This document shows positions 1 through 64,000 of a DNA stretch of 64,000 nucleotides, piece by piece. Origin of the DNA: Fistulifera solaris (lineage: Eukaryota); contig AP026152.1 of the NCBI GenBank assembly GCA_030295235.1, positions 682,001 to 746,000 on the forward strand, given 5' to 3'. The stretch's first letter is position 1. Every line of letters starts with the position of its first letter. The position numbers were made by a program, and so were the translations under genes. The notes beneath the pieces were generated by a model that saw only the letters and a program-made list of their open reading frames with translations, did not search any database and had not been told where the DNA came from.

Positions 1-495
1 ATTCGTGTATTGAATGGGATTGTAAAGCCACCCATCGAAGCAGAGCGACGAAAAGAACGGGGAGAAGAAGAAGAACAAAAGAGTGGTTTTACATGGCCGT
101 GGCAAGCCGAGTCGTCAAACGAGGATACGACTAGTATTTTAGAAGGATTGCCCGAAGCGGTCAAAGGGGCTTTTGTTTGCTTATTAACACGAGCGTTTGA
201 AGATGAAGGGGATGCCGAAAAGTTAGTTCCCATGTTGGATATGATGCAACACAGTGAAGATCCTTCCATTTCTCATGTCATGCGCAAATCGGATGGTAGT
301 GTGCAAGTCCGAGCGCGGAAAGCATTGGAGGGTGGTGAAGAACTTTTCAATCAGTATCGTTCCGAGTTGGAAGAAAGCATGCCGTATCATCGTTTCTTTA
401 CACGGTATGGCTTTGTTCCCGGAGTAGAAGAAGATATGATGAATTTGTTACAAGACAAATCTTCTATCTTCTTTGCTCAAACAGCCGAAGTTTAA
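1..495 (+). CDS. SET-domain protein (Rubisco-LSMT/SETD3-like), 3' part only
   Basis: Frame open from base 1; SET signature LVPMLDMMQHS...GEELFNQY...RYGFVP. Confidence 0.75.
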   Translation: MRVLNGIVKPPIEAERRKERGEEEEQKSGFTWPWQAESSNEDTTSILEGLPEAVKGAFVCLLTRAFEDEGDAEKLVPMLDMMQHSEDPSISHVMRKSDGSVQVRARKALEGGEELFNQYRSELEESMPYHRFFTRYGFVPGVEEDMMNLLQDKSSIFFAQTAEV

Positions 496-1202
496 CGTTG
501 TAAAGTAATTCTTGATTTCGAAAGAATTTTTGGTGCGTCGGCGTTTGTCATGTCATAAACAATTTCGAGTCCTTCCACTACTAGGTCGTTGTTATTGCTG
601 TTATTGTCACCGACCTTCCATTTCGTCACCACACGCCGTGGAAAGATCACCGGAATACCCCGATCATCTTCTTGTGTGACCAATTGAAACTCCGAGCTAA
701 ACACGGTCGATTCCGTACGTTCGGTGGCCCGTTTGGTCACTTTCATTTCTTTTGTTTTCCCATTGTTGTATTCCATTCGCAAGACGTTGGGATTCGATGC
801 CGACCACTGTGACGATCGTACCGTATTAGCAGTTATCGAATTTTCTAAATTGCCTTGATTGAAAGCACGATCGGCAATGACGATGTCCTCGTCGAATAAA
901 AGGAAACGAACGGGATATTCCAATAGTGTTGTTTGTTCGTCACTGCTACCAAATGATACTTGTCGACGCATGTTCCAAGTCCCCTGCCACGAAACAGGAT
1001 AATAGACATCCGGAGCTCCATAACCAGGAATTTTGGCTGAAGCACGACGCAATGTTGTTTCGGGAGGCGGTAAGAGAACAAAAAGTGACTGTTGCAGCAT
1101 ATCGCGTCGAGCCAGACTGTGGACTGTCGTCGTCCAAGCCGAGATGAATGGTAAGAAGAAACTGCTGAATAGACATATTGTCAGGCTGGATGTTAGCCTC
1201 AT
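492..1202 (-). CDS. Plastid/thylakoid-targeted conserved hypothetical protein (DUF6816-like)
   Basis: ATG at 1202, signal peptide ending ISA-W, then RR plus a hydrophobic stretch; YPxxWxGTW, DRAFN and NPN motifs. Confidence 0.55.
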   Translation of the reverse strand: MRLTSSLTICLFSSFFLPFISAWTTTVHSLARRDMLQQSLFVLLPPPETTLRRASAKIPGYGAPDVYYPVSWQGTWNMRRQVSFGSSDEQTTLLEYPVRFLLFDEDIVIADRAFNQGNLENSITANTVRSSQWSASNPNVLRMEYNNGKTKEMKVTKRATERTESTVFSSEFQLVTQEDDRGIPVIFPRRVVTKWKVGDNNSNNNDLVVEGLEIVYDMTNADAPKILSKSRITLQR

Positions 1203-1865
1203 GATAGTGATACGAGATGCTAAGAAAAGCAATTGTACCAGGTAAGTTGTTGTTGTCGTCAAAAGTGAACGAGAAAAGTGAGTCAGTCGTCACTCTTGTC
1301 ACAACTCGTGACTTGGACCTTGTAAGTAAGTTACCCTCATCCCTTATCATGTTTCGTACTATGAGCTGGTAAGAACTTTTTGTGAGTCAAAAGGGCGACG
1401 TGGCCCAGGATCGGCATCTTTTGACTTTTGACACGGACGGAAAGTTCAATGGGGATAAAGAACGCGCACCGAAGTCTTCTGGAGTCGTGAGTCAGTAGTA
1501 TTTGCAAGACAAGATTTCTGGCGGCAAGATACCACGACGTCATACTACAGCATGGAACAAAGTAAGTTCATTGGAACCTGACGCAGATGTAGGTCACTCT
1601 ACGAAATTCTGACCCATTCTGACGAAATTCGCACGATGGCGGGTTCCGATGCGCCACCAACTCACTCTCGATGAACAGTACAACTCCAAGTGGTACCGGT
1701 ACTCCGAACTCCGTACCTTTTGTACTGCGAATTCCAACTCAGCGCGATCCGATTGAATTCTCAAGAAGAAGAAAAAAAATCTCACAAAAGAGCAACCAAG
1801 CGATCACTCTTCTTTTATTGTTCTTGCTGTTATTGAATGAATCATCATCATTAGCCTACATCATC

Positions 1866-3374
1866 ATGAAAACTTCTTCGACGAATAATACAAGGACTGT
1901 GTATTGTGGCAGAAGCGTACCTTGTGTCTATTCTGCACTCCTTCTTCTTCTTTTCCTGCTTTCCTCATTTACAACACTCCAAGCCTACGTGACATCTCCC
2001 GGAGCCGTCCCGGTGCATCGACAACGCGCCTTCTTACAAGAAATCACGATCGATTTGTGTCAAACGACGACACCATTGTCAAATGAACAACTCTCACAAG
2101 CTCCGAAACTGTTGGAAGCCTGGAGCAAACAACCGACAGCGCAAGCTGCAATGCAAAGTGAAAAATTGGTCGCAAGGGTGATTGCCGAAAAGAAAGCGGG
2201 CAATGGAGCGGCCGATTTGACCGTGCGGGATTACAACTGCTTATTGTCGACGTGGTGCAGTCTGCAAAACAACGCCGAGCGTTGTGAACAAATTGTCGAA
2301 ACAATGCAAGCTGTCGGTGAACCATTGCCGAATTTGGATTCTTTCAAACTAGTCTTGAAAGCGTGGAGACAACAACGGCCTGTCGATCCGACGTATGCGC
2401 CCTTTCGTGCACAGCGCATTCTGGATTGGATGATTCGGTTGTATAGTAATGGAGAAAATGCACAGGCCTTGCCGGATGCCGAGTGTTTTGATATGTGCTT
2501 GACGATTTGGAGTCGATCGGGTCATCCCGAAGCACCCGAGCGGACGGAAAAGTTGTTGGGGGCTATGGAACGATTGCATCGGTCGACCGGGGCGGCCAAG
2601 CCACGCCATACGAGTTTCAATGCGGTATTGGCGGCGTGGAGCAAGTCGCATCGTCCCGAGGCGGCCGATCGGGTGATGGATATTTTGAGTTTCATGGAAT
2701 TGTTGGCGTCGCACGGAGAATTGACCCTCGACGCAGCATCGTACAACACGGTCATGAATACGGTACTCTTGACAACCGAGGCCGGAGATGCTTCGTTGAA
2801 AGCACAAGCCATTCTCAAGCACGCACTCAAAGCACAAAAACGAGATCCGGAACATGTGCAATTAGAAACGATTTTGTTCAATTCGGCCATCGGTGCGCTG
2901 GCGAAAAGTAAAGCTCCCGGAGCCTTTGTCAAGGCCCGAACCATTCTGGATCGACAAATTACATTGTACGAAAATGGTTGCACGACGTGTCGACCGGATG
3001 TGGTAGGATACACTTCCGTCATTGCTTGCTGTGCGGCAGAGACCATCGAGCGCACCGCGGCTTTTGCGACCGCCATGCAAACCTTTCAAGAAATCGAAAC
3101 ACCCAATCACATTACTTACGGCACCATGTTGAAAGCGTGTGCCAAACTATTGCCCCATGACGCACCCGCCCGTCGAAAAGCGGTGCGCCACTTGATGGCA
3201 AAAGCCAAAGAAGCGGGATGTGTGGGAGACATGGTCGTTTCACGGTTGCGGGAAGCGACCCCGGAATTGTACAAGGAATTGTTGGAAGGACACAGTAAGA
3301 AGCAATTACCGCCAGAATGGACCCGAAATATCGATGAGTCGTCCAAGAAAAAGGGACGTCGGGCCGAAGTATAG
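1866..3374 (+). CDS. Pentatricopeptide-repeat (PPR) protein, probably organelle-targeted
   Basis: Repeated PPR-like motifs (SFNAVLAAWSK, SYNTVMN, PDVVGYTSVI, PNHITYGTMLKAC) and a hydrophobic leader; start codon uncertain. Confidence 0.85.
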   Translation: MKTSSTNNTRTVYCGRSVPCVYSALLLLLFLLSSFTTLQAYVTSPGAVPVHRQRAFLQEITIDLCQTTTPLSNEQLSQAPKLLEAWSKQPTAQAAMQSEKLVARVIAEKKAGNGAADLTVRDYNCLLSTWCSLQNNAERCEQIVETMQAVGEPLPNLDSFKLVLKAWRQQRPVDPTYAPFRAQRILDWMIRLYSNGENAQALPDAECFDMCLTIWSRSGHPEAPERTEKLLGAMERLHRSTGAAKPRHTSFNAVLAAWSKSHRPEAADRVMDILSFMELLASHGELTLDAASYNTVMNTVLLTTEAGDASLKAQAILKHALKAQKRDPEHVQLETILFNSAIGALAKSKAPGAFVKARTILDRQITLYENGCTTCRPDVVGYTSVIACCAAETIERTAAFATAMQTFQEIETPNHITYGTMLKACAKLLPHDAPARRKAVRHLMAKAKEAGCVGDMVVSRLREATPELYKELLEGHSKKQLPPEWTRNIDESSKKKGRRAEV

Positions 3375-3529
3375 CCTCGGCGATGCATCTAATTTGATCC
3401 ATTTTTGTACAGTTTTCCTCCTATTAATATTCTTTCATTAAAAACTTAGACCTATAATAGATTATTTTTTATACAAGTGACTCTATCGTTTCTAATGCGT
3501 TGTTGTAGCTCATTATTGATTATACTTTG

Positions 3530-5740
3530 TTACAATTGCTTCAAGGCATCTCGTACCATTTCACAAGCAGCAATACCATCGTGGTGGTCTGTTATTTGTA
3601 TCAACTTTGCTGCGTCTAGTGAGCATGCCGCTTTCCACAACGCCTTGACTTGTTGAATGTTATAGATGGCTTCTTTCACTGGATCACTTCGCTGTGGGAA
3701 CGTGTCAAAATAAAAATGCCCTCGATAGTTTGCTTGGCGTAATTGATACATTACTTCTAACGCCATGGAAGGATGAACGGACCCAAACAACAAGCCGTCT
3801 TCCGCAGCCAGTCGCGTGTACCCATCGTTCAGTTGTATGCCAAACAATTTGTCGTATTGTGCCACCAATGCAATGCTCTGTGCTGGATTCTCACCGGCCA
3901 TCAGCATGTGACCCACGTCCATCGTCAATCCAAAATTATCTCTTTGCACGTCTTGACACAACAATAAGGCCGTGCCCGTGCTCGGAACTAAAAAGAAGCG
4001 GGTATTCTCGTCGGTCGGTTTGAACTCCAAAGATAATTTGATTTGCGGGTAAGCATCACAACACCGTTGGAAGGCTTGCACCATTTGTTGCCATTTCTTA
4101 CGATAATCAATCTGAAAAGGATAATCGTAACCATCAAAGGCGGACCAGACCACCACCTCTCGACAACCCAAAAACATAGCCGCTTCAGCCGCTTGCAGTG
4201 TCATTTGGATTGCTTCTTCACGACGCTGTGCTTCTGGATGCAAGAACGACCCCAAAGCGAATCGTTCGGCCGGATAGCGCAAACACACTGCCCCAGCTTG
4301 CAAGCGACAGGCCGCCAGGGCTTCTTTTAACTCCGATAAAGAATGTGAATGGAAATGTTGCGGATAATTGAAATCGACACAAGTCAATCCAGGTATTGTC
4401 GCTTGTCGTTTCAACCATTCCATGACCGACCCCTTGCTATTCGTTTCGTCGGGGTTCCACAAATCCCATCGATCCTTCATGGAATTCAAACGGGAACCAA
4501 TGAGAAAAGGAAACTCGGTCTCTTTGGCGGCTTCTGCTGGTACTGTTGTTTGTTTGAAGTCGCTGTCCGTTTTGCGCGTGTCGCTTTCCTCATCAAAACT
4601 TTCTGACATTGACTGAAGTTCGTTTTCTCGCCGTTCTTTTAAGGATTCCCACAACGACAAGGCCTGATCGTACTGTTCTTGGACTCGTTGTAATGTCGGA
4701 GCCGCCGCGACAGCTCCCATGGTTTGTACCGCACACGCCCCCGCCGCCGCCGCCCACGCCAAGGGTGGTTCTTGTCTTTGGAGTAATGCCGCCACAAAGG
4801 CCGCACGAAAACAATCGCCCGCCCCCGTTTCATCGACCACGTTGGTAACAGGTACGGCTGGAACATGCAATGGTCGGGTTGTCGAAGCATCAGCACTACA
4901 AGGAGGAAACCATGTCGCTCCTTGTCGACCTTGTGTGACAATCACATGGTTCGCATGACAGTGTTGTTGCAAGAATTGGACTTGTTCATTTACGGTAGAC
5001 AGCGGATTGTTGTTGCTGTCACTAGCAGAATGTTTACTCTTCATTTTCTGCACCAATCGCTGTAATTCGGTTTCATTGGGCATGAGATAATCCACATACG
5101 GCAAATGATGCATCGGTCGATCCGCTCCTCCCACATCTTGTACGGTGATTATGTGCGGAAAATGAGTCTTGACATAACGACACAAGAATTGATTGACAAA
5201 ATCGGGAATCTCGCATTGCAATAAAATGCATTGAATGTTGTGTGACTGAATCAATTGATGCAAATACGGCCAAATCATGGTCGGTTGTTGTTGCAATTGA
5301 TTTCCGATCGTCTTCCATTCCTCCCAACCGTATTCATTGCTGCCTCCACTGACAATGGCACTGACTTGTCCCGTATTTTCACACAATGTGATATAACCTC
5401 TTCCGCAGGGTAATTGTGGATGCGATCCGCACTGCCAAAGCAAGGAAGATGACAACAGATCCGATGGATCGGGCAGATCGTAGCCGACTTGTCCGACGAA
5501 ACACACGGCTTTGTCTTTCAGTAATAATTTCGACAAGGCCACGGCTTGTGTCAATCCTTTTCCGCCCCATTGATGCCACGGCATTCGTAAGGTTGTCAAG
5601 TTTTCTCCTTCTTGCGGCATGCGTTCGACGGGTAAATACGTATCAATGTTGACAGAACCCACCACGAGGACATTGGCGGCAGTCTGTATTGTGAAATGAA
5701 AGCATAGTATTATGCAGAGCATAAGGGCGGATTGTAGCAT
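3530..5740 (-). CDS. PfkB/ribokinase-family kinase fused to a xylose-isomerase-like TIM barrel
   Basis: N-half: VVGSVNID, GGKG, PNETE, DETGAGDCF. C-half: DFNYPQH, EFKP, DVGH, QLNDG, FDTFP. Single 736-aa ORF. Confidence 0.85.
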   Translation of the reverse strand: MLQSALMLCIILCFHFTIQTAANVLVVGSVNIDTYLPVERMPQEGENLTTLRMPWHQWGGKGLTQAVALSKLLLKDKAVCFVGQVGYDLPDPSDLLSSSLLWQCGSHPQLPCGRGYITLCENTGQVSAIVSGGSNEYGWEEWKTIGNQLQQQPTMIWPYLHQLIQSHNIQCILLQCEIPDFVNQFLCRYVKTHFPHIITVQDVGGADRPMHHLPYVDYLMPNETELQRLVQKMKSKHSASDSNNNPLSTVNEQVQFLQQHCHANHVIVTQGRQGATWFPPCSADASTTRPLHVPAVPVTNVVDETGAGDCFRAAFVAALLQRQEPPLAWAAAAGACAVQTMGAVAAAPTLQRVQEQYDQALSLWESLKERRENELQSMSESFDEESDTRKTDSDFKQTTVPAEAAKETEFPFLIGSRLNSMKDRWDLWNPDETNSKGSVMEWLKRQATIPGLTCVDFNYPQHFHSHSLSELKEALAACRLQAGAVCLRYPAERFALGSFLHPEAQRREEAIQMTLQAAEAAMFLGCREVVVWSAFDGYDYPFQIDYRKKWQQMVQAFQRCCDAYPQIKLSLEFKPTDENTRFFLVPSTGTALLLCQDVQRDNFGLTMDVGHMLMAGENPAQSIALVAQYDKLFGIQLNDGYTRLAAEDGLLFGSVHPSMALEVMYQLRQANYRGHFYFDTFPQRSDPVKEAIYNIQQVKALWKAACSLDAAKLIQITDHHDGIAACEMVRDALKQL

Positions 5741-5864
5741 CTTGTTATGCGTAACTTATGATGAAATCAATGAAAGGCATATAATCACAGAAGAATGGGA
5801 ATTTTCGAGGCTTCGATCGTCGAGCGTTGATACGACGCCGCCATGGTCGAAATAATGAGGTCAC

Positions 5865-6889
5865 CCTTGAAATTGCACTATGAAACGAAGTGTTTGTTTA
5901 CGCCAGCCAAGACTGGATTGTACAGTAGTCATGAGTCATGAACCGAACAACAAAGGGTTCCGTTTTGCGTCTTTCGCCTCCGTCCAGTGTCATTCAACTG
6001 CGAATATAATTATATTTACGGGTAAATAAACTTGCAACAATGACGATTCTGAACTACTTGTTAAGATGTCCTTTTATTTTTCACGTCGAAAATCCGCGGA
6101 TCGATACCTTGAAATTTCACTATACAACGGAGTGTTGGTTTACGCCAGCCAAGACTGGATTGTACAATAGTCATGAGTCATGAACCGAACAACAAAGGGT
6201 TCCGTTTTGCGTCTTTCGCCTCCGTCCAGTGTCATTCAACTGCGAATATAATTATATTTACGGGTAAATAAACTTGCAACAATGACGATTCTGAACTACT
6301 TGTTAAGATGTCCTTTTATTTTTCACGTCGAAAATCCGCGGATCGATACCTTGAAATTTCACTATACAACGGAGTGTTGGTTTACGCCAGCCAAGACTGG
6401 ATTGTACAGTAGTCATGAGTCATGAACCGAACAACAAAGGGTTCCGTTTTGCGCCTTTCGCATCCGTCCAGTGTCATTCAACTGCCAATATAATTATATT
6501 TACGGGTAGATAAAGTCGCAACAATGACGATTCTGAACTACTTGTTAAGATGTCCTTTTATTTTTCACGTCGAAAATCCGCTGATCGATACCTTGAAATT
6601 TCACTATGAATCGGAGTGTTGGTTTACTGGATTGTACAGTAGTCATGAGTCATGAACCGAACTACGTTGGGTTCCGTTTTGCGTCTTTCGCCTCCGTCCA
6701 GTGTCATTCAACTCCGAATATATTCATACTTACGGGAAAATAAACTTGCAACAATGACGATTCTGAACTACTTGTTAAGATGTCCTTTTATTTTTCACGT
6801 CGAAAATCCGCGGATCGATACCTTGAAATTTCACTATAAATCGGAGTGTTAGTTTTCGCCAGCCAAGACTGGATTGTACAGTAGTCATG
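5865..6889 (+). repeat. Tandem repeat, 242-bp unit, ~4.2 copies (family A)
   Basis: CGCCAGCC at 5901, 6143, 6385; the fourth unit has a 12-bp deletion; reverse-complement homolog of 14500-15231. Confidence 0.95.
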
Positions 6890-7317
6890 GTTTCATTTGT
6901 CGCGATGCGTTTGATTTAAACAATACGAATGCTTCTGGCAGAACAAGGATCACAATACATGGTTAAGGATCGACCTGTGTAGGGGTTTCACAGAAACCAT
7001 TTTGCTTGACTTGGGTTGAAACTTCGATCTGCGACAAGGTTTGCGGCTCATGTCGTAGAGCCGTGAACTATCAGATTGATTATATAGTACAGTTTCATGT
7101 CCTCCGTAAACCTACAGATTAATGGTATAGTATATTCGTAAAATACTCTTCCATGATTTTCGGCGTGAACCGCCGAGCCGTGCATTGTGCATGCACCTGC
7201 TTATCAAAGCAAGATAAAATGCTTATTTGACATTATTTTTTATAGTCTAGCTGAAATAAATTTCTCTGATTAGCTTTGAGACCTGAGACCTCGATTTTTC
7301 GGGAGAATTTATTTTAG

Positions 7318-7340
7318 CTCATGACTGAATACCAGTCGTT
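7318..7340. promoter_or_regulatory. 23-bp imperfect palindrome CTCATGACTGAAWNNCAGTCRTG, copy 1
   Basis: ctcatgactgaataccagtcgtt, ~250 bp upstream of the TDP1 ATG; five related copies elsewhere. Confidence 0.45.
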
Positions 7341-7593
7341 AAAAAAGTAGTCTACACTTGAGCGGATAGTGCCTACGATGAGTGGACAGAAAGGCAGACG
7401 CATTGGGATGGGGCGCCTTTTTTTCACACCAATATTTAGTATAATATAATTCTCTAAAAACAAAAAAGCGGCCGCGCGTGTATTATTATGCGCAAAATGC
7501 TATTGCTGATTGCTGCTGTCTTCAAACTTGAAACTGAACTTATTGCAAGGATTTGTTTACTCGTATCCTGTATAATAGATACATTACTAGAAT

Positions 7594-9715
7594 ATGAAAC
7601 GATCACGACCATGGGATAAACACGAACGTCCCAATCCTTTTGTGAAAACGACGACAACGACGACAACGACCTTTACATCCTCGACAACCAAAATCACTCG
7701 AACGGTGACTGCAATTCCAGCAGCATTTTCACACGACAGCAATCATTCGACACTTAAGCCCATTCCTTGTATCGAAATTGAAGGCACTTTGTTTTACAGT
7801 GATCGCTTTTATTTGCATCGCACAATCTACGATAAGTATGATGCGCGCGACCCTTCTCGACCCAATAACAAATGTCATTGCGGAGTCAAACAGCCGCTTC
7901 CTCTCTTCGATCGAGCTGCTTTGATTCTATCATTAGATCTAAAGGCGGTCATTTGGAGTACTTTTTCGATGGAACCGGAAGCGTGGGCGTCGGAATATCC
8001 TACTTTGTTCGGACCAACGGCAACGATACCGACCTTGGTGATGCACGGGAAAAAGGGATGGACGTGTGACCAACAGCAACAACAGCAATCTGTGGAGGAT
8101 GACGACTCTATTATAGAAGAAGAAGAAATTCGACTGGATGACGATAGTCTTGCGACACAACCTCCGAAAGCCACTACGAGGAATCAGCAAAACAATCACA
8201 ATTACTTCGCATTCCCCGAAACGGTGCAGTTCAGTGAAATCACCGCGTCATGGATACCTCCCAACGATCTGGCGCGGGTTTCAAAGATCATGGACGACGA
8301 AACGGGGTGTTTGTCTCCCGAGTTGCTGGCAGTACGAAAGTCATGCAAAGGCGTGCATCATCCGAAATACATGTTGTTATTCGAAACCAGCGGGGCAGTG
8401 ATTGCGGTCGTGTCAACCGCCAATATGACGACCAGTCGTACCATTGATGCGTCGTGGATGCAGCGATTTCCTCCGATCAATCATCGTAAGGAAAATTCGA
8501 CAGCACCATCCTGTAGTGATTTTGGTCTCGCCTTGGCCCATTTCATGCAGCACCAAATGCTCAGTACACGCGCCCATCAAATGACGCTCACGACCTTTCT
8601 GCAACGACATCTGGGATGGAAATCGTTGCGTGATTTGTTGCGTCTGTATTCGTTTGACGAGGCGCAAGTGCACCTCATGCCCATTGTGCCGGGCATATTT
8701 CCTTTGGAAGTGCCAGCGCCGCCAAAAGAAGAAGACATCAAGAAAAAGTCTACTGTTTTGTTCGGACAGCAGCGTATGGCGCAAGTCTTGCAACAACTTA
8801 CGGCAGGAAAATCGCCGTCGTTGCCCCCGAGTCTACTATCGGATCACGATCGTTTGCTTTGTCAACCGACGAGTTTGGGGGCCGAATGGACGGTCGAACA
8901 AATGTCGAGTATGGTACACGCCTACTTGGGTCATGTCATTCCACAACGTCCACACGTTGATATGTTGAAGCGATTGGATATCATTTGGCCAACGGATTAC
9001 TATGTTCAACAAGTCAAAACTGTTCTTCATGATGCAACAACAACGACGACCAGTGCTTCGATATTGAATGCTTTTCCTACTGAAAACAGTTCTCACGCAT
9101 CGTCGCAACTCGCTTGCAGCGGATATCTCTTCTTGTCATCCGAGACCTTCAATCGCATACCCATTGACTGTCTATCACGAATGGTGCTTTGGGAACCTTG
9201 CTATCCGGAGTCCACAAAAGACCACACTGGTGCCACATATCAAAAGCATCGCTCGCGTCTTTCACGGCAATGACTACCTCATCCGCAAAGATCACGGAAT
9301 TCCGAAATGCGAAGAATTGTTTTCGTGGTTTTTGTTGACGAGTGCGTGTCTTTCGCGGGGAGCACAAGGCGTTTGCATCGACCAGGCCATGCATTATGCC
9401 AATTTCGAACTCGGTGTACTTTTTTCCAGTCGATTGGCGGATCACGAAGAGAAGCGACTGTATGGCTGGAAGCCATCGCAATGTGCTTGTCACACAAAAG
9501 AAAATAGTACGGCAAACACCGCTCGACTGATTCATTTGCCTCTCCCCTATTGTGTACGTCCGCCCCCTTACCAAGAAGACGAAGAGGAAGTGGAATTTTG
9601 TGAGACGCCGTATTTTCACGAAGTGACTTCGGGCTCTGTTGCCGTGGGCAATATGCGATACACACCGTACGGTGCCGCCATGGCAGAGAAACTAGCCAAG
9701 AAAGAAAGTGCATAG
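7594..9715 (+). CDS. TDP1: Tyrosyl-DNA phosphodiesterase 1-like (one frameshift at ~9216-9219)
   Basis: GVHHPK...STANM in ORF 7594-9273; PHIK...WFLLTSACLS...ANFELGVLF in ORF 9068-9715; the frames join by removing one A. Confidence 0.8.
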
Positions 9716-9820
9716 GAGATTGGAGTGGACGGCTACGTTGTAAAGTCATCAGTCATCAGACGAGTCTATGTAAATCAAATTAAAAACAGTTAGGTCACGG
9801 TTTCGCCGATCACATCGCTT

Positions 9821-10674
9821 TCATAAGAGCAACGTTAGACAGCTTACTCCGACTCCGACGCCAAAGTGTGCGACAACATTATTGGCAAAAGAGGTTGTAG
9901 TCGGTTCTACTACAGTGGTAGAAGGAAGAAATTCATCACTAGGAGCTTCCACTGGAGCTACAACAGGGCTTTCCACGCTTGCAATGGGCTGCGAGTCTGA
10001 TTCGACCGGCGAAGCCACCGGAGACTCATCGTCCTCTTCGTCAACGACCGGCGACGCCACCGGTGACGAGGCAACAGGTGAAGAGGAGGGAACAGTAGAT
10101 GATTGTGAGCAGTCGACCTCACCATCATCACCTGGGACATCCAAATAGATATCAAAACGAACAAGGCGACTCCCATCGTCCGCTTCGGTAATTTCGACCG
10201 CTTGCAACGTACGACTGGGCTGATAGCCAAATTCTTCCCCTACAAAGTACATCTGCGTCACCAACAATTCTTCGTCAACCCGTGACGCTCGAACATGAAC
10301 ATGTAGAGGCCGTCCTGTATAAAGAGCAGGATAGGTTTGTGTATAATTGTACTTTCCACACGCTTCTGTCACCATCATTCCTCGATATTCATCGTCGCGA
10401 TACCCTTCTTCCCCCGCATACCAGATTTCAATGGTAATACCCGACAGTCCTTTAGTACAGTCTTGAGCACTGAGAACATTACCGGAAACTTTCAACTGAT
10501 TGCTCGGATCTTGCAACAAAATTTCGGGTCCGATGCGGGTCGCACGAGGCGAGGCTGCGACATAAAAGGACCTAACATATCCGTCGGCGTTTCACTGGAA
10601 GGACACGTTTGACTGACGACCACAAGGAATACTTGCAGCAGAAGGAAACAGCGTAGGCTTTGATGAAAATCCAT
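9821..10674 (-). CDS. Secreted intradiol ring-cleavage dioxygenase-like protein with S/P-rich stalk and hydrophobic C-terminus (frameshift at 10564-10567)
   Basis: Signal peptide; GPFY restored by adding one T; EIW, YPALYTGRPLHVH and TQMYF motifs. Confidence 0.75.
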
Positions 10675-10874
10675 GGTAAATTCGTGAAAGGTTTGTTTTT
10701 AAGAAAAATGAATGTGTCCTCTTTCTTCTTTCGCCTTTGCGTCAATGTTTTCTTTTTCCGCCGTGCGAATAAAAAAATCATTAAGGTTTTTGATCGTGTT
10801 AAATCACGCAGTAACGGACCGACAGAGACTGTCTTCGAACTGACTATGGACCCAAAGTGTTGGTTCAGGGAAAC

Positions 10875-10897
10875 CACGAATGCATTTCAGTCATGAG
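10875..10897. promoter_or_regulatory. 23-bp palindrome, copy 2
   Basis: Reverse complement reads ctcatgactgaaatgcattcgtg; ~200 bp upstream of the dioxygenase ATG. Confidence 0.45.
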
Positions 10898-11034
10898 TTG
10901 TATCCTATCTCGCACCAACATTTTTCTTTTGCTAGACCCAGAACTAGAGACAAGTGTCAAAATAGGTTTTCCACCATCGCTACACCTAAAGCATGCCATG
11001 AAACAACATTTGACGTTGACTTGACAGATAAACA

Positions 11035-11570
11035 TGAAACAGTGGAAGGGTACAACGCTTCCAGTGTTTACGCATATTTTACGTAGCTCTCGTATGGAAA
11101 TTTATCGACAGAGGGGGCACCCGGATATTCTGTAAATTCGATCAGACCATTTTTCGCGTCTTTTGGACATTAATGTCAACAATACTTTGCCCAACTCGCT
11201 TATGCGAGCCATGCAACAATAATCGACTCTGATTGGAAAGAGAAAGATGAAACAGTAGAAAGATACAACGCTTCCGTTGTCTACACGTAATGTACGTAGC
11301 CGCCGTTGGAAATTAAAATAAAATGTAGGGGCACCCGTATATTGTGTAGTTCGACATCATTCATTTATTGGATCTACAGCATTCAGATGTCCAACATTTC
11401 CTCGCCCACCGTACCTGGTATTCGCTTCGTGTAAGGAAGCAATAACCGCCCTCGATTTGAAAAACACAACGTTTGATGGAACGAATGATGCAACGCTTCG
11501 AAAGTAGACGTAGATTTCACGTAGCTCTCGTGGGGAAATTATTTATCGACAGAGGGTAACCCGCACATCT
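11035..11570 (+). repeat. Diverged tandem repeat, ~214-225-bp units, three cores (family B)
   Basis: CAACGCTTC...ACGTAG...GGAAATT...ACCCG cores at ~11050, 11264, 11489; homologous to 60426-61603. Confidence 0.85.
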
Positions 11571-11911
11571 ATCACCTCTATAAGGATAAGGTACTGGTGA
11601 AGGCTTTGATCGGAACGACGAGAACCGAAGACGTGTCCGAATCTCCGCCGCATCGACTATGATGCGAAAAGAACAAGAACGGCGCCGCGTGTTTTTCGAT
11701 CGAACGTTTGACTGGCAGTTTGCGCTTTGCGCATACCGCAACGGACACCCTTCGAAAGGAAAAAAAGGCTTTTTGTATCGCACCATTTTCGTTGAATAGT
11801 TTGCTTCCTGCAGTTAAAAAAACTTATAATAAGCTAGCAATAGTATTCTCTTGCAACGAAGGTATCATTCATTTGATTCGCTAGACGAATGTAGAAAAGG
11901 TGGCAATCATC

Positions 11912-13691
11912 ATGGAAGAAACGATTGCTCGAACCGACGAACGAATGCCGCAAGAAGATGTTCATCATCCGTTTGTGACCGAACCGGAGGAAGAACCAGG
12001 ACTCTTTCAACTTTTTGCGGGCATGAAAGAAGATCTCGCGGCGCGCATTCCTCTTTACGTGAATGATTGGGGTGCTCCAAAACACTTCTTTACTGTTTTT
12101 AATGCAACGATTTACGCTTTTGTGATTCAACTCATTCCGGCTCTCATCTTTGCGGAACTCATGGCTACAGAAACCGAAGGAAATTTGGCAGTGATCGAGA
12201 TTTTGTTGAGTACAGGAATTATGGGAGTCATTTATGCGGTATTTGCGGGGCAACCGATTGTTATTATGGGTGTGACAGGTCCAGTGGCTATCTTGTTGGG
12301 AACTTCGTACAAACTCACGGAACAATTCAATGCCGAGTACTTTCCCTTCTTCTTCTGGACGTGTCTTTGGGCTGGTCTCCTGCATATTATTACGGCCATG
12401 GTGGGCTTGGTTTCGTTGGTTTGGATTGTCACGCCCTTTACGACACAAATATTTGAATTGTTCATCGGCTTGACATTTGTTTATTCCGCCATAAAAGAAT
12501 TGGTTGAGCCGATTGCGCTGACACAAGGTGGGCTTCAAGAAGATCGAAGTCAACAGTATGCTTCGCTTATCATTGGTCTTATTACGTTGTGGGTGGCGTG
12601 GACCTTGCATTTTGCTGAAACGTGGTCTTTCTTTACCCGCGGTACACGTGTGTTCTTGACGAGTTACAATACCATCATTGCGGTGGCTTTGGGTACGGCC
12701 TTTAGTTATTTACCTGGTGTGGATCTTTCCGATGAAGATCAAGTGGGGATTGAGCGTGTCAATGTTACGGCTCCGTGGGACTGGAAACCCACCGCTGAAC
12801 GAAAATGGATCGTTCATCCACTGGAAGGCATTGATGCTCAGGGCATTGCAGCAGCTTTTGTACCTGGTCTCATGTTCTTCTTGTTGTTCATTATTGATCA
12901 TAACGTCAGTTCGATCATGACGCAAAAGCCCAAGTTCAATTTGAAGAAGCCTCCCGCCTACCATTGGGACTTTTTTGTGCTCGGTCTCACCTTCATTCCC
13001 TGTGCGGTACTGGGCGTACCGCCAGGAAATGCGCTTATTCCACAAGCTCCATTGCACGTCCGAGCACTATGTACCCGTCGCTATTTGGTGGATGATCATG
13101 GTGTCGAACGGGAAGTGGTGATTCACTGCGAAGAACAGCGATGGTCGGGGTTGGGTCAAGCTTTTTTAATGTTTGTTGCCCTGGTGTCATTGGAAGTCGT
13201 GAGCTGGATTCCAAGAGGATGTCTGTTTGGCTTGTTCCTTTATTTGGGTATTTGCGCGTTCTACGGCAATGAAATTTGGGAGCGCATCAACTTGACCTTC
13301 ATGCAACCTTCGAAACGTCCCGCCACTTCGATTGTTCGTAACGTGGCATGGGGCAGTGTCATGATCTATACGGTGACTCAATTTGTTCTCGCATTTTCCG
13401 TGTTCTCGATTGCTCAGTTTGCCAGTGTAGGTAAGTATTGCTGGAAGAGTGGTAAATGCAGGACTTGATTAATGCGCCCATTCCTCCGATTCCGCAGGAT
13501 ACCTTTACCCCGCCTTGTTGATAGCTTTGGTCCCCATTCGCAGTTATATCGTGAGTCGTATTTTGAGTGCCGATGATTTGGATTACCTGGATCCGTCGAG
13601 CGAGTCCGCAGAAGAATTTGTAGAACAACAAGAGTTGATTGAAAAGGCTTTACGCATGGAGTCAGATACGTCTGGCGAAGACAACAATTAA
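11912..13691 (+). CDS. SLC4/BOR1-family anion (bicarbonate/borate) transporter, 2 exons
   Basis: AGQPIVIMGVTGP, DHNVSS, YHWDF, PQAPLH and EQR motifs; intron 13431-13497 (GTAAGT..CAG) leaves an open frame to TAA at 13691. Confidence 0.9.
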
Positions 13692-13909
13692 AAGGGAACA
13701 CTGATTGTGACCTGCAAGTCGTAGCGATGGCACAACAATCGAGGATGGTAGTACTTTGGAGCAGTCCACACCATTACCCACAGACTTATCTTAGCCATCA
13801 TGTACATAGAATTTCATTTAAGTTTTTCTTTGCTTATTGAACCTAAAGCCTTTGGGTAAATATACTCAAGAAAACTTAATTCATTCAGCGTACCAAGACG
13901 TTTGAGCTC

Positions 13910-14383
13910 TATGAATGAGAATGCAACTGGTCCAGAATTTCTGGACCAACCCAGATTTTCTGTACGAATGAAATGCAACTGGTCCAGAATTTATGGACCA
14001 ACCCAGATTTTCTGTACAGTAGGAATAAAATACAACTGGTCCAGAATTTCTGGACCAACCCCAGATTTTCTGTAAAAATGAAAAACAAGTGGTCCAGAAT
14101 TTCTGGACCAACCCCCAGATTTTCTGTAGGAATGAAATACAACTGGTCCAGAATTTCTGGTCCATCCCAGATTTTCTGTGTGAAAGAATACAACTGGTCC
14201 AGAATTTCTGGACCAACCCCCAGATTTTCTGTACGAATGAAAAACAACTGGTCCAGAATTTCTGGACCATCCCAGATATTTTCTGTGAAAGAAATACAAC
14301 TGATCCAGAATTTCTGGACCAACCCCCAGATTTTCTGTATGAATGAAATGCAACTGGTCCAGAATTTTTGGACCGACCCAAAT
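13910..14383. repeat. Minisatellite, ~51-57-bp unit x9, with 19-bp palindrome GGTCCAGAATTTCTGGACC (family C)
   Basis: Palindrome starts at 13929, 13981, 14038, 14091, 14145, 14196, 14250, 14302, 14356. Confidence 0.95.
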
Positions 14384-14499
14384 GGGCGAACGAGGGATGG
14401 TAATGAAGTCGACATTGCTTTGTTGTGATGTCAAAGGCGACGTTATATTTTTGTGAAGGGTATCGCGATACAAGCGCGACAAATGAAAAAGTTGTATTT

Positions 14500-15231
14500 C
14501 ATGACTACCGTGCAATCCAGTCTTGAGTGGCGTAAATCAACACTCTTTTCATAGCGAAAATTGTAGGTGTCGATCCTCGGATTTTCGACGTGAAAAATAA
14601 AAGAAACTCTTAACAAGTAGTTCAGATTCATCGTTGTTACGACTTTCCTTACCCGTCATTATAATTATATTCGCAGTTGAATGACAATGGACGGATAAGA
14701 GAGGCGCAAAACGGAACCCTTTGTTTTTCGGTTCACGACTACTGTACAATTGAGTCTTGGGTGGCGTAAACCAACACTCTTTTCATAGTGAAAATTGTAG
14801 GTGTCGATCCTCGGATTTTCGACGTGAAAAATAAAAGAAAGTCTTAACAAGTAGTTCAGATTCATCATTGTTGCGACTTTACTTACCCGTCATTATAATT
14901 ATATTCGCAGTTGAATGACAATGGACGGATGCGAGAAACGCAAAACGGAACCCTTTGTTTTTCGGTTCACGACTACTGTACAACTGAGTCTTGGGTGGCG
15001 TAAACCAACACTCTTTTCATAGTGAAAATTGTAGGTGTCGATCCTCGGATTTTCGACGTGAAAAATAAAAGAAACTCTTAACGAGTAGTTCAGATTCATC
15101 ATTGTTGCGAGTTTACTTACCCGTCATTATAATTATATTCGCAGCTGAATGACAATGGACGGATGCGAGAGACGTAAAACGGAACCCTTTGATTTTCGGT
15201 TCATGACTACTGTACAATTGAGTCTTGGGTG
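14500..15231 (-). repeat. Tandem repeat, 234-bp unit, ~3.1 copies (family A, inverted)
   Basis: Near-identical units 234 bp apart; the reverse complement aligns with the 242-bp unit at 5865-6889. Confidence 0.95.
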
Positions 15232-15488
15232 CAAGGCTGCCTTGACCCAAATAATTCATTCTCTACTACGTACTTGTATTAGAATAAACCTTATTGCTGG
15301 AAGACCCCAGCTTTTTGTAAAGCCAGATGCGGCACTCGATGATTGACGTGGCGCAATAAAAAAAGAAACGCTCGCACAGCAATCCACATTCGCATCAACG
15401 AGAATAATAAAGGTGAGAGACGACAATGTTATTATCGTTGTCGTCTCCGCTCTTACTTAATTGACATTATTACAGCTACCTCCCCAAG

Positions 15489-16439
15489 ATGAAATTGTAC
15501 GCGATTACTATTTTGAGCGCGCTGTTCGCTTTGATTGAATCGTTTGCCCTTCCGAGAATACATTCTACGAGAGCAACAAACCTCCTTCATCGTCACGATG
15601 CTATTCTTCCTCTCAACAATTTACTCGACGAATCGGTTGTCAATACCATCAACACAACATCCGAAAAGCAACAGTCTGTTTTGTCTGCATTAATTGACAA
15701 CAACGACTCCGCGAGCCGCACAGCATCATTGATTCCGATTTTGGGAATGTTGACTGGTTTGACGGGCGTTCTTTGTTATCGTCGTTTCAACTGTTTTCTA
15801 CACATGATGACGGGATGCACGTTTCGGGCGGCGACTTCGTTGGTCGAAGGCAGTTGGAGTGCGGCAGCACTCGATGTGGGCATCATTCTGTCCTTTATTA
15901 CCGGCACAGCCTGTTTTCGCCTCATCGAAACAAAGCAAGCGTCAACGACTTTTCCTTTGCCTCTTGCCGTGGCACTTTCATCGTCGACAGCTTTTTGTCT
16001 TTCGGATTTATTTTACTGTCAATCCTCTGTGCTTTCGCGTCTCGTGTGTCCGCTCTTGGCGTTTGGTTTTGGCATCTTGAACGCTTTCTCGACCACTGTT
16101 TTGGGTGTCGTCACGTCGGCGGCCACGGGTCATTACACGAAGATTGGATTGGGTTGCGCCGAAGCGATATTGTTGGGCGAGAACAAGAATGCGCAAACGA
16201 GTCAAGCCTATTTGAAAGGATTCGTCTCCTCGGTACTCTTGGTTTCAATCCTCTATCGACAGTTGACGACGCGATGGACTGGGCTCATTGTTCCACCACC
16301 ACTGGGCGTTACATTGGCTTTGATTTATACCACAGTCTTTGCCTGGTACAGCTACGGCTTTCCATTTTTGAACATTCGGTGGAAAGAAATGTTGAATAAA
16401 AACTACGATAAGAAGCTACGGAACGTAAATCCTTGCTAA
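15489..16439 (+). CDS. DUF1275/YoaK-like membrane protein with plastid-type leader
   Basis: Signal peptide ending IES-F; duplicated MMTG / ATGH motifs; several transmembrane segments. Confidence 0.65.
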   Translation: MKLYAITILSALFALIESFALPRIHSTRATNLLHRHDAILPLNNLLDESVVNTINTTSEKQQSVLSALIDNNDSASRTASLIPILGMLTGLTGVLCYRRFNCFLHMMTGCTFRAATSLVEGSWSAAALDVGIILSFITGTACFRLIETKQASTTFPLPLAVALSSSTAFCLSDLFYCQSSVLSRLVCPLLAFGFGILNAFSTTVLGVVTSAATGHYTKIGLGCAEAILLGENKNAQTSQAYLKGFVSSVLLVSILYRQLTTRWTGLIVPPPLGVTLALIYTTVFAWYSYGFPFLNIRWKEMLNKNYDKKLRNVNPC

Positions 16440-16449
16440 CGTGAATCAA

Positions 16450-18155
16450 TTAACCACTTTGGTTCAAGAGACGCAAGGTCATACGTTGAATGGCCGCAAC
16501 GAGACGAACCTTCAGTTTGCTGCAAGACGTGCGATTGGCCAAGGATACCATCCAAGGGAGTAAATTCGACCTCTTCACGAACGAGTCGATGCCATGTTCC
16601 GTTGTCAAGATGAGATCCAGTAGAATATTCAATGCAACGACGAGGGTAGAACGATCTTTAGTTTCATTGCTTGTGATGAAGTCAGCCAAAGCATTTACAA
16701 AGTCATCGCATTGAAGAAAGTAACAGTGATTTTGCGAGTCGGAAACAAGAGTCTTGCACATTTGTACGACAGCGGCTCGCTCTTGTTGTGGCCCGTTGTT
16801 AAGGATCACACTCATTTTCTCCACAAAGCTCGTTTGACAAAAAGTGCTTCCGCCATAGATGGTTTCCAGAATAGTTGATCTTGCACCATAGCCAAAGCTT
16901 GAGAGCGTACAGGGGCACGTGAACTAGCCATCAAGTTAACGGCGCGGCTTAGAACATTTTCTTCTTGCAGGCACTTTGAAGCGGCTTTCAGATAGCAAGC
17001 AGCTGCATGTTCCGTGCCGAGAAGGCTGTTGCCATCTGCTGCAGTTGCCATTCTTGCCAGTGTTTCTAAAATACCTGCTTTTAGGCATGCGACGACAGGT
17101 AAATCATCACTAGTCACAATGCGAACTAGCAAGTCCAAGATTTTCTGTACGAGTGATGCGTCGCTCTCTGTTGATGCGCCTTCCATCAAGGCTTGCACTA
17201 CACATTCCATGTTCGATGCAAATATACCCACAGGCCCATTGTCCAGCTCGTGACTTTTCACGACAGCATCTAGGATCTCGAAGGCCGAGCTTCGAATAGC
17301 TTTGCTGTCATGAAGCAAATTCTTTTGGCAGTAAGGATGCAACATTTTCGTCTACCTATCTCTGCGAAATGCGTGCTCGAAATCATTAACGTTGCGAGAG
17401 CTTTTATAGCTTGCTCCGCGTTGGGATCGGTACTCGTTGTAGCCGAAACGCTGAGTATAGAAATAAGACGTCGACAATTTTCGGCATCGACTTTAAACAC
17501 TGTGCTGCTCTCGAGTGTCAAGAAGCATGTCACAGATAGCGCAGCCTCTTTTCGAACATCCGTGGGCATTTTCTCATCGAGTAAAGGCGTTGTTGACTTT
17601 AGGAATTCCGGTGGGAGTTGGTCCAACAGAGGAGCGAGACGGTGCATTATGCTGACGGCATTGATCACTGTCGTTAGTTGTAGCGAGTCGTAGCTTTCTA
17701 TTGACAGCATCATGTGCGCTACATACGGAACTGATTCAACAAGATGCTGCTTCATCGTAGCATAACGAGATGACTTCAATTCCGAGTCGGAACAGCGCAA
17801 TATCAGAGCTAGTGCTCTACATAGAACTGAAATGTGGAGTTTTGTCGCATTCTGGACTGTATTGGATTCCGCTGCGTCAGATACGCTTGATTCGAGCGAC
17901 TGTTGATGAAGACGGCATTGTTCACAGAGTGACTTAGCAAAAGCTTCCGCGGTTCCATTTCTTAATATTGCATCGCAACCTTTCGAGTCCAAACGTTCGA
18001 AGTATTGAGAAACTCTCTCGAAGAGAAGACTTGGGTCTTCTTTCATCGCTTTCGCGCACATACCTGCAGAGTAATACAGTAGTTATACGTACAAGGCCAA
18101 TAACATAAATTATCGACTCCGCAAGAAACTTACTGTGCTCCTGGAAACTTTCCAT
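16450..18155 (-). CDS. Helical ARM/HEAT-like hypothetical protein (intron 18064-18133; frameshifts at ~17325 and ~16834)
   Basis: Three consecutive Leu/Ala-rich ORFs that join by single-A insertions; GTAAGT..CAG intron in phase. Confidence 0.55.
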
Positions 18156-18549
18156 TGCGATGAAAAGCTAGTTGCCGACGTGCCTCACGCCTTGAGCTTG
18201 CTGTGAATAATCGACTTTTATGATGAGATCCCTTTTAATGCCATGAAACATTTCACTTGTACCAGGTATTCATTTGTTTTCTTTTCGGGAGGTTTGAAAG
18301 ACTTCCCCCCAAAGCCTTAGACCAGTGGTACTTTCTACCTTAGAGTCTTTTTTGGTACATAACCTACAAAATTCCTACGTGGGAAAATATTGGCGCGCGT
18401 CAAAAATCTCGTCCTCTTTTTTTTATTTCTTCGCTTTGCACAAAGAAAAGGGTGTCATTGCTCATTGTTTTTCGATAACTTTGACTGACTTTGAAATCTT
18501 GCTTCTTCTTTCTTCTAATCGCAACTTTTCTTTTGGCTTACTATTCAAT

Positions 18550-19014
18550 ATGGCTTCCGTTATTAATTTGTTAGCGTCGGACGACGAAGATGACCTGCCA
18601 ACTTCTTCGGGTTTGAGATACAATCCTTCGACGACTGCTGAAGCCCGTCCAGCCGCATCTACTACGACTGCTACACCTGCCATCGCCGCTGTTCGTACAA
18701 CTTTCGCGCTGAGCACGGTCACACCTGCCACGAAAACAATAGCGCCGCCCAAAAAGAAGCAAAAAACCGCCTCGAAAGCTTTTGCGGTGTTGTGGGTCTG
18801 CACGCACGGCAAAGGACGCAGTAGCACTTGGCGCAAGAAGGACTTGCAAGTCATGGGTGTTTATCCATCCAAAGCGGCGGCAGAAGAAGCCAAGAAACAA
18901 ATCATGAGTCGACACGAGTGTTACGGTCATGGAGATATTTGTGTTGGTCATACATGGGAAGATGAAATTGATTTGGTCATTCGTGAAGCTCCTCTCCACT
19001 TGGAAGAATCTTGA
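18550..19014 (+). CDS. Hypothetical protein
   Basis: ATG at 18550 (MASVINLL); low-complexity linker, KKKQK basic patch, compact C-terminal domain. Confidence 0.6.
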   Translation: MASVINLLASDDEDDLPTSSGLRYNPSTTAEARPAASTTTATPAIAAVRTTFALSTVTPATKTIAPPKKKQKTASKAFAVLWVCTHGKGRSSTWRKKDLQVMGVYPSKAAAEEAKKQIMSRHECYGHGDICVGHTWEDEIDLVIREAPLHLEES

Positions 19015-19647
19015 ATTCTATGATGTCTCCTGGAAATCGTCTACAAAATCTATCTGGAACTCTATGGTCTTGAATAAAGAATGCTTGTTTACTGCAACAT
19101 CGCATTATAAAAATTAGCTTCGGCGCACGATACTTTGTAAACTCTCTTGCTTGAATGCCTTCAACATTTATTAGGCGTCATAACATAAAAAGGAATACTT
19201 GCACAATCTAATAGATTTGTCTCCTGGTAAGCTACAAAAAGTTCTTTTGCGCGTATTCTGCCTTTGGCACTATTTCTGACCCTGAATTCAATGTAGATTG
19301 ATGCCAATGAATGAGGTTTTCCTAGCTGATGTAAGCCCTGGATTGATTTGGTGGCTAAATACTGCTTACGTGAGCAGCTCTTCTTCCTTTTCTGAAGAAA
19401 AGATTGCTACAAAATGTAAGTATAACGTTGTACATGTCCCGATCGGATGGAATTTCCGTCCCGGAAGTGATTTATCTTAATCATTCCCTAGCCTAACGTT
19501 ACTTTTTCAGATGTCTCTTTTGGAAGGTGAACACATAATAACTTTTACTTGATATTGTGGATGCTAAAGGTATTTGTTAGATGACTTTAGAGTCAAATTC
19601 AGTTCAAGCAATATTCACTATATGTCCAAAGTGTTGTCCGTTTTCGA

Positions 19648-19670
19648 CATGACTGACTTTCAGTCATGAG
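19648..19670. promoter_or_regulatory. 23-bp palindrome, copy 3 (perfect 9-bp arms)
   Basis: catgactga-ctt-tcagtcatg, ~135 bp upstream of the zf-HIT ATG. Confidence 0.45.
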
Positions 19671-19804
19671 ACGTGTTTTCTATTGCAGCGCAAATTCGCA
19701 GCAATAATCAATCACCAATCACCAATCAATTGTCTAGAAGATCATCAAAGTCTGTTTATTTATTCATTACAACGAAAGACCACCGAGAAGCTCCTTACTG
19801 CCTC

Positions 19805-20653
19805 ATGTCGCAAGTACGAAATAGGCGAGATCAATATGCAAATCAAGGGCGTAAGCGATCGAGAAGCAATCAACGACACAATCGGCCTCCGAATGTCAAT
19901 GATACGAAGGAGAAAATATCCATTGTATTGTGTTCCGTTTGCGAGCAGGAGCCCCAGCCGAAATATAAATGCCCAAAATGTCGAGCGACTTATTGTAGCG
20001 TCGCTTGTTGTCGTCAACACAAGGAAAACGGCTGTGTGAATGCATCGGCTTCCCCCGTTGCTACAGTTGACGCTACTGCTAACAGCAAGTATGTAAGAGA
20101 TGCATCAAAATTTGCGCCAGAGAAACTCGTAGCCCGGAAACGGTCTAGTCAAGGCAACAACAACGCGGAGGATTGGGAAGAGGGATGGATGATTACCTCG
20201 GAAATGAAAACACGCATACAGACGAATGAGTGGCTTCGCACAGAACTTCGAGATTGTGGGTTAAGGCATCTTCTGGTTCAAATTTATGAGGCACCGAATG
20301 TAGTTTCCAAAAATAAGCGAAATCATGGAGCGGACGCTCAAACGGAGCAGGAACAAGTGCTGGAGAAAATCAAGGAAGAAAATCCTCAATTCAAATCGTT
20401 TCTGGACAAATTATCGCTCGTTGCTGGTGTTCTAGAATACTCAGGCCCAGCAAAAATAAACGACTTGCTGCCTCGTGATCTAGATGAAATCAGAGAACAC
20501 CTCACGCTTGTTCCTGACAAGAAACGATCTTCAACGAATGCAATCGCTGATCGAATAGATGATTTGACCGATGACGGAGAGGATTCCACAACTAGTGGCG
20601 ACAACGATTCAAGTAGCGCTGCCAGTACGAGTGCCGACTCGGATAGTGAGTGA
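19805..20653 (+). CDS. zf-HIT zinc-finger protein (ZNHIT3/Hit1-like)
   Basis: CSVC...KYKCPKCRATYCSVACCRQHK; Hit1-like C-terminal LRTELRD..LR..L. Confidence 0.8.
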   Translation: MSQVRNRRDQYANQGRKRSRSNQRHNRPPNVNDTKEKISIVLCSVCEQEPQPKYKCPKCRATYCSVACCRQHKENGCVNASASPVATVDATANSKYVRDASKFAPEKLVARKRSSQGNNNAEDWEEGWMITSEMKTRIQTNEWLRTELRDCGLRHLLVQIYEAPNVVSKNKRNHGADAQTEQEQVLEKIKEENPQFKSFLDKLSLVAGVLEYSGPAKINDLLPRDLDEIREHLTLVPDKKRSSTNAIADRIDDLTDDGEDSTTSGDNDSSSAASTSADSDSE

Positions 20654-20808
20654 TGCAGTGCATGTCAATGTGAGATATACAAACGGACTTTATTCTGATT
20701 TTATTGTAACAGTGATAGTGTAGTAATATATACGGAGTAATGAACTGGAGAAAGGAACATGGCTAACTCATCCATCGGTCTAAGCTGACCGTAGCAAGAT
20801 GAGTGCTT

Positions 20809-22196
20809 TCATCGCCCCAATTTGAGACAGGAATGCGAGATCCAAGAGTGTAGGCTATAGATGGTTGCGCACATTCTTTCTCGTGAGTGGGTAGTCAACA
20901 TGGCGGACAAGTCCTTGGCCTGACGGAAATCAGGTCTGCTGCGTCGAATATACGTTTCAGCAAAAGAACGAGCCTGCTCTGGAGAGATTTCCAAGTCCAA
21001 CGGAGCATGGTGTGTGCAGATGTAGCGCATGTGCTGCGTTAACAGTTGCAGCTGTCCGATGATCTGAACAGGAGATGGCGACGGTACAAACATAACACTT
21101 TTGGGAACCGCGGCGAGTTGATCCGCGACAATTTTAACTGCGGTACGTTCTTCCATGGAATCGCCGAAAGAAATGATTTCCCGTTGGCCGCAAGACTCGC
21201 GAGAAAAGCTAGAATCAAAGGATTCGTCGGATTCTAAACTTCCGGACGCTGTATTTACATCATCACTCTCGTCCGATGTGCTCTGGTTTTCGAAATACTC
21301 GTTGACCTCATGAGCAAAAGCGGCCGCCTTCCAGCAAAGGGTCTGTCCCGGGTAAAATTTCTCGTAGGCGGTTCTAGCTGAAACTATGCGGTATTTCTCG
21401 ATGATTGGAAGTAGGCAAGGAACAAATTTTTCGCACGAATAATGAACCCATCCTTCATCTGAATTTGTAATAATAATAACCTGCAAATAATCATTTGAAA
21501 ACAGGTGTTAGAAACAGGCTACCATATCAGGGCTGGGCACATGATGTAGAGCGGCGTGCGAACAGGAGCAATGAACCTGGAAACATAGACATAGTTTTCG
21601 GACGACAGGCGGACAGCAAGCACGTTGCGACAGCGTCCGGCGTCCACCAATTTGGGGCGATTTCGCGCCATTTCTGGAGTACATACTTATGATGTTACTT
21701 AACGGCGATTTAACCGTTTTGGTCTATTTTGCACCCTGGCGGCCGGCGGAGGAAAAACAAGACGCACCATGGCCGACCCGCAAAACTAGACGAAGCAACA
21801 CGATTCAAATAACTAATCAGTTGTCGATATGACAATGAATAAAACTCACCTCTCCGTATTTGGATGCCTCCTGTAAGCAGTGGGCGGCGTACTTGGCAAC
21901 ATCGGCGAAGAGATTTTGGAACTGCGATGATGTCAAGACAAAAAAGTTGTCAGTGATATCCGCTTAATAAAACAATTTGAAAGAGGAGTCGTCGCAGTAC
22001 AGTTCATCCATTAAGCGGACAGGGCTTGATTTGTTCAAATTTCAATTGCCGAGCTTGATACAAGGGGACTTACATGTTCTGCCATCTGGTCTACACGATC
22101 TATTTGATATCGATCGACGTACGTGGACGGGCAAATGGTGTCATCATAGTCAAAGATGATGATCTTTGAAGATTCTGGCCTGTCTCGTAACCCCAT
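20809..22196 (-). CDS. HAD-superfamily protein, 3 exons (22074-22196, 21850-21921, 20809-21480)
   Basis: FDYDDT (motif I), IITN (motif II), SFGDSMEE (motif IV); both introns GT-AG and in phase. Confidence 0.75.
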
Positions 22197-23007
22197 CGCG
22201 ATATGCAATGAAGACAAAGAAGAGTAGATGATTGCGCCGTTTTGAATTTATGAAAAGAAAAGAAAAATAGAGGGCAGCAGATCAAGCGAACGCCGAGAGC
22301 CGACAAGTTTTGAAAATATTTGTCCAACAGCGACGACTGTACCTGGCTCGTTTTGTCTTACACATTGCAATATACTGCCAACGGAGATTGGAGCGCGCGC
22401 GAAATTTCTCCTTGAGCTACATCTAACGATTTGAAAACAAGAATTCTACTCTTTGACCCCATAAATTCGAATATTTTTCTTATGTACTAGATTACATAGC
22501 CGAGAGCACGGTGCATATTATACGGTAATTTTCGTTTCGCCGTTATTCAGAAGTTAGAAATGTTTGAATCGGTACATTAAACTACTTCCGTCGCGCCAAA
22601 ATTTGATGGTTTGCGGTCGAAAATTCGAGCCCCGTTATCAATTCTTTATACTTACGTCAACGACTGTGTAGCCTGTTTCACACTTAGGCATCAAATTGCC
22701 TGACAAGCTAATTTGTTACATTGTTTAAAGCAGCCCGGCGTAAACGGAGTTGAAGAAGTGCAAAGTAACCTTTACAGAAGAGAATGGAACGAGGAACGAA
22801 GAACTTTCTTCATCGGCCTCCTCTTCTCATCATTGGACTTTTTAGTCACTCTAGCAAGAGAGGTCATCAATCCTAGAGAGTAACACGGAGGAACATTCAA
22901 CGGCATGCCTAAGGGCAGTGCTCAATCCAGGTTTACGATTTTAAGATCCATGGCTCTGAACTAGCTAATAATATCATTCTAAAAACATACGGCTAGCCAT
23001 TATTACC

Positions 23008-24411
23008 TTATGGATAAGAAAGCCTCACTAACCCTTCATCGATCGCATAAGTATAAGAAGGAAGCATAGTAGATGCGCCAAGAACGGTTAGTTCTGGGAG
23101 GAGAGTGTTGTCGGGGACGACAAGTTTCTGCGAAGACTCTGCGCCCATGAGCGCATACAACGCTGATCCGAGAGACGAAGCTATCACAGGCGCTCGAGCT
23201 GCACCTCCTACCAGCAAAATATGGTTGACGTTCATGGGGGTTTTCTGAGATAATTCGAGTAGCTGTGTGAGCGAGGAAGTAAACAGTGAACTCAAATCTG
23301 TCGGTGGCGGCATGTGCGGTGACAGAGCCGATTCGTTTTGCGCAGCCTGTACCAAGTACTCTTTGACGTCGTCCATGATCGCTTGCTCCAAGACAGATCG
23401 TGAAATTGAGGTATCTAAATGATGGTTCGTCGGATCGGCGAATAGATAATGCACATGGATATCGGCTCTTGATTTTGCTGATAGTTCGGCGAGTGCCACG
23501 CGGGCATGTGTTTGCAAGGCCGTGAGAGACCTTTCGTCTTCTAAAGGCTCACTCGACTCTTTTCGCAAGTGATCTATCAATATTTCTATCCATCGTTCTC
23601 CTCCCCACGGAAGTGTGATAGACGACAAAACAACATCCTTTTGCACCATCGAAAGCGCAATGCTCTTCCCACCTACATCTACTATTAGCGTCGTTCGTCC
23701 TGCCCTATCTTCTTCTGTTGGCAACAAAGATTTCCATTGGGCTCCCCAGACAGCAGCCACCGGTTCGGGTAGAAATGTGGTGGCAATATTCGCAAAAGCC
23801 GCAGAATATACGTCCGAACGCAAATACACGGCCGGTACGGTGACGACACTGCGTAGTGCTGTCGAGCTACTTTCCGGATCGTATCCTATTCGATCGAGCG
23901 TTTCATCCAAAGCGAGCCCTAAAACATCTTCCACGATTTTAGCTGCTTGTTCTGGATCGGAAGACGAGGATGATAAAACATCCCAGGGTAATGTGACTGC
24001 CGATGACGGTGAGTACGAAAATTTCTCCATAGCGCTTCTTCCTCTTGCTTCCACGACCCCGTCTTTGTACATGATTCCATTAAATAAGTGACGATCTCCT
24101 TCTCGAGTAGCAATGACTTCTGGTTTCGGATAATTGGTGGCAAGTTTCGTATAAACACTTCCGAGATCGATGAATATTGTTTTGGTCGTCGTTTCGGCCT
24201 CGGCGCTTTGCAGCATTTGCTTTTCATATTGCCGTAACTGCCATTGATAATCCTCCCATTCTTCATCCATTCGCTTCCATGCTTTGTAGGAATAACGTCC
24301 CAACACAAACACGGTAGCGACTCCTACGAGCGGTAAAATCTCTTTGCGAGCCGTCGCATGATAATAGCGTGGATGCATTGCTATCGACGGTCGCGCTACA
24401 ATCTTCCACAT
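23008..24411 (-). CDS. Hsp70/DnaK-like protein, nucleotide-binding domain only
   Basis: IDLGS, VVTVPA, EPVAA, VDVGG and LLVGG motifs; ends with no substrate-binding domain. Confidence 0.7.
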   Translation of the reverse strand: MWKIVARPSIAMHPRYYHATARKEILPLVGVATVFVLGRYSYKAWKRMDEEWEDYQWQLRQYEKQMLQSAEAETTTKTIFIDLGSVYTKLATNYPKPEVIATREGDRHLFNGIMYKDGVVEARGRSAMEKFSYSPSSAVTLPWDVLSSSSSDPEQAAKIVEDVLGLALDETLDRIGYDPESSSTALRSVVTVPAVYLRSDVYSAAFANIATTFLPEPVAAVWGAQWKSLLPTEEDRAGRTTLIVDVGGKSIALSMVQKDVVLSSITLPWGGERWIEILIDHLRKESSEPLEDERSLTALQTHARVALAELSAKSRADIHVHYLFADPTNHHLDTSISRSVLEQAIMDDVKEYLVQAAQNESALSPHMPPPTDLSSLFTSSLTQLLELSQKTPMNVNHILLVGGAARAPVIASSLGSALYALMGAESSQKLVVPDNTLLPELTVLGASTMLPSYTYAIDEGLVRLSYP

Positions 24412-24604
24412 ACTGTACAAATGTTTCAATGGAAACGACAGAGCAAACTTAAAGTCGGTTGCACGGATAAGCTGCAATATATAATAATGATAATGATGGT
24501 CTCTAAACTAACCGATTCCGACGATGACGACGATTATTTTTTTTACCGTACCTTCTTGAATGAGGTGAACGCCAAATGCACGGAAGCCTGGCAGGCCTCG
24601 ATAT

Positions 24605-25197
24605 TTACAGAATTTCTGGAGCCGGTGAACAATCCACAGATTTTCTGTAGTATATGAACTAACACAATCCTAAGTATTTATTCCTAATTTCCGAAAGTCC
24701 GAATGAATTTTCTCATGCGAATTGTTTGACGCTTTAAAACTGCAATTCTTTCCAGAATGTCTGGAATGTCGACAAAACCTCCGTAGACCGTGTGGATACC
24801 GATGCTTCCACATTTTTCTGGAAATTCTAAGGTTACAGGACTTCTCTTTGACGCAAACTGTCTGGTCCAGAATTTCTGGACTACATGCAACAGAATTTCT
24901 GGACCACGTGCAACAGAATTTCTGTTTGATGCCGCTAAACAACAACGCTACAGAATTACTGTTTGACGCATTTCACGCGTTTCCAGAATTTCTGGAAATT
25001 TCACACAACCTCCGTGTGGCGCAAGATACCGATTCCAGATTATCTGGAAACTTTATAGGATTTCTCTTCGACGCAGAATATTTGGTCCAGAATTTCCGTA
25101 GCACGCGCAACAGAATTTCTGCTGGACGCTTTTAACAACGACGCAAAATACCTGGTCCCTGGTCCAGAATTTCTGGACCTCCTCCACAGAATTACTG
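24605..25197. repeat. Irregular array of CAGAATTTCTGG-type palindromes (family C related)
   Basis: More than 10 degenerate (C/A)CAGAATTTCTG(G) cores with variable spacers. Confidence 0.8.
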
Positions 25198-25526
25198 TTA
25201 ACGCTTACTGTAAACGGCAATCTCAGGCCTATCAGTCAATAAACAAAAACTTGTTAAAGGAACCCGTGTCAGTTTTCAGTTGTCAGTGAATAAATCCTCG
25301 TTGTAATATAGACACTTACATTGATAGTGGTGAGACAGCCGGGACTGTGATAACAGTACTAAAGTAGATTCCTTGGTAAATAGTGAAATCCAAAAAGTAG
25401 CCATACGTGATTGGGAAAAGAAGCCGATCCACAAAACCAAGATTTCAAGAAAGGCGGAACATGAAGACAAAAAATGAGCAAAACTTTTGTTCATCTCAAA
25501 ATCGAAAGAAAAATATTTACAAGGCA

Positions 25527-27474
25527 ATGATGATCACACTTATTGCTATTTTAGCCCTTTTGAGCGGCCTAGCCCGCGGTCAGGTAAATAGAATTCGTGC
25601 GCGTCGTCGTGAGAATGGATGAGCACACCCGTCTCACGTTTTTATCTCTTTCTTGCTCTATTCAACATCAAGGCGGTCGATAGCTTTCCTTTCTCTCGAC
25701 TACCCTTTCGCAGTGATATCCCAACTTCCCAGCTACCTTTGTTGATCACTATTACATGGGATGATTCCGTTACTCCCTACACGTCGTGGTTATTTTCGAA
25801 AATCGCCAAGACGAAGGATCCTCATACCGGCTGCTACTTAAAATCCACATTTTATGTTTCAATCGAAGGAAACACAAAATGCGAATTCGTACAGGGACTA
25901 CGAAAGGGAGGACACGAAATAGGGACGCATACGTTGGACCATAAGGGCACTCCTAGCGTTCAACAAATTCAGGGGGCTGTCGACTGGCTCGCCGACAATT
26001 GCGGCGTCCCTCCTCAAGAAATGAGAGGTTTCCGAACACCATTTTTAAATTGGGATGATAGCACTCTGCAAAACTTGCACCAACTTGGTTTCTTGTATGA
26101 TTCGTCGATTGGGCCTACAGATCACATTGCCAACAACCAAGGAGCGGATCACACTTGGCCGTTCACGTTCGACCAGGCCAACATTGATCAGTTCGAAAAT
26201 GGCAAACCCAACATTGATATTACACCTGCGCCCGGACTCTGGGAAATTCCCATGTGGTCTTTGTATGACACTGCTGGTCAAGCCGTCATTCCGATGGATT
26301 ATCCCAATCCGAACGGTCCCAACTCTGTCATTCCGAATTTGATTCACCCCAACTTTTTGAAGCACTACAACGGCAACCGAGCTCCCCTCGGACTCTTCTT
26401 TCATGCATCGTGGTTGGTGGCTAACGGAGATGCTTTTGCTGCCTGGATTCAAGATATCATGAATACTTACACGGACGTCTTTTTCGTAACATCCTACGAG
26501 CTACTGCAGTACATGAAAAATCCGGTTCCGGCTTCGCAGTTCGTACAAAGTTGTCCCAACCAACAGTTGTGCTTCGCGCCACGTGACACGGGATGTTTGT
26601 TTGGAAAGTTTAACGGAGAAACATGCCAGTGTGACTGCACGCCCCCTTACTGTCGAGGACCCGATGGAGCCTGCACGGAATACACCAACTGTCCCGTCGC
26701 GCCCACCACACCCATTGCCCCCGTAATGGCGCCCGTCGCGGCTCCCGTTCCTCCTTACACTGGACCCGGGTGTTGCTCTCAAACTTTCAAAAGTTGCGAT
26801 GTGACTTGGTGTGGAACGACCGAAGCTCAATGCAACGCGTGCTCGGGTCAACTGAAATGGTTAGCCAATGGACCCTTGACGAACTGTATGGCTAACTGGG
26901 CTTGGGGATGTTCGAAAGATACAGATTGCTGCGATGGACTCGTTTGCAGTGCCAGTTCTTGTACTCCTGGTATTCGTTCGCCCACGCCCGTGGCCGCCCC
27001 GGTACCGGTCGCTCCTGTGCCAGTGCCCACACCCATAGCGGCTCCAGTGCCGGTGCCCTCTCCTGTCAGAGCCCCTGTTCCTGCACCTTCTCCAGTCAGA
27101 GTACCTACACCGGTCGCTCCTGTTCCTGTGCCAGCTCCTGTTAGAGTACCTACACCCGTTGTGGCTCCGGTACCAGTCCCATCACCCGTGGTGGCTCCCC
27201 TTCCAGCTCCCTCTCCGGTCGTATCTCCGGTCTCGACACAAGGCTGTTGTTCGCAGGATGCTCTCCAGTGCAACGTGAATTGGTGCGGTACTACCCAAGC
27301 GAGCTGCAAAGCGTGTGGTTCTTCGTATACCTGGCTCGCTAATGGAGCTCCAGCGGCCGGAAGCTGTTTGGCGCGATGGGCCACCTGCGGAGGTTCCGTG
27401 CCGTGCTGTCCTGGAACCTTTGCGACCGAAAAAGTCAATGGCATTCCAGTTGCGAGCCGGGTCCTACTTGGTAG
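25527..27474 (+). CDS. Secreted polysaccharide (chitin) deacetylase with Cys-rich repeats, P/V-rich linker and CBM1-like C-terminus
   Basis: Signal-peptide exon, intron 25584-25672; [30 protein letters not shown] and [10 protein letters not shown] motifs; adding one T at 27419-27421 gives [17 protein letters not shown]. Confidence 0.85.
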
Positions 27475-27723
27475 AGCGTTCATTATGTGTGATCGCAGTA
27501 GCTATATATTTTATAGAATATACGTCAGTCATCGTTGTCAAATTCGTTTAATTACTTTGCAGCCTTCGGAGAATGAAATGACCATTTTTATAGAGCATAG
27601 AAGGACCCAATGCACATTTTGCTTTTACAAATTGGAATAGCATAGTTGCTGCATTGCGCGTGCATGTTGCGAAAAAAGATAATGGATAAATCATCATCAA
27701 CTAATTCACCGCATACCTAATGA

Positions 27724-27746
27724 CTCATGACTAAAAAGCAGTCATG
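27724..27746. promoter_or_regulatory. 23-bp palindrome, copy 4 (overlaps TGACTCA)
   Basis: ctcatgactaaaaagcagtcatg, ~170 bp upstream of the CRT-like ATG. Confidence 0.45.
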
Positions 27747-27914
27747 TAAAAAGTAATCTACATTTTGGACTTATAGTCGAATTGGCATTGACGCTGCGAT
27801 GACGCGGGTTCGGAACGAAATTCTCAAGAACAACAACGCCATGCTATGCGTGTGCTTGTTTATTCCTTGTCATTCATTGATTCATCAACACCATACAATT
27901 AATACAAACAAAGG

Positions 27915-29646
27915 ATGATAGAACCAAGATCTTCGCTATTACACTTGCATCGGAAATCATCGTATTCGCGATCTGCAGAAACGGCGGAAATCTTTCATGC
28001 AGAAGCATTTGATGATTTACAACCCGAACGACCGATTCATCCTGCTCTCGAATATGAAGTCCTTCTTCACGAAGAGGACGATGAAGATGAGAACATCACC
28101 ATGAATCAAAGCAATTCGCCTCAAGAGATAAAAGAGGATATGACTGGCCGTTCAGCAACCCCCGGAACACCAAGAATACAAAACACAAAAACAAACACAT
28201 CACGTCTCGTCAAACTCGTGTTGAGTTTCATTCTTTACTCATCTCCGGCACGGGCACAGTCGTTTTTATGAAGCTACAAGCGATTCCCATGTACAATTAT
28301 CCCAATTTTCTTAATCTCTTTTGTCACTTTTGCTACATTCCCCTTTCATTCCTCTACATCATTCCCATGATTCGCTACGGAACAAACATTACACCCGAAC
28401 AAATTGCCATGAGTCGAACGCCCTTTCTCATTATGGGTGCACTCGATTGTCTGGCATCCACCTTGCAACTCTTTGCGGCCATTTATGTACCGGGAAACTT
28501 ACTGGTCTTGTTACCGCAAGCCGTTATACCTTGCAGTATGGCCTTGTCGTATTTGTTGCGACGAGAGCGCTATCACTGGCGGCAATATACGGGGGCGCTG
28601 ATAGTATTGTTGGGACTGGTGGTGGTACTCGAACCTGTATTGACGTTTCATCATGCTCCCGACTATTCTTGTGAAGCGGTAAATATCGACAATGATTGTA
28701 CCGTGTGTCAATCGGAAACGACACAACAATCGTGTCTGTCGCATGTACAGCCGATCGACGACGTTGGTGAATATGCGAATCTTTGTCAGTGGCTGCCCTA
28801 TCAGCAAGCGTCGAAAAAGGACGACGAATTGACGTTCGGGTGGTCTCTGCTATTATTGGCATCGGCCATCCCCATGACGTTGTCGGCCATGTATAAACAA
28901 GCCGCACTTGATATCGCGGAACTCGATCCTGTTTATATGAATGGATGGATATCTATCTTTCAGTTTTTATTTGCGCTCTTGGTGGCGGTTCCAGCGGCGA
29001 GGATGACAAATGTTGCTCCGATCGACGTGCCGCAAAATATGTGGGATGGTTTGCTTTGCTTTCTGGGACACGGTACGTATCTGCTCGGGCCTGTGTGTGA
29101 TGCCATCACGAGTGTTTCTCATTTGTTTCTGTTCTTGTTCTTGAAGATACAAACGACTCGGGTTGTCATCCGGATGCTTGCTCCTCTCATACTCCCATTC
29201 TTGTGGGAGCGTATCTTGCGTTCGCTATGCTCTATTCCACATGTATGCTATGCGTGCTCAAATACGGATCCACATCTACCTTGTTTCTCGCGCAGACTCT
29301 TCTTGTACCTGTAGGAAATTTAGCCTTTTCGTTCCCGCTGTTTCAGAACAATGCGCCCCTTTATACTTCGGATGTGATGGGGTTGATGGTGATTCTCTCG
29401 GGTCTCATTTTGTATCGATTCTGGGGTGACGATGAGCCACTCCCCGACGATCCATCACAAGGCACGAGCCCGTGGCTTCAGCAACTTTTACGAGTCCAAG
29501 GGGAAGCACCTTCCCCGTGGTATCTGGATATGGTGGAACATTTACGGACACAAGTGCAGCAAACGGGGAATACACCGTGGCTGAATGATTTGCTACGCCA
29601 CATGGAAGAACCACTTTTGCAGGGAAGAAATAATGAATATCATTGA
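27915..29646 (+). CDS. CRT-like (chloroquine-resistance-transporter family) membrane protein
   Basis: KLQAIPMYNYPNF, GALD, LLPQAVIP, YMNGW..FQ and KYGS motifs; frameshift at 28234-28236; intron 29073-29146. Confidence 0.8.
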
Positions 29647-30044
29647 AAAGATAATAAGCCTCGCACAAATGTTCAGCCGCAATCGACAAAGTACCAGGTA
29701 ACGAGGTAATGGGCGCCTTTCCTTCGCGATTAAAAGTTCAATTGTCGATTCTTAACAACACAAGTCATAATTTAGCTAATTTCATTTGAAACACCACTAG
29801 CAATTCGATGAAATATGGGTCCTTTATTATGATCGTATTCTAGATCCGATGCGGTGAAATGTTATAAGTTATGATGTGAGGTGCGGCGCACAAGGTGACA
29901 CCAAGTGCGCAAAAATGAATAGGGTGCTGTGTGCAGTGTAAACAATCACGTCTAATCGAGACGTGTGGGTGTGTGATTCAGTGTGGGAAACAAACAAGTT
30001 GCTGGTGTGCGATCCAACCTGTGCAAGTAATAAATATTGCAGTT

Positions 30045-31758
30045 TCAACAGCCAACGGCCGTTGCGGCAGGACTGGACATGGAGTAGTATTTGGAGGATG
30101 TTCTTTGACGTTTGCCAGAACCCGAAAGCATATTCTCATGTTCTTCTTCATCGTGGCTGTCATCGGACGCAGAACTTTCATCCGACAGCGCAACCAAGCT
30201 GCTCGCGATCGAGCGAAGAATATCCGGGATGGGAATCTTTGTAGGGGCCGACTGCGACGACGCCTTGACCGCTGGTCGCCCACGTTTCGCAGTACTTGCG
30301 GCTGGTTTTTCAAATGCAGTTGCCGCCTGCAATAGCTTGCTCAACTGATTCGACGGAACACCTCCATCCGAAAGGGAGCACGGATCGACTGCCTCGTACG
30401 GTTCTTGCTGCGCTGCCAACGTCGGCGATGACTGGTCCATCCGAGGAATCGACGGAACAAAGTTGTGATCCGGGTCAATCTTGGTCAGATAATCCAACAG
30501 AGCGTCATTTTCATCTTCCAGCTGTCGGCAAATCTCTGACATCTGCTCGGTAAACAATCGCTTTCTATCTCGCGTACGCTTAGCGTGCATGCGGTTTCTC
30601 TCTCGTCGAATCCTATCCAACTCTTCGGGCGAACACTTGGATCGATCTTTACCGAGCAACTCGTAATCAATTCCGTCTTCTGTCTCATCAGCAGTACTTT
30701 CTTGTAAAGCCTTGGCATTCTTTGACGCATGTTGACCCGGTAAGATCAACGCAGGCAACTCCGAGACCTTCGACGCGTCAGGAATCTCATCGACGGGACG
30801 CTTCAAAAGATTTTCTACCTCCGGATCTTCTGCAGACGACTGCACATTGATAGGAGACTTGGCAAAAAGACCAACCAGAATCGAAGCAGTGTTTTTCTCG
30901 TTGATAATTTGTCTCAAACGAAGCTGTTCGCGTTTCAAATCTTCCGCGCGGCTTTGCAGACTTTGCATTTGTTCCTTCTTTCGCTGACGTGTTTTTCGTG
31001 CATGAATGCGATTCCGCTCGCGACTGGCAAGCGTAGTTCGAAAGTTTCGTGTCATGGTCGATTATGAAGCAAATAAACGGATATTTGAAAGCAATGCGTC
31101 GAAGATTTTGACAAGCAAACATCAAGTGAGAAAGACAAAAAGGGAAAAAAAACCTCAACAAGGCACGAGATCGATCACGGCAAACAGATGCACGACGAAA
31201 ACAGAAGGCAAAGTACACTTTGAGCCACAGTCATGAGTGATGACACGTCTCGATGCCCAATAATGCTGTACGGAACGCAAACGGCCGCCTGCAGAGAATA
31301 ATTCTGTGCAAATTCGCAGCGACTGGTGGTCCGACACGACTCTACACTTCAGAAGAGAGTGCATTGAAAAACCATTTGCGCGCCAAAGCAAAGACAGAAG
31401 GACTCGCGCGAGCCACACCAAGACACTTTCTGTCGTAGTTCATGTCGCAGGTCTTGACAGTGCGAAAAACAGTGGTGACGCTTCCGAAAAAAGAACTGCA
31501 CCTTCCACATGACGGACACGATTTCAAACGCTTGCGAAATGACAGCCGCCATCACGTCGTGTATCACCTCGTCGTCGATACGGGAGGTACGCAACGATGA
31601 TCGAGCCAGAATATCAACCAAAACGTTTCAGTTACGTACCATCTTTGTGCGCGCTCTTTCACATCCTCTTTTCTAGAGCTAGCAGATTGTCGCGTGGCTT
31701 TCGATGCCCCCAAAGAAGCGCTTGCCTCCGATCTATCACCCTCCATCACACCCTGCAT
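30045..31758 (-). CDS. Transcription factor with two bZIP domains, 2 exons
   Basis: RERNRIHARKTRQRKK and RRERNRMHAKRTRDRKR, each followed by a zipper; exon 1 (31640-31758) splices in phase over intron 31024-31639. Confidence 0.85.
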
Positions 31759-32368
31759 TTTCCCGTGTTGCAAACAGCAGTGCCACAAAGATGACAAATA
31801 CTACACAAAAATGTGTTCAACAAGCACTGATGAGTAGTTGATCGAATCAATAGGCAACAGTTTTACGAACAACGAGTGCGTGGCGAACCCCCGAACGATG
31901 GTCGCGTTTTCTGTCGTATCCGCCACTCGCAGGAGTCGTGAAACCTCGCATCAACATCAAAACATTACTGGCTTCGATTCTTCTCTCCTTTTACTTACGT
32001 CTTTTTCTACTTTTTGATCAAAATCTATAACAAGGAAAACAAACAACAAACGAAAGCGAATGTCAACATCCGTTGTGCAGAAAAGAAAAAACGGCGGAGG
32101 ATGTGATGGCGCCAAATAAACGATCGAAATTTTGGGTCCTTCTGCTCGTGTGTTCGGTGGTCATCGATGCGCCGCGTGAAAAATGCACGGCAGATGGTAC
32201 GTACAGTACAAAAAATGCAAGACTGTACAGTCTACGTTATAATAAGCCAGGCTACTATTAACGACAGTGTAGTCGTGTTCGCGTTCCGAGTTTCTGAAGT
32301 ATACCTTAATTGTACTATAAACGTAGTTTGCTAAGGTCATTAATCGCAACTTAGCTAATTTTTGATGT

Positions 32369-34694
32369 TCAACTCAGCTTGGAGAGAGATTTTTCGAGCG
32401 TAGGCAGCTCTTTACTGACATGCAAGATGTGAGTAATCTGGTCGTAAGAGCTGTCAACAGAAAAACGGAATGGTGAGCATCTTTCAAGGATGATATTGTA
32501 GTTTGCAAATACAAAAATGAACTTACTTGGTCAGCGGATACGAGCAGACAAACTCAATGAAATCTTGACCATCTTTGCCGTAATGAATATTCGTCGAACA
32601 TGCTGGTCTGCCCATGGCAACCTCCTCCAATAAATGGTGGGGTTTGCCTGGACGAACTTTCGCCTCCTGCACGGTACCTTCGCCTTCCAGCAGCGAGATG
32701 TATTCTTTGCCTTCCACTTCCATTTGTGTGTAGCCAGTAATGCGTGTCCAGGCCTCGTTCACATTCACGATCTTGAAAGGAGGCTCTGCAAGTGTTATAA
32801 CGCGAGCCTCTAACTGCGTGGGAGCCAACGCCATTTCGAGTGACCCAGGAATAATCTGAGCGCTGCCTTCATTACCGCTGGCTCGTTCCAGCTGTTGCAT
32901 AAATCCCATGGCGTCGTACACAATCTCGATACTCGAAAGCTTGTTTCGCGAGCTGAAGCTAGCGCGAAGCATTCCCGGCATGAGACAATCCGCCAAGGCA
33001 CCGCACAGTACGGCATCTTGCGATCGGAAAACAAATGGGCACATCAACACGTTATCCACCAGAATCATGAAATCTTCGTTGACGTGAAACGAGGCACGAA
33101 TCTGGGCTACATTGTTCTCCGAACTACCAGAGGAAGATTCAGCATCGTTGGATATCATGACTGGGGCTGCTCCACTGCCGTTGCTTGCAGAAACCTGATT
33201 GGACGAACGAGGAAAGACCTGCGGGGCTCTCGCTTCGCCGAAATTCGGAGGACGTAACAATGGTTGTCCGTTTTCTTCAAGGGCCACGGGGCGAATGTTG
33301 TGGGGAATGCCTCCTTTCTTGGCAATATTGGGAGGTAGCAGCCCTTCACTTCGAGTCTCATCGGCATTTTCTCCGTGTCTTCTCCGCTTGGTCGGGCGCG
33401 ATGCGGCGATGGCTGCCTGCGAGTCTTCTCCCGAAGAGGAATCGGTGCTAGTTCGCTTGCCCGAAGAAGTTTCATTCGACTCTTCCGGTGAATCTTCCGC
33501 CGCAGGACTGCTCTCCTCGGAGTCGCCAAGTTTTGGATCTGGTAAAGGTCTTGCGTGATAGTCATGGAAATCATTAGACGGCGGTCGCTTCAACCGACTA
33601 TCATTGCTACTTCCACTCGACGAGCTCACTTTCTTGGCGTGCTGTGCAGAGTCGCGAAGAGTCTCAATTGACTGCTGGGACGGCTTCTTTATTGCGGCTG
33701 TGTCTTCTCCACTCGATGTGTTGTTCGAAAATCCTGAATTAGAAGATAGACTAGAAACGGCATGTTGAAGCTTTCCATCCTGTGGAGCGACACAACGAGG
33801 CATCTTTTGTTTCCTCGTTTAGAATGTTCTAGAAGCAGGAATTCATCACGCTTTATCTGCATCCAGCGGCTGCTTCTCGATCCAATATTTTCAATCATGA
33901 CGGACAAGCTAGCAGCTTCGCAGATCATGGCTTGCACGCCCCTCGAGCATCGACATTCCTGATCGATAGCCACAAGTAAGACAAACCGCATTGGTGTTGC
34001 TACTTCACATTGTATAATCGACACGTACCTTTTCAATTTCACATCTTCGAAATGACCTGTACGGTGTCACAGGCTGCTTCAAGCAAAAGTTATCTTCTGC
34101 CAAGGTCTTCCACTTCCGCTCGTCCGTTTCAAATTTGGTCAAGAATCGAAGAAAATCCCGAACGACATTGCGGCGAACGTTTTGCACCTCCGCCATATGC
34201 TGTATTGCAACGCGACGTTGACGAACTTCTTCGATTCGTTCCGCATGCAATCCTTCGACTAGCTCTTTCAGCTTTTGTACGTAGGCTTTCTTCCGCAATC
34301 TTGTTGATCTGGCATGTTCCCGGTTTCTATCGCGATTTTGTTGAACCTTTTCAGTCGTCAGTACATCTCCCTGGTGTGATGTTAAATTGCTGTCAAAGTC
34401 GGCGTTGTTACCAGAAGCAACCAACGAAGTTGGCTGAGCGCCATTCGCCATCATCAGCGAGTTCGCTCCCAGCATGCGTAGAAACGCATTCGAATCGGGC
34501 ATCATGGATGCTGTCTGAAATAGCTGAGCTTGATTCGTGTTCGTCATGAGATTGAGAAGCTGGGTTGGCATGTGCTGATTGTTTACAGCAAGCGCCTGCG
34601 CCTGATTTGCCGCATTCATTCCTCCTTGCATTGATGCTCCGGCATCGTTAGCACTCGATTGGTGGTTCCTTGATGGTAAATGGTTGTTATTCAT
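32369..34694 (-). CDS. bZIP-PAS transcription factor
   Basis: RDRNREHARSTRLRKK bZIP; C-terminal PAS (VITLAEPPFKIVNVNEAWTRITGY); introns 33959-34028 and 32451-32526; frameshift at 33805-33808. Confidence 0.85.
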
Positions 34695-35043
34695 GGTTCA
34701 TAAAATAATGTGTTTGTGATGTTTGTGGTGTGTCTTTTCCTTTTTGAGAGGAGAGAAAATCAGTGGCGATGATGTGTGAAGAATTTTCTTTGTGATACGT
34801 GATCGTCAACCATCACCGAAACAGTGGCACTTTCCGAACACTTGTACTCTCCTATAGAAAATCAAGTACAAAATAAATATTTCAGCAAAAATGAAATGTG
34901 CGTACTTGAAACTCAGGAAAAGAAACTTCATGAAGGGGTGCTTCTGGTACACGAATGTGCAACCAATGTAAACGTAAACAACAGATGAATTATTCACGAC
35001 AACACCTCTCCTCTGATGGGTACGCACCTGCACTTGCTCTTAG

Positions 35044-35081
35044 CCAATCAAAATCATAGATCATTCGCGTGATCTGATTGG
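35044..35081. promoter_or_regulatory. Inverted pair of CCAAT boxes in a divergent promoter
   Basis: CCAATCA (35044) and TGATTGG (35075) flank an AGATCA/TGATCT inverted repeat, between the bZIP-PAS gene and the 35309 gene. Confidence 0.4.
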
Positions 35082-35308
35082 TTGCTAGATCATATTGGAC
35101 GAAATTTGTCTCGTTCTCTAGCTGGGAGACGCAATAGTACTGTCGGCACTGACGCACTTGTCTGAAAAATCTTCTCAGAAATCAACGAAAAACTCCACCC
35201 GCGACCATGGGCCCACGCATCATCCTCCGCCGCCAACGTTGTTGATGTGAACGTTGGCAACTTCTTTGTGTTCGTGTTTGCAGCACTGCGTAGACTAATG
35301 GCTATGCT

Positions 35309-35938
35309 ATGAGAGGAATTCTTGCCGCTTTATTGTTAGCTGCGGCCCGATTTACCGTGCATCATGCTTTTAATGCTGGTAGGCCGCGATCCACATTATC
35401 ACCGATAGCTAAATTCGGGGTCGAAAGTTCCTTTCGCTCAAGAGATACCCAGTTGCGCCTTCACAACCCTCAGAATTGTGATGATGATGACGACGACGAC
35501 GATGATAAGGATGAGGATGAATGCATGCTTCCTTATGGGAATAGGTCGCCAACGTGGACGTCAAAATACCGTTCTCTTCTACCATATGACAAAGCCAGAG
35601 CATCCGTCATGCAGCTCGGGTTGCGATCAAAAGAGGATTGGGATGAATATGTAAGTGACGGTAAACCTTATCACGGGCCTTACTTGCCCAATAATCCGGA
35701 GGAGATGTATGCTCTGGACTGGGTCTCTTGGGAAGACTTTCTATGTGTCACACGGAGCTACAACGAGTCAAAGACATTACTGCGAGACGTATTAAAACTG
35801 CAAAGCGAACAAGAGTACACGGAATTCATATTTATGGACTCACATAGAGCTGCGGGGCTACGATTACCATTCAAACCCGCCGTCGTCTATCAGAACAGGG
35901 GATGGATTTCCTGGGAAGATTACCTAGGATTGGGCTGA
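35309..35938 (+). CDS. Plastid-leader protein with two P..Y...W.SWED(F/Y)L repeats
   Basis: Signal peptide ending HHA-F; duplicated PEEMY..DWVSWEDFL / PAVVY..GWISWEDYL. Confidence 0.65.
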   Translation: MRGILAALLLAAARFTVHHAFNAGRPRSTLSPIAKFGVESSFRSRDTQLRLHNPQNCDDDDDDDDDKDEDECMLPYGNRSPTWTSKYRSLLPYDKARASVMQLGLRSKEDWDEYVSDGKPYHGPYLPNNPEEMYALDWVSWEDFLCVTRSYNESKTLLRDVLKLQSEQEYTEFIFMDSHRAAGLRLPFKPAVVYQNRGWISWEDYLGLG

Positions 35939-35973
35939 TTGTCTCACTATTGCACACGACGATTCGTATTGCT

Positions 35974-36648
35974 TCAATGCTCCTTCATTTTCGGAGGTAT
36001 CGCGATCGCAAGGAACACTATAAAAAGAAATATCCCCATGAACACTGCTCCAAATAGAACGCTTGCTGCAAATAGAGGCGAGAGCCCGAATCGGTTTTGC
36101 GACCAAGCAAATACGTCGAGCGCTTTGACACCAAAACTTATCAGCGATCCTTGAAGAATGCCGATCGGACCCATTGGCGATGAATAAAACGGCAAAGGTT
36201 CTATTTTCTTGTATCCGCCATAGGCAAATTGGATCATGTTTTGCTTGGATCTGGGCTGCTCGAAAGGATACACTCTATAACCGTCAATAATAAAGAATGA
36301 AGGATAGCCATAAATATTGAAACGAGAAGCCAATGCTTTCTCCATATTTCCGTCTACCTTTCCAACTTTGACCATGTGAGAAGTTGAGCTGTGTAGTTCG
36401 TTAGCAATTTCATCATATGTTGAAGCGAATTGGGTACAGTGGATGCAGTTCGGCGAGTAAAACTCCACCAACCATACATTTCCGTCTCCCACATGTTCTG
36501 CAAAATTTCTTGTTGTAAGCGTTACAGGCTTTTTAGTTTCATCAATCGTAGCCGGCTGCGAGGCGGAGGATGGAATCTCCTTTTCTGCGCATGCAGCGAG
36601 CAAGCATGACGAGAGAGCAATTAGCACAATGGACTTTAACGACACCAT
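35974..36648 (-). CDS. Thioredoxin-domain transmembrane protein (TMX/PDI-like)
   Basis: Signal peptide, WLVEFYSPNCIHC, GYPS, C-terminal transmembrane segment and KxKxx-type tail. Confidence 0.85.
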   Translation of the reverse strand: MVSLKSIVLIALSSCLLAACAEKEIPSSASQPATIDETKKPVTLTTRNFAEHVGDGNVWLVEFYSPNCIHCTQFASTYDEIANELHSSTSHMVKVGKVDGNMEKALASRFNIYGYPSFFIIDGYRVYPFEQPRSKQNMIQFAYGGYKKIEPLPFYSSPMGPIGILQGSLISFGVKALDVFAWSQNRFGLSPLFAASVLFGAVFMGIFLFIVFLAIAIPPKMKEH

Positions 36649-36964
36649 TTACAAAGAACCCAAATAGAGGTAATATTAAGGCAATAATGTTCGAGAGATG
36701 TAACCTCTCTCTCCTTTTTTGTTCAAGTGTATAAAAGACCTTGTCGATCGACATGATAATGTCGATGAAAGTGAGTCACATTTTACTAACCAGTCACGAA
36801 GCAAAAAGAAAAAAGAAAATGATGACGTATCCTAGGTCTAGAGAACATAGAATAGACTGATAAAAGTAGAACGAATGCTCTTCATTAACACATAATAGTT
36901 ACATCGATATTAACCTCTATCAAACTGTTTTTACCGGGAGCATATAATGGTTTTGTCTTGTGTT

Positions 36965-37738
36965 TCAGGCCGCTGCAGCTGTAGATCGTAAGCAAGATGA
37001 GTACATGTCGTCTACTTCTAAGAATTCTTCGAGAACATCAAGAAACACTGTCGTGTAGTGCTCGAAAGCATCGTAAGGAATTCGAAGGGCAGGGGCTAAT
37101 CTGTCCAGGGCCTGCAAGATGAGTAAAGTGAACGGTAGAATCCGTGTACGGAGCTCATCCTTCTGCCCGTTAATGCAACTGTACTGGCAAACCGATTCAA
37201 GGTTTGAACAAGCGAGCTGTAGCATTTGATATGCCAAAGCAAGGTATCGTTCTGCAACATGGGAAAGAGCCGATGTTGTGGCAACACAGATATAGGAAGC
37301 TGCCAAATTATTTAAAAGAATGGAGCGTTCGGTGCCTCTGAAGTACGCCATACCTTCCCGTATTGTTGTCTCCGATAGCTCTATCCGAATAACGTTTAAA
37401 GAGAGTTGGCTGCTTGCTTCGCTGTCGTCACTTTCATTAAAACCTGTTTTCAATGTATCGGCAAAGTCGTTTTCTGTAATAACACGAAATCGAACGAAGC
37501 CATTATTTTTGGTCTCAGGCTTGCAATGAGAAAGTTCATGGTATGATTTTTCGAGCGTTCCGTTTATGGCTTCTAACGAAAGATGCGGATCACACATCGA
37601 CGCATCATGCATGATAGCAGTTGCATCAGTAAACGCCTCCAACGCCTCATCGTAACAACGTCGAGCAAGGAGAGATGCACCCACATTATTCAGCGCTATG
37701 GCTGCTGTGTAACGGAATTGAACGTCTTCTGTGCCCAT
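36965..37738 (-). CDS. Hypothetical helical (TPR-like) protein
   Basis: 257-aa ORF with AIALNNVGASLL and ILLNNLA motifs. Confidence 0.6.
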   Translation of the reverse strand: MGTEDVQFRYTAAIALNNVGASLLARRCYDEALEAFTDATAIMHDASMCDPHLSLEAINGTLEKSYHELSHCKPETKNNGFVRFRVITENDFADTLKTGFNESDDSEASSQLSLNVIRIELSETTIREGMAYFRGTERSILLNNLAASYICVATTSALSHVAERYLALAYQMLQLACSNLESVCQYSCINGQKDELRTRILPFTLLILQALDRLAPALRIPYDAFEHYTTVFLDVLEEFLEVDDMYSSCLRSTAAAA

Positions 37739-39628
37739 GAGTTCTCAAATAAAAGTTTTATGATTACACGACTTGTTGGTTTCTTATGATGTGATGTTTT
37801 TGTGTTCGCAATTTTTGCGCTTTGAAAATACCTTCGTTTTTTACAGACCTTGGCGCAAAGACGAGTTTGACTTCTCCGCGATGGCCGCTTTGGCAAACGA
37901 GTATCATGCGGAATGCGGAGAGAATGAATTCCTTAAAGTCTTTGCTCTTCTGCCATTAAGTGTGAAGAGAGAAGCTATCTCTTAACTGTGGAAGTATTGT
38001 ACGATTAGGGACTACAGAACGATTATCGGTATTGAAAGTTCAAACACCAAGATTTAACAGAAAAATGGCCACGCTACTTTCAAGTGAATAGATTCGGATT
38101 GGGTAAGATTCGTTTTTTTTCGATAGGTACCAGTAAGTAGTTAAAATTTCAAATATGCATTAGATGCCTTAATGTCCCTGTTCCGTGACAGCACTACCAA
38201 TGACTCCTCTTGAACTTCCACATGAATTTTTTTACACAGTGTTCTGTTCTATTGTTGGCACATTGAAGTTGAACTTCGGATAAAACAATTTATCATTCAT
38301 CATATTATTTAGCCTTCTACGATGGTCGGACAAATTAAGCAAAATATCTCTATTCCTCGTTGTTCTTCTCTCATTTCTGGGCTCTTCGCTTCCCTAATCA
38401 AATAACAACCGTTAATCGTCAATGTTCATTCGAATGACTAAGTCAATTGCGCAATACGCGCGCGAAACCGAACTGGATACTGACGTCACTACTAGCTCGA
38501 GTTTGTATAGGATAAAATTGTAGTGATCGTGCCTACAACGTTATGCCCAAGACAATACCCAAGACCAAATCAGGAAAAGATTGCATGCAGCATACAGTAC
38601 GAGTATTCGTAGATGATTCGTGAATGATTATCTATCTTCAAACTTTAAGGCAAATACAGGAGTATAAAGAATTCACGGGTGACTTTTTAATCAGCTGTTT
38701 TCGATCTAAAATAATAATGATAAGCTTCCAAGCTGCTCTCTCGTTTCATTTTCATTTCTTCGAAAGGCTGGTTAGCTGCCATTCAAGCTCTGACTTGCTT
38801 TCGTGCTGAACGGCACCAGTCGGGGGTGACAAAAAATACGCAGTCATTTGCACCAGGTAGCGCGAATACAATTGATAGCAGATAGCAGCTCACCATGGAC
38901 GAATGGCTAGAAAAAGCTATGATTGTTTGCGAATCATTCTCTTTAATTATTGTCTCGTCGACCCTACTTAGCCGGAGCTAGAGTGACAAAAAAACGATGA
39001 GACGCTGACTTACCATGTCCCTTTTCAAAAGGTAGAATAAAAAATACCGCGTTGCACGTTCGGTGATCGGTGAGCTAAACGGCCGAACTTTGTTAGAATT
39101 CTTTTATAAAAAAAAAGCTAAAAGCTAAAAGCTAGTCTAGGCCAAAGGCTGCCACGAGACTTGGTTCTATGTTATGCGTTACGCCTTTAGGGCCTTTTAT
39201 AAAAAGTTAGGCCTCATTTCTCATTACAGTATCGCTCAAGATTGATTTCGAGGTACATTCTGGAGAACACTACTGAGAACCGTATTGAATGTCGCAAGTG
39301 ACACTCCGATGATTTATTTTCTCCTTGCGTCGACGTCGAAAGAAAGTGTTCCGTTGGCGGTTACCAGGTATGGAGTTGGCGTTGGAGGTTGGAGTTGGAG
39401 ATAAAAGGCTCACCGGACCGCACACAGACACGCGGCCGCTAAAAGTTTTATTGCTTGGAAACTATCGACAGATCACTTTCCAAAAGTATTTACTTTTTTG
39501 TTGTAAATACGGAAGGTTCCTCCGGAAGTGGTGTATTTGTTTGCTTTTGCTCGATTAGATCAGCAACTGCAGGTGATTTATTCGAGCGCTTTACATTTTG
39601 AACGAGAGATATTATTTAGAAAGCCAAA

Positions 39629-40290
39629 ATGAGTACAAGTGCAAGGCGCCGTTTAATGCATGACTTCAAGCGGTGAGTGAATTGATAGCATGGTAGCTGC
39701 GTGCGACGGCTCCTGGGCCGAAAATTGTTACTTGCGTCATGAGTGAAAAGCTTTGCTGGCGCAGCGGCAACGAAAACGAATGATCTTTGTAAAAAGCTCC
39801 CCTTGGTGCTTGCAGTCGTACTCACCCCATTTTCTTTCTCCACTCGATTGGCCTTCATTTACTAAAACGCAGTCTGCAAAATGATCCACCGTCAGGAGTT
39901 ACGGGCGCTCCGATGGATACAAACATTATGCTGTGGCAGGCCGTCATTTTCGGCCCCGACGACACTCCGTGGGAGGGCGGCACGTTCAAGCTCGTGCTAG
40001 AATTCACCGAGGACTATCCCAACAAAGCTCCGCAAGTCCGCTTCTTGACGAAAATGTTCCATCCGAATATTTACAATGACGGGCAGATCTGTTTGGATAT
40101 TCTGCAGAATCAGTGGAGTCCTATTTACGACATTTCCGCCATTCTGACGAGCATTCAGTCCTTGTTGTGCGATCCGAATCCGGCATCGCCGGCCAACTCG
40201 GAAGCTTCTCGTTTGTACAACGAAAATCGTCGTGAATACAATCGTCGTGTTCGCGAAATTGTGGAGCAGAGCTGGTTGGACGAATCATAA
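39629..40290 (+). CDS. RAD6: Ubiquitin-conjugating enzyme E2, RAD6/UBC2, 2 exons
   Basis: [42 protein letters not shown]; intron 39673-39872. Confidence 0.97.
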
Positions 40291-40412
40291 ATGGTAATCG
40301 GAATACACAGGGAGATGAAGAAAAATCAGCAAAACGGTGACTTTTCGACTATTAGGGTGCGATGATGGGAAACAGACGCCTACATAAGAACTGAAATAGT
40401 TTAGTATATACT

Positions 40413-41075
40413 CTAGGGAACTTGCTTAATTGTATGTGTCTCTTCATATCTTTCTCGGGACGTTAAGCGGAGCTCTGGGGCTTTTGCTGCGACAAAGGAT
40501 ATAAACGAATCCACATCCTGATGAAACTGCATTTCTTCTACAGATATTACAGTTCCCTCTTCTTTTGTGCGACTCATAAAGACCATAATGGATGCTTGTT
40601 TGAGTTGCAAGAGCTGCGCGAGTTTATTTGCGTCCGAGTACAAGAATAGCCGGATGTTGCGTTCGTGACAAACAGCGGGGATGTAGTTCCATGGCAATGT
40701 ATTTCCTTGAGGCGCGTTGGGCAACACGACGAGTAAGGGTTGCTGTTGCTGCTGTTTTTGTGTGGACGATGTTGAAGGTTGCAGTAAGCAGGCGCGAGCG
40801 CAAACATTGTATCCTATTTTGACGCGTTGTCGAAACCATTCATTTCTTGTCCGAGATAGCGTGTTGTTCTTATTCACTTTACTAGGTTTCGTCCAGTATT
40901 TTTGAACCAGCTCTTTGTCGAAGCGTTCCCAAAAGAGCTCTTCTCGTGAAGACGAAACAGGTGTGGCTTGCAAAAGATCGGAAGACGTGAAGGTTGTTGT
41001 TGTGAGAAGTGACTCGCAATCGATCCAGGATCGTGGCTGTTCCCGTCTTTGTCGCTTTGTTTTCGGCAGATACAT
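40413..41075 (-). CDS. L7Ae/L30e-like protein, possibly an RNase P/MRP subunit (RPP38/POP3-like)
   Basis: KIGYNVCAR...LLVV...IPAVCHERNI...LAQLLQLK pattern; weak similarity only. Confidence 0.4.
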   Translation of the reverse strand: MYLPKTKRQRREQPRSWIDCESLLTTTTFTSSDLLQATPVSSSREELFWERFDKELVQKYWTKPSKVNKNNTLSRTRNEWFRQRVKIGYNVCARACLLQPSTSSTQKQQQQQPLLVVLPNAPQGNTLPWNYIPAVCHERNIRLFLYSDANKLAQLLQLKQASIMVFMSRTKEEGTVISVEEMQFHQDVDSFISFVAAKAPELRLTSRERYEETHTIKQVP

Positions 41076-41697
41076 CTTCCCTTCTCGTTAACAAAGCTTT
41101 TTAAAAAAGAGATCTACGATGTTGCTTATACCAGGTATTTAGAGGGAGTTGATGATCATCGCAGCAACAACTCTCATTATTTTGAGGTGGGCAACGCAAA
41201 AACACATTGCAAGCACATTGCTCGTGACTTGTTTCTATCAATCATCGTGTTGCCCTTGAACCAACACTTTGAGCCTATAGAAAATTCCTAATCGCACGGC
41301 CCGAAACGATAGTACCACCGCAACGTATTCAGGCAACGAATTATGAGTGTTTATGAATTATGAACATTCGATATAAAAGCGGCGGTGATTCAACCAAAAT
41401 TCATTGCTTACCACGGCAGTCATGGCCGTGTATTTCGAATTCTGTGTCGATAAAATCGGTTTCGACTCCTCAATGAATCGTGTTTGCCGTAAACCAACAC
41501 TTTGAAGCTATAGTACTTTGTAGCTCCACAATCCGGGTTACCTGGGAGCGTTATTATTTTGCGGCGTGTGTTGATAGTGTTGCGAGTGTTGACTGCGTTG
41601 ACCTATTGTTATTATTGCTGTTTATTTTCCTATAAACTGCCATTTTGTTTGAATTGGCGACATTATTTCTTTTCTTATTGAATGAATCTTATCGGGC

Positions 41698-43445
41698 ATG
41701 TCATCCTTGCAACGGCTTCTTTCCTCTTCGTTGACACAATCGATCAAAACGAGCAAACGAAGAAAACGAATACTACCAAGTGGTTATGTGCTCTCTCCCT
41801 CTTCTTCCCACTTTTCCACTATGACGACAGCCTCGCAATCTCTTCCGGGCGAACGACTTCGTGTAGCGGTTGTCGGCGGAGGATGCGCTGGTTTGTCGTC
41901 CGCCTTGCATTTAGCACCGCTCGTCGAAAAGGGTCTCCTTGCTTCTCCCATTGACATTTATACACACGACAATCCTTCGATGTCGCATCAACGTGATATT
42001 GGTGTCGGAGTCTGGAGTACAGCGTTAGATCCGTTCCGTTTTGAGCAGGACCGACCCAGTCATCAACTGGCTTACGAAAGCCTGATTCAAGCGGGCACTT
42101 GGGTCACCAACGTTGGGTATCGTACACCGGATGGATCTTGGTTGATGAAATCACATTTGCCTTCGAATCATTCGGAAGTGGATCAAAGAAATATGCCGGC
42201 TTTGTTGTTTTTGCGCGAAAAGGATTTGTGGAATTCCTTATCGACCGCGGTGCATTGGGAGCAACAACGTGGAATGATACAAATTCATGCACAGCAAAAA
42301 GTCACGCAATTGTGGGAACAATCCACTCGGCCGTTCAGTACGCATTTGATGATTGAGAATCAGAAAAACAAAGATCTTTCGTTGCCAACGGAACGCGATT
42401 ATCATGTTATTATTGCTGCGGATGGAACACATTCGTTACTGCGACAACAATACGGGGGCCATGATGTAGAAAGACGGGTGCGATTGACTGGGACGGGGGC
42501 TTTACCTATGCCTTTGGACATTCCAGCCGAAGGACAACATGCTTCTGCGGCGGACTGGAATGAAATGCAACGGCAAACGGGGATTGGATTGCAGGATAGG
42601 CACTATACCGTCTACCGAGGAAATGCGCCTCTCACGCGAGAAGAGATGGGGTTGGATGATACAAGTTTTCAAACGTGGGGGACGGGTAATAGCATGAGGT
42701 TTGCAACGGTGCCCATGGTATATCCAGTGGGAAATCGAAAAGAAGAACGACAAGTATGGTTCATTACTTGTGACGATCCCGAAATCGCTCAAGAAACAAA
42801 TCCGATTAAGCGGAGAGACATGCTTTTGGAGAAATTCCACGGTTGGCACGATCCCATTCGCCGGATTGTGGAAGCAACGGATCCCAACGAAATACTCGCC
42901 GACCGTGCGATAGCACATCGCTACGCCACTTCACCCGTCCTGAATTTTAATCATGTGGTGGAAAAAATGCGTGGTATCAGGCCTCCCAACTCGGGGAGCG
43001 GGCCGTTTATCATCTTCGTTGGAGATGCTTTCATGACGATTGATCCGATTCTGGCGCAAGGATTCACTGTCGGTATGGAGGGGGCGTACATTATGAAAAA
43101 GGCCATTGAGAAAGCTTGTGTCAAGTGTGAAAGAGACCCGACGTTAAACTACGATCCCTACTTGTTAGAAAAAGTATTGAAAGAACGCGATGAGTCTCGG
43201 ATGAAAAGGCTAGTTTGCCTTTTAAGAGCCACGGAGTTGGTGCAGTTTTGGGACAGCCAAGTGGGACTTTGGGTCAATTCCAAACCAAGATACTTCGCCC
43301 CGTCGTGCACATGATTCCAAACTTGATTAAATCTCCCATCTTTGATCGAGTGCTCAAATACTCCTTAGGCATCACACCGTTCCGCACAGTAGCTGACGTT
43401 CATGGTAATGATGAAGATGATACGAGTAAAATACGTAAAATATGA
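41698..43445 (+). CDS. FAD-dependent monooxygenase (frameshift at ~43246-43249)
   Basis: VAVVGGGCAG, IAADGTHS and VGDA..IDPILAQG fingerprints. Confidence 0.85.
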
Positions 43446-43950
43446 ACAATCCTAAGTTGTGTTGCAACGCAAACTAGATATTCCGTAGGAGCTATGCTTT
43501 TGGATGAAAGGTTTTGATTTTGTTGCAAAGGGTAGAAGGAGCAGCAGGTCCGAGATCAGAGATCCAAGATCCAAGCAATGGCAGAATGACCACTACAACA
43601 GTAGTCTATAGTAAAACTGGGTCATTGGTCATTGTTTTGCAATACATCCGGGTTTCCGGGTTGATAGTGCTGCTGACTTGACGGACGGACGGCGAAGAAA
43701 CGCGGAAGAAAAAGCGAACCGACGCAACGGGTCTAAAAATCACAACAAAGCATCACAAGTCACTGCAAATATCTCAAGCCAAAACGACGATCGACCCAAA
43801 CCCCAAACCCACCATTTTGTTCATTATAAAGCACCAAAGGCTTTTTTTGAGGGAGAAGAAAGGTGAGAGAACCGTTTTTTTGTGTTGAATATCAATTTTG
43901 AATATTTTTATCGTCATTCCGACAGTTCGGCCGTACCTGGTATTTTTCAA

Positions 43951-44150
43951 CCCAAATGAGTCTGCTGACCATCCAGCTTGAGCCGTGAGAGAGCGGTGAT
44001 TCTTCACACCCAAAATTTTCGTTGATAACGAAAAAGACTTCTCACGAAGGGGCGGCTTTGATCATGATGTGGTGGTCATTCGATCGTTGATTCATTTATT
44101 TTTGGGAGAGCGAGTGTTGGGCAAGTGGGGCAATAAAAGACGCTCGCTTC
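43951..44150 (+). ncRNA. Candidate structured non-coding RNA (unassigned)
   Basis: Nested stems over 43954-44097, then ATTTTTGG, then an 11-bp stem-loop; G-U pairs favour the + strand. Confidence 0.3.
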
Positions 44151-44219
44151 GCGACTTTGCGACGAGAGAGACGCGACATCTTCGTAGTCGTAGGCTAGTA
44201 ACAAGACAAAAGAGAAGTT

Positions 44220-44292
44220 TTCCGGTACGGGGACTCGAACCCCGGTCTCATCGGTGAGAGCGATGTATGATAGCCACCTACACTATACCGGA
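44220..44292 (-). tRNA. tRNA-Glu (anticodon CTC)
   Basis: Minus strand has a TCCGGTA/TACCGGA acceptor stem, CATCG-CTCTCAC-CGATG anticodon arm and GGTTCGAGTCC T-arm, with TTTT just downstream. Confidence 0.95.
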
Positions 44293-44677
44293 TTCCTCAC
44301 GTACATAGAAATCGCAACTTCAGAAACAGAGGATCACCTTACCGAATTAACCGGGTTATACAGGCGGGTTGGATTTTCTTTCATTTGTACTATTTCTGAA
44401 CCCGGTTGAAGTAGAACTTTGTTCGTTGTCAGTTGTCAGTACAAGTAGAGGTTTACCGTTTACCCGACCCGACCCATCTCAAGCCAATTTTCACCCACAA
44501 CCGTACCCGCCTTGCCGGTTCCGCGGCAACGCGACGCACGGACGGACGATCGGCGCATCACCATGCATTTAATAAAATTTTAATTAGGCAGACCATTTAT
44601 TTTTGTTTCGTTCCGTTATATCGTTATATCTTCCTTCTTTATTGATTGCACATTCTTTCAATATTCTCCTTCCCAAC

Positions 44678-45506
44678 ATGCCAGACTCGGAAGATTCGTC
44701 CGTGTCTAGCACTTCTTCAGCCTCGTCGGAAGAAAAGAGGCCCGTGGCCGACGAAAAGGAAGGCTCGTCTAGTAACAAAAAGAGAAAAAGTTGTCTCGGA
44801 AACTCCTCTCGAGCTAGTTGCTTTGCCGAGCAATGGAACTGTTCGGAAAAACAAGCCAATCATTATATTACTCGACCAAGCCACCATTGAGTCTATGAAA
44901 AACAAGCGAAATATCTACGAGTTGCTGAACTGTGATGACCACCGCGACTATTGCAAAAAGAAACTTCGCAAGGACCCCAATGAATTTCGACCGGATATTC
45001 TGCATCAAGAGATGCTGGCGTTGTTGGACTCGCCTCTTAATAAGGCGGGATTGGTCAAATTGTATATACAGACGAAGAAGCATGTTCTCATTGAAGTAAA
45101 TCCATCACTGCGTATGCCACGAACGTACAAACGTTTCGCCGGTTTAATGGTCCAACTGCTGCACAAGATGAAAATTAAATCATCCACCGAATCGACTACT
45201 TTGTTGAAAGTCATCAAGAATCCTTTCTCGCAGCATTTACCAGCTGGAACGCGGTGTTATGGTTTCTCGTCACAAGGCGATTTGTGCAGTCCCATTGCCT
45301 TGGCCAAGAACTTACTGCCACCTTCCCCCGACGACGGAGCGCCTCCTACCTGCTTCATTGTAGGTGCCATGTCTACAGGCCACGTAACGTTGGAAGATCA
45401 TCCGTATATGGAAAAGATGTTGAGCATCTCCGAGTATCCTTTGTCGGGTGCCGCCGCCTTGTCACGAATCATGGGGGGAGTGGAACATTATTGGGGTATT
45501 GTTTAG
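44678..45506 (+). CDS. EMG1: 18S rRNA pseudouridine methyltransferase Nep1 (frameshift at 44785-44789)
   Basis: LLNCDDH, RPDILHQ..L.LLDSPLNKAG, RMPRTYKRFAGLMVQLLHK, ISEYPLS. Confidence 0.95.
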
Positions 45507-45654
45507 TAATAATAAAGAAGGTTGTATGCAATTTATTTTTAGAAATAAAAATTAGGCGAAGAGTGCCCGTGTGTGAGTTGTCTGTAACGGGTGAAAGCAT
45601 TTGTTGCCACCTTTCTTGGTTTTTGCTCCGTCAAGCATTGATTGTCACCGTTTC

Positions 45655-46050
45655 AGAATTTCTGTAAAATTGGCAACAATTTTAAAAAAGCTTCCGGAAG
45701 GAAAGCCCACAAGAATATTCAGAAGTCACACAGCATTTCTGTATGACCAAAAACCTAGCCCAGAATTTCTGGAGTTCACACAGGATTTCCGTATTACCAT
45801 AAACAATGGCAGTTTCCAGAATTTCTGGAACTCGCTCAGAATGTCTGAATGACTAAAAAAACAATCGTAAATCTCTCAAACGTTCATAGAATTGGATTGG
45901 GGCCAAAATGCTCACACAGAAGATCTGTGAAAACATCGTGCAGCAATTCTGGGGATTCCAGAGTTTCTAGAGCCTTTATCCTGAATTCTGTATGACCGAG
46001 ACCGAACACATCCAATACACCCTTTCCAGAAATTCTGGAAATTACACGGA
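45655..46050. repeat. Degenerate array of CCAGAATTTCTGG palindromes (family C related)
   Basis: Cores at ~45657, 45760, 45816, 45958, 46026; flanks resemble the 24.6-25.2 kb array. Confidence 0.65.
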
Positions 46051-46583
46051 TTTTCCGTACAACCGAAAATAATTTTTTTCAGTTCCGTTCACTCCTCGCT
46101 TTGTTAACTAGCCGGATGGTTGACGCGAGAGTAAGTGTCACTTCAATTATTTTATCGACTTCCGAGACTCTCACTCGTGACTCAATATTTTAGAATGACG
46201 GAGCGGTATTGGCACTATGATAGCAAAAACTACGTAAAGGACATCGCCAATCGGTATCAAAGGTACACTAACTTCAGATGGTGTCGCACCTTTCCTTTAA
46301 GTATTCTTTCATGATGATTCTCTATTGTACTCTGACTATTGGAGTAAACCACACTTCTCCCTCTAAGTATTTATCATCAACAGCTATTTCAAACGCGCGC
46401 ATATCCTCAAAACATTGGCGCGAACAAGACGCAGATGGGCGATCGCCTCATCGCTTGTTTATTTACAACTTTGCACTGCAACAAAAGAAACCAAAGCATT
46501 TGAATCTTGATTTGCAACTATATCACTGAACAACCACTTAATCAAAGAATCATCGAAGGCTTCCGCCCGTCTTAACAGAAAGA

Positions 46584-49216
46584 ATGAGCGACGCTCGGCC
46601 CGATCCCAACACGAAATCGGCGTTTCTGAGCCCCACACGGCTGGCCGCTCGACGCCTTTCGCAACATCAATATCGCGGACCTCGTGCTCTCAGTCCCACC
46701 GGATCGGATGTTTCTGCCTATAGTTCACGCAGTCGTCGTTCGCAAAGCATGATTCGTTCACCGGAAGACGCCGAAGTCTTTGAGAATATTAGCTCGGCCA
46801 CGGGCGTTCGGATATCGGCTTCGAAACACAATAAACGAAGGAATCAACAACCGCAACAGAATCGATTGCGGAATTATACATCGCCACCCGTTACCAATTC
46901 GCATAATCTGGGCAGTGCGAGTTTTGCAGCCAGTGAGCTAGAAACATATTCGAGCATGAGTATGGATGTGAATGATTACAACGACGCCCCGAGAAATGAC
47001 TTCTTTCATTCGGAGCACAGTGAGGCACATGGAGAGCAAAAGACTTTTTCCGGAAAGATCTTGTGCCTTTAGAGCCATCGACAAGCTTGGATTTCAAACA
47101 CAATGATAATTCGTTTCAGGTCCTGGCCAATGTTTTGGTGGATTTCTTTGATGCTCGTGTGAGACGTGGTCAATTGACACTGGAAGCCAACGACGCGGAA
47201 ATCATTGAGCGATTACTTCCCGCTTCCGCGCGTCGACATTTCATTGAAGCTGTACAATACCGTTTGGAGCGAACGCCCGCAAGTCCGCAGTCACAGCTCG
47301 ATTTTTTGACAATCCAATGTCAAGAATTGGGATTAGACCGTGACGGACCGGAAAATCCGATCATTGCCACGGCCATGCTGGATGAGAATGAGACATATGT
47401 GACCTTGCCGATTCTCTGCACCAAGAGCAAAGAAGAACTTAAGCCATCGAATTCGGACGAAAGTGATAGTTCCGAACAGGATTGGGTCGATCTTACAAAA
47501 GCAGAGATAGAGCATCCTTCGCCGGTAGTTGCTGCCGGAAGCAGTCAACCCATGAAAGCAGAAATGGCGGCGTATGGAACAAACCGTGTAAGAGCTGCAA
47601 ACGAAAAGGATATCTCGCGTACTACGACAATTGTCAAGGCAAAACAACAAGCTCCAGAACCCACTCCAAGGCGAGAATCGTCCTTTGATTTCCCCGATCC
47701 TGATTCAACCGACAATATAGTGCATCGAACGCTTTTGATGGAATTGCACGAGGCACGCCAAATGATGCAGGCATCGACATCTTTGGAGACGGTAGAGTTT
47801 TGGGAGAGTCATATGGAAGATCTGAAAGCCAAGTATCGAGCGCTCCTTGGAAAACCGAATCTATCGTCTGTCCCCATACTGCCCCCGTCGCCAACAACCA
47901 CTATTGATACACACGAATATCATTCTACCCAGCCATCCATGTCCCTGGAATCGGTGCAACAATACCATCTTTCACAGTCACAAGCGTCTCAGGATCAGTG
48001 TTCCGAACAACATAGGCAGCCAACACATATTCAACAACCGATGCAGGCTAAAAAATCGATCTTTTTTCCGCAGCAAACTCCACCGTCGCATCCGCATCTT
48101 GAACAAAAGACAACTGGTACGATGAATCCGCCGCAGATTGCTCAACAACCGCCTGAGTCACATGAACCTACCCTTCAAGCTTCAAATGACCCCGCTCCGA
48201 CGACAATCCGCGTGTTAACACCAGTTTCGATTCTGCCGGGGACTCCTTATCCACCTGCTACACCTGTTCGAATGGAAAACGTCGTCACTGCTGAAGAAGA
48301 TACCGAGTCGATCGCCCCGCAAACACCAAATCTGTCGGCCATTCCATTTACAGCGTCAACTACATGCCCTCCACCAATAGCGAATACTCAACCAATCGCC
48401 CCACCAGCTCCAGCGACGGTGGTTCCGCAACTGGCAAGCTCTCAAATACCGGAACCAGATTACAATGTTCCGATGGTGGACGTTGTGGCACCGGCTGATC
48501 TTCCAGGCGGGTACAACTTTGAGGCGGAGTTTGAAGGACAACGCTTCTTGGCAACAGTGCCCGCTGGTGGCGTGAAAGACGGCGAAACGTTCACGTGCTA
48601 TATGCGTCAACTCGACTCGATGGCAATTGATGCCCCCATTGGCTATTGGAGAGACGGAATATGCGGACTTTGCTCTTATGGTTGCTGCCATCCCGTTGTA
48701 TGGAATTCGATTCTTTGTCCTCTGGTGGCGCTGGCGCAAGTGCAGTATAGGGCGAATCTCGATTTTCTGGGTCGTCCCAATTTATTCTATGGCACGGCGC
48801 CGAACCGAGCCATGATGGTTACAATTATCTTGTTCTGGATCGTCATCAATGCGATGCTACTTGTGGGATACAACATAAAGTGGAGCCAAAATATGGATTT
48901 GACCATTGCGGATTGGACTTCTTTGGCCGTGATTAATGGCGCTTACCTGTGTTTTATTGTTTTTGTCACTCAGTCGACAAGAAGCAGTTTGCGCGACAAG
49001 TATTTGATTCGTGAACAGGCTTGCAGTGATCTGGAAGACCTGTGTTGCGCCGCTTGTTGTTTACCATGTTCGATTTCACAAATGTCAAGACATACAGGAA
49101 ATTATGATGAATACGAAGCAGTATGTTGTTCGAGAACCGGTCTTCCGGATGGAATAGGGGAACATGAACGGGCACCACTTCGGCCATCGCATGGACCCTC
49201 GTCCTATGTTGTTTAA
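46584..49216 (+). CDS. PLAC8-domain protein with long disordered N-terminus (frameshift at 47038-47041)
   Basis: VVAPADLPGGY..VPAGGV, WRDGICG..CC and EDLCCAACCLPCSISQMSRH motifs. Confidence 0.8.
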
Positions 49217-49563
49217 ACCTTTTGAGGTCCGACTTGGATCATGCGATGTCCATTACACGCTTTTTCGGTGACTGAGACCCGATTGTAGGGCGTTTATTTG
49301 CAACGCTCTTTATTGAATAACTATTTGTGATACATAATACTTGTGTTTAGTAACTGTTACTTTGTGGAGCTTTGTTATTTCGTTTATTGATGAAACTGTT
49401 CTAGTTTTCTTTTTATAATTAGTAGAGTGAGTCGTTATGCATTAAAAGTTAAAAGGCAATCTTTTGATAATTTCGATTGGTCAGAATACTCTGGATTGAT
49501 GATTAAACCTCGTTGTTATTATTTCATCTTATATTTCCCCAATTTGTGTGATCCTGTGTCTTA

Positions 49564-50128
49564 CTATCTCAACTGCGGTGGCTCATACGGCAGACCTCTG
49601 TCTTTATCATCGTCTTCCATGCCATCGAGCTGTAGTGACTGTACTTGTTGCATGGTCTGTGTTATAGTCCAATCCAGATTGACCACTTTCTTGGATCGAA
49701 AGAACGAATCACAGTCCGCGAAAAAGCGGCGTCCTTTTTCTTGGTTTGCTTGTCGAACGAAAGGGGTCGAGTGATATGCCGGGGTGCCGTCGGTGGACTC
49801 TTTTTGGCTGTCATGTCTAACTCGTTATCGAGCATACGTTTCAATTCGACATGAAACAACTGGTGCGTTTTTTGTACAAGTGATTGTATGGAAGGGGACA
49901 GGTGTTCGGAACGAGTGATCCGGCTGGAAAGTGCTTCCCAAAGGAAAGACGGCTCGCGGCCGATACTAACGTACAGCAGATCGCCTCTTGCAGGGAAAGA
50001 TTGAGTGCTTCGTAGCGAGCGAGCAAATTCAAAGCCACGCTATTAAAGAATTCATCGTCGTCGTACGTTCCGGTCGTACGGAGGGGGAGGTGGTCGGGAA
50101 TATCCCACGCTGACGGAATGATCGGCAT
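49564..50128 (-). CDS. Hypothetical protein (needs two single-base corrections)
   Basis: Three short consecutive frames that join at A/G runs near 49870 and 49735; no recognised motif. Confidence 0.3.
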
Positions 50129-50648
50129 TTGGATGATGATGCTGCAAGTGATTGTCGAATCCAATCATACTGATGCTACTAGAAGTTGTTGCAGCTGTTG
50201 ATTACCTTTCATGACACTCAATCGAGAGGAGACGAACAAGCTGTGGCTGTGGTAAGGAGAAGAGCTTCTCCCTTGTCGATGGCTTAGTTATTGTCGTCTT
50301 GCTTTGTCGTTTCACTTTTTTTGAGCGAAATCGTTTTTGTGAGCGAGCGTCGCCCTTGCGTCGCCAATGGAACTTTACTTCATGGAGACTGGAATTGAGT
50401 GTACAATGATGACGTTTTCGACAGCGCGAAACAGGCCCTACCCACACATCAGTACATACAAAGTTTACTTCTGAAATAGCTTTTTGTTAAAGTTATTCTT
50501 AATTCTGTGTACCCTCTAAAGTAGTCTTGCTTGCCGATCCGGGTCGCTTTCCGACGCGCAGTCGCATCGCATGCACGCGTGATCACTACATGATGCGCAA
50601 CGAATTGAAAGATGAGAGTGACAATGAACACTTCATTATGAATCAACA

Positions 50649-52022
50649 ATGCGAAACATCAACAATGTAGGTTGGGGATTAGTTATATTGGTTATTCAGG
50701 TAGCTACAATCGGTCTTTGTAGCTGGAAAATACAGGCAGAGTCATCTTCGTCAGACGTTATGAAAGCTTCGAATGCGGCAACACTGCTGGGCGGGGGAGA
50801 AATCAATGAGAAATTACGAACATTTCAGACAGCAATCAACGACGCTGATAAAGAAAAGGCGTCTCTAGCCGATGAACCGAACGGTTTTCAACCGCGGATT
50901 CATAAAGCGCATTTATGGCATGCTCTGGAAGGCTTGGATCGTTATCCGAACTATTTCGATCGGTGGAAAAGTAGAATAAAATCTCGCGAGCAAAGCGAAG
51001 ATCATAGTGTGAGCCACAATAAGGATTCTGATGACGAAGAAAAGGAAATAGATGATTTGTTAAAACTCGAACACGTTCTACGTGACACGGCGGATGCCGT
51101 GCGTCGAGAACGAAAACGAATTGCTCAACAACGAACGACCTGGATGCAGAAAATACCAAACTTTTTGCAAGAGCATCCACAATTTCGAAAGTTTTGGGAC
51201 GCAGCACTGTATGGTGAAGATTGGGGGAAGTGGTGTAATGGCATCTTGCATCCGAAAGTACAGGAACTCTTCTTCACTACGAATACCACGACGGGCGCTA
51301 TTCAATTGAAAACATGCTCCGATGCCACGGTCGCGCAAGTCCTTTCCGGCGCGGTCCGCGTGGAATGGAATGTATCGCTGCTCACCGAACTGCTCGACGA
51401 GGAATGTTCCGATGTTTACTCTATACCCATTCTTTCCGACGCCTTTTGTCACGAGTTGATTCAATTGGTTCGTTCCCTTCGACTATTCTTTGCGCAAGAC
51501 ACGACGATCGAACAGCCTCGATTCTTCTCCTTGTCACAGTTGGGTATTACTTGGCTGGACGATTTTCTTTTTCGTGTACTGCTGTATCCCATCAGCATAC
51601 ATTTATTTGACAATATACATCTCGATTCGTATCATAGTTTTGTCGCAGGATACGCCGCGCAGCCCAATTGTGTCACTCCTCGTCAATTCTTGGTACCCCA
51701 CACGGATGATTCCGAAGTGACTTTGAACTTGTGTTTGGGCGAAAAAGACTTTGAAGGGGGTCTCTTGGAATTTGGTCCGATGCGTGGTGAGCGAACGAAA
51801 ACAAAATTACAGACAGACACGGTACAGCCGAGGATTGGTTACGGATTGTTGCACGTGGGTCGGTTGATGCATCAAGTTACACCGATAACTTCAGGAGATC
51901 GATTTGCTTATATTGTATGGACTCGTTCTTGGACGGATACGCGTGCCAAACAGTGCCCTTGCTGTTGGCTCAATCATCGAAAGGAAACGGCTACATGTAT
52001 TTGCGGACCGCAATGGAATTGA
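50649..52022 (+). CDS. 2OG-Fe(II) oxygenase (OGFOD2/PLOD-like)
   Basis: HTDDSEVTLNLCLG, FEGG, H..TPITSGDR; N-terminal hydrophobic segment. Confidence 0.85.
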   Translation: MRNINNVGWGLVILVIQVATIGLCSWKIQAESSSSDVMKASNAATLLGGGEINEKLRTFQTAINDADKEKASLADEPNGFQPRIHKAHLWHALEGLDRYPNYFDRWKSRIKSREQSEDHSVSHNKDSDDEEKEIDDLLKLEHVLRDTADAVRRERKRIAQQRTTWMQKIPNFLQEHPQFRKFWDAALYGEDWGKWCNGILHPKVQELFFTTNTTTGAIQLKTCSDATVAQVLSGAVRVEWNVSLLTELLDEECSDVYSIPILSDAFCHELIQLVRSLRLFFAQDTTIEQPRFFSLSQLGITWLDDFLFRVLLYPISIHLFDNIHLDSYHSFVAGYAAQPNCVTPRQFLVPHTDDSEVTLNLCLGEKDFEGGLLEFGPMRGERTKTKLQTDTVQPRIGYGLLHVGRLMHQVTPITSGDRFAYIVWTRSWTDTRAKQCPCCWLNHRKETATCICGPQWN

Positions 52023-52133
52023 CTTCATCGCGCATACTACAACAGTCTTCATTACTTCAAATATTAATTTTTTAAATTGGACTTATTTGCTATGGAATAT
52101 TAGATTTGCTGATGAAATGCACACAATGTAGCA

Positions 52134-54481
52134 TTATGACCGCAAAATGCATGGATGGATTTCACCCACCTCAAAAAGAGATTCCATCACATCCGTTTCA
52201 ATAACAGACACGCCGCATGCATCCGAACAAAACAAAGAATCAAACCGGCGGTGTCGAGTGCATCCGTTACGAACACATGGAGATGTTTCACGTCCTGGAG
52301 TAGGAGTCGACTCTTTTGCTCCAAATCTATTGTCTGGATCAAATATATTTGTCACTTCTCGCTCGAATCCGACGGGTTTTTCCCGAGCTGTATCTCGCAT
52401 CAGAAAGTGTAACATATTGTGTCGATCTGTATACGCTTCTGCGTCTTCTATTGAGACGAGCAGGCGCTCTAACTCTTTGTTCGACTCCGGGCTCTATCTT
52501 TCGCACGGTACCCTAGTCCCCGTCCAAGCCGCTGCACCATATCCGACCATTGCTTTTCCGCTTTTTCGTGACGGGCTACAACGCTGCGTGTGTGGCCATC
52601 AATATGAGAGACAGACACGCTTCCCAAAGGCCATTTGTATGTTCCTCCATGCCTGGAATACGATGCTTGGCGCATGACAGCCGAAGTAGCTAAAGCTCGT
52701 CTTAGTTGGACCGTACGTTGGCGTTCAATACGCTCGGCACCACGAGGAAATTCTTCCAGGAAGCGAGCCTCTTCGTGACAAAAGTCACAAACAGGAATGA
52801 AAGGTTCTTTCGTGTTTTTTCGGATTGAGTAGTTCTCATAATGGCCTCCACAAGCAGGGTGACGCCATGTGCCGCACTTGGAACAACAAACCATCAGCTC
52901 ATTCGGATATAACTCAGTTACTTGAAAACAATATGCAAATTCAGGTTGGCCTTCTTTTGTGCGAATTCGGTGTATTTTACAGTGAGGCAGCTTTTCCAGA
53001 CATCCCGGCTCCGGATGATTGGAGAGCCGTTTTCGTATCTTCTTTTCGTTGGCCCGGAATTTGGTAGTTCCATCATCGTCTAATCCTTTAAAATTGTCTT
53101 CATCACTCGTTTCTCCTGCTGCATGGCGCTCGCGGCGTATACCAGTTACAGAAGGCCACCATGTATCAACCGGTACGGGAGGGGTCACAACGGCCAAGAC
53201 CTTTTTCTTACTCGCTTTTACCCCATTTGAGTCTTTCTTGGTCCCGACGCCTGACGCATCAGCTATTGTATTTACGAAGAGAGGAGTTCCCGAGGTGAAA
53301 GAGCTTGGAACATCTAGAGATTCGTCGTAAACTGGTTCGGACGGCAAAAGAGGCAATCCAGATTGAAATCGAGCAGTTGAGATAAATTCAAACGGCTCCG
53401 TAGAAAACGCAATCGTTGAGCTCTCTTCCTCCGCATTACTCTCATAAAAGTCTTCTTCCGCACTTGACATCTTAAAGTCAAGCAGGACCCTGGCCTCCTT
53501 ATCTGTTCTGGCAACAGCAGCAGTGGCTTCCACTAGCATGTCCATAGTACCGGCTGGAGGCAACGGCGTCTCCGCAACGATTTTGACGTCTTCGTCAACT
53601 TTGGGTTCAGCGTTGCTATTGTTGTTCGGAGGTTGTTTTAATGCTACAGTAGGGGGTGACAGCGCTCGAGAATTTTTGCGGGGTCGTTTGACCTTGGGGG
53701 TTTTGACCCAAATGTTTCCGAAGACGTCCTTCGTTTCTTTGTTTCTTTCGGAACTACAGGTACTGGCTTTTCATCGAGACTTTCTAATGATGCCGCAACA
53801 GGCACTTGCTTTTCGGTTAGTGGCGGTTGCTTCGGTTGCTGCGAAGGACTATGACTTGTTTTCTGGTCCACTTGCGAGGAAGGAAGCATGGGGACTGGAG
53901 ATTGCTGTTGTGCTCGGAGTGCGGCCGCTAGTAATGCGGGAGAGCTGCTAGCGCTCAAATTGGGAGAATTTGATCGCGATACATCGTCGATTGTAATCAC
54001 CGCGCCTAGTTGCTGGCGTCGTAGTTCTTCTTGATATCGCAACTGAGCCTGCGCTACCTGCTCGCGCCGCCGATTGATCTGTTCGGAAAGCAACAAATTC
54101 TGATAATGATGTTGCAGATCCGACAAGCCATGTAACGGATCTGACAGCGCCGTCAGCTGATGATTTTGTACGTGCTGGCCTAGCTGTTCCTGCAAAAGCA
54201 GTTGTCGGATCTGCTGGTCTCTTTGCAGGTCTTGCTGTTGACGTTGTTGCGCTTGTAATAACACCGAAAGGTCATCGACTTGCGTTAGACCAAGAGCTGC
54301 TCGTAGTTGTGCCTGAGTCAACTGCAACCAATACGATAGTTTTAAAGAAGAGAATAAGAGAGTTTTGTCTTGGTGAGATCGCTCTATTAACTACGAAAAC
54401 GTAGGATATCTTCGCTCGTGAAAGACTCACCTGCGTATTTCCACGTCCAGACGCTGCGTCGAAAGGGAATCTTCTATCCAT
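52134..54481 (-). CDS. Q-rich PHD-finger-like nuclear protein (intron 54322-54430; frameshifts at ~53702 and ~52477)
   Basis: MVCCSKCGTWRHPAC...VCDFC; C-terminal CVRNGC...FCSDACG. Confidence 0.6.
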
Positions 54482-55622
54482 GATCCTGCTTTACTTTTCC
54501 AGACTAGGAGAAAAAAATGAAAAAGGGAATGAGACGATACGTCGAAAAGTTACGAATATGAAGAATACAATACCAGGTAATACAACACCTGAAGACACCC
54601 ACATTCTGTTTATCCGATGAACACGAAAACGCGATGTATTTCGATTTTTGTCTCGGTAACACCATTCAGATAACTCACCTTGTTTATAGGAAAGAGACGT
54701 AAAAGAGAAAGAAACAAAATAGTGCAATAGTCACGAGGATTATGAATTGCCGTGAGACCTCTTACGCCGCTGTGTTGTAAAAAAGTGGCTTGTGCCTTCG
54801 TGGTGTTTTTTTCGACCGAACGGCGAAGCAGCCACACAACGCAAAAGGAAGACGACGAGAACAAGACGCAAGACGCGGGCAACGCTTCCCTGAGCGAGTG
54901 TACAGTTAAGGCCAGTGCTACATGGGACTAAACTTCATTGTCGACTTCAATGTAGAAACGCGGTGGGCGGTGGATTGCCCTTCTCGAAGGCTTTTCCGTA
55001 ATAGGTGTCTCGAAATGTCGCTTTTCTGTTAAGTTCGTATCTAACAAAATGACTTTGTCAGATTTACTACTGTAGACGAAAATGCTTCCTAATGAAGTTG
55101 TTCTCTGTCTTATGTTTCCTACTATGAGGAACATCACTGGAGACTTATAATACTTACGGTTTTCGGTCATTAGTGTCTTCTCATTCGCCATGGGCTGTCT
55201 CATAAAATGTACTGTAATAAACGGAGACGAGAATACAAACGAAACACTAAACTAGCTAAGTTTAGGGGAGAGGGAATTCTCTCTAGCTAGAAGGCTGTAG
55301 CTAAACATTATATTGGTGCCGAACCTCCGTAACGACATACCTAATCAAATGATCACCCGGTCAATCACATTAGAGTAAACATAAGCAATAAACTATTCTT
55401 GTTCTTGCTTTGTTCAGAGTGCATCTATGTAAAATTCGAAGAAGAAATAGATGTTTTCTTGTCATGCCGCAAAAGTTCATAAAAAGATCATTAATTCTAA
55501 TACTTTAAGGTGCACGGTTGCACGGTTGCTGAAGATGTAAACGAAAACTGATGTAATTGTAGTATGGTTATCCCATCTCTATTTTCAGTCGGCTGACCAT
55601 ACTGTAGCACCACTCCTGCAAT

Positions 55623-57046
55623 TTAAGGCAATTCAACTATTTTCTCCAAACGACCCCACAGAGCATCGTCAATTGTCGTTCCCTTCTTTTGTCCCCTCGT
55701 CCATTTTTTGTACGACACGACACACGGCCTGACAATCGTTTTCCGACAAACCTTCTTCGTACAGTGCCAAAATCGTCGAAAAAGAACACAACTGAGAAAG
55801 AAGAGACGGACTGTCGCGTTCTGTCAAGGCTTGTCGCAAACCTTTTCTTGCTTTTTTTCAGCAAGCGGCCTGTTTTGGTGGATACGGCGTTCGTCGACGA
55901 CCCGTACCATCCCGTGTGACTCAGTAAAGCCGTATTGACCAAACAGAAAACAGAATCAAATTCATTGACTTCTTGCCCTTCCACCAAAACGGGATGACGG
56001 GTATGAGCTTGTCGTTGATTCTTTTGAGATGACGACATGTCGAACATATCCTCCGCAACCATTTGTACGGCAACATCACTCAATTGAAAGACTTCGGTGG
56101 CACCCGATGTCGCATCCATAGCGCACGTGACCCACGCGGTCGGATATAAATCATCTTTGTCGGTGAATTGCATGTATTGCATTTGACCTTGTGCGGCTTG
56201 CACGATTTCGGGCACATGCACGGGCAAACCATCGTTCGCGTGTCGATTGTCCGCGTACGTAAAGATCCAGCCGATGGGTCGCAGTCCCAACCACGTCGCA
56301 ACTTGTCGTGCTTTGCACTGAGGATCATAAAAATCACTCCGAGGATAAATGGCGTGTACTTTGGCGGCAATACACATTTCTTCGGCTTCGGTTGTGGACG
56401 ATAAAGATGTCTTGGGCCGGCGTTTGGGATCTTGACGTTCCCGTACTATGGTCCCCAAAAGCAGTGCCGGCTGTTGTGTTTGCTGTTGATAAAAACGTTC
56501 TGCAGAGGAAGCACACATGTAAAGACGCTGTACGGTCGAAGTGGGTTGCGGTTCGATAACGTGCAATTCTTTCCGGAGATCGGAGAGCGCTGCATACGAA
56601 TTCGAAGGTCTTCGTTGCCGTTTGTGTCTTTTCAACGCAGCGGTGTAGTCTTTGGCCAATTCAGGGAAAGGATTGTATTTGGGCTTGCTTGCTTTTGATG
56701 ATTGCGATGATGTTTTATGTTGTTTAGTGTCCTCTGTTGCTGCTACGGAAGAACGCAGAGTAATAAGGGAACCGTGTGAAAGATTCAAGTTCGGCAATGT
56801 TTGAGAGCGGTCTAATGGCTGATTACCCAATTGGATTGTCAAGTCATCAAGTGATTGATTCAACGGCTTCAATACATCTTCTAATGTCAGTAGAGAAGAT
56901 TCACTGGGGACTTGTAATCGTTGCATAGAGCCATCGGGCAAACGGATTCGCAGTAGGATACTGCCGCTCGAGGATGACGATGAAGATGCGGCGGTGAAAA
57001 AGATCGACAGTAGCAAGATACGAAGCAAATATGAAGTATGCATCAT
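55623..57046 (-). CDS. NPL4: Npl4-like protein with N-terminal signal peptide (probable SELMA sNpl4); two frameshifts near the 3' end
   Basis: Signal peptide, then ILLRIRLPDG ubiquitin-like N-domain, KVHAIY, LGLRPIGWIFT and EVFQLSD..VQM. Confidence 0.7.
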
Positions 57047-57174
57047 TTGAAATAGTTGGAATGAGTTTGTTGACAACAATCTTATATTATTGACATCATT
57101 AGGAAAGACAATGGATACAAATTTTATTGCGTCGCTATGTGCGGTGGCATAACATACACGTGGACGTGGACGCC

Positions 57175-57650
57175 CATCCCCACATTTTCTGGGTACGTGA
57201 AACAACACACACGCCCGCATTTTCTGAAAGCACCGAACATCCAGATTTTCTGGATACGTAAAAACTTAGCTCTTCCGGCTTTTCTGGGTAAGGTAAGGTT
57301 ACCAGGTACTAAATATTTTACCACACGCCCACATTTTCTGTGCACGAGAAAGAACCGATCTTCCAGATTTTCTGGAAATGTGAAAACACCACACCCCCAC
57401 ATTTTCTGGGCACGTGAAAGCACCGATCATCCAGATTTTCTGGAAATGTGAAAACACCACACCCCCACATTTTCTGGGCACGTGAAAGCACCGATCATCC
57501 AGATTTTCTGGATAGTTGAAAATCCACATGCCCACATTTTCTGGGGACGTGAAAGCACCGATCTTTCAGATTTTCTGGAAATGTGCAAACCCCAATCGTC
57601 CAGGTTTTCTGTGGATGTGATTGACACCGCATGCCCACATTTTCTTGGTA
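57175..57650. repeat. Minisatellite, 68-bp unit of two ~34-bp halves with CCA(G/C)ATTTTCTGG core (family C related)
   Basis: CCAGATTTTCTGG at 57363, 57431, 57499, alternating with CCACATTTTCTGG. Confidence 0.9.
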
Positions 57651-58089
57651 AACCTTTGGACTGGTCTACTTGAAAGCATGAAGCATCACACTCCCAGGTA
57701 AAAAGCCTTACAAGTTACAAGTAGTCTTCCGGACAAGTAAAATAGTTTTTCTATACCTGGTTCGATACCCCCAGGTTTTCTTGAAACGTAAAATCCCACA
57801 CTCCAGATCCAATCAAGGATTTACATTTTTCAGAAATGGTGGGAAAGGCCTACGCCGGACGATTTGGAATTAGAAATAATAGTTATAGCAAAGAGCATAT
57901 GGGGGAATGGGGATGACATGCCGGAGTCACGCCTGACTTTTGGCCCTTGCCTCTGCTCTTAAGGTTCTGCATGCCCCCATGCCCCCCCGGAGCCCGTTAA
58001 CTGTAGATCGCGTCGTGAACAAAAGCTTTTGAAGTCGCAAAAGATCATCTCTTCTCGTATAACTTGGTCATTGTAATTATAAACCTTTC

Positions 58090-60117
58090 TTAGAAACCTC
58101 TACTAGCATCTCCCGCCGCCTGTCGTGCTTGCTGAAGAAAGTGCTCAACAGCAACATGATCTTTTACTCCTTTCGAAGCTTCTACACCCGAGCTCACATC
58201 GACACCAAAGGGACGAGTGCTGGCCACACAGTCAGCCACATTATCAGGCGTCAAACCACCAGCCACCAATACAGGCAATCCTTGATTTTGCAACGCCAGC
58301 GCAATCTGCCAATCAAAAGTTTTCCCAGTTCCTCCTTGTTGTCCGGGTACAGCGGTATCTAACAGAATGGCCATGGGATCGTTCGTCAATGATTGCAAAA
58401 TCGTTTGAATCGGAGAGTTTTTGTTATTGTTGTTCTCGGTTGCTGAGGGAATGTCAACGACACGCAAGACGGGGATTCCATTGTACAAGTCACGATTCGC
58501 TGCCGCCATACCTTCTGATCCGTGCAATTGAATCAGATCCAAACCAACTTGTTCACACACACTCCGTATATATTCAGGTGATTGGTTCTGAAAGACTCCC
58601 ACCACCGCCGGACGCTGCGGTGTTGCTGTTTGTGCGAGAACACGGGCTTGTTGCGTCAAATGCAACAGCGGATTGTTGAACGAAGCACTGGTAGCAGGAA
58701 ACTCCAAATGCGATGATCGCTCGCCAAACTGACGAACTGTTTGTACAATATCCTTGGCTTGTTCCATGCTTGTTACTTTCCGGGGACTTTTTTCCGCGAA
58801 AATAATTCCAATCAAATTGGCTCCGCTTTGACACGCTTTCAGGGCATCCGGAGAGTTCGTAATGCCACAGACTTTGATAATTTGAGTACCAGCCGTGTAT
58901 GCCGCAATCGAGCCGCTGCTCACATTGGTCTGGGCCTCCCAATCGTCGGGATGGAGACACAAATTTTGGATTGCTGCAACAGGATCTGACGCCCTCATTA
59001 AGGATTCTCCAATCAAACACATGCCGATACCGACTTGGCGATATCGATGTACATCCATCGCATTGGACATACCCGATAAGGCACAAAGGCTGACTTGTTG
59101 ATCATCTGGAGATCCGTGTTGATACACAATGCCTTCTTGTTGTAAGAACTCGGCCATGCGTTCCGAAGTCTGCAAATCCATTTGAAATGTGTGTAGATTG
59201 CGATTGTTGACACCAATCACGCGAGCACCTGCCTGTAAAGCGAATTTCAATTCCTCCGTCGTGTGAACTTCGACCAATGGCTCCATTTGGAAAGTATCGC
59301 GTGCATAATTCAGCAGACGTTGCAACAGGTGCAGAGGCAAGACAGCAACGATCAATAAAACCGTATCCGCTCCTGCCGCGGCAGCTTGTGCAATCATGTA
59401 TTCATTGATTACAAAGTCTTTTCGTAAAATAGCAGGACGCCGTCGGTTGTCATTGTCATAATTCTGAATGTTGTTGGTAGCCAATCGAATGTCGATCAAA
59501 TCCTGTAACGACCCTTGAAACCAACGAGGTTCCGTCAATACACTCAATATATTCGCCCCCGCGTGTGCATATCGCATCCCTTGTTCGGCGGCACTCGTAT
59601 TCTCCGGCGCCATGCGTCCCTTGGAAGGCGAGGCCCGTTTGAATTCGGCGGCTAATGCCATGGCGGGTGCTTGTTGTTGAATGACTTGTTGCAACGACAA
59701 TAAAGGTCCATGAGTCTCCGCAAACACTCTTGCAGCTTCTTCCAGTTGCTGTAAAGAAGGACTAGTCGGTAATTGCTGATAATTGTCATAATCGAGACAA
59801 ACAGTTGCCGTAATTTCCTGTAATTTACTCAATGTCTGGTCGGGAGCGACATACAAATGAGAGCCGTCGACGTCAGGATTGTCGGAATCCTGCAATAAAT
59901 TTTGCAAAGCTTGCTTCAATTGCTCCGTTGTATATTGTGCAGATGTATCGACTGTTTTAATAATGGTGTTTGTTGATGTAACGGTTCTGGACGAAGCCAT
60001 TCGCGCAAAAGAGGAAGCAGACGAAGAAGAGACGACAAAAGCACTTGTTGTCGCAATTACTAGCATGCTGCTCGCAAGCCACCACCACGAACAGTACAAG
60101 CAGTATTTGCGCAGCAT
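58090..60117 (-). CDS. trpCF: Plastid-targeted bifunctional indole-3-glycerol-phosphate synthase / phosphoribosylanthranilate isomerase
   Basis: TSA-F leader; AEFKRASPSKG, SVLTEP, LRKDF, IGVNNRNL (TrpC); KVCGIT, QLHG, GGTGKTFDW, AGGL, DVSSGVE (TrpF). Confidence 0.95.
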   Translation of the reverse strand: MLRKYCLYCSWWWLASSMLVIATTSAFVVSSSSASSFARMASSRTVTSTNTIIKTVDTSAQYTTEQLKQALQNLLQDSDNPDVDGSHLYVAPDQTLSKLQEITATVCLDYDNYQQLPTSPSLQQLEEAARVFAETHGPLLSLQQVIQQQAPAMALAAEFKRASPSKGRMAPENTSAAEQGMRYAHAGANILSVLTEPRWFQGSLQDLIDIRLATNNIQNYDNDNRRRPAILRKDFVINEYMIAQAAAAGADTVLLIVAVLPLHLLQRLLNYARDTFQMEPLVEVHTTEELKFALQAGARVIGVNNRNLHTFQMDLQTSERMAEFLQQEGIVYQHGSPDDQQVSLCALSGMSNAMDVHRYRQVGIGMCLIGESLMRASDPVAAIQNLCLHPDDWEAQTNVSSGSIAAYTAGTQIIKVCGITNSPDALKACQSGANLIGIIFAEKSPRKVTSMEQAKDIVQTVRQFGERSSHLEFPATSASFNNPLLHLTQQARVLAQTATPQRPAVVGVFQNQSPEYIRSVCEQVGLDLIQLHGSEGMAAANRDLYNGIPVLRVVDIPSATENNNNKNSPIQTILQSLTNDPMAILLDTAVPGQQGGTGKTFDWQIALALQNQGLPVLVAGGLTPDNVADCVASTRPFGVDVSSGVEASKGVKDHVAVEHFLQQARQAAGDASRGF

Positions 60118-60294
60118 CAGATTTATCAAGGAGCTTCAATTATCACGAAAAATTATAGTCTTTTGTTTGTCTCGCATCATCGCATTCATCGCGTTGTTAC
60201 ACAAAAAGCACAAAGAGCTGCAATAACAGGCTTGGCTTAAACAACGGACAGACGACGGACAATATAAGCCCAAAGTGTAAAACCTCAAATTTAC

Positions 60295-60317
60295 CAAGAC
60301 TGCTTTTCAGTCACGAC
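60295..60317. promoter_or_regulatory. 23-bp palindrome, copy 5
   Basis: Reverse complement reads gtcgtgactgaaaagcagtcttg; ~180 bp upstream of the trpCF ATG. Confidence 0.4.
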
Positions 60318-60425
60318 GCCTTATATATTTACAAGATATGTATATGATATTCTCGCTAGCCCCTGTATGTAAAAACGGAATACCAGCGAGATGCTGCTCC
60401 GCCGCGGACGACAACTTTAATCTAA

Positions 60426-61603
60426 AAACAAAAGGTTGACGGAACGAACAATGCAACGCTTCGAACGTCTACGTAAATTTCACGTAGCTCTCGTAGGGAA
60501 ATTTATCGACAGAGGGGTAACCCGGACATTGTGTATTTTCGATCACATCATTTTCCGCATTGCCGACAACACAATGTCGAGATTACTTGGCCCAACATTG
60601 CTAATGCGTGAATTAAAAACAATAATCAATTTTTATATGACAGTGATACAAGAATTAGTCGAAAGATACAACGCTTCCAGTGTCTACGCGTATGTTACGT
60701 AGCCGCCGTAGGAAATTTATCTCTGTAGGGGAACCCGGAGATTGCATTCTTCCCCATCATCCGATTCTTGGGTTTCCAGTGCACTGATGTCAATGTGATG
60801 TTGCGCAACGTATTCGCTTCGTTTCGGGAAGCATTAATCGCCATCGAATCGTAAACAAAAGGTTGACGGAACGAACAATGCAACGCTTCGAACGTCTACG
60901 TAAATTTCACGTAGCTCTCGTAGGGAAATTTATCGACAGAGGGGTAACCCGGACATTGTGTATTTTCGATCACATCATTTTCCGCATTGCCGACAACACA
61001 ATGTCGAGATTACTTGGCCCAACATTGCTAATGCGTGAATTAAAAAACAATAATCAATTTTTATATGACAGTGATACAAGAATTAGTCGAAAGATACAAC
61101 GCTTCCAGTGTCTACGCGTATGTTACGTAGCCGCCGTAGGAAATTTATCTCTGTAGGGGAACCCGGAGATTGCATTCTTCCCCATCATCCGATTCTTGGG
61201 TTTCCAGTGCACTGATGTCAATGTGATGTTGCGCAACGTATTCGCTTCGTTTCGGGAAGCATTAATCGCCATCGAATCGTAAACAAAAGGTTGACGGAAC
61301 GAACAATGCAACGCTTCGAACGTCTACGTAAATTTCACGTAGCTCTCGTAGGGAAATTTATCGACAGAGGGGTAACCCGGACATTGTGTATTTTCGATCA
61401 CACGCTTTTCATCTAACATCTAACTCTTGTAATTAAAGTGCACAAATCTCGACGTTTTTAAAAAGCGCATCGTATTGTCCTCTTATTCGGAAGCTTTTTT
61501 CATCTTTGATTTCAAAACGAAACGTTCCTAAAACGAAAAATACAACGCTTCGAACGTCTACGTAATTTCACGTACCTCTCGAAGGGAAAGTTAGATCCCG
61601 GAT
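60426..61603 (+). repeat. Higher-order tandem repeat: 427/428-bp unit of two diverged ~214-bp monomers, ~2.3 copies plus one degenerate core (family B)
   Basis: Units identical except for one A-run; cores at ~60452, 60667, 60879, 61095, 61307, 61541. Confidence 0.95.
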
Positions 61604-61930
61604 ACGGACGAAAATGGTTTTCATTTCGACTGGCACTTCCATCCATTATAAGCGAGCGAAATCAGTAAGGTTATTTGTTATTTACGCAGCGTGACGATAC
61701 GTGGCGAAGTCACGCATGTGTGGGCCTACAGCCTACATTTACGAGAATTTACCTTACTTTTCTGCTTCATGGCGGAAGAAACGCATTGAAAGCGTTACTT
61801 TGACGAAACTTAAAAGTCTTAATTCTCGGCGATGAATAGATTAAGATACGGCCGAGCGTGCGAGCGTGCGTTAACATAAAGCGTAAACATGTATTGAACT
61901 TGATACCAGGTACAGCCAGTTTCATGTCCT

Positions 61931-63296
61931 TTACTGGCCTTCATTTACGATATTGTCAGCGGCAACACTACTTTTCTCTGTCACACTCTCTTCCTCTCCT
62001 CTCTCGATGCTATCGCCTTCAGCCAGATCTGGTAGATCGTGAATAGAAATACCCCGCTTCTCTCGTTCCTGTCGAACCCATTTTAGTTGATTTTGTTGAA
62101 AGGTTTCATAGGCTCGTACAACCATATCGGCTTCCACTTGAATAGCGTGACGTATCGCTTGTACTTGATCTTGAGTCAAATGATGCAAATAGGGTTTAAT
62201 GACGGTCTGCAAGGCTTGAACAGCTTCAGTTGGTGCCATGGGGACAGGACAAGCTTCCGACAGGGGGACGCAATTGTTTCGTTAAGCCGGCAGGTAATTT
62301 CTTTGGCGGATACACGAAATGGGGACCGAAATTGGCTCGGACCGAACCGCCCAAATACAAAGACACGGCTGGATAATACACTCCGTCATCCAAGTCCGTA
62401 AAAGCTTCTCCGCCGATTCGTTTGCCCTTGGTAAGAATGAAGGTACCCATACAAGTTCCATTTTTGAAGAAGCGAATGTGATTGGCGTCTTCTCTTGTGC
62501 TGATGTACGCACTACCCTCTTCTTCATCATTATCACTACCACCATTTGCTGTCAAGAACAATGCACATCCAACCAAATCTCCAGGACCGAATCCTTCTCC
62601 ACCCCAGTCATCTTGTCGTTGCGATCGATGCAAAATAGATCCACCTTGATCTCGGATACCGTAAGACCATTTGTCGTAGCCGACGGGTGCTTGTAAATCG
62701 CCCGTCCGCATACTCCAACCCAACCGGATGTGACCTCCGACCGCACAAAGAGGTTTATTTTCTGGCGTATCGTCTCCTTCCTGCTGTTGCTCTTCAGCAT
62801 GTAAAGCCGCTTCTAATTGCTCTCGCAAGCCCGGTCCCAACCGCGCCCACGGAGGCAAACCCGCCGCAATCTCTTTCGCGGACGGCCCCGGCTGCATCAA
62901 TACTTCATAATAATACGCACCCCCACTTTCGGCCGCTTGTGACGCCCGCGCCATGCGATATCCCCGTACGACCGTCGGTGTGACGCTACAACGTGCGACA
63001 TCGGGACATTTCAATTGCGGTGCCATATCCGCTTTATTCCAGTGCACCCACGGAGGACGATCGTGCAATGCTTTCGGGACCCAAACCAGCAATTGATCTT
63101 CGGTAGGAATAATTCCTTGTTGTTGTAAACTACTCGCTGTGGCGTGATAATTGTGTTGCGTACAGAATTGAGCAATGGCGGTGAACGCGGCGTGCAACAA
63201 AGGATCCGTATCCATCAAGCCGCGAACGCGTTTGCGATTCGTTGCGGCGTTGAATGACGAAGAAGGGGGAGGCGTTAAAGATCTTTCTGATGACAT
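61931..63296 (-). CDS. ASH2L: ASH2L/Bre2-like SPRY-domain COMPASS subunit (frameshift at 62263-62267)
   Basis: GYRMARA, YYYEV, HIRLGWS, LQAPVGYDKWSYG, YYPAVSLY and NFGP motifs. Confidence 0.85.
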
Positions 63297-63649
63297 TGTA
63301 GAAACGAACGAAAGATGTCAATGAGAAAAGGATAATAATGTTTGCAGAAGGAGATAATAATGCGATAATAGCTGCGTCGCAACGATGAAGATCGAGGCCG
63401 TCGTCCGCACGCGATCCGCGACGATGCGGCGAGCGGCGAGAATGTCTTTTGAAGCCAGTCCGACGCGACCAAGAAAGCTGGGGACGGATGATCCGCACTG
63501 ATTTTGCAGTAATTACAAAGAATTAAAGGACAAAAAGCAAATACAACTAAAGACAATTAAATTTTGCTTTGGGCAATCAAAACAAATGAAAGGTGTACAG
63601 TACCAGTAGAGCGCAATGAAGCTGATGTGCATGCACTTTCAAAATTTGA

Positions 63650-63671
63650 ATCATGACTGAATGCAGTCGTG
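63650..63671. promoter_or_regulatory. Palindrome, copy 6 (22 bp)
   Basis: atcatgactgaatgcagtcgtg, ~355 bp upstream of the ASH2L-like ATG. Confidence 0.4.
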
Positions 63672-63908
63672 GTTAAATGAACCGACACTATGCGTCTATA
63701 GCAATGTTAGGTGCACGATCCGGCGCCGCTTTCTGCCCCAAACTAGTCTATGATAAGCCGCGGAAGTTCAATGATTAGACTCTAGTCTAGTTTCCATACA
63801 AGGTCAAAGAGATACGAATAACCTCTGCGATAATTATTCAGTAACAATCGAAAACTTACAAAAAATGTGTCTCGTCAAAGTTTGGAGCTCTAGGCGTTTA
63901 CCCGTAGT

Positions 63909-64000
63909 TTAGTAGTCATTGGAGTCGTAGCCGGAGTAACCGCTGAATTCCGCAAAGTTGTTGCCATCATCGTCATTGTCTTCTTCGTCATCATTGTTCG
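63909..64000 (-). CDS. Acidic 3' end of a gene continuing beyond the window
   Basis: Open minus frame NNDDEEDNDDDGNNFAEFSGYSGYDSNDY* reaching the window edge. Confidence 0.4.
   Translation of the reverse strand, partial: NNDDEEDNDDDGNNFAEFSGYSGYDSNDY

Follow-up and report, generated by a model that had tools for sequence, protein, structure and literature searches.

The nine-base word TACCWGGTA, which is scattered between the genes of Fistulifera solaris, is very probably the excision footprint of a TA-targeting element of the Tc1/mariner type (DD39D-like). We analysed a stretch of 64 kb (the window, C32:682001-746000 in an assembly of 51.7 Mb and 62 contigs), the genes of which are ordinary eukaryotic ones. 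The window holds ten exact copies of the word, far above the mean of 0.10 and the maximum of 1 seen in 100 dinucleotide shuffles, and the ten start coordinates given in the initial annotation are all exact. TA stands on both sides of 10 of the 65 CCWGG sites in the window, and the S-centred versions of the word, TACCCGGTA and TACCGGGTA, do not occur within it. Genome-wide, the word is found 4,372 times and its reversal 329 times. A 664-kb sample, composed of the stretches L033-L092 and the window, contained 60 copies against 2.1 expected, and 191 kb of unique non-ORF DNA contained 47 against 0.6. The two orientations are near equal in number (32 and 27), and the only flank bias is a mild preference for a purine preceding the first TA. 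Among the first 100 listed sites, three pairs of copies are nested, overlapping at an offset of exactly 7 bp.

Comparison with related sequences indicates that the word arises by insertion. Its type case, TACCTGGTA at 11412..11420, lies in an array of repeat family B (10905..11560, + strand), where the repeat alignment reveals a 7-bp insertion at the TA of one unit. None of the 32 other aligned units carries these 7 bp, the units of a second array (60310..61610, + strand) also being without the insertion, and 22 of the 28 distinct versions of the other units have a single TA at this position. The change from TA to TA-CCTGG-TA, which the initial annotation had read from two repeat copies, is thus as described, and it holds genome-wide. 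Paralogs tell the same story: four of 71 distinct sites in 925 kb had them, and the word was absent from all four, with a net difference of +7 at three sites and +13 at one.

The assembly consists of two subgenomes that are about 80-90% alike, with the homeologous contig pairs C34/C35 (86%), C5/C6 (88%), C32/C33 and C30/C31; run X1 also shows two haplotypes. We compared the window with 47.5 kb of its partner C33, counting 7 of 11 sites as aligned. The eleventh site, CACCAGGTA at 38851..38859, is a probable one, since its first base reads T in both runs (the second run, with a 0.05 share, was used for this base only). The homeologs are gapped at five of the seven sites. The gap is a clean +7 for the TACCAGGTA copies at 29692..29700, between convergent ORFs, and at 41129..41137; it is a net +7 at 54571..54579 (TACCAGGTA), a net 5 as aligned at 38851, and +9 at 39362..39370 (TACCAGGTA), where the homeolog lacks all 9 bases and has no TA at the site. 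At 18260..18268 (TACCAGGTA) the word is absent from a homeolog that is locally unalignable. Finally, at 61904..61912 (TACCAGGTA) the homeolog reads TACCAGATA, which we take for an older shared scar, or possibly a chance resemblance. The four sites outside the alignment are the type case, the TACCAGGTA at 1236..1244, about 34 bp 5' of the first ATG of a DUF6816 ORF, the exact word TACCTGGTA at 43934..43942, and the TACCAGGTA at 57300..57308, which interrupts a 34-bp tandem array. Joints listed for the two-haplotype run pass over 43934 and 54571, without resolution of the junctions. All four sites compared between C34 and C35 are gapped (+7, +12, one unclear and one nested +13 that reads TA-CCAGG-TA-CCAG-TA). 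Repeat units, paralogs, window homeologs and the C34/C35 sites therefore agree on a 7-bp gain at TA with both copies of TA kept, the exceptions being 39362 and 61904. Point-substituted 9-mers at orthologous sites, which the initial annotation had named as evidence against a footprint, occur at one of the seven alignable sites (61904), against gaps at five.

The distribution of the word relative to genes bears out the expected avoidance of reading frames. Stop-free frames of at least 150 codons hold 7 of the 60 word sites in the 664-kb sample, as against 57% of TA and 68% of CCWGG. The ten window sites had been placed outside coding sequence, and they are indeed non-coding: site 1236 falls inside a mechanical ORF (492-1262, minus strand) but upstream of its first ATG. 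Window sites lie 34-1,624 bp upstream of ORF starts, or 3' of ORFs in 2 of 11 cases (introns left out), and this spread shows no fixed distance to gene starts. One-mismatch neighbours of the word are near expectation, with 71 against 67.6 in the 664-kb sample and 28 against 20.3 (P 0.06) in the 191 kb of unique non-ORF DNA, so the mean decay of the word is probably about 2% per base or less, well below subgenome divergence.

The word is accompanied by a series of sister words. In unique non-ORF DNA, we found 14 copies of TACCAGTA (3.3 expected), 11 of TACCGGTA (1.3), 15 of TACTCCGTA (0.9), 11 of TACTACGTA (1.1), 8 of TAAACCTTA (1.2) and 62 of TACAGTA (18.4). TACCTGTA is not enriched there (3 against 3.4), and its lack of excess beside that of TACCAGTA and TACCGGTA suggests a donor end that begins with CCA. 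Longer joins are not enriched genome-wide (381 against 799 for the control), and the 3+3 product is absent from the 664 kb. Three further words have the form TA+5+TA, with the cores CTCCG, CTACG and AACCT, and the first and last bases are complementary in all four cores. The second TA+5+TA word, TACGGAGTA/TACTCCGTA, is present in the window at 20731..20739; one of 30 TACGGAGTA sites had paralogs, which gave a clean +7 at TA (L107 7876). As a separate observation, TACTCCGTA is commoner in the homeolog C33, where 47.5 kb (L260-L266) hold 6 copies, as against 1 in the 64 kb of the window (P 0.047), and TACCWGGTA is less dense there (2 in 47.5 kb against 10 in 64 kb), a difference that is not significant (P 0.08); an opposite subgenome bias of the two words is possible. 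On C3 (L057, about 3410-3470), AACCT-TA and then CTACG-TA follow one another at the TA of a repeat unit, as judged by eye against the repeat consensus.

Scanning for TA-flanked terminal inverted repeats (TIRs), we identified a 2.03-kb element with short TIRs ending in CCATT. The family comprises ten paired copies and one solo end, with TA flanking all 20 paired ends; five compared copies are 98.8-99.7% alike, and one copy lies within a repeat, the empty unit of which shows just one TA. Most copies (L108 3946-6695 on C34 and nine other loci) are internally deleted, and the one on C13 spans 7.9 kb, which implies that it carries an insertion. The longest copy encodes a D-D39D triad in a frame split in two, and no intact transposase frame was seen in the family. 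The triad residues are D39, D247 and D287 in P0006 and D74, D197 and D237 in the plant-like P0001, with which P0006 shares 24% identity; relatives have a spacing of 38 or 39. The relatives of the CCATT transposase form a large protein group, with 135 representatives at E 1e-30 or better. Of 19 metagenome loci inspected, eight have an end in which TA is followed by CCTTTC and one an end in which it is followed by CCATTC; weak single cases are a locus with TA-CCGG-TA abutting the element end and another with TACCAGGTA in its flank. Two other elements are resident, both with CTCC ends that TACTCCGTA matches. The plant-like DD39D element on C31, found with a degenerate motif pattern, has CTCCC/CACCC ends and is adjoined by TA-CCAG-TA-CCTGG-TA; the homeolog is not alignable across the site of this CTCCC-ended element. 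The DD38D element, a single damaged copy, ends in CTCCG and has AA, not TA, as its left flank.

The initial annotation had called for a very active element that targets TA, ends in CCWGG and is cut with a 5-nt stagger. Resident TA-duplicating elements of the DD39D type were indeed found, but none has CCWGG termini: no CCAG- or CCWGG-ended element turned up in the roughly 0.77 Mb of 51.7 Mb scanned for TA-flanked TIRs or beside transposase matches, these searches being insensitive. Three protein searches yielded no further families with TIRs. Pfam searches of the genome with DDE_3, DDE_1 and Transposase_1 gave no matches, a zero that is uninformative because the resident transposases score below the DDE_3 cut-off. 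Nothing useful came from three viral scans or from a metagenome scan with one protein, and cluster names were uninformative. No case of an element in one allele and a scar in the other was seen among the matches listed for homeologs and for two runs over 20 kb, and the density of scars is not clearly raised around CCATT copies (5 in 30 kb of flanking DNA). A pattern for a sister of the CCATT family with CCAG ends occurs 31 times against 33 for the control, and the two double matches inspected proved to be coding DNA of homeologs and not elements. Neither a degenerate match at C34:198212 nor a DD38D-like ORF on C7 has convincing TIRs. On C7 (L107/L105, 1092.5-1096 kb), a 607-codon open frame is 41% identical to DD38D transposases and has altered catalytic motifs; no TIR was found at this locus, and the frame is possibly a domesticated transposase.

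The footprint would form in four steps. An element would insert at TA and duplicate it, as the resident elements have done. Judging by Tc1/mariner chemistry, in which the cut in the non-transferred strand falls a few bases within the element and a footprint remains after end joining (PMC8151067), excision would then leave element-derived 3' overhangs. These would be overlapped by end joining around a central A.A mismatch and the gaps filled, which would fix CCAGG or CCTGG between two TAs. The net gain of 7 bp is, as seen for the word, nearly absent from reading frames and concentrated between genes, with its TAs reused so that scars become nested.

The five bases can be parsed as 3+2 (from CCA), 4+1 (from CCAG) or 5 (from CCAGG), so that footprint length does not give the stagger. 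Tentatively, we name the young CCATT-ended DD39D family as donor and the word as a 3+2 join, because no other young TA-duplicating family was found and because none of the enriched CC-words requires more than three bases from one end. A 3-nt CCA overhang would yield the main word as 3+2, TACCAGTA as 3+1 and TACCGGTA as 2+2. Against this donor, the 3+2 join needs a one-base mismatched overlap. Moreover, CTCCG, CTACG and AACCT are compatible with 4+1 or 5+0 alone, a point in favour of a common rule and against 3+2. A rather unlikely source is a CCAG-ended donor, now lost or undetected, with a 4-nt stagger like that reported for plant DD39D elements and a 4+1 join, made by a 3-base overlap with two base pairs and a one-base gap fill. 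Such a join is consistent with the 1-4 terminal bases that Osmar5 and Ppmar2 are described to leave (PMC9632168, PMC1925063), with the complementary outer bases of all four words, and with TACTCCGTA being 4+1 for both CTCC-ended residents, whereas TACTCCCTA is found once in 664 kb. Human polymerase mu, in addition, is described to favour the template base adjacent to the downstream end and to skip ahead (PMC5622330). The 4+1 join is weakened by the failure of the TIR scan and of the transposase flanks to reveal a CCAG-ended element, and no product needs four or more bases from both ends. Termini of CCAGG with a 5-nt stagger, which would overlap fully and form four base pairs around a central mismatch, best explain the uniformity of the word (4,372 exact copies genome-wide, and longer joins not enriched), and the CTCCG end of the DD38D element equals the 5-mer of the second word. 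That match can equally be 4+1 and comes from the damaged copy, the same scans disclosed no CCWGG-ended element, and the footprints described in the cited texts reach at most 4 nt (PMC9632168, PMC1925063, PMC8151067); we consider a 5-nt stagger rather unlikely. More speculatively, diatom DD38D/DD39D-like transposons might cut 5 nt inside their ends, beyond the staggers of the cited papers, several families having left words of their own (CCWGG, CTCCG, CTACG, AACCT) and scars altering upstream DNA quickly enough to have produced the subgenome-specific promoter motifs, and some of the expression bias, of allopolyploid diatoms; we regard this as rather unlikely.

Origins other than excision fit the data poorly. 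A transcription-factor site or an enhancer maintained by selection would be non-coding and often upstream of ORFs, as the word is; one site (61904) is common to homeologs, and CCWGGTA heads the list of Fso_l-biased motifs (PMC5935921 Table S4). However, the word arises by insertion and is absent from six of seven aligned homeologous sites, it stands at scattered distances or 3' of ORFs, inside repeats and nested in itself, and degenerate variants are absent. Conservation at orthologous positions and a preferred distance, which a conserved site should show, were not found either, and a regulatory origin, to which we give very little weight, is largely refuted; some copies may have been co-opted later as regulatory sites. 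The CCWGG core is Dcm-like and the palindrome resembles HIP1, and methylation-directed repair at such a core could account for exactness and for the point-substituted homeolog at 61904. It is remote as an origin, given that gains are gaps and not substitutions, that the word is kept out of reading frames and plain CCWGG is not, and that sister words without CCWGG behave alike. The gap pattern thus defeats both the regulatory and the methylation-repair origins. A by-product of a separate process that makes 7-bp tandem duplications is hardly credible: such duplications are in excess (267 against 33.7 expected), and 7 is a peak of homeolog indel length, but the inserted seven bases are identical everywhere and are not copies of neighbouring sequence. 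We very probably see, instead, the footprint of a TA-targeting element.

The tandem duplications are an observation in their own right. In the 664-kb sample the excess of duplicated 7-mers, which are of arbitrary sequence, is accompanied by 263 6-mers (135 expected) and 39 8-mers (6.7), and the divergent haplotype of run X1 lacks a 7-bp duplication that the window carries at 54960-54973. This suggests a distinct process that has a stagger of 7 bases. On C35 (L237 452-1793), a 1.3-kb element has perfect 23-bp inverted ends and, by eye and with no Pfam support, a Harbinger-like ORF fragment. It has apparently made a 3-bp AGT duplication, which we take to be comparable to PHIS duplication types, and it occupies the same TA at which two nested scars stand in the homeolog, which points to a hot spot. 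The window also contains arrays built on the palindromic word CCAGAAWTTCTGG (13913-14379, 24850-25190, 45640-46070 and 57169-57790), which is among the most over-represented words of the 664-kb sample and shows, as far as tested, no relation to the scar. A satellite-like unit of 234-242 bp forms two inverted arrays (5865-6889 and 14498-15231), which are 81-89% complementary and lie about 8 kb apart. Between 37151 and 57150, the window shows many single-base indels relative to the near-identical haplotype of run X1; these suggest uncorrected assembly errors, and frame breaks in this genome therefore need care.

Excision footprints have been described in assays and at single loci. In the present 52-Mb genome, one exact footprint would have become fixed some 4,400 times, so that TACCWGGTA would record, in countable form, cut-and-paste transposition that leaves hardly any elements behind. 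Such an origin would give a mutational source to a published diatom promoter motif with no assigned factor, and it is a caution that scars can be picked up when motifs are sought in diatom promoters. The scars may serve as presence/absence markers for subgenomes and strains, and the 5-base core offers a direct test of transposase stagger and diatom end joining. What the present analysis adds is the homeolog test, the sister-word series and a concrete candidate donor. Among the literature matches listed, which leave most subscription journals outside, none identifies TACCWGGTA as a footprint, and none reports a canonical Tc1/mariner footprint of 5 nt.

Tc1 leaves a footprint of 2 nt and Minos one of 4 nt. 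The canonical footprint of Sleeping Beauty is TA-CAG-TA (PMC8151067). The diatom word resembles it in the TA duplication that is kept, the presumably element-derived core, the complementary outer bases, the central A/T ambiguity and the dominance of one product, and differs in having a core of five bases rather than three, a donor that is only a candidate, and thousands of natural fixed scars. In the Fistulifera solaris genome, the published promoter motifs biased towards Fso_l include MCCTGGTA, CCWGGTA, ACCTGGTA, CWGGTAS, TACHRGTA and RCTMCGTA, for which Table S4 names no factor (PMC5935921). Like the word and its sister words, with which they coincide, these motifs lie upstream of genes in a two-subgenome diatom; they are discussed there as possible regulators, whereas here the word is seen to be an insertion. 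Closest to the resident elements are the plant DD39D/PlantMar transposons and Stowaway MITEs (Osmar5, Ppmar2, Triticeae Stowaway), with which they share D-D39D or D-D38D triads and TA duplications (PMC9632168, PMC1925063, PMC4561436, PMC7325037). The described plant footprints likewise combine n bases from one end with m from the other, and the same TA is reused, but they are described as diverse, while a single word dominates here. The hosts given for PlantMar are plants and oomycetes, and the word 'diatom' does not occur in the main text of that study (PMC7325037). Unlike the plant elements, the young diatom family ends in CCATT and not in CTCCC, and its first two aspartates are 207 residues apart, some 85 more than the 122 of the plant-like element.
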